A DNA stretch of 64,000 nt, from positions 382,631 through 446,630 of the forward strand of contig NW_013657666.1 of assembly GCF_000142905.1 (NCBI RefSeq). Direction: 5' to 3'. Below are positions 1 to 64,000 of this stretch, piece by piece; the first letter of the stretch is position 1, and every line of letters starts with the position of its first letter. The notes below the pieces were generated by a model that was given only the letters and a program-made list of their open reading frames with translations, was not told where the DNA came from and made no database searches. The stretch comes from Thecamonas trahens ATCC 50062 (lineage: Eukaryota > Protista > Apusomonadida). The position numbers and the translations under genes were made by a program.

Positions 1-124
1 AAGGCGGATACGGATATTGTTGCTGTGAGTTGACCGAGTGGACGAGGGAGAGGGAGAGGGAGAGGGAGGGGGGGGGTATGGGGACAGTTGACAGGTGCGG
101 GAGAGAAGAAGGAAGGACACGTAC

Positions 125-365
125 ATGAGCAAGGGAGGGCATGGAAGGTGATGTCGAGGTTGATACGGAGCTTCTCCCCAAAGGACGAGTCAACATATAG
201 CTCTGCCCGTGTCTCGCCATGGAGGTAGAGGGCGAACTCGGAGACGAGGAGGAAGAAGATGAAGGAGCCTGCAATGACGGTGACGAGACCTCCAGAGAGT
301 GTCTTGACGCGAAAGTCCTCAAGCGTCTTGGGGTACGCATCAAAGGTCTTGAGTGCGTTGAACAT
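125..365 (-). CDS. ERGIC3: ERGIC3/Erv46 ER-Golgi intermediate compartment protein, first exon (gene runs off the window start)
   Basis: Not in the ORF track. Manual translation from ATG 365 gives MFNALKTFDAYPKTLEDFRVKTLSGGLVTVIAGSFIFFLLVSEFALYLHGETRAELYVDSSFGEKLRINLDITFHALPCS. This contains the diagnostic FDAYPK..EDF..KT.SGG, TM and INLDITF..LPC motifs. A GTACGT donor follows at 124. Confidence 0.9.
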
Positions 366-530
366 GGCCCTCCTCAATCCCTATCCTCTGGTTGGGGTGG
401 TGTGGTGCGAGAGAGAGCTGTTGCCCGTATCCAGCCGGCGCCCGACCAGCAAGTCGCCGATGGTGGCCGGTGGCCGGTGACTGGTGGCGGTCAGCTGAAG
501 GATGTGACGGAGTGGGAGTGAGGATGGTAG

Positions 531-749
531 GGTGATCGGGGTGATCGGGGTGAATAGGGTGATCGAGATCTGTGCGAGTGGAGGGGGAGAGGGGATGGGC
601 GAGTGGTGAATGGCGGCGGGAGGCTGCTGTCAGCCGGCGTGTGGGTGTGTGTCTGGTGGGGGGGGGGGTGAGGTGATCGGGGTGATCGGGGTGATTAGGG
701 TGATCGAGGTCTGTGCGAGTGGAGGGGGAGAGAGGATGGGCAAGTGGTG
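531..749. repeat. Imperfect ~78-bp direct repeat (531-608 and 672-749) built partly from GGTGATCGG 9-mers, in the divergent intergenic region
   Basis: GGTGATCGGGGTGATCGGGGTGA(A/T)TAGGGTGATCGAG(A/G)TCTGTGCGAGTGGAGGGGGAGAG... occurs twice, 141 bp apart. Confidence 0.85.
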
Positions 750-1020
750 GGCTAGTGGTGGACAGCGGTTGGTTGCCGGGTGGGTGGGCTTTGGCGCTGG
801 CTCCGGCACTGGCGCTGGCTCGATTGGCTGGTGTGAGTGGGTGGTGTAGTCGGGGCGTGACGGTGGCAGTGGCTGCGCGCCACCTGACTCTGGGCGACCT
901 TCCATTCCATGCCTGCGGGGGTATACGCTGTGACGTGTACGAAGTGCGGGAATAAGTAGAGGATGTGAAGGAGGTGCATACGAGGGGCGTGACTCATGGT
1001 GCAGGTGTGTGTGGGGGAAA

Positions 1021-1707
1021 ATGCCCATAGGCAAGTGCGGTGCTCTGTACGCCTCACCCGACACGCCCATGGCGTGCATCAGTTGCGGACAGGCGCGCAA
1101 GTCATACTCTGGCATGTCATCGACTGTGTATGCTGTGCTGGATGCGATGGCAAGTGATGATGGAGGCGTTGTCGATGCTGATGTGGTGTTGGATACTGCT
1201 GTGCTTGTCGATGTCGCCGAACTGTGGTCGCAAGGAAGAGTGGCCAGCGAGGCAAAGGCTCTTGCTGCTCGTGTTTGGTCCATGCTGGATGACCTCGTGA
1301 TGTCGACTGCGCCTGAAAAGCCTGCTTCATCGACGCCTGCTGAAGCTACCAGCCAGACTAGCGCAGGGGCAGGCGTAGAGGCAGGCGCAGAGGCTGGTGT
1401 TGAGCCTGCGAATGCAGGCAGCGAGCCCGAGACAGCAGGCGGTGGAGATGATGGAGCTGGGGACGAGCTACGGGCGTCGCTGGCAGCCATGGGGTACAGT
1501 GCAGCAGAAATTGCTTTTGCCATGGGCAAGGGCGCGCAGAATGTACGCCAGGCGATCTCGTTTCTCGACGAGCTTGCCACGCCAGCCACCATTGACATGA
1601 CCCAGCTTCGCAGCATGGGCTTTGAAGAATCCTCGATCAACGACGCCATCGCAGCATGCGGCAATGACCAGTCCGCCGTCATGGAGTGGTTGCTCGCACG
1701 TATGTAG
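1021..1707 (+). CDS. Tandem UBA-domain protein with an N-terminal Cys-rich (possible zinc ribbon) segment; start uncertain (ATG 1021, or ATG 996 via a frame break)
   Basis: C-terminal LAAMGYSAAEIAFAMGKGAQNVRQAISFL and LRSMGFEESSINDAIAACGNDQSAVMEWLL match the UBA pattern (MGF/Y...A....N...A..WL). The N-terminus reads KCGALY...CISCG. Confidence 0.75.
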   Translation: MPIGKCGALYASPDTPMACISCGQARKSYSGMSSTVYAVLDAMASDDGGVVDADVVLDTAVLVDVAELWSQGRVASEAKALAARVWSMLDDLVMSTAPEKPASSTPAEATSQTSAGAGVEAGAEAGVEPANAGSEPETAGGGDDGAGDELRASLAAMGYSAAEIAFAMGKGAQNVRQAISFLDELATPATIDMTQLRSMGFEESSINDAIAACGNDQSAVMEWLLARM

Positions 1708-2022
1708 CTATGCCAGACTGCCCTCTTCCGGTTGCTCCTCGCAGCTCGAGCTGCGGCAAAGTCTTCCCCTTTTGGGGTAGGTAGCAGATAGCCTCAACCC
1801 GACCCGATTCGTATGCTCGAACTGCGCAATCCATTACAAGCCCGCGCCTCACCTCTATCACTGCAATCTACTGTTAGTATCTGTTGTATATGGCTTTGTC
1901 CAAAGTACCAGACTGGTGAGGGCTAGAGCCATCGGGTGTGAGCGGCGGGCGACGGTCGAGAGTGTGTCAAGCACGCCTGTGCGCCTGTGCGACGGACACT
2001 CGACTTGTGACAGCAGACAGAG

Positions 2023-3995
2023 ATGGCGGACAACCCGTTTGACGATCCGTTTGCTGCCAGCGGAGGCGATGGAGACAATCCCTTTGCCTCTACCACACCA
2101 GCCTTTGAAGATGACAACCCGTTTGCCACACCTGCCCCTGTACGTCCACGATGACCATGATGATGATGATGATGATGATGATGACATGGCGGAGGAGGGG
2201 GGTGAGGGGACGGGGAGGGAAGGGGTCACACATGCGGCTTGGCCACCTTCACCGCCTCTGTCGTCCATTGTTTGCCCAGCACATGCTGATTTCCATCACA
2301 TGTACCTGATTGGGTGGTTGTATGTGGGGGGGTATGGGTATAGGTATGGGTATGGGTATCAGGTGGTGGGTTTGGTGGATGTGGTCCCCTCTCCCTCCCC
2401 TCCCCTTCCTCCCACTGGGCCCAGTGTCTGTGACTTGTGGGCGAGGGGAGGAAGGGGGGAGGGGGGGAGGGGGGAAGGGGGGCCTGCTTCCTACCTAAGA
2501 GCACCCCGNNNNNNNNNNNNNNNNNNNNNNNNNNNNNNNNNNNNNNNNNNNNNNNNNNNNNNNNNNNNNNNNNNNNNNNNNNNNNNNNNNNNNNNNNNNN
2601 NNNNNNNNNNNNNNNNNNNNNNNNNNNNNNNNNNNNNNNNNNNNNNNNNNNNNNNNNNNNNNNNNNNNNNNNNNNNNNNNNNNNNNNNNNNNNNNNNNNN
2701 NNNNNNNNNNNNNNNNNNNNNNNNNNNNNNNNNNNNNNNNNNNNNNNNNNNNNNNNNNNNNNNNNNNNNNNNNNNNNNNNNNNNNNNNNNNNNNNNNNNN
2801 NNNNNNNNNNNNNNNNNNNNNNNNNNNNNNNNNNNNNNNNNNNNNNNNNNNNNNNNNNNNNNNNNNNNNNNNNNNNNNNNNNNNNNNNNNNNNNNNNNNN
2901 NNNNNNNNNNNNNNNNNNNNNNNNNNNNNNNNNNNNNNNNNNNNNNNNNNNNNNNNNNNNNNNNNNNNNNNNNNNNNNNNNNNNNNNNNNNNNNNNNNNN
3001 NNNTCCCCTCCTACCCCCCCCCCCCCCCCCCCCCCCCCCGCGCGCAGATGCCCGTGTCGTCGGTCCCAGCCAAGAAGAAGAAGAAGAAGAAGAGTGCAGC
3101 GAGCGGATCAACGGGATCAGGGACAAAGTCGGGCTTTCGAGCTACCTCGACAGCGTCGTACACGCCCATCGAGACGTCGAGCAGGACTGCTGGAAACGGA
3201 GGCGATGACGATGGCGCGAGCATGTTCTCAAAGCCGGCCAATGCAGGATCGATGTTCTCAGGCGCGGCAAGCTCGCTGGACTATGGCGACAAGGTCGAGG
3301 CGCTTAACCGCCGCGAGGCAGAGCTTGAGGCCAAGCAGGTCCAGCTGGTGCAGAAGGAGGAGGAGCTGCAGCGGATGTTGGCCAAGATCCAGGGCATGCG
3401 CCCGGCCAACTGGCCGCGCTGCCGGCCCATCATCCATCACGACATCAAGGGTGAGATCCCGCGTGAGTTCCAGTCCACTGTCCGCCGTATGTACATGCTG
3501 TACTACTGGACGCTCCTCACGCTCACCTTTAACTTTGTGGTCCAGATCTGGGCCATGGTCGCCAAGGTCGGCGACATTGTCGGCTTCTTCCTCGCCCTCG
3601 CTTACATGCTCTTTGCTCCGTTTCTTGCGCTCGGCTTTTGGTACGTCCCGCAGTACGCGGCCATGCGCGTCGGCAAGGCCTCCAAGTTTGTGTCGTTCTT
3701 CATGGGCTTCATCATCCACATCCTCTTTATCGCCCTCCTCCTCGTCGGCATCACCAAGGTTGGCGGTGCAGGCATCGTTACCGCCGTCCGCCTCTCACAG
3801 GCTGGCTATCACCTCGGCACCACCCTCTGCGTCGTCAACATCTTCTTCCTCCTCATCCTCCTCATTTGCTCCATCGCCATGATCCGCGTCGTGCACTCGA
3901 TTTACCGTGGCCGCGGCGGCGACCTCTCCCGCGATTCGCGCGCGCTCCTGCAGGAGTCTGCTGCCCAGGGTGCCGTCTTTGCGGCAAAGGCCTAG
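2023..3995 (+). CDS. SCAMP: Secretory carrier-associated membrane protein, join(2023..2139,3048..3995); the intron spans an N-gap that could hide more exons
   Basis: Exon 1 MADNPFDDPFAASGGDGDNPFASTTPAFEDDNPFATPAP has three NPF motifs and ends at a GTACGT donor (2140, phase 0). A CAG acceptor ends at 3047. Exon 2 has a coiled coil, NWPRCRPIIHHDIKGEIP, a WYVPQYAAMR E-peptide-like motif and four TM helices. Confidence 0.9.
2509..3003. other. Assembly gap (N run)
   Basis: Ns, flanked by G/C homopolymer tracts. Confidence 1.
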
Positions 3996-4008
3996 CTTTC
4001 TTCTTTTA

Positions 4009-7000
4009 CTAAACGCCACGGCTCACCTGCTGAAGGATTGCCAGCACCTGCTCCCGCGCAGCGTCATCCATGATCCCGCTCCGCCTCGCAAACGCCTCGT
4101 GTGCAGCTGCCAGTGACGCCTCCTGCTCCGTCAGTGCCGCCAGCTCGCCGGTCACCTCACCGGCGAGTGTGGACGCCTCACTTGCCCACGCACGCGCTCC
4201 TTCGCTCACCGCCAGCCGAGCTGTGGCCGCATGGATCGCCTCCAGCCGTGCCACAAGCACGTCAACCAGTCCGCCCGCGCGCTGCCTGTGCTCCAGCTCG
4301 GCGAGCTGCTCCAGCAAGCCCTCGCGCTCGTCGACCAAAGCCGCCATCTCCATCTGCGCCTCTGCCAGCGCTGCGGCAGCCTCACTGCTCGACGCGAGCA
4401 CGTGTGTCGTTGACGGCGCCAACAGCTTGGCCTCGGCCGCCTCCTTGGCGTCGAGCGCATCTTCAAGTCTGAGCGAGAGCGCGTGCGCCATCCGCTTGAG
4501 AGCGCCAGAGTCGTCAGCCACCTCGGCTGCGAGCTCGTCGTTGCGAGCCTTAAGCCGTGCGTTGTCAGCGATCATGACCTCCACTCGGCTGTTGAGCCCA
4601 TGCAATGCAGATGTGAGCCGCACTGCCTTGGCGGCTTCGGCCTTGGCCTCAGCGCGCGCATCGGCCAGCGCCCGGGTCAGCACCGCTACCATTCGCTTTA
4701 GCTCGGCGTCGGTCGAGAGCGACTGCGCAAGCATAGCGTTCTCTGACTTTTGCGTGTTGACCACCTCGCGAAGCTCTCCGACTTCGGCTTCCAGCTCGCT
4801 GATGTGCGCCTTGAGCACTTCGTCGGCCAGGTCGCCGTTGTCATGAGCCGCGCTTGCACTGCGGTCGGCGAGCATGGTTTCGAGCTGCTGGATTCGCTGT
4901 GCCGCCGCTGCCGCGCGCTTAGCCTCCAGTGCCCGCTCGTGCTCGGCAGCCTCCTGTGCTGTAGCCAGCACTCGTTTGGCCTTGTCTTCGCCCTCGACAG
5001 CGCTTCGCGCCTCGTCTTCGAGCTTTGCAAGCCGTTCAAGCAGTGACTGCACCTTGGCTGTCAAACTTGTGATCTGCGCCTCGCGCTCGGCCACAGACTC
5101 GCGCAGAGCCACCTCGGCCTCGGCCCATCGCTTCTTGCATGCCTCTGCCCCGTCTGAGAGCTCCTGCGCCGCTGCCACTGCTGACTCGGCCTCTCCGGCG
5201 CGCTTTTCAGCAGCTAAGGCACGCTCCTCAAAGCGCGCCAGCTGTTCAGACAGCGTCTGGTCTACAGCCTGCGTCGCTTCGGCACTGGCCTTGGCCGCGA
5301 TGGCCTCTGCAGTAGCCTGCTTAGCCTGGGTCTCAGCATCAGCCGTTGCCTGCTTGGCCTCGGCTGCCTCAGCCATCGTCCGCTTCACCTCGGCTTCGGC
5401 CTGCTCGGCCCGAGCGTCAGACTGCTTGGCGCGCGTCTCAGCATCAGCCGCTGCCTGCTTGGCCTCCGCTGCCTCAGCCATCGTCCGCTTCACCTCGGCT
5501 TCGGCCTGCTCGGCCCGAGCGTCAGACTGCTTGGCGCGCATCTCAGCACCAGCCGCTGCCTGCTTGGCCTCGGCTGCCTCAGCCACCGCCCGCTTCACCT
5601 CGGCTTCGGCCTGCTCGGCCCGAGCGTCAGACTGCTTGGCGCGCGTCTCAGCATCAGCCGCTGCCTGCTTGGCCTCGGCTGCCTCAGCCACCGCCCGCTT
5701 CACCTCGGCTTCGGCCTGCTTGGCCCGAGCGTCAGCATCGGCAATCTTGCGCTGTGCCTCGGCTGCCATCTGCTCCGTTTCGTGCTTCGCTTCAACCACC
5801 TTGCGCTGTGCAGCAGCGACCTTGGTATCGGCGTCAGCCTTCACCTCGGAAGCCTCGGCTCGGGCCGCGTCAGCATCAGCTTGTGCTTGCTTGGCCAAGA
5901 CCTTGGCCTTGACGGCCTCGCGCCGCGCTCCGGCCACTTGGTCCTCGGCCTGGTTATCGGCGCTTGCTACAGCTCGCTTGGCCTCGATGGCCTCGCGATG
6001 TGCTTCGGCCACCTGCTCCTCGGCATCGCGCTTGGCGACCTTGGCCGCAGCCTTGGCCTTCTCGGCCTCGGCCTTTGCTTCTTCGGCTTCCGCCTCGGCT
6101 TGCCTTGCCTGAATTCCGGCCTTGGCCACCGCGCGCTGCGCCTCCGCAACCTTGGAGTCGCGCTCGGTCTCGGCCTCCACCACTGCCCGTTTCGCCTCGA
6201 CAACCTCACGCCGTGCGGCAGCAACAGCCTCTTCAGCTGCCTGCCGTGCGCCCTCGGCCTCAGCCTTGATCTTCTCGGCATCATCCTTGGCCTTCTCGGC
6301 ATCAGCCCTGGCGTCAGCTGCCTCGGCCTGAGCCTGCTTCGCTTTCAGTCCGGCCTTGGTGATCTCGCGCTGCGCTTCGGCCTCGGCCACCTCGCGCATT
6401 GTTTCGACCTCAGTCAGTGCGCGCCTGGCCTCGCTAGCCTCGCGTCGCGCCTCAGTCACCTGCGTCTCTGCAGTCACTCGGGCCTCGGCTGCCTCGGCTT
6501 CGGCCTGCTTGGCATGCGCTTGCGCCTTGCTTGCCTCGCGCTGCGCAGCTGAGACTTGCGCCTCGCGCTCCATGTGAGCATCGGCAACAGCTTGCTTGGT
6601 CTCAGCAACCTCGCGCTGCAGTGCGGCAATCCGTGCATTTGCCTCGCGGCCAGCAGCCGTCGCATTCGCCTTGACCTGCTCAGCCTCAGCTTCGGCCTGT
6701 TGCAGCAATGCCAGTGCGTTCTCTGCCTCGCGCCTTGCGGCGGCCATCTCTGCCTCGCGCTCAGCTTCCGATTCAGCTGCTGATCGCTTGGCTTCGATAA
6801 CCTCACGCTTCGCCTCTGCAAGCAGAGTCTCAGCTTGCTCGACTTCATGTCGGGCCTTTGCCGCCGCGGCCTCAGCCTGCTGGACGCGCGCGCTTGCCTT
6901 GCTAGCTGTGCTTTCGCGTTCGGCAGCGGCCAGCTCCGCCATCCGCCGCGCCTCGTCAAGACCCGCTAGAGCCATCTCAGCTTCGGCCTCCGCTTGCTTA

Positions 7001-10000
7001 GCTCGGGTGTCGGCCTTGGCCGCCTCGCGCTGCGCCGCAGCAACGTGTTCTTCACGGACCTCGGCTTCGGCCACAGCTCGCTTCGCCTCTCGCCGTGTGC
7101 TCTCGGCATCCGCTCTGGCATTCTCAGCCTCTTTGCGCGCAGCCTTCGCCTCATCAGAGCTGCGTGCGGCCGCAGCCAGCGCTTCGGCAACGCGATCGCT
7201 GGCCGAAGCGACCGCGCGCTCAGCATCCGCCATTGCGCGCTCGGTCTCATGCTTCGCTTCATCACGCTCAAGCATAGCCTGCTTGGCGGCTGCTGCCGCC
7301 TTGGCGGCCTCCCGCTGCGCCGCGGCAGACTGTTCCTCCGCCTCCTGCTGAGCCTCTGACACAGCACGCTTTGCCTCGCGCACGGCTGCCTCGGCATCGG
7401 CCTGTGCAGCCTTCAGCGCCTCGCGGCTTGCAATTGCCTCCTGCCGTGCCTCCGCAGCATCGACATCGGCCTGCTGCGCCCGCGTTCGCGCCTTGGCGCT
7501 TTCCCGCTGAGCCTCGGCAATCTGCTCTTCGGCAAGCACCTCAGCTGCAGTCACACTCCGCTTTGCCTCGCGTTGGATCTGCTCAACCTCAGCGAAAGCA
7601 AGTTCGGCACTGTTCTTGGCCTCTTGCGCCTCACTTCTAGCTGCCGCCGCCTCTGATCTGGCCTCAGCCAACATGCGCTCCGCATCAGCCACGGCAGCTG
7701 CTCGCGCGTCTTGCGCCACTGCAGCAGCAGCACGGGCAGCAGCCACTTCGGCCTTGCTCTCCTCAAGCACTCGCGCGACCTCGGCCCTTGCTTCGGCAGC
7801 CTGAGCTCGTGCTTGCTCAGCCTGGGCGGCAGCCTTGCCTGCCGCACGCTCAGCCTCGGCAGCCCGGTCGTCGGCCTCATCCATCGCCTGTCGCGCAGTC
7901 CGTTCAGCCTTGCTAGCCTCTCGCTTGAGACCTTCGATTTCGGCAATGGTAGCGTCCAGCTCGGCACGCGTGCTCTTGGCATCTGCGACAGCCGCAGCTG
8001 CCTTGCACTTGGCCTCCTCGATCGTGCGCTCCACACGTGCCTGGTCATCAGTCATCGCTTGCTGCGCCACCTGCTTTGCCTCGGTCAGCTCGACCTGCAA
8101 CTCGGCTAGCTCAGCTTTGCTCTGCTGCAGTCGGCTCTCGGCCTTGAACGCCTTGCGCTCAACCGCAGCAACTTGCTCCAGCGCGCGCTCCTCGGCATCG
8201 CGCAGCGCCCGCTCGACCTCGCGTCTCGCCTGAACTTCTTCCGCCAGCTTTCGCTCCGCTTCTAACAGCTGTGCCTCAATCGTCGACACTCGTCGCTCAG
8301 CCTCGCGCTGAGCAGCCTCAGCCGCAGTTGAAGCCGCACGCAGTGAAGCATCAAACTCGTTCCTCGCAGCTGTCAGCGCACGCTCATGGGCAGCGCTGGC
8401 AGCGACTTCCTGATCAGTCAATGCTTTCACCAGGGCAGCCGCATCTTGAGCCTCGCTGCGTGCCGTGGCCAGTGCCGCCTCGGCTTGCTCTGCCCGCGCC
8501 ACCGCATTTTCGGCCCGCTGCTCTGCCTCTTCGACAGCGAGTCGTGCCAGCCGCGCTTCCGACACAGCCTTGGCAGCTGCAGCTGCGTGTTCCGTGCTCT
8601 CTTTCTCCGCATCGGCCACAGCCTGCTTGGCGTAGCGACGAGCTGCATCCAGCAGCACTTCGGCCTCTTCAGCTCGCGCAATAGCAGCGCTAGCCCTGTT
8701 CTTTGCATCTGCCACCGCATCACTCGCAGTGCTCTCTGCAGCAGCCGCAGCACGCTGTGCAGCCGCAGCCGTCAGCTCGGCCTCGACGCTTGCTGCCTTG
8801 GCATCTGCTGCGCTGCGTTCGGCAGCTTCCAGCCGAGCACGCATTCGCTCCACGTCAGCCTCAGCCTCCGTCACCTTGCGCAACACCGCACTCTGCGCCT
8901 CAGCAATCCGCTTGTCAGCACGCGTCTCTGCATCAGACACCTTGCGCTCAGCATCGGCGGTAACATCTTGCACTCGGGCATTAGCTAGACCGGCCTTGGT
9001 TGCAATCTCAGCCTCAGCATCGGCCACAAGCCGTTGCGCTCGCTCGCGAACCTTGTTCGCCTCAGCCTCAGCAGCCTCGACCATCTTGAGTGCTCGCACT
9101 TCAGCCGCACTTGCTGCACGCTCTGCTTCCTCGCATGCACGCCGAGCTTCGCGCAGCTGCGCTCGCAATTCGGCAGAGGCGCCTGCTGCAGCAGCCTCGC
9201 ACTCTGCCACCTTTCGCTGCGCCTCGCGCGATGTGTCGACAGCATCGTCCCGCGCATTCTTAGCTGCTGCAGCTGCCTCCACAGCCTTTTGCTCAGCAGC
9301 AGCAATCGCTTCTGCGGCGCGAGCAGCGCTTTCTGCTAATGCATCTTCCGCCTCCTTGGTTGCTGCCGCGGCAGCCTTGGCTTCATCCATTGCCATATCA
9401 CGCTGGGCGCGGACAACTCCAGCCTCGCGCACCGCCTCGGCGATCCGAGCCTCGGCCTGCCGCTCCGCTGCCTCTGCAGCCTCACGTGCCTCAACTGCTG
9501 CAACTTCGGCCTTGGCTGCCTTTTGTGCAGCCTGCATCTCGGCTTGTGTGGCCCTCTTGGCCGCTGCCCGAGCCTCGTCAACCTCGGTCCGCATCTCCGC
9601 AAGGCGGCGTTCAACCTCAGCAACCCGCGCCGACGCCGCCTGTTTCATCTTTTCGGCAGCCGCCACAGCAGCACTCGCCTCGGCCTCGGCTTGGGCAATT
9701 TTGCGGTCACTAACCGCCTTCGCATCCGCCACAGCCCGCGCACTCGCTCGACGCGATTCATCTGCTGCAGTTTCGGCCGCCGCAGCCGCGCGTTCCGCGT
9801 TTTTGACCTTTGCCCGCGCCTGTTCGGCTTCTGCCTGATACTTCTCGGCCTCGGCCTCAGCCGTGGCTGCATTATGACGCGCCTTTTCTGCTGCGCCATG
9901 TGCGTCCGCAACAGCCGCCATCGCCTTGGCCACCTCGCGTTCCGCCATGGTCTCAGCTTGCGTTGCTGCACGTCTCGCAGCTTCAGCCTTTGCCTCGGCG

Positions 10001-13000
10001 TCGTCGCGCTCACGTTTGGCATTGTCAGCCGCGTCAAATGCACTTGTTGCGGCAGCCTGCGCCTTACGGGCCTCTTCACGAGCCAGCTGAGCCTCGCCCT
10101 CGGCAGTTGCCACATCAAGAGCGGCGTCGGCCAAGGTGCGCTTCAGCTTGAACGTCGCCTCATCGGCAGCTGCCACGGCCTCTTGCACCTGCAGCCAAGG
10201 TCAGAAACCTCACGCTGCGCAGCCTCGAGCTCGGAGTTGGCCTTGCTCGCCTCCTCGCGGGCCGAGTTGGCGGCTGCCTGTGCGCGTTTTGCCTCGATCT
10301 CGGCCTTCAGCCGCGCGTCTTCAGCAGCCGCCACTTCAGTGCGCGCTGTCTGCCGCACATGCCGAGCCTCGTCCTCCATCTTGGCCCGCTCTGTGTTGGC
10401 AACTTCTGCAGCCTTCACCGCGGCCTCTGCATCTGCGCGCGCCTTCTCAGCCGCCGCTTCAGCCCACTCGCGCTCGCGAATCGCAGCTGCAGTAGCTTCC
10501 GCAGCACGAGTGCATGCACTCTGCGCAGCAGCCAGCTTCTCCTGAAGCTCACCAGCCACTCGTTCCGCACCCAATTCGGCAAGATGCAGTGAGGTGTCCA
10601 TCTCTTGCCGCGCCTCCTCTTGCACAGCCGACACGCGCCGCTTGGCAAGCGCAGCCTCGTTCTCGGCTTCACTCGCCCGCGAGAGTGCACCCTCGGCCAC
10701 AAGGCCTGCTTCATCACAAGCAGCTTCCGCAGCCTCAGCTCGCCGCAGGGCTCGCGCCATCTCGCGCTCAGCCTCCTCGCACTTGGCTGCCGCCACATCG
10801 GCAGCTGCCTTGGCCTTGCTTGCATCAGCCTTGCTCTGCGCCATCGCAGCCCTCGCCGCCTCAGCCTCTTCCTGCGCCATCACCATCGCACGCTCCGCCC
10901 GACACGCAGCATCAACAGCATCGGAGCGCTCTTGCTCTGCCGCGCGTTGCGCATTGATAGCCATGTCGCGATCGTTCTCAGCTTGCTTGCGGCGGCTAGC
11001 GGCTTCGACAGCAGCCTGCTCAGCAGTCTCTGCGCGCCGCTCGGCAGCATCTGCTGCCCGCTGCGCCGCCACGAGGTCGACCTCGACCGAGTTTGAATCG
11101 CGTGCCGATGCGAGCGCCGCCCGCTGCCCGGCTTCCGCAGTCTCAGCACGGACAATCGCAGCCTGCTCACTTGCAGTCAACTCGACCAGCTGCTGACTGG
11201 CCGTGGCCGATGCTGCCATGGCCGCATCCGCCTTTCGGCGCATCTCCTCAACCACAGCCTCCGCATTCTCGGTAGCTATTGTCGCCTTGGCCTCCGCTTC
11301 GCGGGCCTTTCGCTCTGCCTCCAGCCGCGCTTCATCAGAAGCAGCAGCTTGTGCCTCTGCGATGTCGGCACGGACGCTGGCCTTCTCCGCCGCCCTTCGC
11401 TCTTTGTCTGCCGCTGCTTGATTCGCTTCTGCCGCCTCGATAGCAACATGCATCTTCCGCAGCGCATCCTGACGCGCCAACAGAGCGTCGGCCGCAGCTG
11501 CCTCTGCCGTATCAGCCTGTGCAACTGCTCTCGCAGCCTCATTCTTTGCCGTCTTGGCATCGACTTCTGCCGTCTCGGCCCGCTCTTCGGCCGAACGGGC
11601 TGCTGCCATGGCAGCATCGCGCTGCGCTTCTGCTGCTGCACGCTGTGTCTCGGCTTCATCTGCACGACGACTGGCTTCAGCACTGCTCCGCATCGCCTTC
11701 TCCGCCTTGATTAGTTGAGAGTCTGCCTCGGCTAGTGCGTCTCGGAGCTCTTCGACCGCGTTGCTGGCTAGCGACTCGGCCTCGGCCACCCGCGCCTCGG
11801 CCACCGCTGCCCTCCGCTCTGCAGCCTCGCACGCCACTTCGGCGTGACTCGCTCGCTTCGCCGACTCCCGTGCCTGGCTCATTGCCTCGGCCTTACTGGC
11901 TTCTGCAGCCTCCACAGCAGCAGCCGCATTGGTAACTGCGGCCTTGCGCTTAGCCACAGCGCTGTCAGCGAGCGTCTCGGCCTCGGCTGCGCGGGCTTCT
12001 GCCACTTCTGCCCGTCGCTCTGCTGCTTCACGCGCAGCCTCTGCGACCTCGGCCCTCTGTGTCGCCGCCAGTAGCTCCTCGGCACTTGCGCCGACCGAGC
12101 TCGCCATCCCCTCAGCCTGCGCCACCGCGCGGTCGCGCTCGTCACACGCACGCGCCGCCACGGCTTCGGCCTCGGCCGCCCGGCGCGTAGCTTCGGCAAC
12201 AGCACGTTGCGCGGCATCAGCCGTCTCCAAAGCAGTGCTGGTCTCTTTTCGGGCCTGCTTGTGCTTGGCCATCGCATTCGCAGCCGTAGCTTCGGCATCA
12301 GCGGCCCGGGCCTCGGCGGCAGCTGCCCGCCGCTCGGCAGCGTCACGGGCAACATCCAAGTCGTCAGCCCGGCGACTAGCGGTCCTAGCACTCGCCGCCG
12401 CGAGCGCCTCGGCTTCACGAGCATCACGTGCCGCTCGAACCGCGCTCTCACGCTCGTTCCATGCTTCTATCCGAGCTGACTCGGCCTCTGCCGCACGTCG
12501 TGTTGCATCACTTGCGGCGCGCTCAGCCCGTTCGGCCGCCGCGGTGGCATGAGCAGCCTCAGCCGTCGCTGCCCTCCGCTTGGCCACAGCGTCATCTGCG
12601 AGTGCCTCAGCCTCGGCTGCGCGGGCTTCTGCCACTTCTGCCCGTCGCTCTGCTGCTTCACGCGCAGCCTCTGCGACCTCGGCCCTCTGTGTCGCCGCCA
12701 GTAGCTCCTCGGCACTTGCGCCGACCGAGCTCGCCATTCCCTCAGCCTGCGCCACCGCGCGGTCGCGCTCGTCACACGCACGCGCCGCCACGGCTTCGGC
12801 CTCGGCCGCCCGGCGCGTAGCTTCGGCAACAGCACGTTGCGCGGCATCAGCCGTCTCCAAAGCAGTGCTGGTCTCTTTTCGGGCCTGCTTGTGCTTGGCC
12901 ATCGCATTCGCAGCCGTAGCTTCGGCATCAGCGGCCCGGGCCTCGGCAGCAGCAGCCTGCCGCTCGACAGCCTTGGCACGAACAGTCGCTTCACCACAAG

Positions 13001-16000
13001 CATCGCGAGCATCGCGCGCCTCCTTCAGAGCCGCATCGGCTTGGGCCTCGGCGGCCCGAACGGCTGCAAGTGCTTCCTCGCGAGCAGCATTCGCCTGCTG
13101 GAGCGACGCCACACCCTCCTCCAACTTGGCGTTTGCCTGCGTCGCAACCCGCTCGGCGCGACTCGCACGGTCCTCGGCAGCATTAACCGCCACCTGGAGC
13201 TTGCGCCGCACAGCCTCGACGGCTTCCTCCTGCAGCTCAAGCGTCTCGGCCTCGGCAACTCTAACACGCTCCATGGACGCAACTCGCTCATCGTTGGCGG
13301 CCACCCACGCTTTGCGTGCGTTCTCCTCGGCTTCGACAACGGCCGCCTTGGCTTTTCGGAGCTCAGTCTCAAGCTCAGCCATGCTACTCGTGTCTGCCAC
13401 CTGCCGCTCCAGACGCTCTACCGCGTGCTCGGCAGAGGCGAGGAGCACCTCCAACTCGGCGACTTGTTTCTCGCGACCATCCAGCCGGCCTTGCAGCTGC
13501 GCAGCCTGTGCAAGTGTTGCCCGGAGCTCGCTTCGCAGCTCAGATCGGGGCGTCTCGGACGTCTCCTCAGCTTGCAGCCGCGCCAGCGCTTGCTGGAGTC
13601 CATTGACTTCACCGCGAAGGCTGGCTACCGCCGACTCTGCGGCGTCTCGCTCAGCCTCGGCCCGTCGCCGCCGTTCGACCTCGGCCTCCAGCTCGGCTGC
13701 GACGTCGGCACGCTGGACCTCGGCCCGCCGGGCCTCACCGCGAGTGAGCTCTAGCTTCCCAGCGAGCATGCTCTTTTCTGCCGTTGCCTGCGCCAGCGAC
13801 TCTTCGAGCACGCTCTTAGCCTCACCCAGCTGCTCCGCCAGCATGGTCGACTCAAGCAGCCGGGACGCTGTCCCTGACTCGTTCAGCGATGACTCGGAGG
13901 CCAGCCGTGCTTCAAGCTCATTGATCTGCGCCTGCGCTTCTCGCAGCGCCCGCCTGCGGTCGGCTTCGCGAGCATCAGCCTCTTCCAGCAAGGCGCGTAG
14001 CGCAGTGCTCTTTTCGCGCTCACCGATCGCCTGCTCGCGCTCCACACCCATTCGGGCCTCAAGCGCTGCAAGCGCCGTTACCATGCCTTCCATTTTGCCT
14101 TCGAGCTCGGCCTTCTCCTTGCGTACCTGTGCCAGAGAGTTTGCAGCACGCTCAGCACGCCCGTCAGCCTCCTCCACACTTGCTTCGGCCTTGACCCGTG
14201 CCGCCTCGGCCGCCGCCGCAATGAACTGGGCCTCCTCGGCCGCTCGCGCATCAATACGCGCCTCTTGCAGCGCCTTCTGACACTCGGCCAGTTCGGCATC
14301 AAGATCACCAGCCTTGGCGGCCACTCGATGCACAGACACCATCGAAACCTCGCTAGCCTGAATCTCAGCCCGAAGTCGCTTGACCTCGGCCTGGCTCGTC
14401 GCCAGCGCAGACTCCAAGAACATGTTGCGCTGCTCGTACTCGGCAGCAGTTTGCGTCAGCCCGGCGACCTTTCCGACCAGCGCAGCCCGCTCGTCGGCAG
14501 ACGCGTCTACCTCACCAGTTTGCGACGCTAGCCGCGCCTGGGCCGCAGCGAGCTCGCTACGCACCTGAGCCAACTCATTCTCCCGAGTAGCCAAAATCGT
14601 CGCCAGCCCGTCCCGATGCGCCGCTTCCTCACGCAAGTCAGCAAGCTCGACCTCGGCTTGCTCACCGGCAGCGCGAAGGTCGGCGTTGAGGCCTTCCACT
14701 TGAGCCCGCCGATGACGCTCTTGCTGAAGCAGGACACGCTCTTGGTCAAGCGCATTCGCAAGCTCCCGCGCCTTGGCCTGTGCCTCATCAGCACGGCTGA
14801 TGGCGTCGGCAGCTTCGCTGCGCGCAGCAGCCAGCGCCTGCTCCAACCGAGAGACGGCCTCAACCGCCTCCTCGGCCACACCAACACGGCGCCTCAGCTC
14901 GTTGGCCTCGGCCGCCGTCTTGATCAGCGCGCTGGCGTCACCCGCGGCCATCTCTTCCAGCCGGATGACGTTGCTGCATGCTCCAGCAAGCTCGCCCTTG
15001 AGCTCGGCAGCCTGCATGACCAGCTTGTCACGTGCAGCAAAGGCTTCGTCAGCCTCGGCCTGTGCCCGCCTCCAGCGAGCCTTGGCCCGATCCACGTCCT
15101 CAAGAGCCAATTCCAGCTCGGCCTCAACTGCCTGCAACCGTGCTGTCGCTCGCGCTCGCGCCGTCTCACTATCTTCCAGGGAGGCACGCAGCGTCGCGAT
15201 CTCGGCGCGAGCCTCGGCCCGCCCACGGGTCGCGGATGCTCGCGCGGCCTCAGCCTCAGCTGTGCGCCCATGGGCATCATCCATTTCAGCCTGCATTGAC
15301 TCGACCAGGGCCTTGTATCGCGCCACGGACGCCTCTGCTCTTGCAAGTGTTGACTCTGCAGATGCGCACGCTGCATTTTGCTCCGCCGCTCGGCGCGCAG
15401 TCTCGGCTTCTGTCGCGCGAACCGCATTCACCCCAGCTTGCAGACGGGCCGCCTCGGCTTGAGCCCGGCTCACCGCTGCTGATGCCTCGACGTCACCAGC
15501 AACGGCCGCAGCGTCAGCCGCGTTCTTAGCGGCTTCCATCCGTGCCACCTGTGCCTTGGCTTCCGCAAGCAGTGCTGCTGTCGACTCGGCTTCTGCAGCA
15601 GCACCTGCACCATCGGCCATGGACGCATCGCGAGCCCGCTCGGCCTCTTCCTGTGCGGCCGTGGCGACAGCAACGGCATCTTCGAGCTCAAGCACCCGCT
15701 TTTGCGCGCTCGCCAACGCTTGCTGGTTTTTGGCAAGCTCGATCGTCTTGGCCTGAATCTCTGAGCGAGCCTGAGCAAGAGTTGCATCCACACCTGTCGC
15801 AGTGGCTCTATCGCGTGCCGAAACGGTCTCTTGCAGAGACGCCAGCTCAGCCTGGAGCGCTGCTGTGGCCCGTGCCGAGACCTCTGCCCGCTCTTCAGCA
15901 GCCTCGACCATAGCCTCCAGCTCGCGCTTACCAGCTCGGCTCTCTTCCAGCTTGACTTCCAGCTCTGCCACCACATCCGCCGTCGCGCTGGGCGCGATCG

Positions 16001-19000
16001 CCGTCGTCATCGGCTCGGGCTCGGGCTCGGGCTCGGCCGGTGATGTAACCGGCGGGCGGCCATCATCTTGAAGCGCTGCTTCCAGCTCGGCGATCCGTGC
16101 CTGCAGTCGCTTCTTGAGCGCCTTGAAGGCCAGTGCCTTGGCCCGAGCCTCGGCAAGCTGGGTAGCGGAGGCCACGGCTTCCAGCTTTCCCTGCTTGACA
16201 GCGTCTGTCAGCTCAGCCACCCGAGCTTCGCTCGATGCCGTGTCAGCCTTGGCTGCTGCAACAGCCTCGTGCGCCTCGGCCAGTTCGCTTGTCAGGCCTT
16301 GCACCCTGTTTTCGGCGGCTGCCAGCTGCGGATGGAGGTTAGCCACCTCGGCACGCAGCGTCTCGCGATCGCCCTGCAACTTTTCAAGAACCGCGTTCTG
16401 GGTTGTCAGTGCCGTACGGAGCGAGGCCTCGTTCTCGCGCGCCTCCTCATAGTTGGACGTCATGTCAGCCAGCGCCGACTGCGCCTCAACAAGGCCTGCC
16501 CGAATTGAGTTGATTTCCTCGGCAGCCCGGTCGGCGTCGTCCGCCGCACGTGTTCGCAGCGTCGTCAGACGGTTCTCCAACCCAGCACGATCCTTGCTCG
16601 CTGATGCGCGCAGTGCATCCATGGCCACTCGTGCCTCCTCAAGCTCGCAAGCGCGATCTGCCAGTCGCAGCTCGGCCTCGGCCACCTGCCGCTCCAACTC
16701 AGTAACTCGGATTTCCATCGCACTGACGCTTTCTTCGGCATCACTCGCCCGACGGTTGGCAACACTTGCCGTCTCGGATGCTGCGTCCGCCTTGCGCTCT
16801 GCAGTCTCTCGCGCGGCAACGGCCTGATCCAGTTGCTTCTTGAGCCCAGCAAGCGCGGCTTGCAGCTTATCGACTGACGCGGACTCACCAGCAGCCTCAG
16901 TTTGAGCAACGTGTCCAGAAACGGCAGCATCCAGCTCCGCGGCGCGTGCGCGAGCAGCCTCAGCCTCAGCTTCCTTGACCACGAGGGCTTGCTGGGCTGC
17001 ACGGAGCTCGCGCTTAATGGCAGCTTCAGCACTGGCGGCGGCAGCTAAGCTTCCAGCAGCCTTGCGGGCGGAAGCGGCAGCCTCATCTTGCGCTGCCACA
17101 AGCTTGGCCTGAAGCGCGGCAGCTCGGGCATGCGCCTCTTCCAGCTCGGCAGCAGCAAGCGACGACCGCTGCGCGTCCGCTAGCTCGTCCGCAAGGGCCG
17201 TGTTGCGCCGACGAGCCTCATCAAGCAGGACATGGGCCTCGTGTAGCTCTTCCTCCAACCGCGCGTTGGTCGCCAGAGCTTCGCCCTGAAGCTCTCTCAA
17301 CTCGGCACAGTTCCGGCGCGCATCGTCAAGATCGCTTTGGAGCGCAGCCATTTCGGCTTCAAATGCTCTGGCATCGCGCGAGCGCTCCGCATGAAGCGCC
17401 TCTATCGCAAGCCCACGTTCAGCAAGCGACGCATCCAGCTGGGCCCGCTCCCGCTCCAGTTCCACATTCACTCGCTGCACTGTCTCGTCCAGCGATGCTT
17501 GTGCACTGCGAGCAATCTCGAGCTCGGCCTCCACCACGCCAAGTCGCGAGCCCAGGCTCTTGGCCTCCATCTCTGCCAGCCGCGCCTGCCTCTCGGCCGC
17601 GCTTGCGCGATTGCGCTCGCGTTCGACCTGTCCCACAAGCGCTGCATTGGCCTCTTCGGCGTTGTGCGTGGCAAGTGTGCTTGCTGCACGCTCGGCCTCC
17701 AGCTCGCGTCGCAAAGTGTCCAGCTCGCCAGCCTGTGCATCAAGCTCGGCTTGAACTGCTGCCGGCATGGCTGCCACTGTATCGAGCGAGGCTTGGCGAA
17801 GGAGGGTGGCCGACTCCGCGGCTTCTCCAGCTGCAAGTTCGGCCTGCTCCAGCTTGGAATGTGCAGCAGCAAGCTCGCTCTTCAAGCGGGCGACTGCCAC
17901 CTGCGCAGCCTCGGCCGCCGCCACTGCCTCGTCATGACCGGCTTCGGCTCGTGCCACCGCAGCCACTGCTGCCGCAACTTGCCCGCTCTCATCGCTTGCA
18001 GCGGCCATCTCGGCCTGCAGTGCATGTGCTGCCGCCAGCTCACCCACAAGCCGCTTGTGGACTATTTGCGAAGCTTGCAACTCGACAACCGCCTCCCGCT
18101 CCCGCTCCGCCGCAGTCTCAGACGCGCGCAGGGCAGCCTGTCGGGCTGCCATCAGTGCGTCGACCTGCTCCGCAAGAGAACGTTGGATCTCATCCACAGC
18201 CGCAAACTGCTGGCATGCCATCTCGGCTTGCGCCTTCAACTTGGCAATCTCGGCCTCTGCAGACCGCAGCTCGACTTTGATGTCGCGGCTCGTCTGCTCA
18301 GCTTCAAGTGCTCGGGCGCTCTCGGCCGCCAGCGCGGCCTGTGCCGCAGCCACGTTGGCGTTGGCAGCGCGTAGCGCCGTCTGCAGCGCTGCCTGTTCGG
18401 CCGCCACCCGCTGCTCCTCAGCCGCAGCCTCAGCATGTGCGGCCACTCGCGCTGCGCGCTCACGCTCGAGTGCAGCTTCCAGCTCTTGGATGGTGAGCTC
18501 GAGATCCTCGCGCTGTTGTTCAGTCTCGCCGCGGACTGCTGCAAGCTCAGAGGCAGCCACAGCAAGCCCGGCCTGTTGCGACTCGACCTCTGCACGGAGA
18601 GCCTCACGGGCCTTGATGGCTTCCAGCAGCTCACCTCGAGTCGACGCTAGCCTGCGGCTAGCGTCCTCGGCGGCCATTTCGGCGCGCTCAACACCCGCAG
18701 ACAGCTGCAGCATCTCGCGGCTATTCTCTTCCAACGTAGCAAACAGCGTAGCGAGCTCGAGCGACGCCTCACTGGCAGCAGCCTCAGACTCAAGCGACTC
18801 ACTCCTTTGGAGCGCAGCCACCCGCACTGCTTCAACCTCTCCGGCAAACGAGGCGTTGCGCCGATCCAGAGCGTCGCGGGTGACTGAAAGCTCGGCCTTG
18901 ACAGACACCAGCGCCTGTCGGGACTCAGCGGCCTCATCCTTAGCGGCAGTAAGCTCAATCTGCAGCTCGCGTGCGGTGGCTTCAGCACGCACAGCACGGT

Positions 19001-22000
19001 CGACAGCTGCGACGGCATCCTCTCCCAGCGGCAGAAGCGCAGCCTTTGCACCGTGAAGCTCGTGCTGCAACTTGGTCACCATGGCGGCCGTTTCGGCTGC
19101 TTGCGAGCGGGCATTGTCAGCTTCCTCGCGCGAGAGCGCCAGTTCAGCGTTGAGCTCCTCAATCCGGGACTCGAGGACGGCCACCGAGTCGCGCGCCGCT
19201 TCAGCGGCGACACGCGCGTTGGCGGCATCATCGAGCGCCTCATCAAGCTCTGAGCTCATAGCGGCCAGCTCTTCGAGCGCGGCGTCACTCACAGGTGCCG
19301 CCCCCAGCCGCGCCCGTCGGCGCTCCACGCGCTGCGACAGATCCTCACTCGATGCGCCTGTCCCATCAGGTGCACCGCCCAGCGACCGTTTGGCGGCGCG
19401 GGCAAGTTGATCCCGCACCGCCACGGTCTCCTGCAGCGAGGCTTGGACAAGGCCCAGCTCGCGCGAGAGCGCGGCCAGCCGCGACTCAAGCCCACTGCAG
19501 TTGCGGCGTGCAGCTACCAGCTCAGCGTCTCTCTCTCTCAGCTGTCGCGAGAGCCGAGCAACAAGCTCCTCGTACTTTGCCTCGGCTGCTGCAGCGGTCG
19601 ACTTGATCGAGTCGGCTGCAGACCGCGCATGCAATGCCTCGCGCTCCGCTGCAGCAGCACACGTCTCAGCGGCTGCACGCTCTGTCGTCAGTCGCGCCAG
19701 CTCGCGCGCCATCCGCTGGATCTCGGCTGTTCGGGCACGACCAGCGTCTGCAGCGCGGCTCTCGGCGGATTCCAGCCCCGCCTCAAGCGCAGCGATCTTG
19801 GCCTCTGCGGCCCGGAGCGCAGCCTCGGCGTGCTGCAACCCAGAAACAGCACCACTGGCCTTCTCCAGAGCAATTTGCGAGTCTGATGCCTGTCGGACCA
19901 TTTCCGAGCGTAGCAGCTGTGCAACGTCGGGGCGACCTTGGCGAGCGCAGCTTCGCGCAGCTCCTCGTTCTGGGCCCGAAGCTCTTCCACTTCAGCAACA
20001 TGTGCCTCGGCCAAGCTTGTGCATGTTGCCGCCGCCTGCGAGGCCTTGGTCTGGGCTTCAGACAAGTCAAAAAGGGTGGCAGAGTGAGTCGCCTGCAGGC
20101 TAGCCAGCCGTGCTTCGGCACGGGACAGATCATCATGTACATGACTCAGCTGCGCCTTTTGCATGCCCACCTCCCGCAAGGCGTTGTCCTGGCCATCCTT
20201 TGCCTGCCGTGCTGCAGCAGTGAGGTCAGCCACTTGAGCCTCGCGGGCAGCGACCTCGGCAGTCAAGTTGGAGACCGCCGCGTTCTGACTCGCCACCGCA
20301 TGTTCCAGCTTAGCAACAACCGACTCGAGCTCAGCAACGCGGTTCGAGCTGGCGCGCTCCGCCGCCGCACGCTCCTCCTCTAGCGCAGCAACCTTGCGTT
20401 TCAGTGCCTCCATGGCTGCAGCATCGGCGGCACGAGTTTCCTCATTGGCAGTCTCGAGAGCAGCGATCTGCGCCGACGCGGCGTTGGCGCGCGACTCGGC
20501 GCGAACGCTCTCTTCGCGCGCCGCGGTTGCGGCGGCTGTTGCTGCCGCCAGCTCGGCATGGAGTGCCGAAACTTGGGCTTGGGACTGCTCGGCGCTCGAC
20601 GTCGCAGCCGCAGCCTCACGAGCAGCCGCAGCCGCACGCGCTTCGGCAGCATCCACAACAGCGGCCTGCGCCTGCGCAGCAGCCTCGGTAGCAGCGGCCT
20701 CAGCCTCGATGCTCTCAGCTATAGCATCTGCTGACTCGCTGTCGACAAGCGCAACAATCCGGGCCTCCAGAGTCTTGATCTGCTGAGCCGTTGCGGCTGC
20801 CACTAGCTCCGCATCCGACTCTAGCCGGGCAACGGTGGCCCGGGTTGACACTAAGGCCTCGTGCTTGGCACTGACTGCAGCCACGGCTTCTTCCAGTTTG
20901 CGCGCAAGATCAGCCGTGTCACGCGACGCAGTGTCGGTAGCATCCGCCGCGCTGCTTCGCACAGCTTCCAGCTCCGCCGAAACTTCAGCTAGCCTTGACT
21001 GCAACGCAGTGGCCTTTTCCTCGGCTCGATAACGAGCAGCCTGAGCAGCCTTGACGTCCATCTCCAGAACCCGGCCCGCGTTGTGACTGGTCTCAGAAAC
21101 TAGTTCGGCTCGCTTGGCAGCAGCAACGGCGACTCGAGCTTCCGCCTCTGCCGCTGCTTGAGCAGTCCGCAGCTCGGCGATTTCATCCCGGGCGAGCGCT
21201 AGCTCAACCTTGACTTGCTCAGCGAGCGAGTGAGCATGATCAGCAGCGCCCTGAGCAGCCTCAACATCGATGCGAGCGTTGAGCTTGAGCGTGTCCATCT
21301 CGTTCTGGATTCGAGTGAGCGAGCCGGTGAGCTCAGTTCGTACCGCAACTGCGTCACGGAGCTCTGCCTTGGTTGCGACCAAATTGCCTCTGAGCGCGGC
21401 CTCGCGCTGCTGCGCCGCCGACAGTGCACCCAGCAACTGCATCTTGAGCAGACCCATGGCATGAGCATGCTCACCAGCCAGTCTCCGCACAAGCTCAGCC
21501 TCTCGCTCTGCAAGCATCTCAGTATCAATGGTTGCGTGCTTGGCAATGGTCGCTGTTTCGGACGTCGCTGCCATTCGAGCAGCTTCAACCTCGTCGCTCA
21601 GCTCAGCCACCTGCGCTTCGAGCGTGGCAATGGTCTGCCGCTGTGTCTTGAGCACAAACTGATTGGCCCTCTCGTTCTGAGCAGCCTCAAAGCGAGCGGC
21701 TCGGGCCTCGGCCAAGGCCGCGCGCATGCTGGCCATCTCATCGGAAAAGCTGGTGCGCTCGGCCTCGAGCTGATCCTCGACGGTAGCAAGGCGCGCAGTG
21801 GCATCGTCGGCGGCCTCGCCTGTCGTATGGCGCTCGGCGGCGAGGCTCACGTTGAGTTTCTCGGCCCGGTTGAGCATGTCGCGCACCCTGTTGTTCTCCA
21901 CAAACAGCTTGTGCTTCTCGTCCTGCACCTTCCCGTTCTCGGCGAGAAGCTTCTCAATCTCGGCACGCAGGGCAGCTACATGACCACGCTCTTCAGCAAG

Positions 22001-25000
22001 CTGGGTGTGGACCTCATCGACGTCGGCTTCAAACTGGGCAGTGGCCTTGGCACGCGCACGTGCAGCATCATCCACCGCCACTTCGTGGGCCTCGGCAAGC
22101 TCGTCGGCGCGCTCCCGCTCGCGCTGCAGCTGCGCCGTCAGCGCCTCGACTGTAGCTTCCAACGACGCATTTGCGGCCGCAAGCGACGAGACCTGCTCTG
22201 ATGAGACAAGGTCAGCTTCACTCACAGCCGCCAGCTTGAGATCGGCCAGCGACATGGTGCGCTGAGTCTCGAGCCCGGCCTCTTCAAGCTCAAACACATG
22301 CTCGCGGAGCGCAAGGAGCTCTTCGGCAAGCTTGCGGTTTTGATTCCGCAGAGTCTCCTCAACCTGGAGCGCCTCCTCCTCGAGGCTCTCCATCAGGCTG
22401 TCCTTCTCGGCTGCCGCCTCGAGCGCAGCATCCAGAGCGGCGGACAGCTCGACCTCGCGTGCACCACTGGCAGCCTGCAGTGCATCCATCTCGGCCCGCA
22501 CACTCTCGACAGCGACCTGTGCATCATCGAGCGCTTCCCGGGCGACACGCGCCTCAGCGCGCGCGACAGCGGCGGCCTTGTCGGCCTGAGCTTGCTTGTT
22601 CTGCGCATCTTGAACATTGGCCAGAAGCGAGTCCTGACTGGCGTTGGCCGCCTCGAGCTGGCGGCGCAGGGCAAGGACAACAGGTCCATCAGCGGCGCTC
22701 ACAGCACCAGCAGCCCGAGCGTCCTCCAGGGCTCGGTAGAGCGCGTCCATTTGTGACTGAATTTCACCGGCCTGCGCCTCGACGGTAGTCGCAGCACGTG
22801 CCGCACGCTCGCGCTCAAGCTCAAGTTGCTCTTGCGCGTCGGCAAGCTGGGTGGTGAGCGCCGCGATGCGGGCTCGTGAAGCCTCGGACGAGTTGACGGT
22901 ATGGGCTTGTGCTTCGGCAGCCCGCTTACGCGACGCCTCCAGCTCGGCAATCCTCGCCTCGGCGGCCGCAAGCTGCATCTTGGTTGTCACTTCGACCGAC
23001 GACTGTCGGGCCAGGCCGGCAGCGCTCGGACCGCGGCGCGAACGGGCTGCTGCCAGAACGCCGCACATTGCCCTCAATGATCCGCCAAGGACGTCGAGCT
23101 CGGCACTCTCACGAACAAGTGCCGACTCTAGTGCTTCCTTTTCGGCAACCAGGTGCGCGACTCGCGAGTCGTCTCCATGCGGAGAAGCGAGTGCAGCGAC
23201 GCGGCTAGTCTCAGTTGCCGGGACAACTGGCACAGCATCCGCCAGCTCGGCTTCAGTCTCCATCCGGCGCAGTCTGGACTGTAGCTCTCGAATGTCGCTC
23301 TGGGCATTATGAAGAGACTCTGCCGCAGCCGTGGCTCGTGCGACCTCGAACGCCATCGCCTCGTTCTTTGCCTCCAGCTCAGCGCGGAGGCCAGTGACAA
23401 GATCAGCCTGCTTAGCGCGGTGGTCTGTGTCATCATCAAGAAGAGTAAAAAGCCGCACCAGCTCGGCAGCTACATGCTCGCTTACAACTGTTGGCGACGC
23501 GTCCGACGACATGGTCTCTACCACGGTGCGCAGAGCAGCAACTTCGCTCTCGAGGGCAGTGGCGGTGGCAAGAGCGGCATCGTTGGCGAGCGCGAGCTGG
23601 GTGGCGAGAGCACGTTTCTGTTCACGCGCGCGCATCGCATCCTCGCGGGCCGCATCGCGCGCGGCTTCCAACTCGGCCAAGCAGGCCTCAGCATACTGGG
23701 CGTCAGAAATAGCGTTGTCACGGGCAGTGGCAAGCGCCAATGCATTGGCCTGTGCCACCACGATTTGGCGCTCGAGCTCTGCCTTCTCCACCTTTGCTGC
23801 CTGGAGAAGTACCTCAAGTCCATCTCCGCGCGCGCACGCGTCGGCATGCTCCGCTTGGAGTGCAAGTAGCTGGCGCCGGGTGGTGTCACGGGAAGCCGCT
23901 GCCACCTCGAGCTGGGCCACTAGCCGTGCATTCTCTTCCGCCAGCTCGGGGAGTGGCTTGGGAACCCGGATCGACAGTTCCTCGTCCAGCTTGATCTCCA
24001 CCGGGAGCTCGTCCACATTGCAACCATAATGATTGAGAGTGACGTCAAAGGCACGTGCAAGGAGCACGAGTGACGAGCTGGCACGCGCGTAGCTCGAGTG
24101 AAGACGAGAAACTTCAGCGACAAGCGAGTCGCGCTCTTCGGTCAGTGCACGCTGAACGACCGCAGCACGACGGGCTGCGTTCTCAGCAGTGCGCTGGACC
24201 TCCGCCTCGGCTGGTGCCGACGCCAGCTGAGCCTGGAGCGACTCGAGGCGACTACGAGTTGAGGCGGCCTCTGCTTGCGCGCTCTCAGCGAGGTTGAGCG
24301 CATGCGCCATGGCGGCATGATTCTCGACAGCAGTAGCCTGGGCAGCCTTGAGCTCCCCCTCGACTCGAGTCAGCGACTGGCTGCGTTCGAGCGCCGCGAG
24401 CTGGGCTTTCGAGGCCGAGACGGAGCTTTCCTCCAGCTGCACGGCAGCCTGAGCCTCACCGAGGGCAGACTCAAGGTCTCGGATTCGAGCGTTGGCAGCC
24501 TCAAGTTGAGTTACAGCTGCGGAGCGAGCCGCGGCCTCTGCTTCGACCTCCGACTTGAGCGCACACAGAGCAGCATCAATCGAGACATGAGCGTCGCTAT
24601 CGGCGGTATGCCCTCGAGCACCATCAGCAACAGGAGCGCGATCAAGAGCGTCGTGTGCAGCAGCAAGTTTGGCCTCGAGAAGCTTTGCCTGGGCCTGGGC
24701 CTTGGACTTGACTGATGCAACATGTGCGGTCTCGCGCTTCACCTCCAACTTGGCCTGAGAGAGCGCGAGTGCTTGGGTATGGAGCTGGTCCTCCAGTACA
24801 CTGATACGGGCAGCGAGCAAGGCATTGTTCTCCTCCGCCGACGCCAACTTGGCCTGAGCAAGATGGGCAGCGCGGGTCCGAGATGCTTCATCACCTGCGA
24901 GGCTGCGAGCATCTGCGGTCACGACATCTAGCTCGGTGCGCAGCTTGCGGCGACGCTCCTCGGACGCTTGCAGTGCAGCAGCCAATGATGCCAGTGAAGC

Positions 25001-28000
25001 CTCCAGGCCGACTTGTGTCTCCTCGGCCGAGCGCGCGTCGGCCTGTGCCGTTGCGAGTGAGGCCTTGAGAGCGGCGACCTCACGGCTATGAGTTGCATTA
25101 GCATCCTGGGCGGCCAGTGCTGCATTTGAAGCTTGCTGGGCAAGCTCTGCCTCGAGCTCGATCACGCGGGCCTGTGCGGTCTCGGTGTCAGCGCGCGCCT
25201 TGGCCGCTGACTCGGTGGTGCGGGTAAGCTCGCGCGAGGCCACTTCAAGACGCGCCTCCAAGTCTTGCACTTGTTGCGAGGAGCGGTCCTGACTGAGTGC
25301 AGCCCGAGCGGCGGCGTGCTCTGCCAGGGCTAGGGCCGACTCGAGCTTGCGAATCTGATCCTCCAGAGACTCACATGTTGCACGCTCAGCATCAAGTTGC
25401 TGCTGGAGCATGTCGAGCGCGACTGCCGGGACTGTGCGTGTAGCCACCGGCTTGCGAGAAGAAGCGCTCTCAAGCTGTGCGCGAGCAGCGGCCAACTCCG
25501 ACGCAAGCGATTCGATTTTCCACGCGCAATTGTGGCGTTGAGCTGGGCAGCGCGCTCGGCAGCTGCCAGCTTGCTTCTGGTCACGAGTGCGTCCTTTTTG
25601 GCCTCGTCGTAAGAAGCAAGGGCAGCGGCGAGACGCGCCTCGAGCTTTGCAATGCGGACGTCAGCACGCTCCTGTGCTGCTGCCAGCGCACGCTCAGCCT
25701 GCGCCTGATCGGCCCGGGCGTTGGCCTTGACATGGTCGTTACCCGAGGCGGTGGAGCGAAGGGCAGCAAGCTGAGTGCGTGCAGCCTTTGCGTCAGCACG
25801 CGCGGCCTCTAGCGCTGGTCCATGCGCAGCAGCATCCAGCTGGAGAGCCTTTGCCTGAGATGTGGCCTCAGCGGCAGCAATGAGGGCGTCTTGCAGATCT
25901 GAGCGGAGCGAGTCGGCCACGCCTCGAGCGTCAGCAGCCTCAGCACGAGCGACAGCAACAAGCTCATCGGCATGAGCAGCAGCAACGGCAGCATCATTCA
26001 CAGACGCTGCTGCGGCAGCACGAGCAACCGAGAGCTCGGACTCTGCCTTCCGGAGCGCAAGGTCGAGATCGTCGCGGACAGCGGCAAGCGAGCTGATCTC
26101 GACGAGGCTCTCGTCAAGACGGGCCTGGAGAGCCGCAAGGGCACGCTGGTGGCTTTCGTCTGCGGCGCGTTGCTCGGTGTGCACAACGGCAGCAGCTCGG
26201 ATGGTAGAGAGCTCGGCCTCGATACTCTGGCGCTCGGCGTACGATGCGAGCAACTGGGTCTTCAGATTACGGATAGCAGACTGCGAAGCGGCTGCAGCGA
26301 GGGCCAGCTCCCGAAGGCTGTCAGAGTTGGCGAGCGACGCTCTCCGCTCGAGCTCGAGCTCACTACGTGTGTCGCGGAGCTGGGCGCCAAGAGCGTCGGC
26401 ATCGGACCGCGCAGCGTCGGCGGCAGTAGCCAAGCTCTCCACCTCAGCGGCGGCAGTAGACTTGGCTTCTGCAAGGGCGACCTCGGCGGCAAGGCGTGCC
26501 TTGTGCTCGGCATCAATGATGGCACGGGCCGACGCAAGCTCGTTTCGAGTGCGTGCAAGATCATCGCGGGCAGCGTCAAGGGCAACCCGGGTCGAGAGAA
26601 GCTCGTCACGAACAGCGGCGTCGCCGGAGCGGGTGCTGGCCCGGAGCGCCTCGGCGTCAGCGCGCGCAGCCTGAAGAGCCGCCGTGAGCGACTCGATCTC
26701 GGAGCGACGGACGGAATGCTCAGAAGCTGCAAGAGCACGTTCTGCGCCCAGCGTCTCGGTGGTGGTGGTAAGGTCGGCATTGAGCAAGTTGAGCTCGTGG
26801 CGCGCGTGCGTGAGCTCGTCTACCAGCGATTCGACATGGGCATCGCGGTCAGCGAGCAAGCCCTGGGCGCGTTCGAGCTGTGCAGTGAGCGACTCCACCG
26901 AAGCGTTGGAGCGGTAGATGACGTCGTTGGCAGAGGCAAGGTCAGCAGTCGCAGCCACTGCAGCAGCCTCGGCAGCCTCAAGGCGCGAGCGAAGTGCTGC
27001 GTTTGCTTCGACAGCAGTCTTGCGCGCGTCGTCTGCATCGGCAACAGCAAACGAGTTCGCATCCGACTGTGCGAGCGCAGCATCGAGACGCGACTTGAGC
27101 GCGTCAATTTCGCGGGCGGTGCGATGGGCAGCATCGGCAAGTTGGGCTTCGAACGACTGCGTTGTTGCCGCGGCCTCGATCTGCAGCTTCTCAACTGTGG
27201 CGCGGAGAGCGGCGGTGGCATCGTCGCGCTCGGCAAGAGCAGCACGGGCGTCACGAAGGTTGGCCTGCGCGGCATCGGCGGTGTCGCTGGCTTGAGCGAG
27301 TGCTGCTGCAGCCGCGGCCGACTCAGTCCGTGCATCGTCAAGCGCATTTGTGAGCGCAGCTTCGCGATCAGCAAGGGCGTTGACTTGAGCCTCGAGTCCA
27401 GCAATGGTTGTGCGGGCCTCGTTCAGGTCTGCCAACGCTGCAGCGGCCTCGCCCGACGCCAGACGGGCTGATGCCTGGGCACTGGCGGCGGCAGCGTTGG
27501 CAGCGTCTAGCGCAGCCTCCAGATCGATGTTGCCTTGGCCGGCGCGGTCGCGTGCCGCTTCTGCATCAGAATGTGCAGCCTCTTCAGCACGAAGCGAGGC
27601 AGCGAGCCTGGTCTGAAGCGCGTCGACGGTAGCAGCGTGTGAGCGCGTGGCCTGCTCAGCAGCGCGGGTGGCATCGTCAAGGGCAGCCTCGAGGTGAGCG
27701 GCCCGAGCACGCGCGCCCTCTGCGGCGGCCAAAGCGACAGTCCGTTCCCGCTGCAGCTCTGCGCGCTCGTTGGCATACACATCCTGTGCGGCCTCGAGAG
27801 TTGCGATTCGGCGAGAAGAAGACTCGGCGCGGGATTGTGCCTGTGCTAGGGCAGCAGTGGCGACTGCAGCGGCGTGCTTCGCCTTCTCGCTGCGAGATGA
27901 GAGGGCATCAATCTGCGCCTCAAGGTTTGCAACACGGGCGACGGCGGCGTCACGGGCGAGAGCGGTCTCTTGGAGCTCTTGCTGGGCAGCGCGGAGCTGG

Positions 28001-31000
28001 CTGCGGGCCGCCTCTGTCTCCGTCACTAGCTCGGTGACTTGTGCAGCCATGGTGATTGCATCCGTGTCAAGCGAGGCAAGACGGGCAGCCTCTGCAGTGA
28101 GCTTGGACTCGTAAGAGGCAGTGAGCGACTCGAGCTCGTTGGCGAGCGAAAGACGAGCGGCCTCTGCAGCGGATGTGTCCCCTTGCGCGGAGGCCAGTCC
28201 CTCACCAGCAGCCGTGAGCTTGTTTTCCAAGTCTGTGATTCGGGCTTGGAGTGTCTCGGCGCGTGAGTGTGCGTCCTCGAGCTGGGCAGTTAGCTCTGCA
28301 GCATGACTATCGGCATCGGCAGCATCGTTCTGCCGGGCAGTGAGGGCAGTGTTGAGCTCAGTGGCGAGACTGGCAGCCTTGGCCTCGAGCTTTGCAACGA
28401 CAGCAGTTGATAAGTCGTGCTCGGATTGGAGCGCGGCGAGTTGCGCTTCCAACTTTGCACGATCGGCTTCGGCGACACGGGCGCGAGCGGCGCTCTCGTC
28501 TACGTTGGACGAGAGTGACGCCGTCTCGCTGGTGAGCGTCTGGGTGAGGGCAGCAACACGATCAAGCGCCTCAACCTTGGCGCGTTCGGAAGCCTCAAGC
28601 GCGGCAGCAAGTCGGATGGCGTCCTCGGAGGAGGAGGAGGCTGCTGCCGAGGCATCGCGCAGCACAACCTCGAGCTCTGCCACGCGAGCAGCGTAGCGCT
28701 CGGCCGCCGCAGCAGCGGTAACAGCCTGCGCGGCCGAGCCGGCATGCTCGGCCTCGAGGGCGTCGAGTGCGGCCGATGAAGCTTCAGAGGCCTCAGAGTG
28801 CTTGCGGATGGAGGCCTCGAGGGCGGCAATGGTAGAGGCTGCGGCCTCTGCATCGCGCTCGTTGCGAGCGGTGGCCGACTCCAGCTGTGAGGCCAGATAA
28901 GCGGATTGCTCACCAGCTGAGGCTAGGTCTGCGCGGACGGCCTTGAGCTCGGCGGTCAACGCATCGCGTTCGGCAGTGAGCTTTGCGACGTCGGCGTGCG
29001 CGGCAGCGAGTTGAGTAGTCAGTGAGTCTGATGAGAGCGAGGCTTCTGTGGCTTGCGAGCGGAGGGTCGAGAGCTCCGTGTCGAGGCTTGCAGCACGCGA
29101 CTTCTCTGAGACAAGGTCTGCCTCGAGGGCACTGCGGTTGGCGAGGGCAGCAGAGAGATCGGCGTCCTTTGCGCGGAGGGAGGCGGTGAGCTCGGCAAGC
29201 TTGTCGGCAAGGGCCGAGGCCTGGGCCTCGGAGAGTGACGACGATTCTTGCAAGGCAGCCTTGAGAGTCTCGATGACAGGCTGGAGAGCAGCAGTGTCAC
29301 GCGCGTGAGTCTCAACGAGGGCGGCACCCTCGGCAACAGCGTCCTGGGCGATACAGCGGTAGTCTTCGAGGAGCTCAGCAGCAGCGGCAGCGGCGGCAGA
29401 CGAGGTTGCCTGGGCAGCAGCAGCGTTGAGGAACTTGGTCTCTGCAGCGGCAAGACGAGCGGCTAGGGTGGCTTCTTCGGACGATGCGGCCTCAAGGAGC
29501 GAATGAGTATGGGTCATCGAGGCGTGGACATCTTCGAGCTGCTCGGCGAGCGAACGAGAGGTGTCGCGCTCGGCAGCGAGATCGGCGTGTACCGAAGAGA
29601 GCTTTGCCGTGGCCATGTCAAGCTCGTCCTTGATCTGGGCACGCTCCAAAGCTGACTCCTCAGCAGAGCGAGTCAGCTTCTCGGTGAGGACGTTGACCGC
29701 GACGCGCTTCTCGTCAAGATCAGACTTGAGGTGCTTGATCTCGGCGTCGAGTTCGATAAGCTCGGCGTTGGCGTCGTCAAGGGCTTCGAGTGCGAGGTCC
29801 CGCTCGGATTGAGCGGCGACAAGCTCGGTCTGTGTCGAGGTCAGCGTCGACTCGGTGTCGGCGACCTTGGCCTGTGCAGCCTCCAGCTCGGCCTGTGTCG
29901 AGGTCAGCGTCGACTCGGTGTCGGCGACCTTGGCCTGCTGCGCCTGCAGCTCGGCCTGTGTCGAGGTCAGCGTCGATTCGGTGTCGGCGACCTTGGCCTG
30001 TGCGGCCTCCAGCTCGGCCTGTGTCGAGGTCAGCGTCGACTCGGTGTCGGCGACCTTGGCCTGCGCGGCCTCCAGCTCGGCCTGTGTCGAGGTCAGCGTC
30101 GACTCGGTGTCGGCGACCTTGGCCTGCGCAGCCTCCAGCTCGGCTTGCGTCGCCTCCAGCTGCGCCTGCAGCTCGGCCTGTGTCGAGGTCAGCGTCGACT
30201 CGGTGTCGGCGACCTTGGCCTGTGCGGCCTCCAGCTCGGCCTGGGTCGAGGTCAGCGTCGACTCGGTGTCGGCGACCTTGGCCTGCGCAGCCTCCAGCTC
30301 GGCCTGTGTCGAGGTCAGCGTCGACTCGGTGTCGGCGACCTTGGCCTGCTGCGCCTCCAGCTCGGCCTGTGTCGAGGTCAGCGTCGACTCGGTGTCGGCG
30401 ACCTTGGCCTGCTGCGCCTCCAGCTCGGCCTGTGTCGAGGTCAGCGTCGATTCGGTGTCGGCGACCTTGGCCTGTGCGGCCTCCAGCTCGGTTTGCGTCG
30501 CCTCCAGCTGCGCCTGCAGCTCGGCCTGTGTCGAGGTCAGCGTCGATTCGGTGTCGGCGACCTTGGCCTGTGCGGCCTCCAGCTCGGCCTGTGTCGAGGT
30601 CAGCGTCGACTCGGTGTCGGCGACCTTGGCCTGCGCGGCCTCCAGCTCGGCCTGTGTCGAGGTCAGCGTCGACTCGGTGTCGGCGACCTTGGCCTGCGCA
30701 GCCTGCAGCTCGGCCTGTGTCGAGGTCAGCGTCGATTCGGTGTCGGCGACCTTGGCCTGTGCGGCCTCCAGCTCGGTTTGCGTCGCCTCCAGCTGCGCCT
30801 GCAGCTCGGCCTGTGTCGAGGTCAGCGTCGACTCGGTGTCGGCGACCTTGGCCTGCGCAGCCTCCAGCTCGGCCTGTGTCGAGGTCAGCGTCGATTCAGT
30901 GTCGGCGACCTTGGCCTGTGCAGCCTCCAGCTCGGTTTGCGTCGCCTCCAGCTGCGCCTGCAGCTCGGCCTGTGTCGAGGTCAGCGTCGACTCGGTGTCG

Positions 31001-34000
31001 GCGACCTTGGCCTGTGCGGCCTCCAGCTCGGCCTGTGTCGAGGTCAGCGTCGACTCGGTGTCGGCGACCTTGGCCTGCGCAGCCTCCAGCTCGGTTTGCG
31101 TCGCCTCCAGCTGCGCCTGTGTCGACGCAGCTTCGGCAACCTTGCCCTGGAGCTTGACAGTCACAGTCTCCGCATTGCAGCGAGCATCCGCGAGCTGCCT
31201 CTCCAGCTCAGCGATCATGCTCTGTGAGTTGTGTGCTGCCTCAGCTCCAGCATCGCGCTCGGCCTCGAGCTCCCTCACTCGGTCGAGCGCCGATTCCAGC
31301 TCGGCCTTGAGCGCTTGCAGATCGCCCGCGAGCGCATCGCGCCTGGCTTCAGCTTTGCGCAGCAGGCTCTTCAGCGCGTCACACTGCGCCTCCAGCTCAG
31401 CGTACTCGTCGTTGGCATCATCAAGTGCCGCCAACGCTGTGTCGCGCTCAGCCCGCATCCTGCGCGCCTGCTTGAGCGCGTTCTCGTACCGCGCCGTCAG
31501 CGCCGCGCACTCCGAGTTGGCACTCCCCAGCCGCCGGCGTAGCTCATCGAGCTCGCGCTCCAAGCGGGTGGCTGCAGAGCGCGCCGCTGTAAGCTTCTGG
31601 TGCGCGTGGGCGTCAGCCTCGGCCGCGGCCTCGGCTGCTGCTGCCGCCGCCGCTCGCATCTCTGTCATCTCCTGCTCCAGACCGCGCACTCCAGAGCGCG
31701 CGTTGGCAAGCTCTGCCTGTGCGGCCGTGTTGGCCGCCTCGGCTTCGCGCCGCAGCGCATCGAGCTTAGCCTTGGTCTCTGCAAGCCGCTGCTCAAGATG
31801 AGTCGCCGTCTGCCGTGCCGCTGTCAGCTCACGCTCGGCCTCTGACGACGTCCGATCCGATGCCCGCTTGAGCTTGGCAAGCTCTGCTTTGGTGCTGTCC
31901 AGTTGGTGTTCGAGTCGTGTTCCCGAGTTGCGCGCGGCCGTCAGCTCGCGATCCGCCTTGTCGTGGGCGGCCTTGGCTGCGCTCAGCTCACGCCGCAACT
32001 CGGCGCTTGTCTCGCGAGCCTCATCGCACCTGGCTCGTGAGCTCACCAGATCGGCTTGCAACTTGGCCACGCGCTCGCCCTCGCTCGCAGCGACGCCCTT
32101 GACCTTGCGCTCAAGCTCGGCTCGTTCCGCAGTCAGCACAGCAATCTGCGACTCGAGGCTAGAGACCGTGTTCGACAGCTCGTCAATGTCGCCCTCGTAC
32201 TCGTCTAGCGTTGTCAGCAACGAGTCGGTAGACTCCTTCGACTCTGCCATTTCAGCCTGTGCACTCGCTAGCTCGGCCTCCAGCTCCGCAATCCGTAGCT
32301 CGGCCTGCGCACCTTGCTGCGCGTCGACCAGCTGCGCTTCCAGCGCCCTGTTTGTACCGCGGAGACCGGCCGCCTCTTCGCGGAGCGCTGCAAACGCCGC
32401 TGCATCGCTGGCGTGTGCTGCAGTCTTGTCCGCAAGCTGCTGCTCGTACATAGCAATCAGCTCCTCGTGATCACTCGCCTCAAACGCCGCAACCTTGAGT
32501 CGTGCCTGTAGCAGCTCGTCGGAGAGCTCAGCAATCGTGCTCTCTAGCCCCTCGTTGGTCAGCGAAAGCTCCATGACCACAGACTGAAGCGCCTTGGTAT
32601 CGTGGAGGCCGGACGAGAGGAGCTCTTCCCAACGCGCCTTTTGGGAGTCAATGAGCGCTGAGAGCCGCGTCTTGTCGTCGTTGAGCTTGCGAACAAGCAG
32701 ACGTTCAGACTCGAGCTGCTTGCGCAGAAGCGCGAGCTCGGTGCCCGGAGCCGCGTTTGACAGCATCCGCGACGACGGCCTCAGCGACTTGCCTCGTGCA
32801 AGCCTCGCCCGCCGGTCCGCCACAGACCGCGAGCCCGGCGGCGGTGTTGCAGGCGGTAGCTCCGGTGACTCGGCAGACTTGGGCGATCCGATTGCTCCAA
32901 ACGTCTGGATCGACGCGTGGTAGTTGTTTGCCGTTGCTTTGGCCCGGTTGAGCGCCGTCTGCTGCGCCTTGAGAAGCTCGGCAAGCTCGCGCCGCAGCGC
33001 AGACAGCTCACTGGCATACAGCTGCTCAATGCGTGCAAGCTGCGACGGATGGGCAAGACCACCGCCAAGCGGCGGGTACTTGTAGCCCGATCCTGACACC
33101 ACCCTCCGGGACTTGCTGCTCCGCACCCGCGGCACCTTGCCCTGCAGATCGTTGCCGTCAAAGAAGAGCGTCTCAAGCGCAAGGAGCTTGGTCAAGTCAG
33201 GCAGCTGAGTCAGGCGATTGTCCGCAACATTGAGCTCGATGAGCTGCGTCAGTTGCAGGAGCGACGGCGGCAGCTCGACAATTTGGTTCTTCGGCACAGA
33301 GAGCCCCAGCAGCGAGGTCATCCGCCCAATATCGTCCGGGAGCCCCGTGAGTCGGTTGGCCCGAAGGTACAGCCATTGCAGATGTGGCAGCCTTGTCAGT
33401 TCGTCCGGCAGCGCTGTCAGTGCGTTGAACGCAAGGCTCAGCTTGGTCAAATTGGTCAGCGCATCGATGCTGGTCGGTAGCGTCGTCAGCGTGTTGCGCG
33501 AGAGGTCCATCTCCTCCACAAACGCCAGCAGCTCCGGCAACATCGGTTCCAGATACTCAATGCCGCCGTTGGAGAGCTTGAGCCCAGTCCGCGCCCGGCT
33601 GATCAGCGACTCTGCTCTGCTCAGGATCTTCTTGGTTTGGCCCGTCAGCCTCCCCTTGAGTGCGTGCTTGATGCCGTGCCGGCACCGCTTGAGCAGTGCT
33701 GGCGTCGTTCGCTTCACATGCTCGTGGCTGATCTTGCGGACCGGCTTGGGAACGAGCCAACAGAGGCGATCGAGCCGGTCGCTGACCGTGACGACGACTC
33801 GGATATCGCGTCCTCGTTGCGGTCAATGACGGTGACGGCTGCAGAACCTGTCGACGCGTCGGACATGTTCGACATGTTCGATCCCATCCGCCGGTGTCGG
33901 TTGCGGCCTCGTCCACTCTCAGGCAGTGTCAGCACCGCAGACTCGGAGATGGACGGCAGCGTCGGCGCCGCTGACGACGACGCCTCACCAGCATGTCCCT

Positions 34001-34305
34001 CGCTCACCACCGCGGCCACAGCCTTGACCAGAGCCTGCGCCCGCCCCGGAAGCGAGTCTGACAACACCACAAGCTTGTGGTGGCACTTCTGTGCATCACC
34101 AAGCGTACTGACAAGCTGTCTATGCAGCTCGTCAGCCTTGGTGCTCTGTCCGTCCTCCCGCCCCAGACCCCCGCCGGTCCCACCGCCGGCCCGACGCCAG
34201 CCACCGCACACAGCCCAAAGCAGCCCATTCTCTCGCATTAGTCCACACCCTTCCCCACTACGCCTCTCCACTACACTGCAGCACTCCACACAGACGTACT
34301 GCCAT
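4009..34305 (-). CDS. Giant (~10,000 aa) protein with N-terminal leucine-rich repeats followed by an Ala/Glu-rich coiled coil. Model: ATG GCA (34305..34300), intron 34299..34146, then five ORF segments joined across four frame breaks (~33749, ~25517, ~19930, ~10199)
   Basis: ORFs 33714-34502, 25330-33717, 19688-25495, 10143-19901 and 4009-10188 overlap end to end on the same strand. Each needs the same -1 correction and the heptad-like sequence continues across each junction. GTACGT donor at 34299 and CAG acceptor at 34146 give MASTKADELHRQL. Confidence 0.75.
5335..5735 (-). repeat. 105-bp (35-aa) coding tandem repeat, about 4 copies
   Basis: Unit DARAEQAEAEVKR(A/T)(V/M)AEAAEAKQAAADAETRAKQS. 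The nucleotide motif CGAGCGTCAGACTGCTTGGC recurs at 5411, 5516 and 5621. Confidence 0.9.
11980..12947 (-). repeat. Near-identical ~338-bp internal duplication (11980-12317 and 12610-12947), 630-bp period
   Basis: AEARAADAEATAANAMAKHKQARKETSTALETADAAQRAVAEATRR...AEARAAEAE occurs twice, with nearly identical DNA. Confidence 0.9.
29822..31125 (-). repeat. 63-bp (21-aa) coding tandem array, 18 units, with four interspersed 33-bp (11-aa) inserts
   Basis: ELEAAQAKVADTESTLTSTQA x18 with ELQAQLEATQ(T/A) inserts, counted from the translation. Confidence 0.95.
33140..33580 (-). other. Leucine-rich repeat domain (~6 LRRs) of the giant protein
   Basis: LxxLxLxxNxLxxLP repeats: MDLSRNTLTTLP, LSLAFNALTALP, LYLRANRLTGLP, LSVPKNQIVELP, LNVADNRLTQLP, LFFDGNDL. 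Confidence 0.9.
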
Positions 34306-34881
34306 CTTGCTGCAGGACAACTGTGCCCTCTGCTTACAGCCAAGCCCGCAGGGCGTTTGGTCTGCTGTGGCGCACCAGCAGCTCGATCATGTCGAGCCGT
34401 CACCAAATGACTCATTCCCGCTCGCGCGAAAACGCCCGCTCCGCCTCGGGCTGACAGGTCAGCCGCGGGCCGGCGTTGTTGAGGCAACTTCTTGTTTTGC
34501 ATGCCAAACCTAGCCCAGACCTCGTCTCAGCCGGAAGGATCGGAAGCTTGTCTCTCTCCAGCAAACGACATCGAGACACAACTTGCAGTTAGATACGTGC
34601 AACTGGTTGCTGCATCAGATCCGCGAGCTGCATGGACGGTACCGTGCCGAACTCCCGAATGGCAGAGCATATCATGTGCCGGTCTCGTGCCCCTCAATGC
34701 CAGAAAAAACCGATTTTTGCCAAGTGACCCACACCTTCTTTGCAACCTTGCAACTCTTGACGTAGGACAGCCACCCCCTCCCCCCACTCCCTTTCCTACA
34801 CGCTCTACACACACACGCACGCACACACAAACACACACACACACACACACACACACAAGTACAACATACACCACCACCAAC

Positions 34882-37800
34882 ATGATGTTAACCACGTATG
34901 GCTCTCGGCCGTGTTGGCGAGGGCGGTTTGGTGTGGTCGGAGTGGCTGCCGTGCTGGCTGTCTTGATGGCTCTTGGTGCTTGTGACGCTGCCACGCTGAC
35001 GGTGCCGACAGCTGGCTATTCCATCCAGAACATCATTGCGGTTGTGGAGAGCGCAGCAGATGGCGACATAGTGGAGATTGGCCCGGGAAAGTGGACAAAC
35101 TGTTCGTCCCCCATCACCGGTCGTGGTCTTGGCATCACCCTCACCCTCACCGGGGCCGGCATGGGCACCACCATCCTCGACTGCGAGCTCTCTAACCACA
35201 TCCTCAGTGCCGTACCCGACTTTGACAACTGGACCATTCGAGAGTTGACCATTCTGCGATCGGGCTCTGTCACGGATGCAGTCGAAACGAAGGGCGGGGT
35301 CATCCTGGTCAAACCTGGTTCATCGATCACCTTTGAATGCGTTGAGATGGCCGAGTGCGCTCGGTCGGGGCTGTCGCCCGCCACCTATAAGGGCGGTGCG
35401 GTCCATGTCAACGCCAACGGCTACGTGGGCTTTATCAACTCAATCATACGCGACTCGTACACCTCTGGCCAAGGGGGAGCCATCACCATGACCAATGGTG
35501 CTAATGTGCTCTTCGACAACACTACTATTGCAAACTGTTCGGCCGACGCCGGTGGTGCCATGCGCGCCGCGGGCGGCCTGCTTATCATCCGAGATGGCGG
35601 TCTGCTGGTCACAGGCTGCACTGCCAGCCAGGCCGGCGGCATTTTGCTACGTGGCGCCACGCTCGCGGGAAACGGGACGATCACATTGCGAAACAACGTG
35701 GCGACGACGGCCGACGGCGGCGGGATTTCCATCGAGACCGACCGCACCAACGGTACCATCGGTGCCATTGTCGCCACCGGAAACTCGGCCGCAGGTTGCG
35801 GGGGCGGCGTGTACTGGGGCAACGGTGCCGAGTTGGACGTGCCCGGAGGAGTGGTTTCTTCTGGCAACACCGCCATGGACGGCGGTGGCATCTGCTTTGC
35901 CAAGGGTCAAAAGGTCGAGTACGTCTTCCTCAACTCGCGGAGCAACATGACTGGCAACACCGCTATCCGATACGGCGGTGGCGTGTATGTGTCAACCGAA
36001 GCAACGTGGATGATCATGGATGGCGTGACTGTTACCGACAACACTGCTGACGACGGGTCTGGCGTGTTTGTTGATTCCGGCGGCAAGAACGTCAAGCCGC
36101 GCCTGTTCAACATGGTCATCACGCGCAACTTTTCCCCCAACGGCGGAGCTCTCGCCCTCGCCCACCATTCCAATTCCGATGTCGATACCGCAGGCACAGT
36201 CTCGTGCGGCAACCACGGGGCCAACAATGAGCATGTTGACGTCCACTGTCACGGGCCGAGCCGTTTGGTCAACCCGGTTCCGGGAGGGTGCAACCAGGGC
36301 ACCCGCTGTCTGCGTGCGAGCTCGGCATGCACACTCGAGGCCACATGCTCAGCGGCGTGTCCCACAGGCTGGACTGGGACTCGTTGTGAGCTTAAGACCA
36401 ACTGTGCTACTGACTGGGGAAACTCGAGCTGTGCTGAGTGTAGCTCTGGATGGTGGACCACCTCGGCGCCCGGCCCCGAGTATGGAACCTGCATTGTTGC
36501 GCCGAGCCCGCCGCCGCCGAGTCCTCCTCCTCCGCCGCCTAGCCCTCCGCCGCCGCCGCCGTCATCGCCGCCGCCGCCTCCGAGCCCTCCACCGCCTCCG
36601 CCGCCGAGTCCTCCTCCGCCGCCTCCGAGCCCTCCGCCGCCTCCGAGCCCTCCACCGCCTCCGCCGCCGCCATCGCCGCCATCGCCGCCGCCGCCTCCGA
36701 GTCCTCCTCCGCCGCCGCCATCGCCGCCACCGCCTCCGAGCCCTCCACCGCCTCCACCGCCGAGTCCTCCTCCGCCGCCTCCGAGCCCTCCACCGCCTCC
36801 GCCACCGAGTCCCCCTCCGCCGCCTCCGAGCCCTCCGCCGCCGCCGCCGCCATCGCTGCCGCCGCCTCCGAGCCCTCCGCCGCCGCCTCCGAGCCCTCCG
36901 CCGCCGCCGCCGCCATCGCCGCCACCGCCTCCGAGCCCTCCACCGCCTCCGCCGCCGAGTCCTCCTTCGCCGCCTCCGAGCCCTCCTCCTCCGCCGCCGC
37001 CGAGTCCCCCTCCTCCGCCACCGAGCCCTCCGCCGCCGCCGCCGCCATCGCCGCCGCCGCCGCCGAGCCCTCCGCCGCCGCCACCAAGCCCTCCGCCGCC
37101 ATCACCTCCGCCGCCGCCGCCGCTCTCGCCATCGCCTCCACCGCCACCGCCACCATCGCCGCCGCCTCCGCCAAGCCTTCCGCCGCCACCGCCACCATCG
37201 CCTCCTCCGCCGTCGCCGAGCCCTCCACCACCACCACCGCCTTCACCCCCGCCACCGCCACCACCACCACCACCGCAGGCCGGCCCCAAGGTTCCTGATC
37301 CGGTCTCGTGGACCCTCTCTCCATCCGTGTCGCCGTTTGCAGGCGGCGTGGCCATGGTGCTGACACGAACACGAGCGACTCCGCGGCTCCCTGACTTTGT
37401 TGTCGGCAGTGGCTACGAGCTGAGCATGCCTGTGTTTGCAGACGACGGTGATGATGAGCCTGTCTACACGGCCACATTGCCTTGCGTAGTCGCCGGACCG
37501 AACACGCTGGCCTTTGTCTCGGCAGCGTCCAACAAGACTGGCTATCACTCGCTGGCGCTCGTAGCCGCGCTGGGTTCACGGCACCGCCTGCCGCAGCTCA
37601 TCACCTACGTCGAACACGAATGCTACGACGAAGGCTTTGTTTGGTACGGTGGCCGTTGCCAGCCGTGCTCGCGGTTCAAGGGTGCGCACTGTCCTGGCGG
37701 GGCGCGATTCTGGCCGATGGCAGGCTACTGGTCGCCGTCCGAGTCTGTCCCGCCGACAAAGTGCCGGCTGCCGTCGGCGTGTCCCGGATCGGTGGGGGAG

Positions 37801-40044
37801 CTCGGCCCGTACCCTCCGCGCATGTCTGAAGACGGCCTCCGCATCACTGCCCAGTGCGCCGAAGGTTATGCTGACGAGTTTTGCTCCACCTGCGCTGCGG
37901 AATTTTACCAAGAGTATGGCGTGTGCCGGCCATGCGGCTCGGATGCCTCTGTCAAGGCCGAGGTCGCCATGATTCTGATTGTGGCTGGTGCCTACTTTTT
38001 TGTTGTTCTCCTCGCCCTCTTTTTCCTCTCAGCCAAGTCGCTTGTTAAGGTCGTCTCTGTTGTTGTCACCACCCAGCAGCTTGTCGCTGTCTTCAAGGTT
38101 GGCCTCCAGCAGCTCTCAGGCACGATCAAATCTGAGCTCTTCCCAACGATTGTGCGTGTGCTCTCGATTCTCAACTTTGAGATCGAGGTGGTCAAGCCCG
38201 GGTGCTCGGTCGGCGCGCTCTCGTTTATCTCGCTCTACTACGGAACCATCTCAGTGGTTATCCTCGCCGGTATCGCTTTCCTGCTTGTCGTCTGGCTGCG
38301 TACAGTTTCGTGCCTCGCGTCGAGCAAGATGTCTCGCCTGGACCACATGCTCAGCCATCGCAGTGGTGGCGATACAACGTCGCGGAGTGGCGGGACGACG
38401 GGTCGGTCTGGCACGTCAGTCGCACGGGCTTCAATGCTGCGCTCGCGTTCCAAGCATGCCATCATTATTCTTCTTGCGCTGGCCTACTTGCAGCTCTCGT
38501 TGCGCTCGCTACAAGCCATCAATTGTGTGCGTGTTGGTGACGGGAGCACTCGGCTGGTGGCCGAGCTCCGGGTCAAGTGCTATCAGGGCGAGCATCTTCC
38601 GGCAGCAGTGGTGGGGTGGATTGTGGTCGTCAGTGTCTGTGCCGCCTTTCCCATTTGGATGGCTGCAAAGGGCGTGCAGATGTACTGGGCGCTGCGTGCG
38701 CGACGGACCGAGGTTATCCGGGTGGCCATGGAGGCGTACGGCTTCTTGCTCCGTGGACTCAAACCACCGTTCTTCTGGTTCCGTGCGCTCCAGTTCCTCT
38801 CCACCTTGGCCTTTGTGGCCGAGACTGTCTTTATTGGTGACGAGTCGTCGCGCATCTTTGCCACTATCATCAACTTTGTGGTGACCATGATCCTCGTGGC
38901 GCTGCTGGATCCTTTCCGCGACACGCTGCACACGCTGCTGTCGATCGGATCGGGTCTGCTCTCCTCGGGTCAGCTCATGTACTTTCTCTACCTCGAAGAC
39001 CGGACCTTGTTTGGGATCTCGGTCGGGTTTCAGCTCGTCTTTCTCGTTTTGGTCGTCTCGCTCCTCACCTTTCACCTCTTGCGGCGACGGCGGAGGTCGG
39101 CGCAAGTTCACGCGCAAGGCACAGTCCCCGACGCCGTCAAAGCCCTCATGCTGGGAGCACAGACATCATCCGCTTTTGTGCTGCACGACCCAGGCTCGTT
39201 GGTTCTGGCGGAAGGTCCGGCCACTGGCATGTTCTCGTCGGCGTCGGACATCTCCTCCTTCTCGTCGTCTACTTCCACGTCATCGTCGGCAACGTCGACA
39301 TCGTCGGCAACGTCGACATCATCGTCGTCGACATCGTCGTCGTCGTTGGCGTCTAGCCGGAAAGATGTGGTATCGATTGCGCATCGGCCGACGGCCGACT
39401 CGAGGCCGGCATCGGGCCTGTTATCAGGTACGCCTGGCACGTCGCGGAATGGCACCACGTCGTCGCGGCCGACGTTCACGCCGGCGTCGTCATCATTCGA
39501 TTTCGCAAGTTCCGAGCTCGAGCAAGCAGACATGTTGTCACCCGCCAAAGACTCGACTGTCTCGCTGGACAAGCTGTCTGGCATGCGTTCGATTGATTCG
39601 TTGCGGCGAAGTGGGCCGAGGAAGCAGATGTCGCGGGCAGTGTCGACAACTTTGATCAATCAGGCGCCGCAGAAGCGGCGCAGGCGACGCAACAGGGCTT
39701 CGCGGCGGCAGACGCACGCAACCGGTGTCTTTTCGACTGGAAATTTACATCGCTACCAGAGCCAATCCCCTGCGGGAACAGCCTCAAGCCCTGCGCTTCC
39801 GCCTGCCGGCTGTGGAAGGCAGCGTCGGCGTCGTCGTCCGCCACAGCCCAGGCCGGACAACATCGCTGACCTAGATCATGATGCTATCTTGAGCGAAGTT
39901 GACGCATTTGTTGCTTCTTCAACCAGTTGCAACGTTGGCATGGTTTCAACGCCAACATTGCCCGCTGCAGCCGCGACCTCACCACCGTCGTCGACCTCGT
40001 CGACCTCGACCTCAACCTCGTCGACCTCGACCTCGACTTTGTAG
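34882..40044 (+). CDS. Large cell-surface multipass protein: signal peptide, Pmp-like GGA(I/V) beta-helix repeats, EGF-like Cys domain, Ser-Pro(n) stalk, Cys-rich domain, ~7+ TM helices, Ser-rich tail
   Basis: Hydrophobic N-terminus (VVGVAAVLAVLMALGACDA). About 11 GG(A/G)(I/V)-type motifs, often preceded by NxA. CPTGWTGTRC, ~260 aa of SPPPP repeats, CPGGARFWPMAGYW and CAEGY...FCSTC, then multiple TM segments. Intronless ORF. Confidence 0.85.
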   Translation: MMLTTYGSRPCWRGRFGVVGVAAVLAVLMALGACDAATLTVPTAGYSIQNIIAVVESAADGDIVEIGPGKWTNCSSPITGRGLGITLTLTGAGMGTTILDCELSNHILSAVPDFDNWTIRELTILRSGSVTDAVETKGGVILVKPGSSITFECVEMAECARSGLSPATYKGGAVHVNANGYVGFINSIIRDSYTSGQGGAITMTNGANVLFDNTTIANCSADAGGAMRAAGGLLIIRDGGLLVTGCTASQAGGILLRGATLAGNGTITLRNNVATTADGGGISIETDRTNGTIGAIVATGNSAAGCGGGVYWGNGAELDVPGGVVSSGNTAMDGGGICFAKGQKVEYVFLNSRSNMTGNTAIRYGGGVYVSTEATWMIMDGVTVTDNTADDGSGVFVDSGGKNVKPRLFNMVITRNFSPNGGALALAHHSNSDVDTAGTVSCGNHGANNEHVDVHCHGPSRLVNPVPGGCNQGTRCLRASSACTLEATCSAACPTGWTGTRCELKTNCATDWGNSSCAECSSGWWTTSAPGPEYGTCIVAPSPPPPSPPPPPPSPPPPPPSSPPPPPSPPPPPPPSPPPPPPSPPPPPSPPPPPPPPSPPSPPPPPSPPPPPPSPPPPPSPPPPPPPSPPPPPPSPPPPPPPSPPPPPPSPPPPPPPSLPPPPSPPPPPPSPPPPPPPSPPPPPSPPPPPPPSPPSPPPSPPPPPPPSPPPPPPSPPPPPPPSPPPPPSPPPPPPSPPPPSPPPPPPLSPSPPPPPPPSPPPPPSLPPPPPPSPPPPSPSPPPPPPPSPPPPPPPPPPQAGPKVPDPVSWTLSPSVSPFAGGVAMVLTRTRATPRLPDFVVGSGYELSMPVFADDGDDEPVYTATLPCVVAGPNTLAFVSAASNKTGYHSLALVAALGSRHRLPQLITYVEHECYDEGFVWYGGRCQPCSRFKGAHCPGGARFWPMAGYWSPSESVPPTKCRLPSACPGSVGELGPYPPRMSEDGLRITAQCAEGYADEFCSTCAAEFYQEYGVCRPCGSDASVKAEVAMILIVAGAYFFVVLLALFFLSAKSLVKVVSVVVTTQQLVAVFKVGLQQLSGTIKSELFPTIVRVLSILNFEIEVVKPGCSVGALSFISLYYGTISVVILAGIAFLLVVWLRTVSCLASSKMSRLDHMLSHRSGGDTTSRSGGTTGRSGTSVARASMLRSRSKHAIIILLALAYLQLSLRSLQAINCVRVGDGSTRLVAELRVKCYQGEHLPAAVVGWIVVVSVCAAFPIWMAAKGVQMYWALRARRTEVIRVAMEAYGFLLRGLKPPFFWFRALQFLSTLAFVAETVFIGDESSRIFATIINFVVTMILVALLDPFRDTLHTLLSIGSGLLSSGQLMYFLYLEDRTLFGISVGFQLVFLVLVVSLLTFHLLRRRRRSAQVHAQGTVPDAVKALMLGAQTSSAFVLHDPGSLVLAEGPATGMFSSASDISSFSSSTSTSSSATSTSSATSTSSSSTSSSSLASSRKDVVSIAHRPTADSRPASGLLSGTPGTSRNGTTSSRPTFTPASSSFDFASSELEQADMLSPAKDSTVSLDKLSGMRSIDSLRRSGPRKQMSRAVSTTLINQAPQKRRRRRNRASRRQTHATGVFSTGNLHRYQSQSPAGTASSPALPPAGCGRQRRRRRPPQPRPDNIADLDHDAILSEVDAFVASSTSCNVGMVSTPTLPAAAATSPPSSTSSTSTSTSSTSTSTL
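36500..37276 (+). repeat. Low-complexity (CCG/CCT-rich) array encoding an extensin-like Ser-Pro(3-9) stalk
   Basis: Translation is PSPPPPSPPPPPPSPPPPPPSS... for about 260 residues. Confidence 0.95.
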
Positions 40045-40213
40045 TCGAGATCGTAAAGCACAAACATCACGACGATAGCGATAGGTAACTCATGATGTTC
40101 ATCACACGCTGCGGTCATCACTCGACAACAACTGGAGGCCGAGCCGTTCCCACGCCCAGTCCCGTGTGCATGGATTGGCGCCTGCGCCCGCGCCAGCACC
40201 ACTTTGTCCGCGC

Positions 40214-40967
40214 TCAGCCACACTCACACTCGACTCTTGTGACAAGTACGAATACAAACAGGACGAGAGGGAGGGAGTGAGGGAGAGAGGAAGGGAGGGA
40301 GGGGGGAGTGGGGGAGGGGGGGGGGGGGTCCGAGGGGGAGTTCTGGACCACTGCCTGGATAAAGCCGCGAATCGAGGTTCCGCGCAGCCGCCGGTGCTCG
40401 GCGTACGAGTACTCATCGCTGTTGTTGAGCAGAACAAAGTACTGGATGACACGCTGGGTGATCATCCTGGAGTATGACGAGAGATTAGTCACGCAAACGA
40501 CAATTGAGACCCTATTGGTTCCGCGATGCGTCAACTCGATCATGGCCTGGTTGAACGCCACCAACTTGGCCTTGCGCTCGTTAGTGTTCCCGTCCCGGAG
40601 CCAGGCAAAGGCACACGAGTAGAACTTGGCGAACCGCGAGTACGGGTCGTTGAGCGAGCGCGAGACGAGAAGCGGAATCGAGGCAAACTTGAACGCCGCC
40701 AGCGCAACCATCACCGGCGCGTACATGAGGAGCATGCCAGCAGCGGCCAAANNNNNNNNNNNNNNNNNNNNNNNNNNNNNNNNNNNNNNNNNNNNNNNNN
40801 NNNNNNNNNNNNNNNNNNNNNNNNNNNNNNNNNNNNNNNNNNNNNNNNNNNGGCATCGACTTTGGTCTCACACACGGATCTCTCGTACTGGCCGTCGCCG
40901 CTCAGCCGCTCCGGAACCCCCCATGCCGGCATCACACCATCCAGCGAACCGCTCGCCGTCGTCATGT
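40214..40967 (-). CDS. Hypothetical protein interrupted by an N-gap
   Basis: Coding-like ORF (…MLLMYAPVMVALAAFKFASIPLLVSRSLNDPYSRFAKFYSCAFAWL…) below the gap and MTTASGSLDGVMPAWG… above it. No family recognised. Confidence 0.4.
40752..40851. other. Assembly gap (100 N)
   Basis: Ns. Confidence 1.
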
Positions 40968-41211
40968 CCAGCCCGACTTCCAAAACTCCATCCAACCCCC
41001 CCGCTCCCTGACCTCCCCCGAGGCGCCCCGGGGCCCGGGAGGGGGGAAATGCGTGGACTCCAATGTGCCCACCATGATGATCCAGGCCCCTCATTTCCCC
41101 GGTTATTCACCCTTCCCCCTCCCCCCCCCCCCTTCCCCCCCCCCCCCCCCTCTCAACCGATTTCTTGTGCTCGACCATCATCGCGGGGAACAGCAAAGAC
41201 GGCGTAGCACT

Positions 41212-41579
41212 GACGACGGCGCAACCATCGGTGGCATGGTTAGATCTGGCGAGGGGGACGATGGTTGGTGGAGAGGCAAAACAGTAGGCGGAGTCGGACG
41301 CGTTGTCGAAGTCAGAGGCGGAGCAGCGGCAGCGATGGCAGGGGCCGATGGATCGCTGGGCGCGACGGCGGTAGCGGAGCAGCAAGGGCAAGGAGGACGA
41401 CGGCGCAACCATCGGTGGCATGGTTAGATCTGGCGAGGGGGACGATGGTTGGTGGAGAGGCAAAACAGTAGGCGGAGTCGGACGCGTTGTCGAAGTCAGA
41501 GGCGGAGCAGCGGCAGCGATGGCAGGGGCCGATGGATCGCTGGGCGCGACGGCGGTAGCGGAGCAGCAAGGGCAAGGAG
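41212..41579 (+). repeat. Exact 184-bp tandem duplication covering the PIG-P 5' region
   Basis: GACGACGGCGCAACCATCGGTGGCATGG...GGGCAAGGAG at 41212-41395 is repeated at 41396-41579. Confidence 0.9.
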
Positions 41580-41986
41580 GAGTTGAGCGTCGGAGCAGGA
41601 AGGGATCCAAGACCGAGGTGTACGGCTTTGTGGGTTGGGTAGCGTCGACGCTGGTGATGATGGTGTACATTGCATGGGCGTTCTCATCAGACGAGACCCT
41701 GTTCTCCCTGGGTATCTCGTACTTTCCATCCAGGTATTGGGCGGTGGCGTTGCCGGCCTTTCTTGTCGCCATCATGCTCTGCGTGCTCCCGGCGTTATTT
41801 GCGGTGACTCTCTCGCTCACCCGCCCGCTCACCAGCCTCGATCTCGTCTTTGATGAGCACACCAAGCCGCCGGTGGAAAAGGTGCATCCAGACGCCCTCG
41901 CGCCACTGTACGACATTCCGCTGTCGGTTGTCAACGAGCTCATGTACGACCACGCTCACACAGACAGCCGGGCGGCATGGAGCTGA
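41519..41986 (+). CDS. PIGP: GPI-GlcNAc transferase subunit PIG-P/Gpi19 (start 41519 or 41420)
   Basis: EVYGFVGW...YIAWAF....LGISYFPSRYWAVALP and C-terminal LYDIPLSVVNELMY are PIG-P family motifs, with two TM helices. Confidence 0.9.
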   Translation: MAGADGSLGATAVAEQQGQGGVERRSRKGSKTEVYGFVGWVASTLVMMVYIAWAFSSDETLFSLGISYFPSRYWAVALPAFLVAIMLCVLPALFAVTLSLTRPLTSLDLVFDEHTKPPVEKVHPDALAPLYDIPLSVVNELMYDHAHTDSRAAWS

Positions 41987-42703
41987 CGGATGCAGGCTGA
42001 CATGACAACACGCGATGACCAGTGATGGCCGTCGATGGCAGGATACAGCAGAAAGCGATTGACCGCCTGCTCGGCGACATTGTCGTCAGCCCGCCTGCAT
42101 GTGCGGCGATTCTTGTATGTCCGCGTTGACCGGTTCCTGTTGACGCCGTTTGACGGAACACGTACTGGTCACGCGAGCATCTCGGTTCGCTCTTCAGCGG
42201 CTTCAACACAGCCTTGCTTTCTGTGTTGGACATGTCATATGTACAAAGTAAAAGTGGACGTAATAGGGATGATGATGATCTGTGACTGCTGGTCCACACG
42301 CGAGAGACAACGCGAGCTGGTGACAGCTAATGAGGTCTACGCTGGCAAACGTTGCATATCCTCTTAATTGGCTCCGCTGTGACTGGTCAAGGGGTGGGAG
42401 GGAAAACCGACTTGGTCTTCTGGCACAACCCTGACCAGTCAGCGACCAGAGCAACCGTAGCAATCATTGGCGCAAGCCTGATTAAGTACTCGTCTCGCCT
42501 AGCTTCCGTCCCGAGCTACGCCCTCAGCGGGGACTCTTTGCTGTTAAGCTGTCTCCAAGCAGAGGTGAGTAAGTCACACAAGACACAGAGCCATGCCTGT
42601 TGAGGTCTGGGCGTGGGGAGCGGGTGGTGGCGGCCGAATTTCGTCGTATGGTGTTCTTCGCCGTGGCGTGAAGAATGATTCGCCGCTCGTCGTCCTCCCT
42701 CCA

Positions 42704-44524
42704 ATGGCGGCAGCCGGTAGTTACCCACTCCCAAAGTATGCCGAGATCGTGAGGGCAACGTACTCGGCGATACATAGCAAGCAGGCGTGTGGGGTCCGTA
42801 GAGGGTACAAGGTGACGTCGGTCCGCAAACTCGCTATCTCGGACACCGACCAAGAGCCGCTCGAGTCCGCTGGCACGTCCGAGTCATCGCGGCGGCGGCC
42901 GACCGATGACACAGGATCTCGCGGCGAGTCGATGCAGACTGTCGAGACAATTCCTGGCGCCTCCATGTCGATGCTGGACACAATGATGGTTCAGACTGGG
43001 CTTGGTCTGGAGGACGAGGACGTGCTTGTCCGCCAGCTGCGGCGCAAATTCAACAAGATGCGCATCATGCGCGAGACCCGGGCAGCCATGGCGAGCTCGA
43101 CCAAGTCCCTGGCGGGTGGAAAGTCGGCCGAAGCCCTGGACCTGCCGGAGGACAGCAGGCGAGCGAGCCGTAAGCGGTTGGATGCTTCGCGCCGCTTTCG
43201 CCGGCGGACCGAGATGCCTGGGCAGAAGGCGAAGAATGCCAGCATTGACTTTGAGGCGTGGAAGAAGGCGCACGAGCGCCTGCAGTCGTCATCGACGTCG
43301 AGCACCTCGAGCAGTGCGTCGATCGCAGCCAAGGACGATGGTGCCGCCTTGAAAAGCAGCAAGCGGCGCAAGTCCAGCAGCAACTCGATCAAGGCACGCA
43401 AGGGGAAGCGGCGTGGGAAAAGCAGCAGCTCGACGTCCGGGACCGGAGACCTGCCGCTGGGTCTCAACCAGACAAGCAGCTCGTCGTCTGAGGGCGCCGC
43501 AAAGAAGAAGAAGAAGCGGCATGGGTCACGCCGCCTGTCGAGCCGAAGCCGACGGAGGAAGTCGAGCTCAAAATCGGTGGAGAAGGACGAACCGACAGTG
43601 GATAAGCACAACGAGGCCAAGCGGGCGCTGATGCGCGAGCTAGCCAAGGAAGCACACGCGTCGATGAAGAATGTGGACGTACAGCTCTCAACAAGCCACG
43701 GTTCACCCTCGAGCGACGTGTTCTACTCGTCGGAGAGCAGCACAACAAGCACCTCATCGTCGACCACATCGTCGACCACGTCCTCAAGCAGCTCGAGCTG
43801 CACGAGTGTACCCCAGCCGGATCCCGACACCAGGCTGGACGACCGGTGGCTCGAGGCACGGCGCAACTCGATGTATAACGCCAAGTCGCCATCGATGGAC
43901 AAGCTGCGGTCGCTGGCGGAAACTTCGTTCGGGCTCTACACCTCGATGCCATGCTCGTCGGTATTGAGCACAAATGGCGACCTACATTCTGCCCGGATCT
44001 ACAGCGATGTGAATGCAAGCCTTGGCTCGCTCCGGTTGTCACGGGCTGACCTTGTCCAGCACCTCAACGAGGGCATGAACGAGCCGACTTTGGAGCCGGC
44101 GTCGCACCTGGAAGGCCACCTCGCGCCGAGGATGGTGGCAACGATGAGTGGGGATACCAGCCCAGGCGTGCCACAGCCGTTCAAGCGTCAGTCGCGAGTC
44201 CGCTGGGATCTGGCGGCTACCCAGGAGTTTGTCATCGGCGAGCCGCATGACGACGTGCTGTTGTCGACTTCGCTAGACTCGTCGTTGTCGTCTTCGGTTG
44301 GCCTGCCGAGGCTGGACAAGCCGCGGAGTGAGCTCATCGCCGAGTTGAAGGCGTGGTCAGTCTCGTTCGATGCTTCGATTGCGGCCTTGTCGACGAGTCT
44401 CGTCGCTCCACGCGGGCAGAACAACTTTTCAGCCTCGCTTATTACCGGGATTCAGTCTGCGCCAACACCCGAGACTGCACCGCTCTTGGTCGAGCCGCTG
44501 ATGGAGCAGATTAAGGAGGCGTAG
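42704..44524 (+). CDS. Ser/Lys/Arg-rich, largely disordered hypothetical protein (start 42704 or 42593)
   Basis: Long ORF with coding-like codon usage. It has basic NLS-like runs (KKKKKR, RRRK) and an RVRW motif. Confidence 0.65.
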   Translation: MAAAGSYPLPKYAEIVRATYSAIHSKQACGVRRGYKVTSVRKLAISDTDQEPLESAGTSESSRRRPTDDTGSRGESMQTVETIPGASMSMLDTMMVQTGLGLEDEDVLVRQLRRKFNKMRIMRETRAAMASSTKSLAGGKSAEALDLPEDSRRASRKRLDASRRFRRRTEMPGQKAKNASIDFEAWKKAHERLQSSSTSSTSSSASIAAKDDGAALKSSKRRKSSSNSIKARKGKRRGKSSSSTSGTGDLPLGLNQTSSSSSEGAAKKKKKRHGSRRLSSRSRRRKSSSKSVEKDEPTVDKHNEAKRALMRELAKEAHASMKNVDVQLSTSHGSPSSDVFYSSESSTTSTSSSTTSSTTSSSSSSCTSVPQPDPDTRLDDRWLEARRNSMYNAKSPSMDKLRSLAETSFGLYTSMPCSSVLSTNGDLHSARIYSDVNASLGSLRLSRADLVQHLNEGMNEPTLEPASHLEGHLAPRMVATMSGDTSPGVPQPFKRQSRVRWDLAATQEFVIGEPHDDVLLSTSLDSSLSSSVGLPRLDKPRSELIAELKAWSVSFDASIAALSTSLVAPRGQNNFSASLITGIQSAPTPETAPLLVEPLMEQIKEA

Positions 44525-44688
44525 TCTTCCTATAAGTTATACTGCAATATTTATTCTGCTCCGAGTGAAACGAGTGGCTGCTCCGAGTGAAACGAGTGGC
44601 GGCGGTTGGCAGAGTGGCAGCGGGCGAACGAGTGGCGGCGGCAGACGACGCGGAAGAGGCAACACCTCTCGTTGCCATTTTGAGACAA

Positions 44689-45547
44689 ATGTCGTCTGCT
44701 GATCCCATGGTTGATGCGCCGAGCGCAAGTGGCAAGGCCAAGTCCAAGTCCAAGGCCAAGTCCAAGTCCAAGGCCAAGTCCAAGGACAAGTCTAAGGCCA
44801 AGTCCAAGTCCAAGTCCAAGTCCAAGTCCAAGGCCAAGTCCAAGGACAAGTCCAAGTCCAAGGACAAGCGCAAGCGGGAGGACGAGACCGAGGAGGACAA
44901 CGCCGCGGATGCCACCGCATCGCCTGCTTCCAAGAAGCCCAAGGTTGATCTCTCGGCCATGACCTGGCGCGAGCGCAAGCAGTACCTCATGCGCCAGGAG
45001 AAGGAGCAGGCGTCGGCGGCCGACGAGGCCCATCTTGTCGACGTCGGTGCAAAGGTACGTACCACGGGAGCTGCTCAGCAGCCGCTCAGGGTAGAGCTAT
45101 TGACCTAGGGAGGCGACCTGTTCGTGTTCCGGACCCAAGCACGGGTCAGGGATTGGGTGGATGGTGGATGGATGCACTCCTTGTCCTGTACAGGGCGGGG
45201 CAAGGGGGGTGGGGGAGAGTCTCTCATCATCTCCCATCCAGATCCTCCCATCCACCCACCAACATTGCCTGCCAGGGATGGAGGAAGAGGAAGGGGGAGG
45301 GGCGAGAGGGCGGGAAGGGGAGGGAGGGATAGGGTGGTGGGAGGGGGAGGGGGGATGGCTTTGCACTCACTTATTGCTGCACTCTCTTCCGTGGTTGGCG
45401 TGGTGGTGGCTTGGCTTGTCGGTGGCTGGCTCGTCATCGCCTGTCGGACTGTGGCGGTTTTGCGGCTCGAATGCTCAATTTCGCTCTGCAACGAATGGAC
45501 GACGACGTTATTGATGGACACAGCTCCGCGAGCTGGCCAACTACTAA
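44689..45547 (+). CDS. Small lysine-rich (SK/AK repeat) protein, probable join(44689..45054,45524..45547)
   Basis: MSSADPMVDAPSASGKAKSKSKAKSK...KRKREDE...MTWRERKQYLMRQEKE...GAK ends at a GTACGT donor (45055). A CAG acceptor at 45523 gives LRELANY-stop. The second exon is inferred. Confidence 0.6.
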
Positions 45548-45770
45548 GAGCGGACATGGCCATGCTTGCCTTTATTTTTGCGACCTACTACGGTTGTCGG
45601 GCCGCTGCGAAGCGACGACGGCTCGAAGTAGGTGGCCTGACCTGGGTTGGGTCTGGATGGTGGGGATGCGAGTCGGTCGACGACATGACGCACTGCGACG
45701 TCATCGTCGGCGCTCGCAGACAACGGTAAAGATATGGACAGCACAATTAGGCGACCAGGGGCCACGAGGT

Positions 45771-47264
45771 TCAGGAGAAGATCGGATCGGGGAGGAGCTC
45801 GGGCCGGAGGCGCGGCGGCGAGCGACCGAGGTCGGCCGAGGTCGAGGCGTAGGCAGCCGAGACCAGCTTGTTGTGCAGGTCGCGGACATGGGCATCCGAC
45901 ACGACCAGCTCGTCAGCGAGCTTGGCCAGCGTGTCGTGGGCGGCAACGAGGCCTTTCGACTTGGCTTCGATCTCGCGCTCGGCGCAGAGCAGCTCGTCCA
46001 GAGTGGCGCGCAGCGAGTCTCGCAGCCGGTCGGCCTCGTCCTCGGCCTCGCGTCGGGCGCGCTGCTCCATATGCAGTGCGTGCTCGAGTTCGCCGATGCG
46101 TGACTGCAACTCGGCGACGCGAAGGTGGGTCTGGGCGGCATGGCTCGGCGGCGTTGCCGCCTCGCGCTCGCTTCGGACCCGGGCACGCTCGCGAGTGAGC
46201 GCCAGTTCTTGGGTGAGGCTCTCGATGATGCGATGGAGGCGAGCCATGTCAGAGTTGCGCCCCTCGTCGACGACATCATGGTCTGCGGATGTACCGTCGA
46301 ACAATTGGTTGGCGAGGTCGTGGTCTGCGGATGTGCTGTTGAGCGATTGGTCGGCGAGGTCGTGGTCTGCGGGTGTGCCGTCGAGCGATTGGTCGGCGAG
46401 GTCGCGGTCTGCGGATGTGCCGTCGAGCGATTGGTCGGCGAGGTCGCGGTCTGCGGATGTGCCGTCGAGCGATTGGTCGGCGAGGTCGTGGTCTGCGGAT
46501 GTGCCGTCGAGCGATTGGTCGGCGAGGTCGCGGTCTGCGGATGTGCCGTCGAGCGATTGGTCAGCGAGGTCGCGGTCTGCGGATGTGCCGTCGAGCGATT
46601 GGTCGGCGAGGTCGCGGTCTGCGGGTGTGCCGTCGAGCTCCTCGTCAACACCGCCGTGGTCTGCGGATGTGCCGTCGAACTCCTCGTCAACACGGCCGTG
46701 GTCTGCGGATGTAACTTCAAGTGGCTCGACGGCGTTGCCATGGCCACCAGGCGCACTTGCGCGAGAGACAGATACTTCCTCCACGGCGCCAGAAATACCA
46801 TCATCTGCAACATCAACCTCTTCCCAGCCACCCCCAGTCTCGTTGCTCAGATCGGTGCCGTCTCCGATCACGTCTTCCTCGTCATCGTAGACGTACTCAA
46901 ACTCAAACTCAAAGCCCTCGCCCTCGCCATCCGCGTCGCCTTCGCCATCCGTCTCGCCAGCCTCCCATCTATCCGCGCTCTCGCTCGCACCATCTCCAGT
47001 CCAGCATCCAGGCCCATCGTCGCAAACAGAGGCGCCTGCCGCACCAGCTGCGTTCTCTGCTGACAGCATGTCGCCGCGAGCCGCCGCAGCAGCAAGGGCC
47101 GACTCGACGCCGGAGAGGACGTGCTCGCAGGCGGTAGACGCTTCCATGAGCGCACTGTAGAGCTCGTCACTCTCGCCACCGCTGCTGGCTTGGCCTCTAC
47201 TCCCTACACCTGGTCCTCCTTCTGCTCCCGTCGCTGTCACCCTCTTGTCACCCTCTTGGCTCAT
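45771..47264 (-). CDS. Acidic hypothetical protein with 14-aa repeats and a C-terminal coiled coil
   Basis: ORF 45771-47297 with likely ATG at 47264. LDGTSADRDLADQS repeats are followed by RLHRIIESLTQELALTRE...ELEHALHMEQRARREAE. Confidence 0.75.
   Translation of the reverse strand: MSQEGDKRVTATGAEGGPGVGSRGQASSGGESDELYSALMEASTACEHVLSGVESALAAAAARGDMLSAENAAGAAGASVCDDGPGCWTGDGASESADRWEAGETDGEGDADGEGEGFEFEFEYVYDDEEDVIGDGTDLSNETGGGWEEVDVADDGISGAVEEVSVSRASAPGGHGNAVEPLEVTSADHGRVDEEFDGTSADHGGVDEELDGTPADRDLADQSLDGTSADRDLADQSLDGTSADRDLADQSLDGTSADHDLADQSLDGTSADRDLADQSLDGTSADRDLADQSLDGTPADHDLADQSLNSTSADHDLANQLFDGTSADHDVVDEGRNSDMARLHRIIESLTQELALTRERARVRSEREAATPPSHAAQTHLRVAELQSRIGELEHALHMEQRARREAEDEADRLRDSLRATLDELLCAEREIEAKSKGLVAAHDTLAKLADELVVSDAHVRDLHNKLVSAAYASTSADLGRSPPRLRPELLPDPIFS
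46270..46710 (-). repeat. 42-bp coding tandem repeat, about 10 copies
   Basis: GTCTGCGGATGTGCCGTCGAGCGATTGGTCGGCGAGGTCGCG units on the + strand. Confidence 0.9.
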
Positions 47265-47396
47265 CTCCCGCGGAAACGGTAAAGAGTAGAGTGCCAAGTG
47301 CCGTCACGCGAGTCGTCGGACGATGCGAGTCCTGACCTTGACCCGGCCATAGACGGGTGTCGATCTGATGTGGCGGGCTCTACAGAGTGTGACATG

Positions 47397-47463
47397 GATC
47401 GATTGTGTTATTCTGCCCTCGCTGGAAAACGGGGGTGCGCTCTAAGAAGAGCGCAGGTTGTTG
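47397..47463 (-). promoter_or_regulatory. H2A 3' stem-loop plus conserved downstream element
   Basis: Minus strand reads CAACAACC TGCGCTCT TCTT AGAGCGCA CCCCC GTTTTC CAGC GAGGGCAGAATAACACA ATCGATC. The stem-loop (47455-47436) starts 61 nt after the stop. Confidence 0.85.
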
Positions 47464-47516
47464 TAGGACGTGTTAGGTCCAGAGCACGCGTGCGCGAGCC
47501 GAAAGGCGAAGCTTGC

Positions 47517-47982
47517 TTACTTCTTCTTCGACTTGTTGGGGAGGAGGACGGCGTGGATGTTGGGGAGGACACCACCCTGGGCGATCGAGACGTCCTTGAG
47601 CAGCATGTTGAGCTCCTCATCGTTGCGGATGGCGAGCTGGATGTGGCGCGGGTTGATGCGCGCACGACGGTTGTCGCGGGCAGCGTTGCCAGCGAGCTCG
47701 AGGATCTCAGCCGCGAGGTACTCGAGGACAGCAGCGAGGTAGACCGGAGCACCCGAGCCGATGCGCTTGCCGTAGCGGCCCTCCTTGAGGAACCGATGGA
47801 TACGGCCAACCGGGAACTGAAGCCCGGCGCGCGAGGAGCGCGTGCGCGACTTGGACTTGCCTGTGGGCGTGGAGATGATGGTGAGTGGAGGAGGAGAAAA
47901 GAGATGGGATGAGGGGCATGATGTGTCAGCAAGTGTCCGTACCACCGCGGCCGCCCTTGCCCTTGCCACCCTTGCCAGCCAT
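47517..47982 (-). CDS. H2A: Histone H2A, join(47982..47943,47860..47517), 82-nt intron
   Basis: [13 protein letters not shown]|[26 protein letters not shown]...[27 protein letters not shown]...[15 protein letters not shown]...[19 protein letters not shown] donor and CAG acceptor are phase-compatible. Confidence 0.97.
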
Positions 47983-48203
47983 TATGTCTGTTAGGTAATG
48001 AGAATGAAGTATGCCAAACGACGCGGGTGAGGGAGGAGCAAAAAGGTGGGCAGCTTTTGAGGTGCTGGTCGTGTCCCAGTTACACAGTAGTGCATGTTGC
48101 ACAAGTGTATATTTCGGCCAGTCCCAAAAGTACAAAACCTCGCACCGGCAGCGCGCGCGCCGACGCGACCCTCGTCTGCATCCACTACTCTCAACCTATC
48201 AAC
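47983..48203. promoter_or_regulatory. Bidirectional promoter of the H2A/H2B pair
   Basis: 221 bp between head-to-head start codons. Relatively AT-rich, with GTATATTT near 48107. Confidence 0.6.
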
Positions 48204-48526
48204 ATGGCCAAGAAGTCGTCGTCCGCCCCCGCCGTCGCAAGCCGACCCAGTCGTACTCGTCGTACATCTACAAGGTGCTCAAGCAGGTGCACCCCGACAC
48301 CGGCATGTCCCGCCGCGCTATGTCGATCATGAACTCGTTTGTCAACGACACCTTTGAGAAGATCGCCCTCGAGGCCTCGCGCCTTGCCAAGTTCTCGGGC
48401 AAGCAGACCATCACCTCCCGCGAAATCCAGACCGCTGCCCGTCTCATCCTCCCCGGTGAGCTCGCCAAGCACGCCGTGTCCGAGGGCACCAAGGCCGTCA
48501 CCAAGTACACCACCTCGACTGCCTAA
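48204..48526 (+). CDS. H2B: Histone H2B (needs one extra C in the C5 run at 48226-48230)
   Basis: MAKKSSSAP + [53 protein letters not shown]...[34 protein letters not shown]. Confidence 0.95.
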
Positions 48527-48577
48527 GCGCCTCTCCTCGCCCGTCCGTGAGCATCTGCTCGCAGGCAGGCAGCCAAC

Positions 48578-48644
48578 CAACAACCTGCGCTCTTATTAGA
48601 GCGCACCCCCTTCCTTGCAGTGAGGGCAGAATAACACATCGATC
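48578..48644 (+). promoter_or_regulatory. H2B 3' stem-loop plus conserved downstream element
   Basis: CAACAACC TGCGCTCT TATT AGAGCGCA CCCCC TTCCTTG CAGT GAGGGCAGAATAACACA TCGATC. The stem-loop (48586-48605) starts 59 nt after the stop. Confidence 0.85.
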
Positions 48645-49318
48645 GACCGTCTGCTTGGCCTGCGCGTGCCCTGACCACAGCCAGCTGCCGCAGCCGATGA
48701 AGATCGGACGTGGGCATGCACGTGAGCAAGGTACTGACTTTGTGCTCTGCACGCTCCTACCCCTACCCCCTACCCCCTAACCCCTACCCCCCTATCCTCA
48801 TCTGATCGCCATTGCTCCCACATCGTGGTCCACGCAGCTGCGGCCCATCGGTGGTGGCTCCGCGGCTGCGCGCTCCTCGGCCAGCACGCACACTTCAAAG
48901 ACACCCCCTGCACACACATCTTCCACATCGAGTTCGCCATAGTTCAATGGTAAAACATGAGTTTCATGCGCTCAAGCTCCTGGTTCGAGTCCAGGTGGCG
49001 AACTACTCCTGATCGTCGTCTTTCGTCGAGATGCTCCTCGAAGGCTCGGCTGCCGCTCTGTGCGGCGCTCCCGGCTCTTCGAAGGCCAGAACTCCCGATC
49101 GAAGGGCACGATCTTCCTTTTTGCCTCATCACCCACCCTCCACACCCTCTATCGGCACCCGTGGCCAACCCAGGTTGTGTGCCGTCTGCCTCTAGACCCA
49201 TCCACACCGCGCATCGCTGCCGTCCTGTCCAGACCCCGACGCGCCGCCGCCGCACGCTGTTGCCACCATCGCTGCTAGTCCAAGCTGACTCTGCACTGCG
49301 CATGAACCTATGTGGCCT

Positions 49319-50734
49319 TTACTTCTTCTTCCGCTTCTTGTTGCCCTTCTTGCCCTTCTTGCCGCCGATGGTGGCGCCGTCGGCAGCAAACCACTCGGCG
49401 GCAATCCGCGCGACCTCTGCGCGAATGTCGCCGATGTCCAGCTGAGGGTTGACGTCACGCTCGTCGATTGACTCGGCAATGACGTCATCGACCACCCAGA
49501 CCACAAAGTCGTCGGCGTGCTCGGCATCAAAGGTGTTGTCCGCCACCTGCGCGCGGCCCTGGTATAGCCTGGCGGGCGTGAGAAAGTACTCGGCGAAGGC
49601 AGCCACCGTCTCAAAGACCGGCGCGTGGAACTCAGCGGCTGCCCCGGCTCGCGTCACACGATGCGATGCGCCCTTGGCCTTGAAGAGGAACATGCTCAGT
49701 TGACCCTTGCTAATGTGCGCCGGCACGTCACCGGCCGCCGGGCGTCCGGTGGAGACCGGGTAGAAGACAAGGCCCTCGCCCGAGCCAGGCACGCCAAACT
49801 CGGCGCCGATGTACGGGTCAGCCTCGTCAATGGAGTTGACAAGGCCCGAGATGGTAACCATGGCGTCGCGGATGGCAGAAAACGACGACAGGTTGATGGC
49901 AAACTCACCGGTCTCCAGGCGCTCGCGCGCCGTGGCCAGCTCGTCAGTGCTGGTCAGCGAGCCAGAGGTCTCGAGCTGGACGACGACGGCATCAGTAACT
50001 TCAGCGGTCGGAACGTGCCATGGCAGGACCCGAATCTCGCGGGGGATCGCGCCGGTCGCCGCTGCGCCGGCAGCAACCAGGGCCTCGAGCTCGTTGGGCT
50101 CGACCACAACAACCGTCTTGCCGTCGGGAAGGGTAAAGCGGAGTGCAAAGATAGCAAACAGCTGCTGGTCGATGTTAGACACGGCAGTGGCGCACTTCTG
50201 GATGCCATCGCCAGCCCACTCGCCAAAGACCTCGACCTGGCGGGTGCTGGCCGCCGCGGCGGTGGGCGGAGAGTCGTCGGCGAGGCCCATGCACGCCGGA
50301 AGGGCGGCGAAGAAGTCTGCCCAGAAGTTGGCGACACCAGGCGAGGTTAGCCAGGCGCGAAAGCCATCGTTGTCCTGCGAGTCGGGCCAGAGGAAACGGT
50401 TGCGCGACATGCCGACGATGCCGATGCTGCTGCCAGCCAGCGGCCGCCTGTCATCGCCCATCGCCCGGAAGCCACAGATTCCGCCGTTGGTCCCGTGCAG
50501 CTTGATCTTGGCCTTGAATACCAGCGCCGGATTCTCCATGAGCGCCTTGTCCACCACCACCGTGCCTGCCTCCACTGCTCCCGACTGCTCAGCCTCAGTG
50601 ACCGACTTGGCGTTGCGGATGCTCTTGAGCGCGGTTTTCATGGCGTTGTGGGCATGGGCGGTCTTGGGCCACTTGGACCAAACCGGTCGCGGCACCTTGC
50701 CGCCATCGCTCTTGACTCCGTTGTCTGCCATCAT
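49319..50734 (-). CDS. Rnl2-family (T4 RNA ligase 2-like) ATP-dependent RNA ligase with a basic C-terminal tail
   Basis: All nucleotidyltransferase motifs are present in order: I KIKLHGTN, Ia SRNR, III VFGEWAGDGIQK, IIIa FAIFAL, IV GEGLVF, V FKAKG..H. Ends KKGKKGNKKRKKK. Confidence 0.85.
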   Translation of the reverse strand: MMADNGVKSDGGKVPRPVWSKWPKTAHAHNAMKTALKSIRNAKSVTEAEQSGAVEAGTVVVDKALMENPALVFKAKIKLHGTNGGICGFRAMGDDRRPLAGSSIGIVGMSRNRFLWPDSQDNDGFRAWLTSPGVANFWADFFAALPACMGLADDSPPTAAAASTRQVEVFGEWAGDGIQKCATAVSNIDQQLFAIFALRFTLPDGKTVVVVEPNELEALVAAGAAATGAIPREIRVLPWHVPTAEVTDAVVVQLETSGSLTSTDELATARERLETGEFAINLSSFSAIRDAMVTISGLVNSIDEADPYIGAEFGVPGSGEGLVFYPVSTGRPAAGDVPAHISKGQLSMFLFKAKGASHRVTRAGAAAEFHAPVFETVAAFAEYFLTPARLYQGRAQVADNTFDAEHADDFVVWVVDDVIAESIDERDVNPQLDIGDIRAEVARIAAEWFAADGATIGGKKGKKGNKKRKKK

Positions 50735-51324
50735 GTGAACAAATGACGCCCACCGATCGGCGACGAGTGCGATATGTCGTGCTTCCATCCGGTTATCGCA
50801 ACCGTGGCAACGCCGCTGGTTTTGGGGGCGACTGCATAGGGAAGCCGAATCGAAGGAATGGAAGGCACCTCCGGCACGCCACCGGTCCAGCACCACATCA
50901 TTAATCTCAAATGCGGTCATGACAAGGCAAAGCGATGGATACAAGTGAACCGGACACTCTGTCTGTTCTTGTGTCGCCCATAGCCCAGTGTGCTAAGCAC
51001 GGGCTCGCCTCTCGCCGAAAGACAGCCAGCGGTAACGCCATCAATGACCATCCCACCTCTGCGCCTCTTTGTGTACCCATCCCTTACAAGCCACAGTGCG
51101 CAGAAGTGCAGACTCACTGCTGCGACAGCCGCCATCAAACAATTGTGGCAACCATTGGCCAGCGGGCAAAACGAGAGCGACCTGGACCCGGTTGGCAGAC
51201 CCGTCAGTTTGACAGGACTGGCTTCCGCCCCGGGCCGCCCTCTGCCAGCTGCAGCACAGCCGGGTGCGCAGCTTCCCTCAGGGAGAGCCACCACACTCGC
51301 AGACATACAGACGTTGACGAGAAC

Positions 51325-52065
51325 ATGACCCGTCACCACCCGTACAAGGCAGCTTCGGAGAACGAAGGCACGGCCCGCGTGTCCAACCGGCGGACGGCCC
51401 AGGGCCGGGCCAAGGGCGGCCCAGGGCCAGGGCCAGGGCCAGGGCAACCGCCGCGGCGGACGGGGCAAGCAGTCCGCTGGTGGTCGCCGTGGTGGCCGCA
51501 AGGGTGGCCGCAANNNNNNNNNNNNNNNNNNNNNNNNNNNNNNNNNNNNNNNNNNNNNNNNNNNNNNNNNNNNNNNNNNNNNNNNNNNNNNNNNNNNNNN
51601 NNNNNNNNNNNNNNNNNNNNNNNNNNNNNNNNNNNNNNNNNNNNNNNNNNNNNNNNNNNNNNNNNNNNNNNNNNNNNNNNNNNNNNNNGCCAGGGCAACC
51701 GCCGCGGCGGACGGGGCAAGCAGTCCGCTGGTGGTCGCCGTGGTGGCCGCAAGGGTGGCCGCCCGCTCAAGTCGGCGCCGCGCAAGAAGCTCACCGCTGA
51801 GGAGCTCGACGCTGAGCTCGCCCGCTACATGATTCGCGACGAGAAGCGCGGTGCCGCCCTGCTGGACGCCGAGCTCGACGCCTACAAGGCCGGCAAGGCT
51901 GCTGCCGAGGCCAAGGCTAAGGCTGAGGCTGAGGCCAAGGCCGCCGCCGAGGCTGCCGCCGCCGCCGAGGCTGCGGCTGCTGCTGAGGCCGCACCCGAGG
52001 CTGCCGCCGCTACTGCTGACGATGACGATGATCTGGAGGCTGCGCCCGAGGCTGAGGACGCCTAG
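51325..52065 (+). CDS. RGG-rich CHTOP/FoP (ALYREF-type C-terminal motif) mRNA export adaptor; spans a gap with duplicated flanks
   Basis: GNRRGGRGKQSAGGRRGGRKGG followed by a duplicated KLTAEELDAELARYM...LLDAELDAYK motif (FoP-duplication/UAP56-binding type). Confidence 0.8.
   Translation: MTRHHPYKAASENEGTARVSNRRTAQGRAKGGPGPGPGPGQPPRRTGQAVRWWSPWWPQGWPQXXXXXXXXXXXXXXXXXXXXXXXXXXXXXXXXXXXXXXXXXXXXXXXXXXXXXXXXXXXQGNRRGGRGKQSAGGRRGGRKGGRPLKSAPRKKLTAEELDAELARYMIRDEKRGAALLDAELDAYKAGKAAAEAKAKAEAEAKAAAEAAAAAEAAAAAEAAPEAAAATADDDDDLEAAPEAEDA
51514..51688. other. Assembly gap with overlapping flanks (51438-51511 = 51689-51762)
   Basis: The same ~74 bp occurs on both sides of the Ns. Confidence 0.95.
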
Positions 52066-52158
52066 ACGCACCACCCTCCGCCCGTCTGCCCGCTCGTAGC
52101 CCAGTGCATGCAATACACGCGATGACTATTTCTCAGATGGCGCTTTATTCGCTCCCAG

Positions 52159-53721
52159 CTACAGATAGTCGACATACGAGGTGGGGAAGACTCCGTACTC
52201 GCCGGCCTCGTTGGTGCCCGACGACCATCCGTCGCCGTAGTCCTCGTCAAAGATGACCAACTCACCGGCGCGCAGCGCGATCTGGTCTGGTCCTGTCGGC
52301 GCATAGTCGTACAGTGCCTTTGAGTCAGGCTCGCCGGCGGTGTAGCCGTAGTCCTCTCCGCCATAGTTGTAGTCCTCGTCGCCGCCGCCGTAGTTGTAGC
52401 TGTCGTCGGCGCCGGTGTCGTAGTATGAGGTGGCGGCCGGCGGCGGCGCGGCGGCCTTTGCAGGCATCGGCGGTGGTGTCGGTCCGCCGCCAAACGACGG
52501 CGCTGGCGGCGGCCCGCCGCCAAACGACGGTGCCGGTGCCGGCCCACCGCCGTAGGAGGCTACTGGAGGAGGGGCAGTCGGCTTGGACGGCCCATAGTAG
52601 CCCGACAGCTCGAGCTCGAGGCGGGCGGCCTCGGAGATCTTGCGGTCTGCGGGCGCAGCGGTGATGGACTCGACATACGACGATGGGAACCAGCCGGAGC
52701 GGCCCGACTGGCCAGTCCCCTCCCACCAGCCCGAGTCTTCCTGCTTGGTGACGGCGATAATCTCGCCGGTAGAGAACGAGAGCATTGACGGGTCCGGGTC
52801 AGAGTAGTCGGCAATGGCCTTGACCGCCGAGATAAGCGACTTCCCGTCGGGCACCCCGGGCGTTGTGCCGATCTGGTCCGATTTGGAGAGGACCTTGCCC
52901 GGCCCGGTCCGTGCCACGAGCTCGACGTAGGCCGCGGGAACCATGCCCACGCGAGTCCCCATCTTGGCCTTCCACCAGTCGGTGCCCGAGTCGTCGATGA
53001 TAGAAATGATGTCGTTGGCGGCAAACGAGAGCTCACGGTCGTCGCGCGCATCGTAGCTCTGCAGCGCCTTGACCACGCACACCGCCCGGGCGTTGATCCC
53101 TGACACGAGCTTTGACTTGCCGTGCCGACCCTCCTCGTCGACCTCGAGCCACGACCGGAGCGGTGTGTGGAGCGCAATGCTTGCCACGCCCACTGCGCTC
53201 ACCAGCTGGCCAAGAAAGATCTCCACCGCCCGCTCGCGCTCCTGGATGTCCATCGGCGTCGCCTTGCGCTTGAGCTTCTTGAGTCCCTTGAACTTGGGCG
53301 TATTCTTCACTTTGTTGGCCTTCATCCGATCTGCCAGCCACTTCAGTGACTGCTCTGGCCGATGCACCTTCCACGTCGTCCGACCCTTTGTGATCGTCAC
53401 CTCGTACATCTGTCCGCAACCACGCACCAGGCACGCACCACCACCACCACCACCATCACCACCAATGCGCACAATAGCCACCAGCACACGCCATACCCAT
53501 ACACACCCACACATGCACACATAGGCAGACCAAATCCACATCCACAGTAAGCACCAGTTGCCACAGCCAGTCCTTCCTCCCCCCCCCCCCTCCCTCCCCC
53601 CCCCCTCCCCCTCCCCTCCCCCCTCCCCACCACTATTCCCCTCAAACCCCCGCCTACATACAATGTCTTTGACCTTGGCATTAAAGCCAAGCAACTTGCA
53701 CCGCATAGTCATGGTCTCCAT
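52159..53721 (-). CDS. PX-like domain plus three SH3 domain scaffold, join(53721..53662,53409..52159)
   Basis: GTATGT donor at 53661 and CAG acceptor at 53410. METMTMRCKLLGFNAKVKDI|MYEVTITKGRTTWKVHR...ERERAVEIFLGQL is PX-like. Three SH3 domains (ALQSYDA...WWK...GMVPAAYV; AIADY...GWWEG...GWFPSSYV; ALYDY...GWSSG...GVFPTSYV) with a Pro/Gly/Tyr linker. Confidence 0.85.
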   Translation of the reverse strand: METMTMRCKLLGFNAKVKDIVCRRGFEGNSGGEGGGEGEGGGREGGGGGRTGCGNWCLLWMWIWSAYVCMCGCVWVWRVLVAIVRIGGDGGGGGGACLVRGCGQMYEVTITKGRTTWKVHRPEQSLKWLADRMKANKVKNTPKFKGLKKLKRKATPMDIQERERAVEIFLGQLVSAVGVASIALHTPLRSWLEVDEEGRHGKSKLVSGINARAVCVVKALQSYDARDDRELSFAANDIISIIDDSGTDWWKAKMGTRVGMVPAAYVELVARTGPGKVLSKSDQIGTTPGVPDGKSLISAVKAIADYSDPDPSMLSFSTGEIIAVTKQEDSGWWEGTGQSGRSGWFPSSYVESITAAPADRKISEAARLELELSGYYGPSKPTAPPPVASYGGGPAPAPSFGGGPPPAPSFGGGPTPPPMPAKAAAPPPAATSYYDTGADDSYNYGGGDEDYNYGGEDYGYTAGEPDSKALYDYAPTGPDQIALRAGELVIFDEDYGDGWSSGTNEAGEYGVFPTSYVDYL

Positions 53722-54246
53722 GGTGGAGAGCACAGACAGGTGTAACAGCCTCCTTTTCACTCCACTCCCTCTGCCGCCCTGTCCTGCCCATGGTGCCCGG
53801 TGGCGGCTGTCTGCTGACGTGTGCCTGTTAGCGTCCCTTGCCACCTCCTCCCTCACAGCCGCAGCCAACGCCACAGATGCCATCACATCTGGACATATCC
53901 CGCCACACATCGCTTGCTTCTACCCATCTGAACATCTCCAGGATATCTCTCCTCACACACGCACGCACACACACACACACACTCTCTCTCTCTCTCTCGT
54001 CTACAGATCTCGAACTTCTTTTTCAGGTACCTGGGCAAACGTTCTCCACGCGCTCCACCACCACTCCTCAGGCGCATCCGCTTGCAACGGTGCTACGCTG
54101 CCCATGGCGAGCAGTGGAGCAAGTGACACGTCAAGGCAAGAACCAGAGCATCTGTATCATTGCTACCCACACTTTCCATCTCACTGTGGGCATGCTCTCG
54201 CCATCGCTCTCCTCCTCGCCGCGCACTCGGCATCGCACCTGACTCG

Positions 54247-55131
54247 ATGGCCGACCAAGGGGAGAACTCGCGTAGGCCTCTGCGAGAAGAAGATGTGTGC
54301 GAGCATGTACTCTCGCCCGACGACATGAAGCGGTTCCATGCCGACGGCTATCTCGTTCTGCCCTGGCCGGTCCTCGAAGCCCACGCGCTCGACGCCGTCC
54401 GTCAGACCGCCGAGGAGCTCATGGTGGCCGGGCCGGAGACGGTGGCACGGCTGTACGAGCATCACGCCAACGAGACCGGCGATGAGGACGCAGTCCTGTT
54501 TCACTGTCTCGGAGGGTGGCGGGTGGCTTCGGCACTGGCGGATTTGGTGTACAACCCGGCGATCATCGGTCCGGTGTCGCAGCTGCTTCCTAGCCTGGCC
54601 TCTGAAGACGGCGCGCCGCGGGCGGGCGTGCGCTTGTGGCACGACCAACTGTTCTGCAAGCCTGGCGGCATCGGCGGGCCGGTTGCTTGGCACCAGGACA
54701 TGTCGTACTGGACTCGTACCGCACCCGCTGCTCACCATCTCACCATCCACGTTGCGCTCGACGATCAGAACCACGAAAACGGCGGTCTGTATGTTGTGCC
54801 GGGCTCGCAGACGTGGGACCTACTCCCGGTCACCTCGCGGCACTTTGACGACATGGACTCGATTCACTCCGTGCTGACTTCAGAGCAGAGCGCTGCCTTT
54901 CATCCGCACCTGCTCGGGCTCAAGGCTGGCTACGCCTCCATCCACCACTCGCACACGGTCCACGGCTCCTGGCCAAACACGAGCTCCGCGCCACGCCGCG
55001 CCGCTGCTGTCAACGTCATCGCCGACGGTGTGTACGCCAACGACGATAGTCCGCTCCTCGCCGGCGTCCCGCCTGTTCCATGTGGCGAGCCGCTTGTCGG
55101 AGAGTACTTTCCGCTCCTCTTCGAGCCATGA
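54247..55131 (+). CDS. Phytanoyl-CoA dioxygenase (PhyH) family Fe(II)/2-oxoglutarate oxygenase
   Basis: DQLFCKP, WHQD (HxD), VALDD...NGGL.VVPGS, and HTVHGSWPNTSSAPRRA (distal His and Arg). Confidence 0.9.
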   Translation: MADQGENSRRPLREEDVCEHVLSPDDMKRFHADGYLVLPWPVLEAHALDAVRQTAEELMVAGPETVARLYEHHANETGDEDAVLFHCLGGWRVASALADLVYNPAIIGPVSQLLPSLASEDGAPRAGVRLWHDQLFCKPGGIGGPVAWHQDMSYWTRTAPAAHHLTIHVALDDQNHENGGLYVVPGSQTWDLLPVTSRHFDDMDSIHSVLTSEQSAAFHPHLLGLKAGYASIHHSHTVHGSWPNTSSAPRRAAAVNVIADGVYANDDSPLLAGVPPVPCGEPLVGEYFPLLFEP

Positions 55132-55160
55132 GCTGGGCCCGCCCCGCGCCCCTTGCAGGC

Positions 55161-56129
55161 TTAGGCCTCGGCCTCCAGAGCCGCTTTGATGCCGTCGATG
55201 ACATGGTTAAACGCGGCGACGCCGGCCGAGTCGGGCGCCTCCTCAAAGTATGACTTGCCGCGGTCGCACGACTTGGCCAGCGCAGGGTCAATAGGGATGG
55301 CGCCGAGGTACGGGACGCCCATGGCCTCACACATGGCCTCGGCGCCGCCGGTGGTGGGCGAGAAGATCATCGTCTTGGTCGAGCACGACGGGCACACAAA
55401 GCCCGACATGTTCTCCACAACCCCAAGAACCTTGACGCCGACCTTCTTGCAAAAGTTGATCTCCTTGCGCACATCGAGCAGGGACATCTCCTGCGGAGTG
55501 GTCACAATGACCGCGCCGTCAATGCCCGACCCCTTGAGATACTGCACGATCGAGAGGTGCTCGTCCGACGTGCCCGGCGGCGTGTCAACCACCAGATAGT
55601 CGAGCTTGGCGTCGTCGTCGTCGCCCGAAGCGGCCTCGGTCGCGGCCTCGCCCCAGTTGACGTCGCGGAGGAACTGCTTGATCATCCCGTTCTTCTTGGG
55701 CCCGCGCCAGATGATGGCCTGGTCTGGCGACTCGAGCAGAAATCCGATGGACATGACCGCCAGCGACTCGCCCACAAAGACGGGTGACCACCCGTCGCCG
55801 GTCACCGACATGATCGACTTGGACGCGACGCCCATGAGTGTCGGAATCGACGGCCCGCAGATGTCCACATCCAGCAGGCCCACTGTTGTCTTGTCCTGCG
55901 CCGCAAGCGCGCGCGCAAGGTGGGCAGAAAACGTCGACTTGCCCACCCCGCCCTTGCCCGACAGCACAAGAATCTTCTTCCGGATGCATCCCATCCGCTC
56001 GTTCACCGCACCCATGTCCGGATCCGGACCCTTGGGCGCAGACTGGCACGCCGACTGGTTCGGGCATCCTGCACACGACGCGGCCTTGCCTGCAGTCTCC
56101 GACTCGGTTCCCGGGCAGTCTGTCGCCAT
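55161..56129 (-). CDS. NUBP1: Cytosolic Fe-S cluster assembly factor NUBP1/Nbp35
   Basis: N-terminal CPGTES..AGK...[10 protein letters not shown], Walker [46 protein letters not shown]. Confidence 0.97.
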
Positions 56130-56388
56130 CCAACGATGAGTGAGTTGGTTGGTTTTCCCCTCCATGAGTCCACCCACCATCTCCTGGCCTCTCCTCGCCC
56201 AACTTCCGTCTCCCCCTCCCTCCCTCTCCCCCTCCCTCACCGCACACACCGCACACACCCCACACACCCCACACACGCCGCACACCCTCTCGCGCACGCA
56301 CTCCACATACGATCATTGGCATTCTCCGGCACGGTATGCGACATGTTCCCAATACGTGTGCAAGAAGAGTGTGCCCCCCCCCCCCCGC

Positions 56389-56612
56389 NNNNNNNNNNNN
56401 NNNNNNNNNNNNNNNNNNNNNNNNNNNNNNNNNNNNNNNNNNNNNNNNNNNNNNNNNNNNNNNNNNNNNNNNNNNNNNNNNNNNNNNNNNNNNNNNNNNN
56501 NNNNNNNNNNNNNNNNNNNNNNNNNNNNNNNNNNNNNNNNNNNNNNNNNNNNNNNNNNNNNNNNNNNNNNNNNNNNNNNNNNNNNNNNNNNNNNNNNNNN
56601 NNNNNNNNNNNN
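56389..56612. other. Assembly gap with duplicated flanks
   Basis: AATACGTGTGCAAGAAGAGTGT plus poly-C occurs at both 56351 and 56613. Confidence 0.95.
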
Positions 56613-57056
56613 AATACGTGTGCAAGAAGAGTGTCGCCCCCCCCCCCCCCCCCCACCCCCCACCCCTCCCTCCTCCCTCCTCCTTCCGTCTTCCCGTGTC
56701 GCCTTCCTCTGGGATGGTCACCATGGTCGCCCTCCCCTCCCTCTCCCGTCTCTCCCTCCCCCGCTCACACACATACCCCTCTCCGCACCCATCCCACTCA
56801 CCCCACTCCCGAAACCCCACACATCCTCCATCTCCTCTTTCTCTCCACTTCTCTCGCCTCATCACACTCTCCATCACACACTCTCGCCAAACACAATCCC
56901 CATCCCCCCCCCTCTCTGCCCACCCGGCCCACCCGCCCAACGCGCCAAGCCCTCCCACTCCCACTCCCACTCCCACCCCCACCCTCACCCCGCTACTCCC
57001 TTGCAACACAACACTCCACCTAACACTCCACAACCCCTACACACACACCCTTACTC

Positions 57057-58988
57057 ATGGAGGTGGTGCGCGAGTTCGACCACCGCCCTGTCCTCGAACG
57101 TACGCCCCCCCTTTCACCTCCCCTCCCGTCCTTTGTCCCCCCACCCCTCCCCGTCCTCTCCTACACCTCTGGCCACTCACCGCCGTCACCCTCACCGCTC
57201 CTCCTCTCGGCTCTATATCCACAGAGATCCCGATCCCTCTACCCCACACACAACAGACAATATGCGAACTGGACTGCACCATGAGTACGCTCTCCATCCC
57301 CATCCCCCATCCCCATCCCCATCCGCATCCTCCGTCCCCCCCCCCCCCTCCCCTCACCCTCACCCACCCACAGTCAATGTCCCCTCATCGTCTGATGCTC
57401 AGCTGCATCGACTGTACAAGGCCGAGGGAGTCGTTTACCCTGCGCTGCACATCCCGCCGCTGCCCGAGACGCCCGAGCCGTTTACGGTGCCTACCCTCAA
57501 GCACCGCCCGTCGCCTCTGGCTGACAAGATGGCGGCGTGGCGGGCGTGGGCTACTGATGCTGCCGCGCCGCTACTCTCGGTCCATGGCGTGGTCGTCTGG
57601 CTCGTCGCCGCTCTCTTGTTTCTCCTCCGTAGTCTGCGCATCATGTCGCCGGATGTGTCGCGGGAGAAGCTGCCGGCGTATCTCGGCGGCGCCGGGTGGG
57701 TCGGGACCATGACCTCGGTCCGCAAGCTCGCCTGGCACCCGTACCTCCACCGCCTTGGGGTGGCGCTCCGTGACGGATCAGTCCATGTCTACGACCTGAT
57801 GAGCCAAGAATGGATCCCGTTCTCGCTTCGCCACGAGTTTCAGCAGGATGTGTTCTCCATGGCCTGGCAGCCACAGGCGGGCCACGTCCTCGCGGTCGGC
57901 ACTGCATCGGGTGTGGCCGTCTGGTCACTGCCAATCCCCCGTCCTGAGGGCGTTGCCGGCCAGGCAGGCGCAGACGGCCATGATTTGTCGGCGACTGGCA
58001 TGGCAGCCTCGTTCCGCAGCTCAATGCTCGGTGCGAGCACCCGTGCCGGAAACGAGTCGATGCGCGCGTCGCGGATGGGTGGCGCCGGTGCAGGCTCGGC
58101 CCGTGCCCGCACCCACACCCGTGGATGCGGTTCCTGACTTGCGGCGAAGGCCCGGTCACCTCGCTTTCGTGGCATCCGGCAGGCACCCACCTCGCCATGG
58201 CCTGCCCGTCATCGTCGGACCTCATTGTGTGGTCGATGGAGCTCGGGCTGCCGACACGCCTCGCCCGCTCCGGCGCGGGCACCACCCTTGTCTCGTGGTC
58301 GCCATCGGGCCACTACTTGCTTGCCGCCACCAACTCGGGCGTCTTCCGCATCTGGGAGACAGCTACGTGGGCATGCGAGCGGTGGTCGCTCGAGGCGCCT
58401 GTCAACTCGGCCGTCTGGTCAGCAGACTCTAACTTTCTCCTCCTCTCGCTTGAGGGCTGCAGCGAGGTGTACGCCATGCGCCTCGATGCCTCTCCGCCGG
58501 TCATTGACGCCCAGTTTTGCCAGGTCCATCACCTGCCGGCCACCCCCAACACCACCGCCACTTTTGACCGGCCAGCCGCCAGTCGCGCCGCCGGCAAAGC
58601 CGACGCCGAGAGCCCCGGCGGTGACGACGAGCCGTCAGCTGAGCCTTCTCACCCGCCACCCGGCTCGGTCACGCTCGGCGGTGCCATCTCGAGCCTGGCC
58701 TGGGACGACTCGTCTGAGCGCCTGGTCGTCGCCTTCCGCGACTCGCCATACATGCTCACCTTCCACGCCACCACCTCGCCGGTCTTTAAGCTTGCGCCGC
58801 GCGGCGTCATCAAGGCCTGCCTCGACGAAGACGCCGACGGCGTACCGCTTAGCCCGGTCTTCCGGCCCAATTTTGGCCGCGGCGCCCTCCTTGCTTCGGT
58901 TGCCGCCAACTCGTCGACCATCTCGTTTGTGCCCATGTACTTTATCGCCGAGCGCGACCACTCGCGGATGGCGCTCAACAAGTGGTAG
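57057..58988 (+). CDS. AAAS: Aladin (WD40 nucleoporin), join(57057..57099,57225..57284,57374..58988) with a one-base frame break near 58120
   Basis: GTACGC donors at 57100 and 57285 with phase-matched CAG acceptors give MEVVREFDHRPVLEQIPIPLPHTQQTICELD... The body has LAWHPY...LRHEFQQDVFSMAWQP...LAVG, PVTSLSWHP, SWSPSG, FRIWET.TW.CERW, AWDDSSERLVVAF and F.PNF.RGALL, matching Aladin. Confidence 0.88.
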
Positions 58989-59011
58989 GGAGGGCAGTAG
59001 CATGTGCCTTT

Positions 59012-60328
59012 TCACAGTTCGCCTGGCGCCGGCTCGGTCAAGCTCTGCATCGACGGCAGCGCCGGGACCGCGAGCACTTGCGGCGGCGGGAGTGCGGACT
59101 CCAGCTCGCTCACCAGCCGCGTCGGCTCGTCCTTGTACCGCATCAGCACGCCCTGCAGCGTGGCAACCGAATACCGCCCCTCGCCGGTGGCGTCGGCCCA
59201 CGCGTCGGCCACGGCAGTGCTGGCCTCGGGATAAAAGGTGGTGAAGAGCTTGCGGGCCTGCGGCGTCGTTGCGTGGCCGATGTACTCGATGTAGTCGACG
59301 CGACCCGGGCGGATGAGCGCTGGATCCAGCCGGTCCAGGTGGTTGGTGGTCATGAACAGGAGGCGGTCCTCCGACGACGCCACGCCGTCCAGGGTGTTGA
59401 GCAGGCCCGAGAAGGTGAGGTACGAGTCGGTCTCCATCCTCCGCGACGCAGTCGGGTCCGGGAACGCCGCGTCGATGTCCTCAAGGAGCACAATGCACTG
59501 TTGCGGGACCTCGGAGAGCGCGTAGGCGAGCCGGTCGTCGGTCATGCCGCGGTCGTTGAGGTTGAGGATGCAGATGCCGTAGTCGAGCTCGCCGGCGAGC
59601 GCGGTGATAAACGACGACTTGCCGCAGCCCGGCGGACCGTGAAGCAGATATCCGCGCCGGTAAGGGATGCCGCGCTCGATGTACCACTGCGAGGACTGGA
59701 GGAACTCGGTGACGTCACCCACCAGCGACTCGCCCTTGTCGGTGTCTAGGATGACCGAGTCCAGTGGGCGCTTGCGGCGCGGATGGCCAAACGGCCGCCA
59801 CTCGGTGCCCCATGCGGTGTAGATGATGGTCTTGTCGTCGTCGCGCTTGGAGGCCAGGCTCTGGGCGTTGCGCAGAAAGTCGTTGAAGACCGACATGTCT
59901 TGCTGCGACATGCCCGGCGTGGTGATGGTCACCGTCTCCCACGGCGCGCCCGACGTCATGTCGATCATCTGCTTCTCGCGCGTTCGCTCCACCATAAACG
60001 GCCGGCCCTCATGGAAGAAAAAGTGCCGTCCGGGCCGTGGCTGGTACAGATACTCGGTCGATGTCGAGCCGTTGGTCTTCTGCCGGATGATGGTCTCCAC
60101 CGAGACGTGCTGGGTGGCCCGGCCCTCTGCGTTGAGCCAGGCGAGGACCCAGGGATAGGCCTTGTCCTTGGACGTCACCTCGAGCGTCACCAGGAGCTTC
60201 CGCTGGGCCACAAGTGTCGCCACATTAAGCCCTCGCCGCAGCATGGTCAGTGCCACTCCGATGCCCGCCAGCCCGGCTCCCGCCGAGAAGTACGGGTTGG
60301 AATCGAGGAGGCTCTGCACCACCTCCAT
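59012..60328 (-). CDS. BCS1: Mitochondrial AAA chaperone BCS1
   Basis: NPYFSAGAGL.G.G, LEVTSKDKAYPWVL.W, EWRPFG.PRRKRPL.SV.LD, RGIPYRRGYLLHGPPGCGKSS, LLEDID, TFSGLLN.LDG, MTTNH..RLDPALIRPGR. Confidence 0.97.
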   Translation of the reverse strand: MEVVQSLLDSNPYFSAGAGLAGIGVALTMLRRGLNVATLVAQRKLLVTLEVTSKDKAYPWVLAWLNAEGRATQHVSVETIIRQKTNGSTSTEYLYQPRPGRHFFFHEGRPFMVERTREKQMIDMTSGAPWETVTITTPGMSQQDMSVFNDFLRNAQSLASKRDDDKTIIYTAWGTEWRPFGHPRRKRPLDSVILDTDKGESLVGDVTEFLQSSQWYIERGIPYRRGYLLHGPPGCGKSSFITALAGELDYGICILNLNDRGMTDDRLAYALSEVPQQCIVLLEDIDAAFPDPTASRRMETDSYLTFSGLLNTLDGVASSEDRLLFMTTNHLDRLDPALIRPGRVDYIEYIGHATTPQARKLFTTFYPEASTAVADAWADATGEGRYSVATLQGVLMRYKDEPTRLVSELESALPPPQVLAVPALPSMQSLTEPAPGEL

Positions 60329-60851
60329 CCTCGTCACCTCTGCCGCCTGCTCGTGCTCTTTGCTCTTGCTCTCGCTCGCAGACTTGTTCTCTTCCGCTCC
60401 TGGCCCTCGCTCTCCTGGCCTCTCACAAGGGTGCAGAAGGGTGGAGGTGGAGTGGGGTGCGGTCTTCCCCTCGGTAGCGAGCCTGCATACACGGCCCCTG
60501 CATTGTCGCTGTCACTGACGCCCGCCCACTCGCTCTGCCGCGTCGTCTGGTCACCACAGCAGTCACTGGGGGGGGGGGGGGGGGGGACACACGCAGTCGA
60601 GCAAGGGGAGGACCAGCCACTATCGGTCACCACGCATGCTACGTAACGTAACGACAACAAGAACAACAACAGCAACAGCAACATCCTCATTTCCCGTGGT
60701 GCACCCATTTGATCTGTGTGGTGGTGGGGTGCGCCCCCCCCCCCTCCCCCCCCCCCTCCCGCCCCGGCAGTGGGTCACCCCGCCCTCGCTGAAGGCGGGC
60801 CGCACGGCATTGGTGCCACTTGACTCGGCAGTCGCAGACAGAGAGCCACGC

Positions 60852-62429
60852 ATGACAGCCATGCCGACGGCAGAGACCGGGACAGGGGCGTGGAGCGTGG
60901 CGGGGGCGGTACTGGCGGTGCTGGCGGCCGGCGTGGTGGTGCGGGCGGCGGTGAGTGTCGGCCCCTACTCGGGGTGGGACTCGCCGCCGCGATGGGGCGA
61001 CTACGAGGCACAGCGGCACTGGATGGAGCTCACGCAGGTGCTGGGGCCGACCGAGTGGTACCGCAACTCGTCGCGCAATGATCTCGACTACTGGGGCCTG
61101 GACTATCCGCCGCTGCAGGCGTACCACGCCAAGGCCTTTGGCTGGCTCGCCGCCGCACTCGAGCCGTCCATGGTGGCCGAAACGGTCTCGCGTGGCTACG
61201 CCTCGGCCTCGTCTAAGGCTCTGATGCGGGGATCGGCGCTGGTGTCGGATGTGCTCTTCTTTGCCCTCCCTGCCCTCGCTGCCCTGCCCATCGCGCTGCG
61301 GCTCGGTGTTGTCCGCAGCCGGGCAGCGCTCCTTGCCGCCCTCTGGGCCCTCTGGCTCCAGCCCGGGCACATCCTCATCGACCACGGTCATTTTCAGTAC
61401 AACTGCGTGGCGCTCGGCCTAGTGCTGGCGGCGATCAACTCGTGGTGCGCGGGCGCGCCGGCGGTTGCGGCTGCAGCCTTTATCGGTGCGGTGTACTTTA
61501 AGCACATGGCGCTCTACTTTGCGCTGCCTGTCTTCTTTGCGGTGGTAGGCATGGCGTTGGCTGCACGGTCGTGGGGCGGGACGTTTCGCTTTATTGCACT
61601 CAACGCAAGCGTTGTGCTGGTGGCCACTGCCGTAGTCTGGCTCCCATGGCTCCTGCCGACTGCTGATGGCACGATGCCGTGGGATGCCGACTCGCCGCTT
61701 GCGGCGGCGCTCTCACGACTGTTTCCCTGGCAGCGCGGTCTGTTTGAGGACAAGGTTGCTTCAGCGTGGTGCGTCTTCGATCCTATCCTCAGGATCAAGA
61801 CCAAGTGGTCCATGGCAGGGCAGCGGACGCTGACCATGGGTGTGACGCTAGCGGCGACGCTGCCGTCGTCGGTGATGGCGGCGATGGTCCTGGCACGAGG
61901 CGGCGTAGCGCCCGGTGGCACACTCTCCCCCGCTGGACGGTCAGCACTGACTCTCAGCCTCGCCGCCGGTGGTCTTGCGTTCTTCCTCTTCTCGTACCAC
62001 GTCCACGAGAAGTCTATTCTCTTCCCAATGCTCCCGCTCTCGCTCCTTGCTCCGGCCGCGCCGCTGGAGATCATGTGGCTCTCTGTGGCCGCCGTCTTCT
62101 CGATGTTCCACCTGCTTGTCCGCGACGGGCTAGCTGTCACGTACCTTGGTGTTGTGCTGATATTTTGCATGGGCATGGTTGTGCTGACCGGCGGCAGGGC
62201 GCGCTTTGGCTTGTGGAGTGCGGGCGCGATGGCGGTGTCGGCGGCAGGCATGGTGATGCTGCACGCGGCGGACGCGTTTGTGGCACCGCCGGCAGCCCTG
62301 CCATACCTTTGGGCGCATGCCTTTGCGGTGTGGTCGTTCGCCCACTTTGCGGCTGCGTGGCTCGTCTGTAACGTGAGCCTCTTCGGGGCGGTGCGCGCGC
62401 GGGCAACAACGCACGCCAAGACGGATTGA
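60852..62429 (+). CDS. ALG6: Dolichyl-P-Glc:Man9GlcNAc2-PP-Dol alpha-1,3-glucosyltransferase
   Basis: YSG...PP.WGDYEAQRHWME, NDLDYWGLDYPPL, LIDHGHFQYN, RLFP..RGLFEDKVA, FFLFSYHVHEKSIL. Confidence 0.97.
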   Translation: MTAMPTAETGTGAWSVAGAVLAVLAAGVVVRAAVSVGPYSGWDSPPRWGDYEAQRHWMELTQVLGPTEWYRNSSRNDLDYWGLDYPPLQAYHAKAFGWLAAALEPSMVAETVSRGYASASSKALMRGSALVSDVLFFALPALAALPIALRLGVVRSRAALLAALWALWLQPGHILIDHGHFQYNCVALGLVLAAINSWCAGAPAVAAAAFIGAVYFKHMALYFALPVFFAVVGMALAARSWGGTFRFIALNASVVLVATAVVWLPWLLPTADGTMPWDADSPLAAALSRLFPWQRGLFEDKVASAWCVFDPILRIKTKWSMAGQRTLTMGVTLAATLPSSVMAAMVLARGGVAPGGTLSPAGRSALTLSLAAGGLAFFLFSYHVHEKSILFPMLPLSLLAPAAPLEIMWLSVAAVFSMFHLLVRDGLAVTYLGVVLIFCMGMVVLTGGRARFGLWSAGAMAVSAAGMVMLHAADAFVAPPAALPYLWAHAFAVWSFAHFAAAWLVCNVSLFGAVRARATTHAKTD

Positions 62430-62515
62430 ACGAGAACGGCGCTGATGGACATTGTTTTACGACTGCGCTCGCGGCACCCAGCGTGCGCGCGGGCCCAGGC
62501 ATCATAACCACTTGC

Positions 62516-64000
62516 TTATTGCTCGCGAGACATCCTGATCTTGATCTTGGGCAGAGGAGAGGCAGCGTGGGCGCTGCTGGCTGTCGACGGCAGGCGAATC
62601 GAGAGCGGCGAAGCTCGCGGCTGGACCGGGGACGGCGAGGGCGACGACGGCGAGTTGACAGCAGCCGAGCTGACCGCTGCTGCAAGAAGCGACTGTGGGT
62701 ACAGCTGCGAGGTCTCAAAGTCGGACAGGGCAACCTCGCGGAGCTTGGCCGGAACCTTGCGGCGGCGGCCGGAGCGCGAGGTCGGCGGTGGTGCCGGCGG
62801 AGCGGCCGGCGTCGCCGACGGCGGAGAGCTTGCAGCTACAGTCGGAACACTTGTGGGTGGCGGCTTGGCCAGCGATACCGATGACGTCAAGCTCGAGGTG
62901 AGTGATGAAGATGAGATGAGCGACGACGACGACGACAGGTCAGAGTCGGACGAGATCGAAGAGCAGGACGAGAGAGTCTCAGACTCGGCGTCGACGCTGG
63001 CAGTTGCAGCGACGGTAGCAGTGGGCGGCGGCGGCGGCGGCGGCGTCGGCTTGCCAGCGTTGTTCTTGGCTTTTTTGCGAGGCGGGCCGGCCGAGGTCTT
63101 GGCGGATTTGGCACGTGAGCTTGCCGACTTGCCCGAGTACTTTTTGCGGTTGGCCTCGCGGGTGGCAGAGTCAATCAGGCCCAACTCGATGCCGCAGGTG
63201 GCAGTCTTGATGTGGCGCTTGACGTTGCAGGCCCAGCGCGAGACGTAGCCACAGCCAACACATTCAAAGCCATTGATGATAGCCTTGACGCCAAAGATGA
63301 TGGAGCCGAGCGGATGGGACTTGGTGTGCTGGACCTCGCCCTCGGGCACTGTTCCGCGCGGCTTGCGCTTTTTCGGAGCCTTGTCGCCTGCATTGCGCGA
63401 CTGCGACTTGCGCGGGCGGCCGCGCTTCTTGGGCGCCGGCGAGCGCGGCGGGGTGACGCCGGCCGCCGGATGCAGAGCACGGGTAAGGCTGCCTGCCGAC
63501 GACCTAGACGAGCGGCGGCGGGCGGCAACAGCTGAGTGCGAAAGGCCAGAGACAAAGTCGAGGTACGAGTGGACCTGACCAGCCCGGGCCGAGGTCCAGC
63601 TCAGGGCGCGCGGGGCAACGAGGCCTGAGGCCGACGGACGGCGGGCGGCAGGAGGTTCGCCAAAAGACTCGACAGCGAGCTGCACCAGCTCTGGCCGCTC
63701 CTCGACGTGAGTAAGGTGCGGGTAGCGGGCGGCAAGGGCGTCGAGCGACGAGGCCCAGTACGGGTGGAAGCGGGTGAGCTGGAAGCGAGCATCGACCGAC
63801 GACACGACCTCGGTGCGCTTGCCGTTGCGCGCCGGCGGCGCAGCCCTCTCGGCAACTTCAAGCACGTCGGGCTGCGGCTCGAGCTTGCGGAACAGCTCCG
63901 GGTGCTTGAGCAGGGTGGTGAAGAGGGTGGAGCTGAGAGTGTCGTCGATGAGTGGCTCGGCAGTGAGGAAGAACCAGTGCGAGCGGACAAAGGCGTCGAT
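62516..64000 (-). CDS. Nuclear protein with an AT-hook and a C2H2/C2HC-like zinc finger (5' end beyond the window)
   Basis: The frame stays open to 64000 (IDAFVRSHWFFL...TLFTTLLKHPELFRK). It contains KKRGRPRK (AT-hook) and FECVGCGYVSRWACNVKRHIKTATC. Confidence 0.7.
   Translation of the reverse strand: MDAFVRSHWFFLTAEPLIDDTLSSTLFTTLLKHPELFRKLEPQPDVLEVAERAAPPARNGKRTEVVSSVDARFQLTRFHPYWASSLDALAARYPHLTHVEERPELVQLAVESFGEPPAARRPSASGLVAPRALSWTSARAGQVHSYLDFVSGLSHSAVAARRRSSRSSAGSLTRALHPAAGVTPPRSPAPKKRGRPRKSQSRNAGDKAPKKRKPRGTVPEGEVQHTKSHPLGSIIFGVKAIINGFECVGCGYVSRWACNVKRHIKTATCGIELGLIDSATREANRKKYSGKSASSRAKSAKTSAGPPRKKAKNNAGKPTPPPPPPPTATVAATASVDAESETLSSCSSISSDSDLSSSSSLISSSSLTSSLTSSVSLAKPPPTSVPTVAASSPPSATPAAPPAPPPTSRSGRRRKVPAKLREVALSDFETSQLYPQSLLAAAVSSAAVNSPSSPSPSPVQPRASPLSIRLPSTASSAHAASPLPKIKIRMSREQ

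Follow-up and report, generated by a model that had tools for sequence, protein, structure and literature searches.

A covarying stem-loop followed by a purine-rich block as a candidate two-part 3'-end signal of core histone genes in Thecamonas trahens

The window analysed here, a single stretch of 64,000 nt from the genome of Thecamonas trahens ATCC 50062, carries at 47397-48644 a divergent histone pair, read from the sequence as H2A on the minus strand and H2B on the plus strand. The two genes are in inverted orientation and about 1.1 kb apart (Table 1). In the reference, the H2B ATG (48204) and the histone fold are in different frames owing to a run of five C at 48226-48230, and an identical run occurs in the copy on C9. 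Metagenome and Logan contigs have six C at this position and encode an intact 107-aa H2B (P0005); the five-C run is probably a homopolymer error of the reference assembly. The H2B cassette described below is followed, after about 300 nt, by a tRNA gene (48933-49003, plus strand; Rfam, 55.6 bits). A long ORF adjoining H2A (45771-47297, minus strand) encodes a tandem array of about ten 14-residue repeats (TSADRDLADQSLDG type), behind which comes a coiled-coil-like tail.

Table 1. Genes and 3' elements of the H2A–H2B locus, in window coordinates (HDE, histone downstream element)
Feature	Position	Strand	Basis
H2A HDE-like 17-nt block, purines at 13 of 17 positions, AAUAAC inside	47404..47420	-	Pattern and class comparison
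H2A variable spacer, conserved CAG(C/U) at its end	47421..47430	-	UTR alignment and class comparison
H2A C-tract, 3' flank (expected cleavage zone by analogy with animals)	47431..47435	-	Pattern match
H2A 3' stem-loop, 8-bp stem, 4-nt loop UCUU	47436..47455	-	Pattern, covariation, genome census
H2A hairpin 5' flank, A/C-rich, common to four histone classes	47456..47463	-	UTR alignment and class comparison
H2A exon 2, including stop 47517-47519	47517..47860	-	ORF and sequence reading; Histone Pfam match
H2A intron, 82 nt, GT..AG	47861..47942	-	Sequence reading; exon join in frame
H2A exon 1, ATG 47980-47982	47943..47982	-	Sequence reading; 13-residue exon
H2A–H2B divergent promoter region	47983..48203	.	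Position between both start codons
Histone H2B, 107 aa (P0005), stop 48524-48526	48204..48526	+	Sequence reading
H2B hairpin 5' flank, A/C-rich	48578..48585	+	UTR alignment
H2B 3' stem-loop, stem as in H2A, loop UAUU	48586..48605	+	Pattern, covariation, genome census
H2B C-tract (48606-48610) and variable spacer (48611-48621)	48606..48621	+	Pattern and UTR alignment
H2B HDE-like 17-nt block, identical to that of H2A	48622..48638	+	Pattern match

Both genes are followed by the same cassette, whose hairpin starts 61 nt (H2A) or 59 nt (H2B) after the stop codon. A pattern for the hairpin and C-tract together matched the window at two places only, 47431-47455 (minus) and 48586-48610 (plus), and did not match once in 100 shuffles. 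The 17-nt block is likewise present exactly twice, at the two positions in Table 1, against 0.11 expected. The spacers between C-tract and block measure 10 and 11 nt, so that the block begins 15-16 nt past the stem, and outside the cassette the two UTRs align at background level only. The initial annotation had described just this arrangement, namely a shared cassette about 60 nt past both stops, an identical 17-nt block 15-16 nt past the stem behind a variable spacer, and otherwise unrelated UTRs, and it was borne out on each of these points. We conclude that the H2A and H2B cassettes are real and lie far above chance.

The whole T. trahens assembly (28.7 Mb in 131 contigs) was then searched. 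The exact H2A/H2B cassette is present seven times genome-wide, and it is not a dispersed repeat, because all seven copies stand behind H2A or H2B paralogues. A degenerate pattern spanning the four core histone classes matched 14 genome sites and no control site, and all 14 hairpins lie behind core histone genes (seven H2A/H2B, two H3, and five H4). The stop-to-hairpin distance is about 57-61 nt in the hairpins measured in H2A/H2B and in the class comparison. The H3 genes (C34, C57) and H4 genes (C1, C41, C46, C50) share the layout of H2A/H2B with different stems: an A/C-rich 5' flank, a 7-8-bp stem, a 4-nt loop, a C-rich flank, a spacer of about 10-12 nt, and a purine-rich block. Of the places where the initial annotation had proposed to look, H3 and H4 thus bear a variant form of the cassette, whereas the H1 gene on C34 has none; neither an absence from H3/H4 nor a scatter over many non-histone loci, which it had named as evidence against its proposal, was seen.

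Among the copies compared, the hairpin was absent from the H1 gene on C34, an H2A.X-like gene, H2A.Z, an intron-bearing H3, and several variants. The H2A.X-type copy (L021; C1:307356) has a C-terminal SQEY and a canonical histone fold sequence, with no 3' hairpin. Assembly gaps affect two further loci. The fifth H4 copy, at C50:280429, bears the hairpin and is broken by a gap, and a 436-N gap on C32 (L006:1717-2152) splits a third H2A–H2B pair, most of which is lost. Downstream of the H3 gene on C57, at a distance of about 320 nt, lies an orphan copy of the H3 post-stem region (L017:2272-2320; about 45 of 49 nt identical), which lacks the 5' arm and consists of the 3' stem arm, C-tract, spacer, and block. 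A convergent gene on the opposite strand has an apparent intron whose pyrimidine tract and apparent CAG acceptor are supplied by this orphan copy.

The hairpin is an RNA structure under selection. For covariation analysis, nine distinct hairpins were collected from four histone classes and three to four related organisms. The relatives are represented by marine metagenome contigs that encode an identical H4 protein or an H2B that is 92-94% identical, with H4 coding DNA about 92% identical; a search for H3 of the relatives gave no exact record, the sole extra contig being T. trahens itself. Across the nine hairpins, pairing is kept in 66 of 66 cells (100%), with changes on both sides in six of the eight stem pairs, as compared with at most 59% pairing in slid controls. 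The covariation score was 0.60 versus 0.26 in shuffles, and none of 500 shuffles reached it. The hairpins of the relatives keep the fold with a different sequence.

Two features are invariant among the nine hairpins: a G-C second stem pair, and U at both the first and the third loop position (UCUU, UAUU, UUUU, UUUC, UCUA, UCUC). The G of the second pair and the loop U1 and U3 matter for SLBP binding in animals (10.64898/2026.10.14.759114; also textbook knowledge). The stem is 7-8 bp long, compared with 6 bp in hairpins of the Rfam Histone3 type (RF00032), and the 4-nt loop is as found there. The Histone3 model, whose gathering score is 34, gave no match in the window at that level and scored the H3 hairpins at 21.8 and 21.0 bits; these sub-threshold scores are explained by a stem longer than in animals. 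The hairpin is almost certainly an SLBP-type histone stem-loop.

The genome encodes a protein suited to bind it. A profile search of the genome detected an SLBP RNA-binding domain on C29 (Pfam SLBP_RNA_bind, PF15247; 91.2 bits, E 1e-24), and the solved structures closest to this protein are SLBP RNA-binding domains (4tux, E 4.5e-16; 4l8r, E 4.9e-14). The TPDK motif is present. LSm11 is a protein specific to the U7 snRNP, and its N-terminal domain binds FLASH. An exon-wise scan of the genome with the LSM Pfam profile found 13 Sm-fold loci, one of which, on C42, is an LSm11 orthologue. Its best solved matches are human LSm11 (9n96_D, 3e-9; 6v4x_D, 4e-9), ahead of LSm3 (4e-5) and SmD2 (3e-3), and the alignment to human LSm11 spans the N-terminal region and the split Sm fold. 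An identical database protein is assigned the Pfam domains PF28412 (LSM11_N) and LSM, and the LSm11 orthologue of a relative is 50% identical. Both SLBP and LSm11, for which the initial annotation had recommended HMM searches, are therefore encoded. SmB, SmD1, LSm4, and LSm10 were undetected by the exon-wise LSM scan, which is uninformative for LSm10. The premise of the initial annotation that LSm10 and LSm11 are essentially animal proteins is outdated, as both occur in Physarum (PMC8600027) and are reported to be distributed widely outside animals (10.64898/2026.10.14.759114). LSm11 alone is no proof of U7-type cleavage, because LSM11 homologues are reported from land plants, whose histone mRNAs are polyadenylated (10.64898/2026.10.14.759114).

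The purine-rich block was compared across classes and species. It begins at about +16 (+16 to +19) from the stem in H2A, H2B, H3, and H4, and likewise in the relatives. In T. trahens, all four classes have GGG at +16 to +21 and AAU at +24 to +26, preceded by CA at about +12 to +14 in the class comparison, and the block reads GGGCAG..AAUAAC-like. In the relatives it reads CCCAAAGAU..AAAC-like, as seen in both H2A and H2B of one contig and, in similar form, in the H2B and H4 contigs of sample ERZ27290035. The 3' core is thus kept between species, whereas the 5' half is species-specific and yet agrees across unlinked classes within a species. As judged from these alignments, the species-specific, class-shared pattern would fit a trans-acting guide that co-evolves with the block.

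Such a guide was sought in several ways. The initial annotation had envisaged a small RNA that pairs with the block and bears an Sm-like site and a hairpin, and none was found. Rfam gave no U7 match in the whole genome, a result that is uninformative because U2, U4, and U5 were missed by the same route. Of U1, U2, U4, and U5, only U1 was found by Rfam (C10:232060; 52 bits, below the gathering score), and a conserved U2 pattern had no match in the genome. The missed U2, U4, and U5 reflect either a lossy search filter or genes lying inside assembly gaps. An exact antisense core combined with an Sm-like site had no genome match. A short antisense core with an Sm site gave 45 matches versus 55 in controls, and an antisense pattern for the H3 block gave 11 versus 18 in controls; two of the H3 matches were set aside, one on C41 as lying inside coding sequence and one on C57 as a duplicated fragment.

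When the antisense 17-mer was searched with wobble pairs allowed, four extra sites appeared in the genome (C42, C4, C64, C70), of which the first is in a 5' UTR, the second adjoins a gap, and the third is within noise. The fourth, C70:17224 (L015:1497-1520), pairs with the H2A/H2B block over 13 contiguous positions (-35 kcal/mol), and no other site away from the histone genes has such long complementarity; it is located upstream of a PPR-repeat gene on the other strand, 45-65 nt from the ATG. We rejected it as a U7 gene: it has neither a U7-like Sm site nor a hairpin nor an Rfam match, and it is at chance level, with about 24 such windows expected genome-wide on extrapolation of the duplex-energy tail. 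A separate observation concerns C7, where a structured segment with the canonical Sm site AAUUUUUGG and no Rfam match lies antisense in a COX6A intron (L107:1100-1260, plus strand). This segment may be a candidate snRNA. It was rejected as the guide, its complementarity to the block being confined to G/C-rich low-complexity sequence.

Taken together, the hairpin, the conserved purine block, and the genes for SLBP and LSm11 make it probable that an animal-like system for cutting histone mRNA works in T. trahens. We lean slightly towards reading the cassette as a two-part 3'-end processing signal of the replication-type core histones, with the block used in the U7 manner. The first part, comprising the 7-8-bp stem, the 4-nt loop with U1 and U3, and the A/C-rich flanks, would be the binding site of the organism's SLBP, and this assignment is well supported. 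The second part, about 16 nt past the stem, would most likely place a U7-type snRNP containing LSm11, in the manner of a histone downstream element. CPSF73 would then cut between hairpin and block to leave a non-polyadenylated mRNA ending just past the hairpin. A fail-safe role in polyadenylation, such as has been proposed for Physarum, may fall to the AAUAAA-like hexamer within the block. We consider U7-type use of the block about as likely as not, and the further proposal that apusomonads own a true U7-type guide RNA co-evolving with the downstream element is put forward tentatively, as somewhat doubtful. The divergent, pre-metazoan processing system suggested by the initial annotation thus stands as regards its SLBP-type hairpin, its variants on H3 and H4, its SLBP and LSm11, and its restriction to histone loci; its guide RNA is the part for which the searches gave no candidate above chance level.

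In another reading, the block is a poly(A) signal: CPSF would read the hexamer, with cleavage and polyadenylation 10-30 nt further on, as the main or a fail-safe route, and the hairpin would remain in the 3' UTR as an SLBP-bound regulatory element. The initial annotation had itself offered AATAAC as such a signal. Every version of the block does contain an AAUAAA-like hexamer, differing by one mismatch (AAUAAC, AAUGAA, GAUAAA, CAUAAA, AUUAAA) or, in relative C, by two (AUCAAA). In Physarum, genes combine the hairpin, a purine-rich element, and signals of this kind, and both kinds of mRNA are made (PMC8600027), while mixed states are described in early fungi (10.64898/2026.10.14.759114). Against this reading, the canonical AAUAAA occurs in none of about ten independent cases. 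Past 59 ordinary ORF ends, in a test made crude by the use of ORFs to define gene ends, AAUAAA-like hexamers occurred at 0.32 versus 0.27 per 250 nt, with neither enrichment nor a positional peak, so that the block hexamer, unlike a canonical poly(A) signal, is not general at the gene ends of this genome. It also differs from such a signal in its fixed spacing to the hairpin and in being embedded in a longer conserved block: conservation spans 12-17 nt, far above the length of a hexamer. The 5' half of the block varies between species while being alike across classes, and the LSm11 gene has been retained. We consider polyadenylation through the block unlikely, albeit a reading to be taken seriously.

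The block could also be bound by a dedicated protein without a guide RNA, for example one that recognises its sequence specifically and partners SLBP or the cleavage factors, with LSm11 acting elsewhere. The Rfam and antisense pattern searches, which found no complementary small RNA, would agree with this, as would the persistence across species and classes of a core resembling AGA(A)U(R)AA(A)C, such as a protein site might show. These RNA searches are weak, however, having missed U2, U4, and U5 too; no function of LSm11 beyond the U7 snRNP is known, and the species-specific 5' half is accommodated more easily by a co-evolving guide. We therefore give this explanation little credence. It is very improbable that the likeness of H2A and H2B reflects mere gene conversion within the divergent pair, or a block acting at the DNA level, for example in termination: the pair is indeed inverted and closely spaced and paralogous pairs are all nearly identical, but the H2A and H2B loops and spacers differ between identical flanking blocks, the unlinked H3 and H4 genes share the layout with strand and spacing to the hairpin fixed, and the relatives keep it despite different sequence.

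At stake in the preferred reading, a two-part signal with a U7-type block, is whether the U7 snRNP is an animal invention or older. To our knowledge, the U7 snRNP is the only RNA-guided endonuclease for mRNA 3' ends, and we know of no U7 RNA validated outside animals. Thecamonas can be cultured and represents a lineage that is sister to animals plus fungi. The signal it carries is unusually clean, with four histone classes, a covarying hairpin, and a species-specific, class-shared block, and since SLBP and LSm11 are both present, the question of U7 origin is directly testable in this organism. If a U7-type guide does exist in apusomonads, it would be the first validated U7 outside animals, and RNA-guided cleavage of histone mRNA would predate the split of animals and fungi.

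The metazoan signal consists of a stem-loop and an HDE, which are read by SLBP and by the U7 snRNP (LSm10/LSm11, FLASH, CPSF73). The Thecamonas signal resembles it in its location in the 3' UTR of core histones, the 4-nt loop with U1 and U3, the G-C second pair, the A/C-rich flanks, the purine-rich element about 16 nt past the stem, and the presence of SLBP and LSm11 genes. It differs in the stem of 7-8 bp (6 in metazoans), the U-A base pair of the stem, the position of the hairpin about 60 nt past the stop, the lack of the signal on the C34 H1 gene, the Histone3 score below threshold, and the failure of our searches to find U7.

A close parallel is the non-animal Physarum polycephalum, where the hairpin is accompanied by poly(A)-like hexamers and a purine-rich element, SLBP, LSm10, and LSm11 are present, and U7 has escaped detection (PMC8600027). 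Thecamonas shares with it the hairpin, the purine-rich downstream element, the AAUAAA-like hexamers, SLBP, LSm11, and the negative U7 search. Unlike in Thecamonas, the Physarum hairpin is found also on variants and H1, there are two SLBPs, and LSm10 is reported. Poly(A)+ and total RNA have been compared in Physarum (PMC8600027). More broadly, SLBP, LSM10/11, and FLASH are reported to be widespread outside animals, and a U7-like RNA is reported only in Rozella (10.64898/2026.10.14.759114). The protist set of that study does not include apusomonads, and the study recognises the downstream element by AAA or AAGA motifs alone. Histone stem-loops of Chlamydomonas, Volvox, and Dictyostelium were described by Lopez and Samuelsson (2008, as cited in 10.64898/2026.10.14.759114); so far as that citation conveys, these organisms are like Thecamonas in having SLBP, hairpins on the four core histones, and purine-rich downstream regions. 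Thecamonas adds one lineage to the pattern known from Physarum, green algae, and others.
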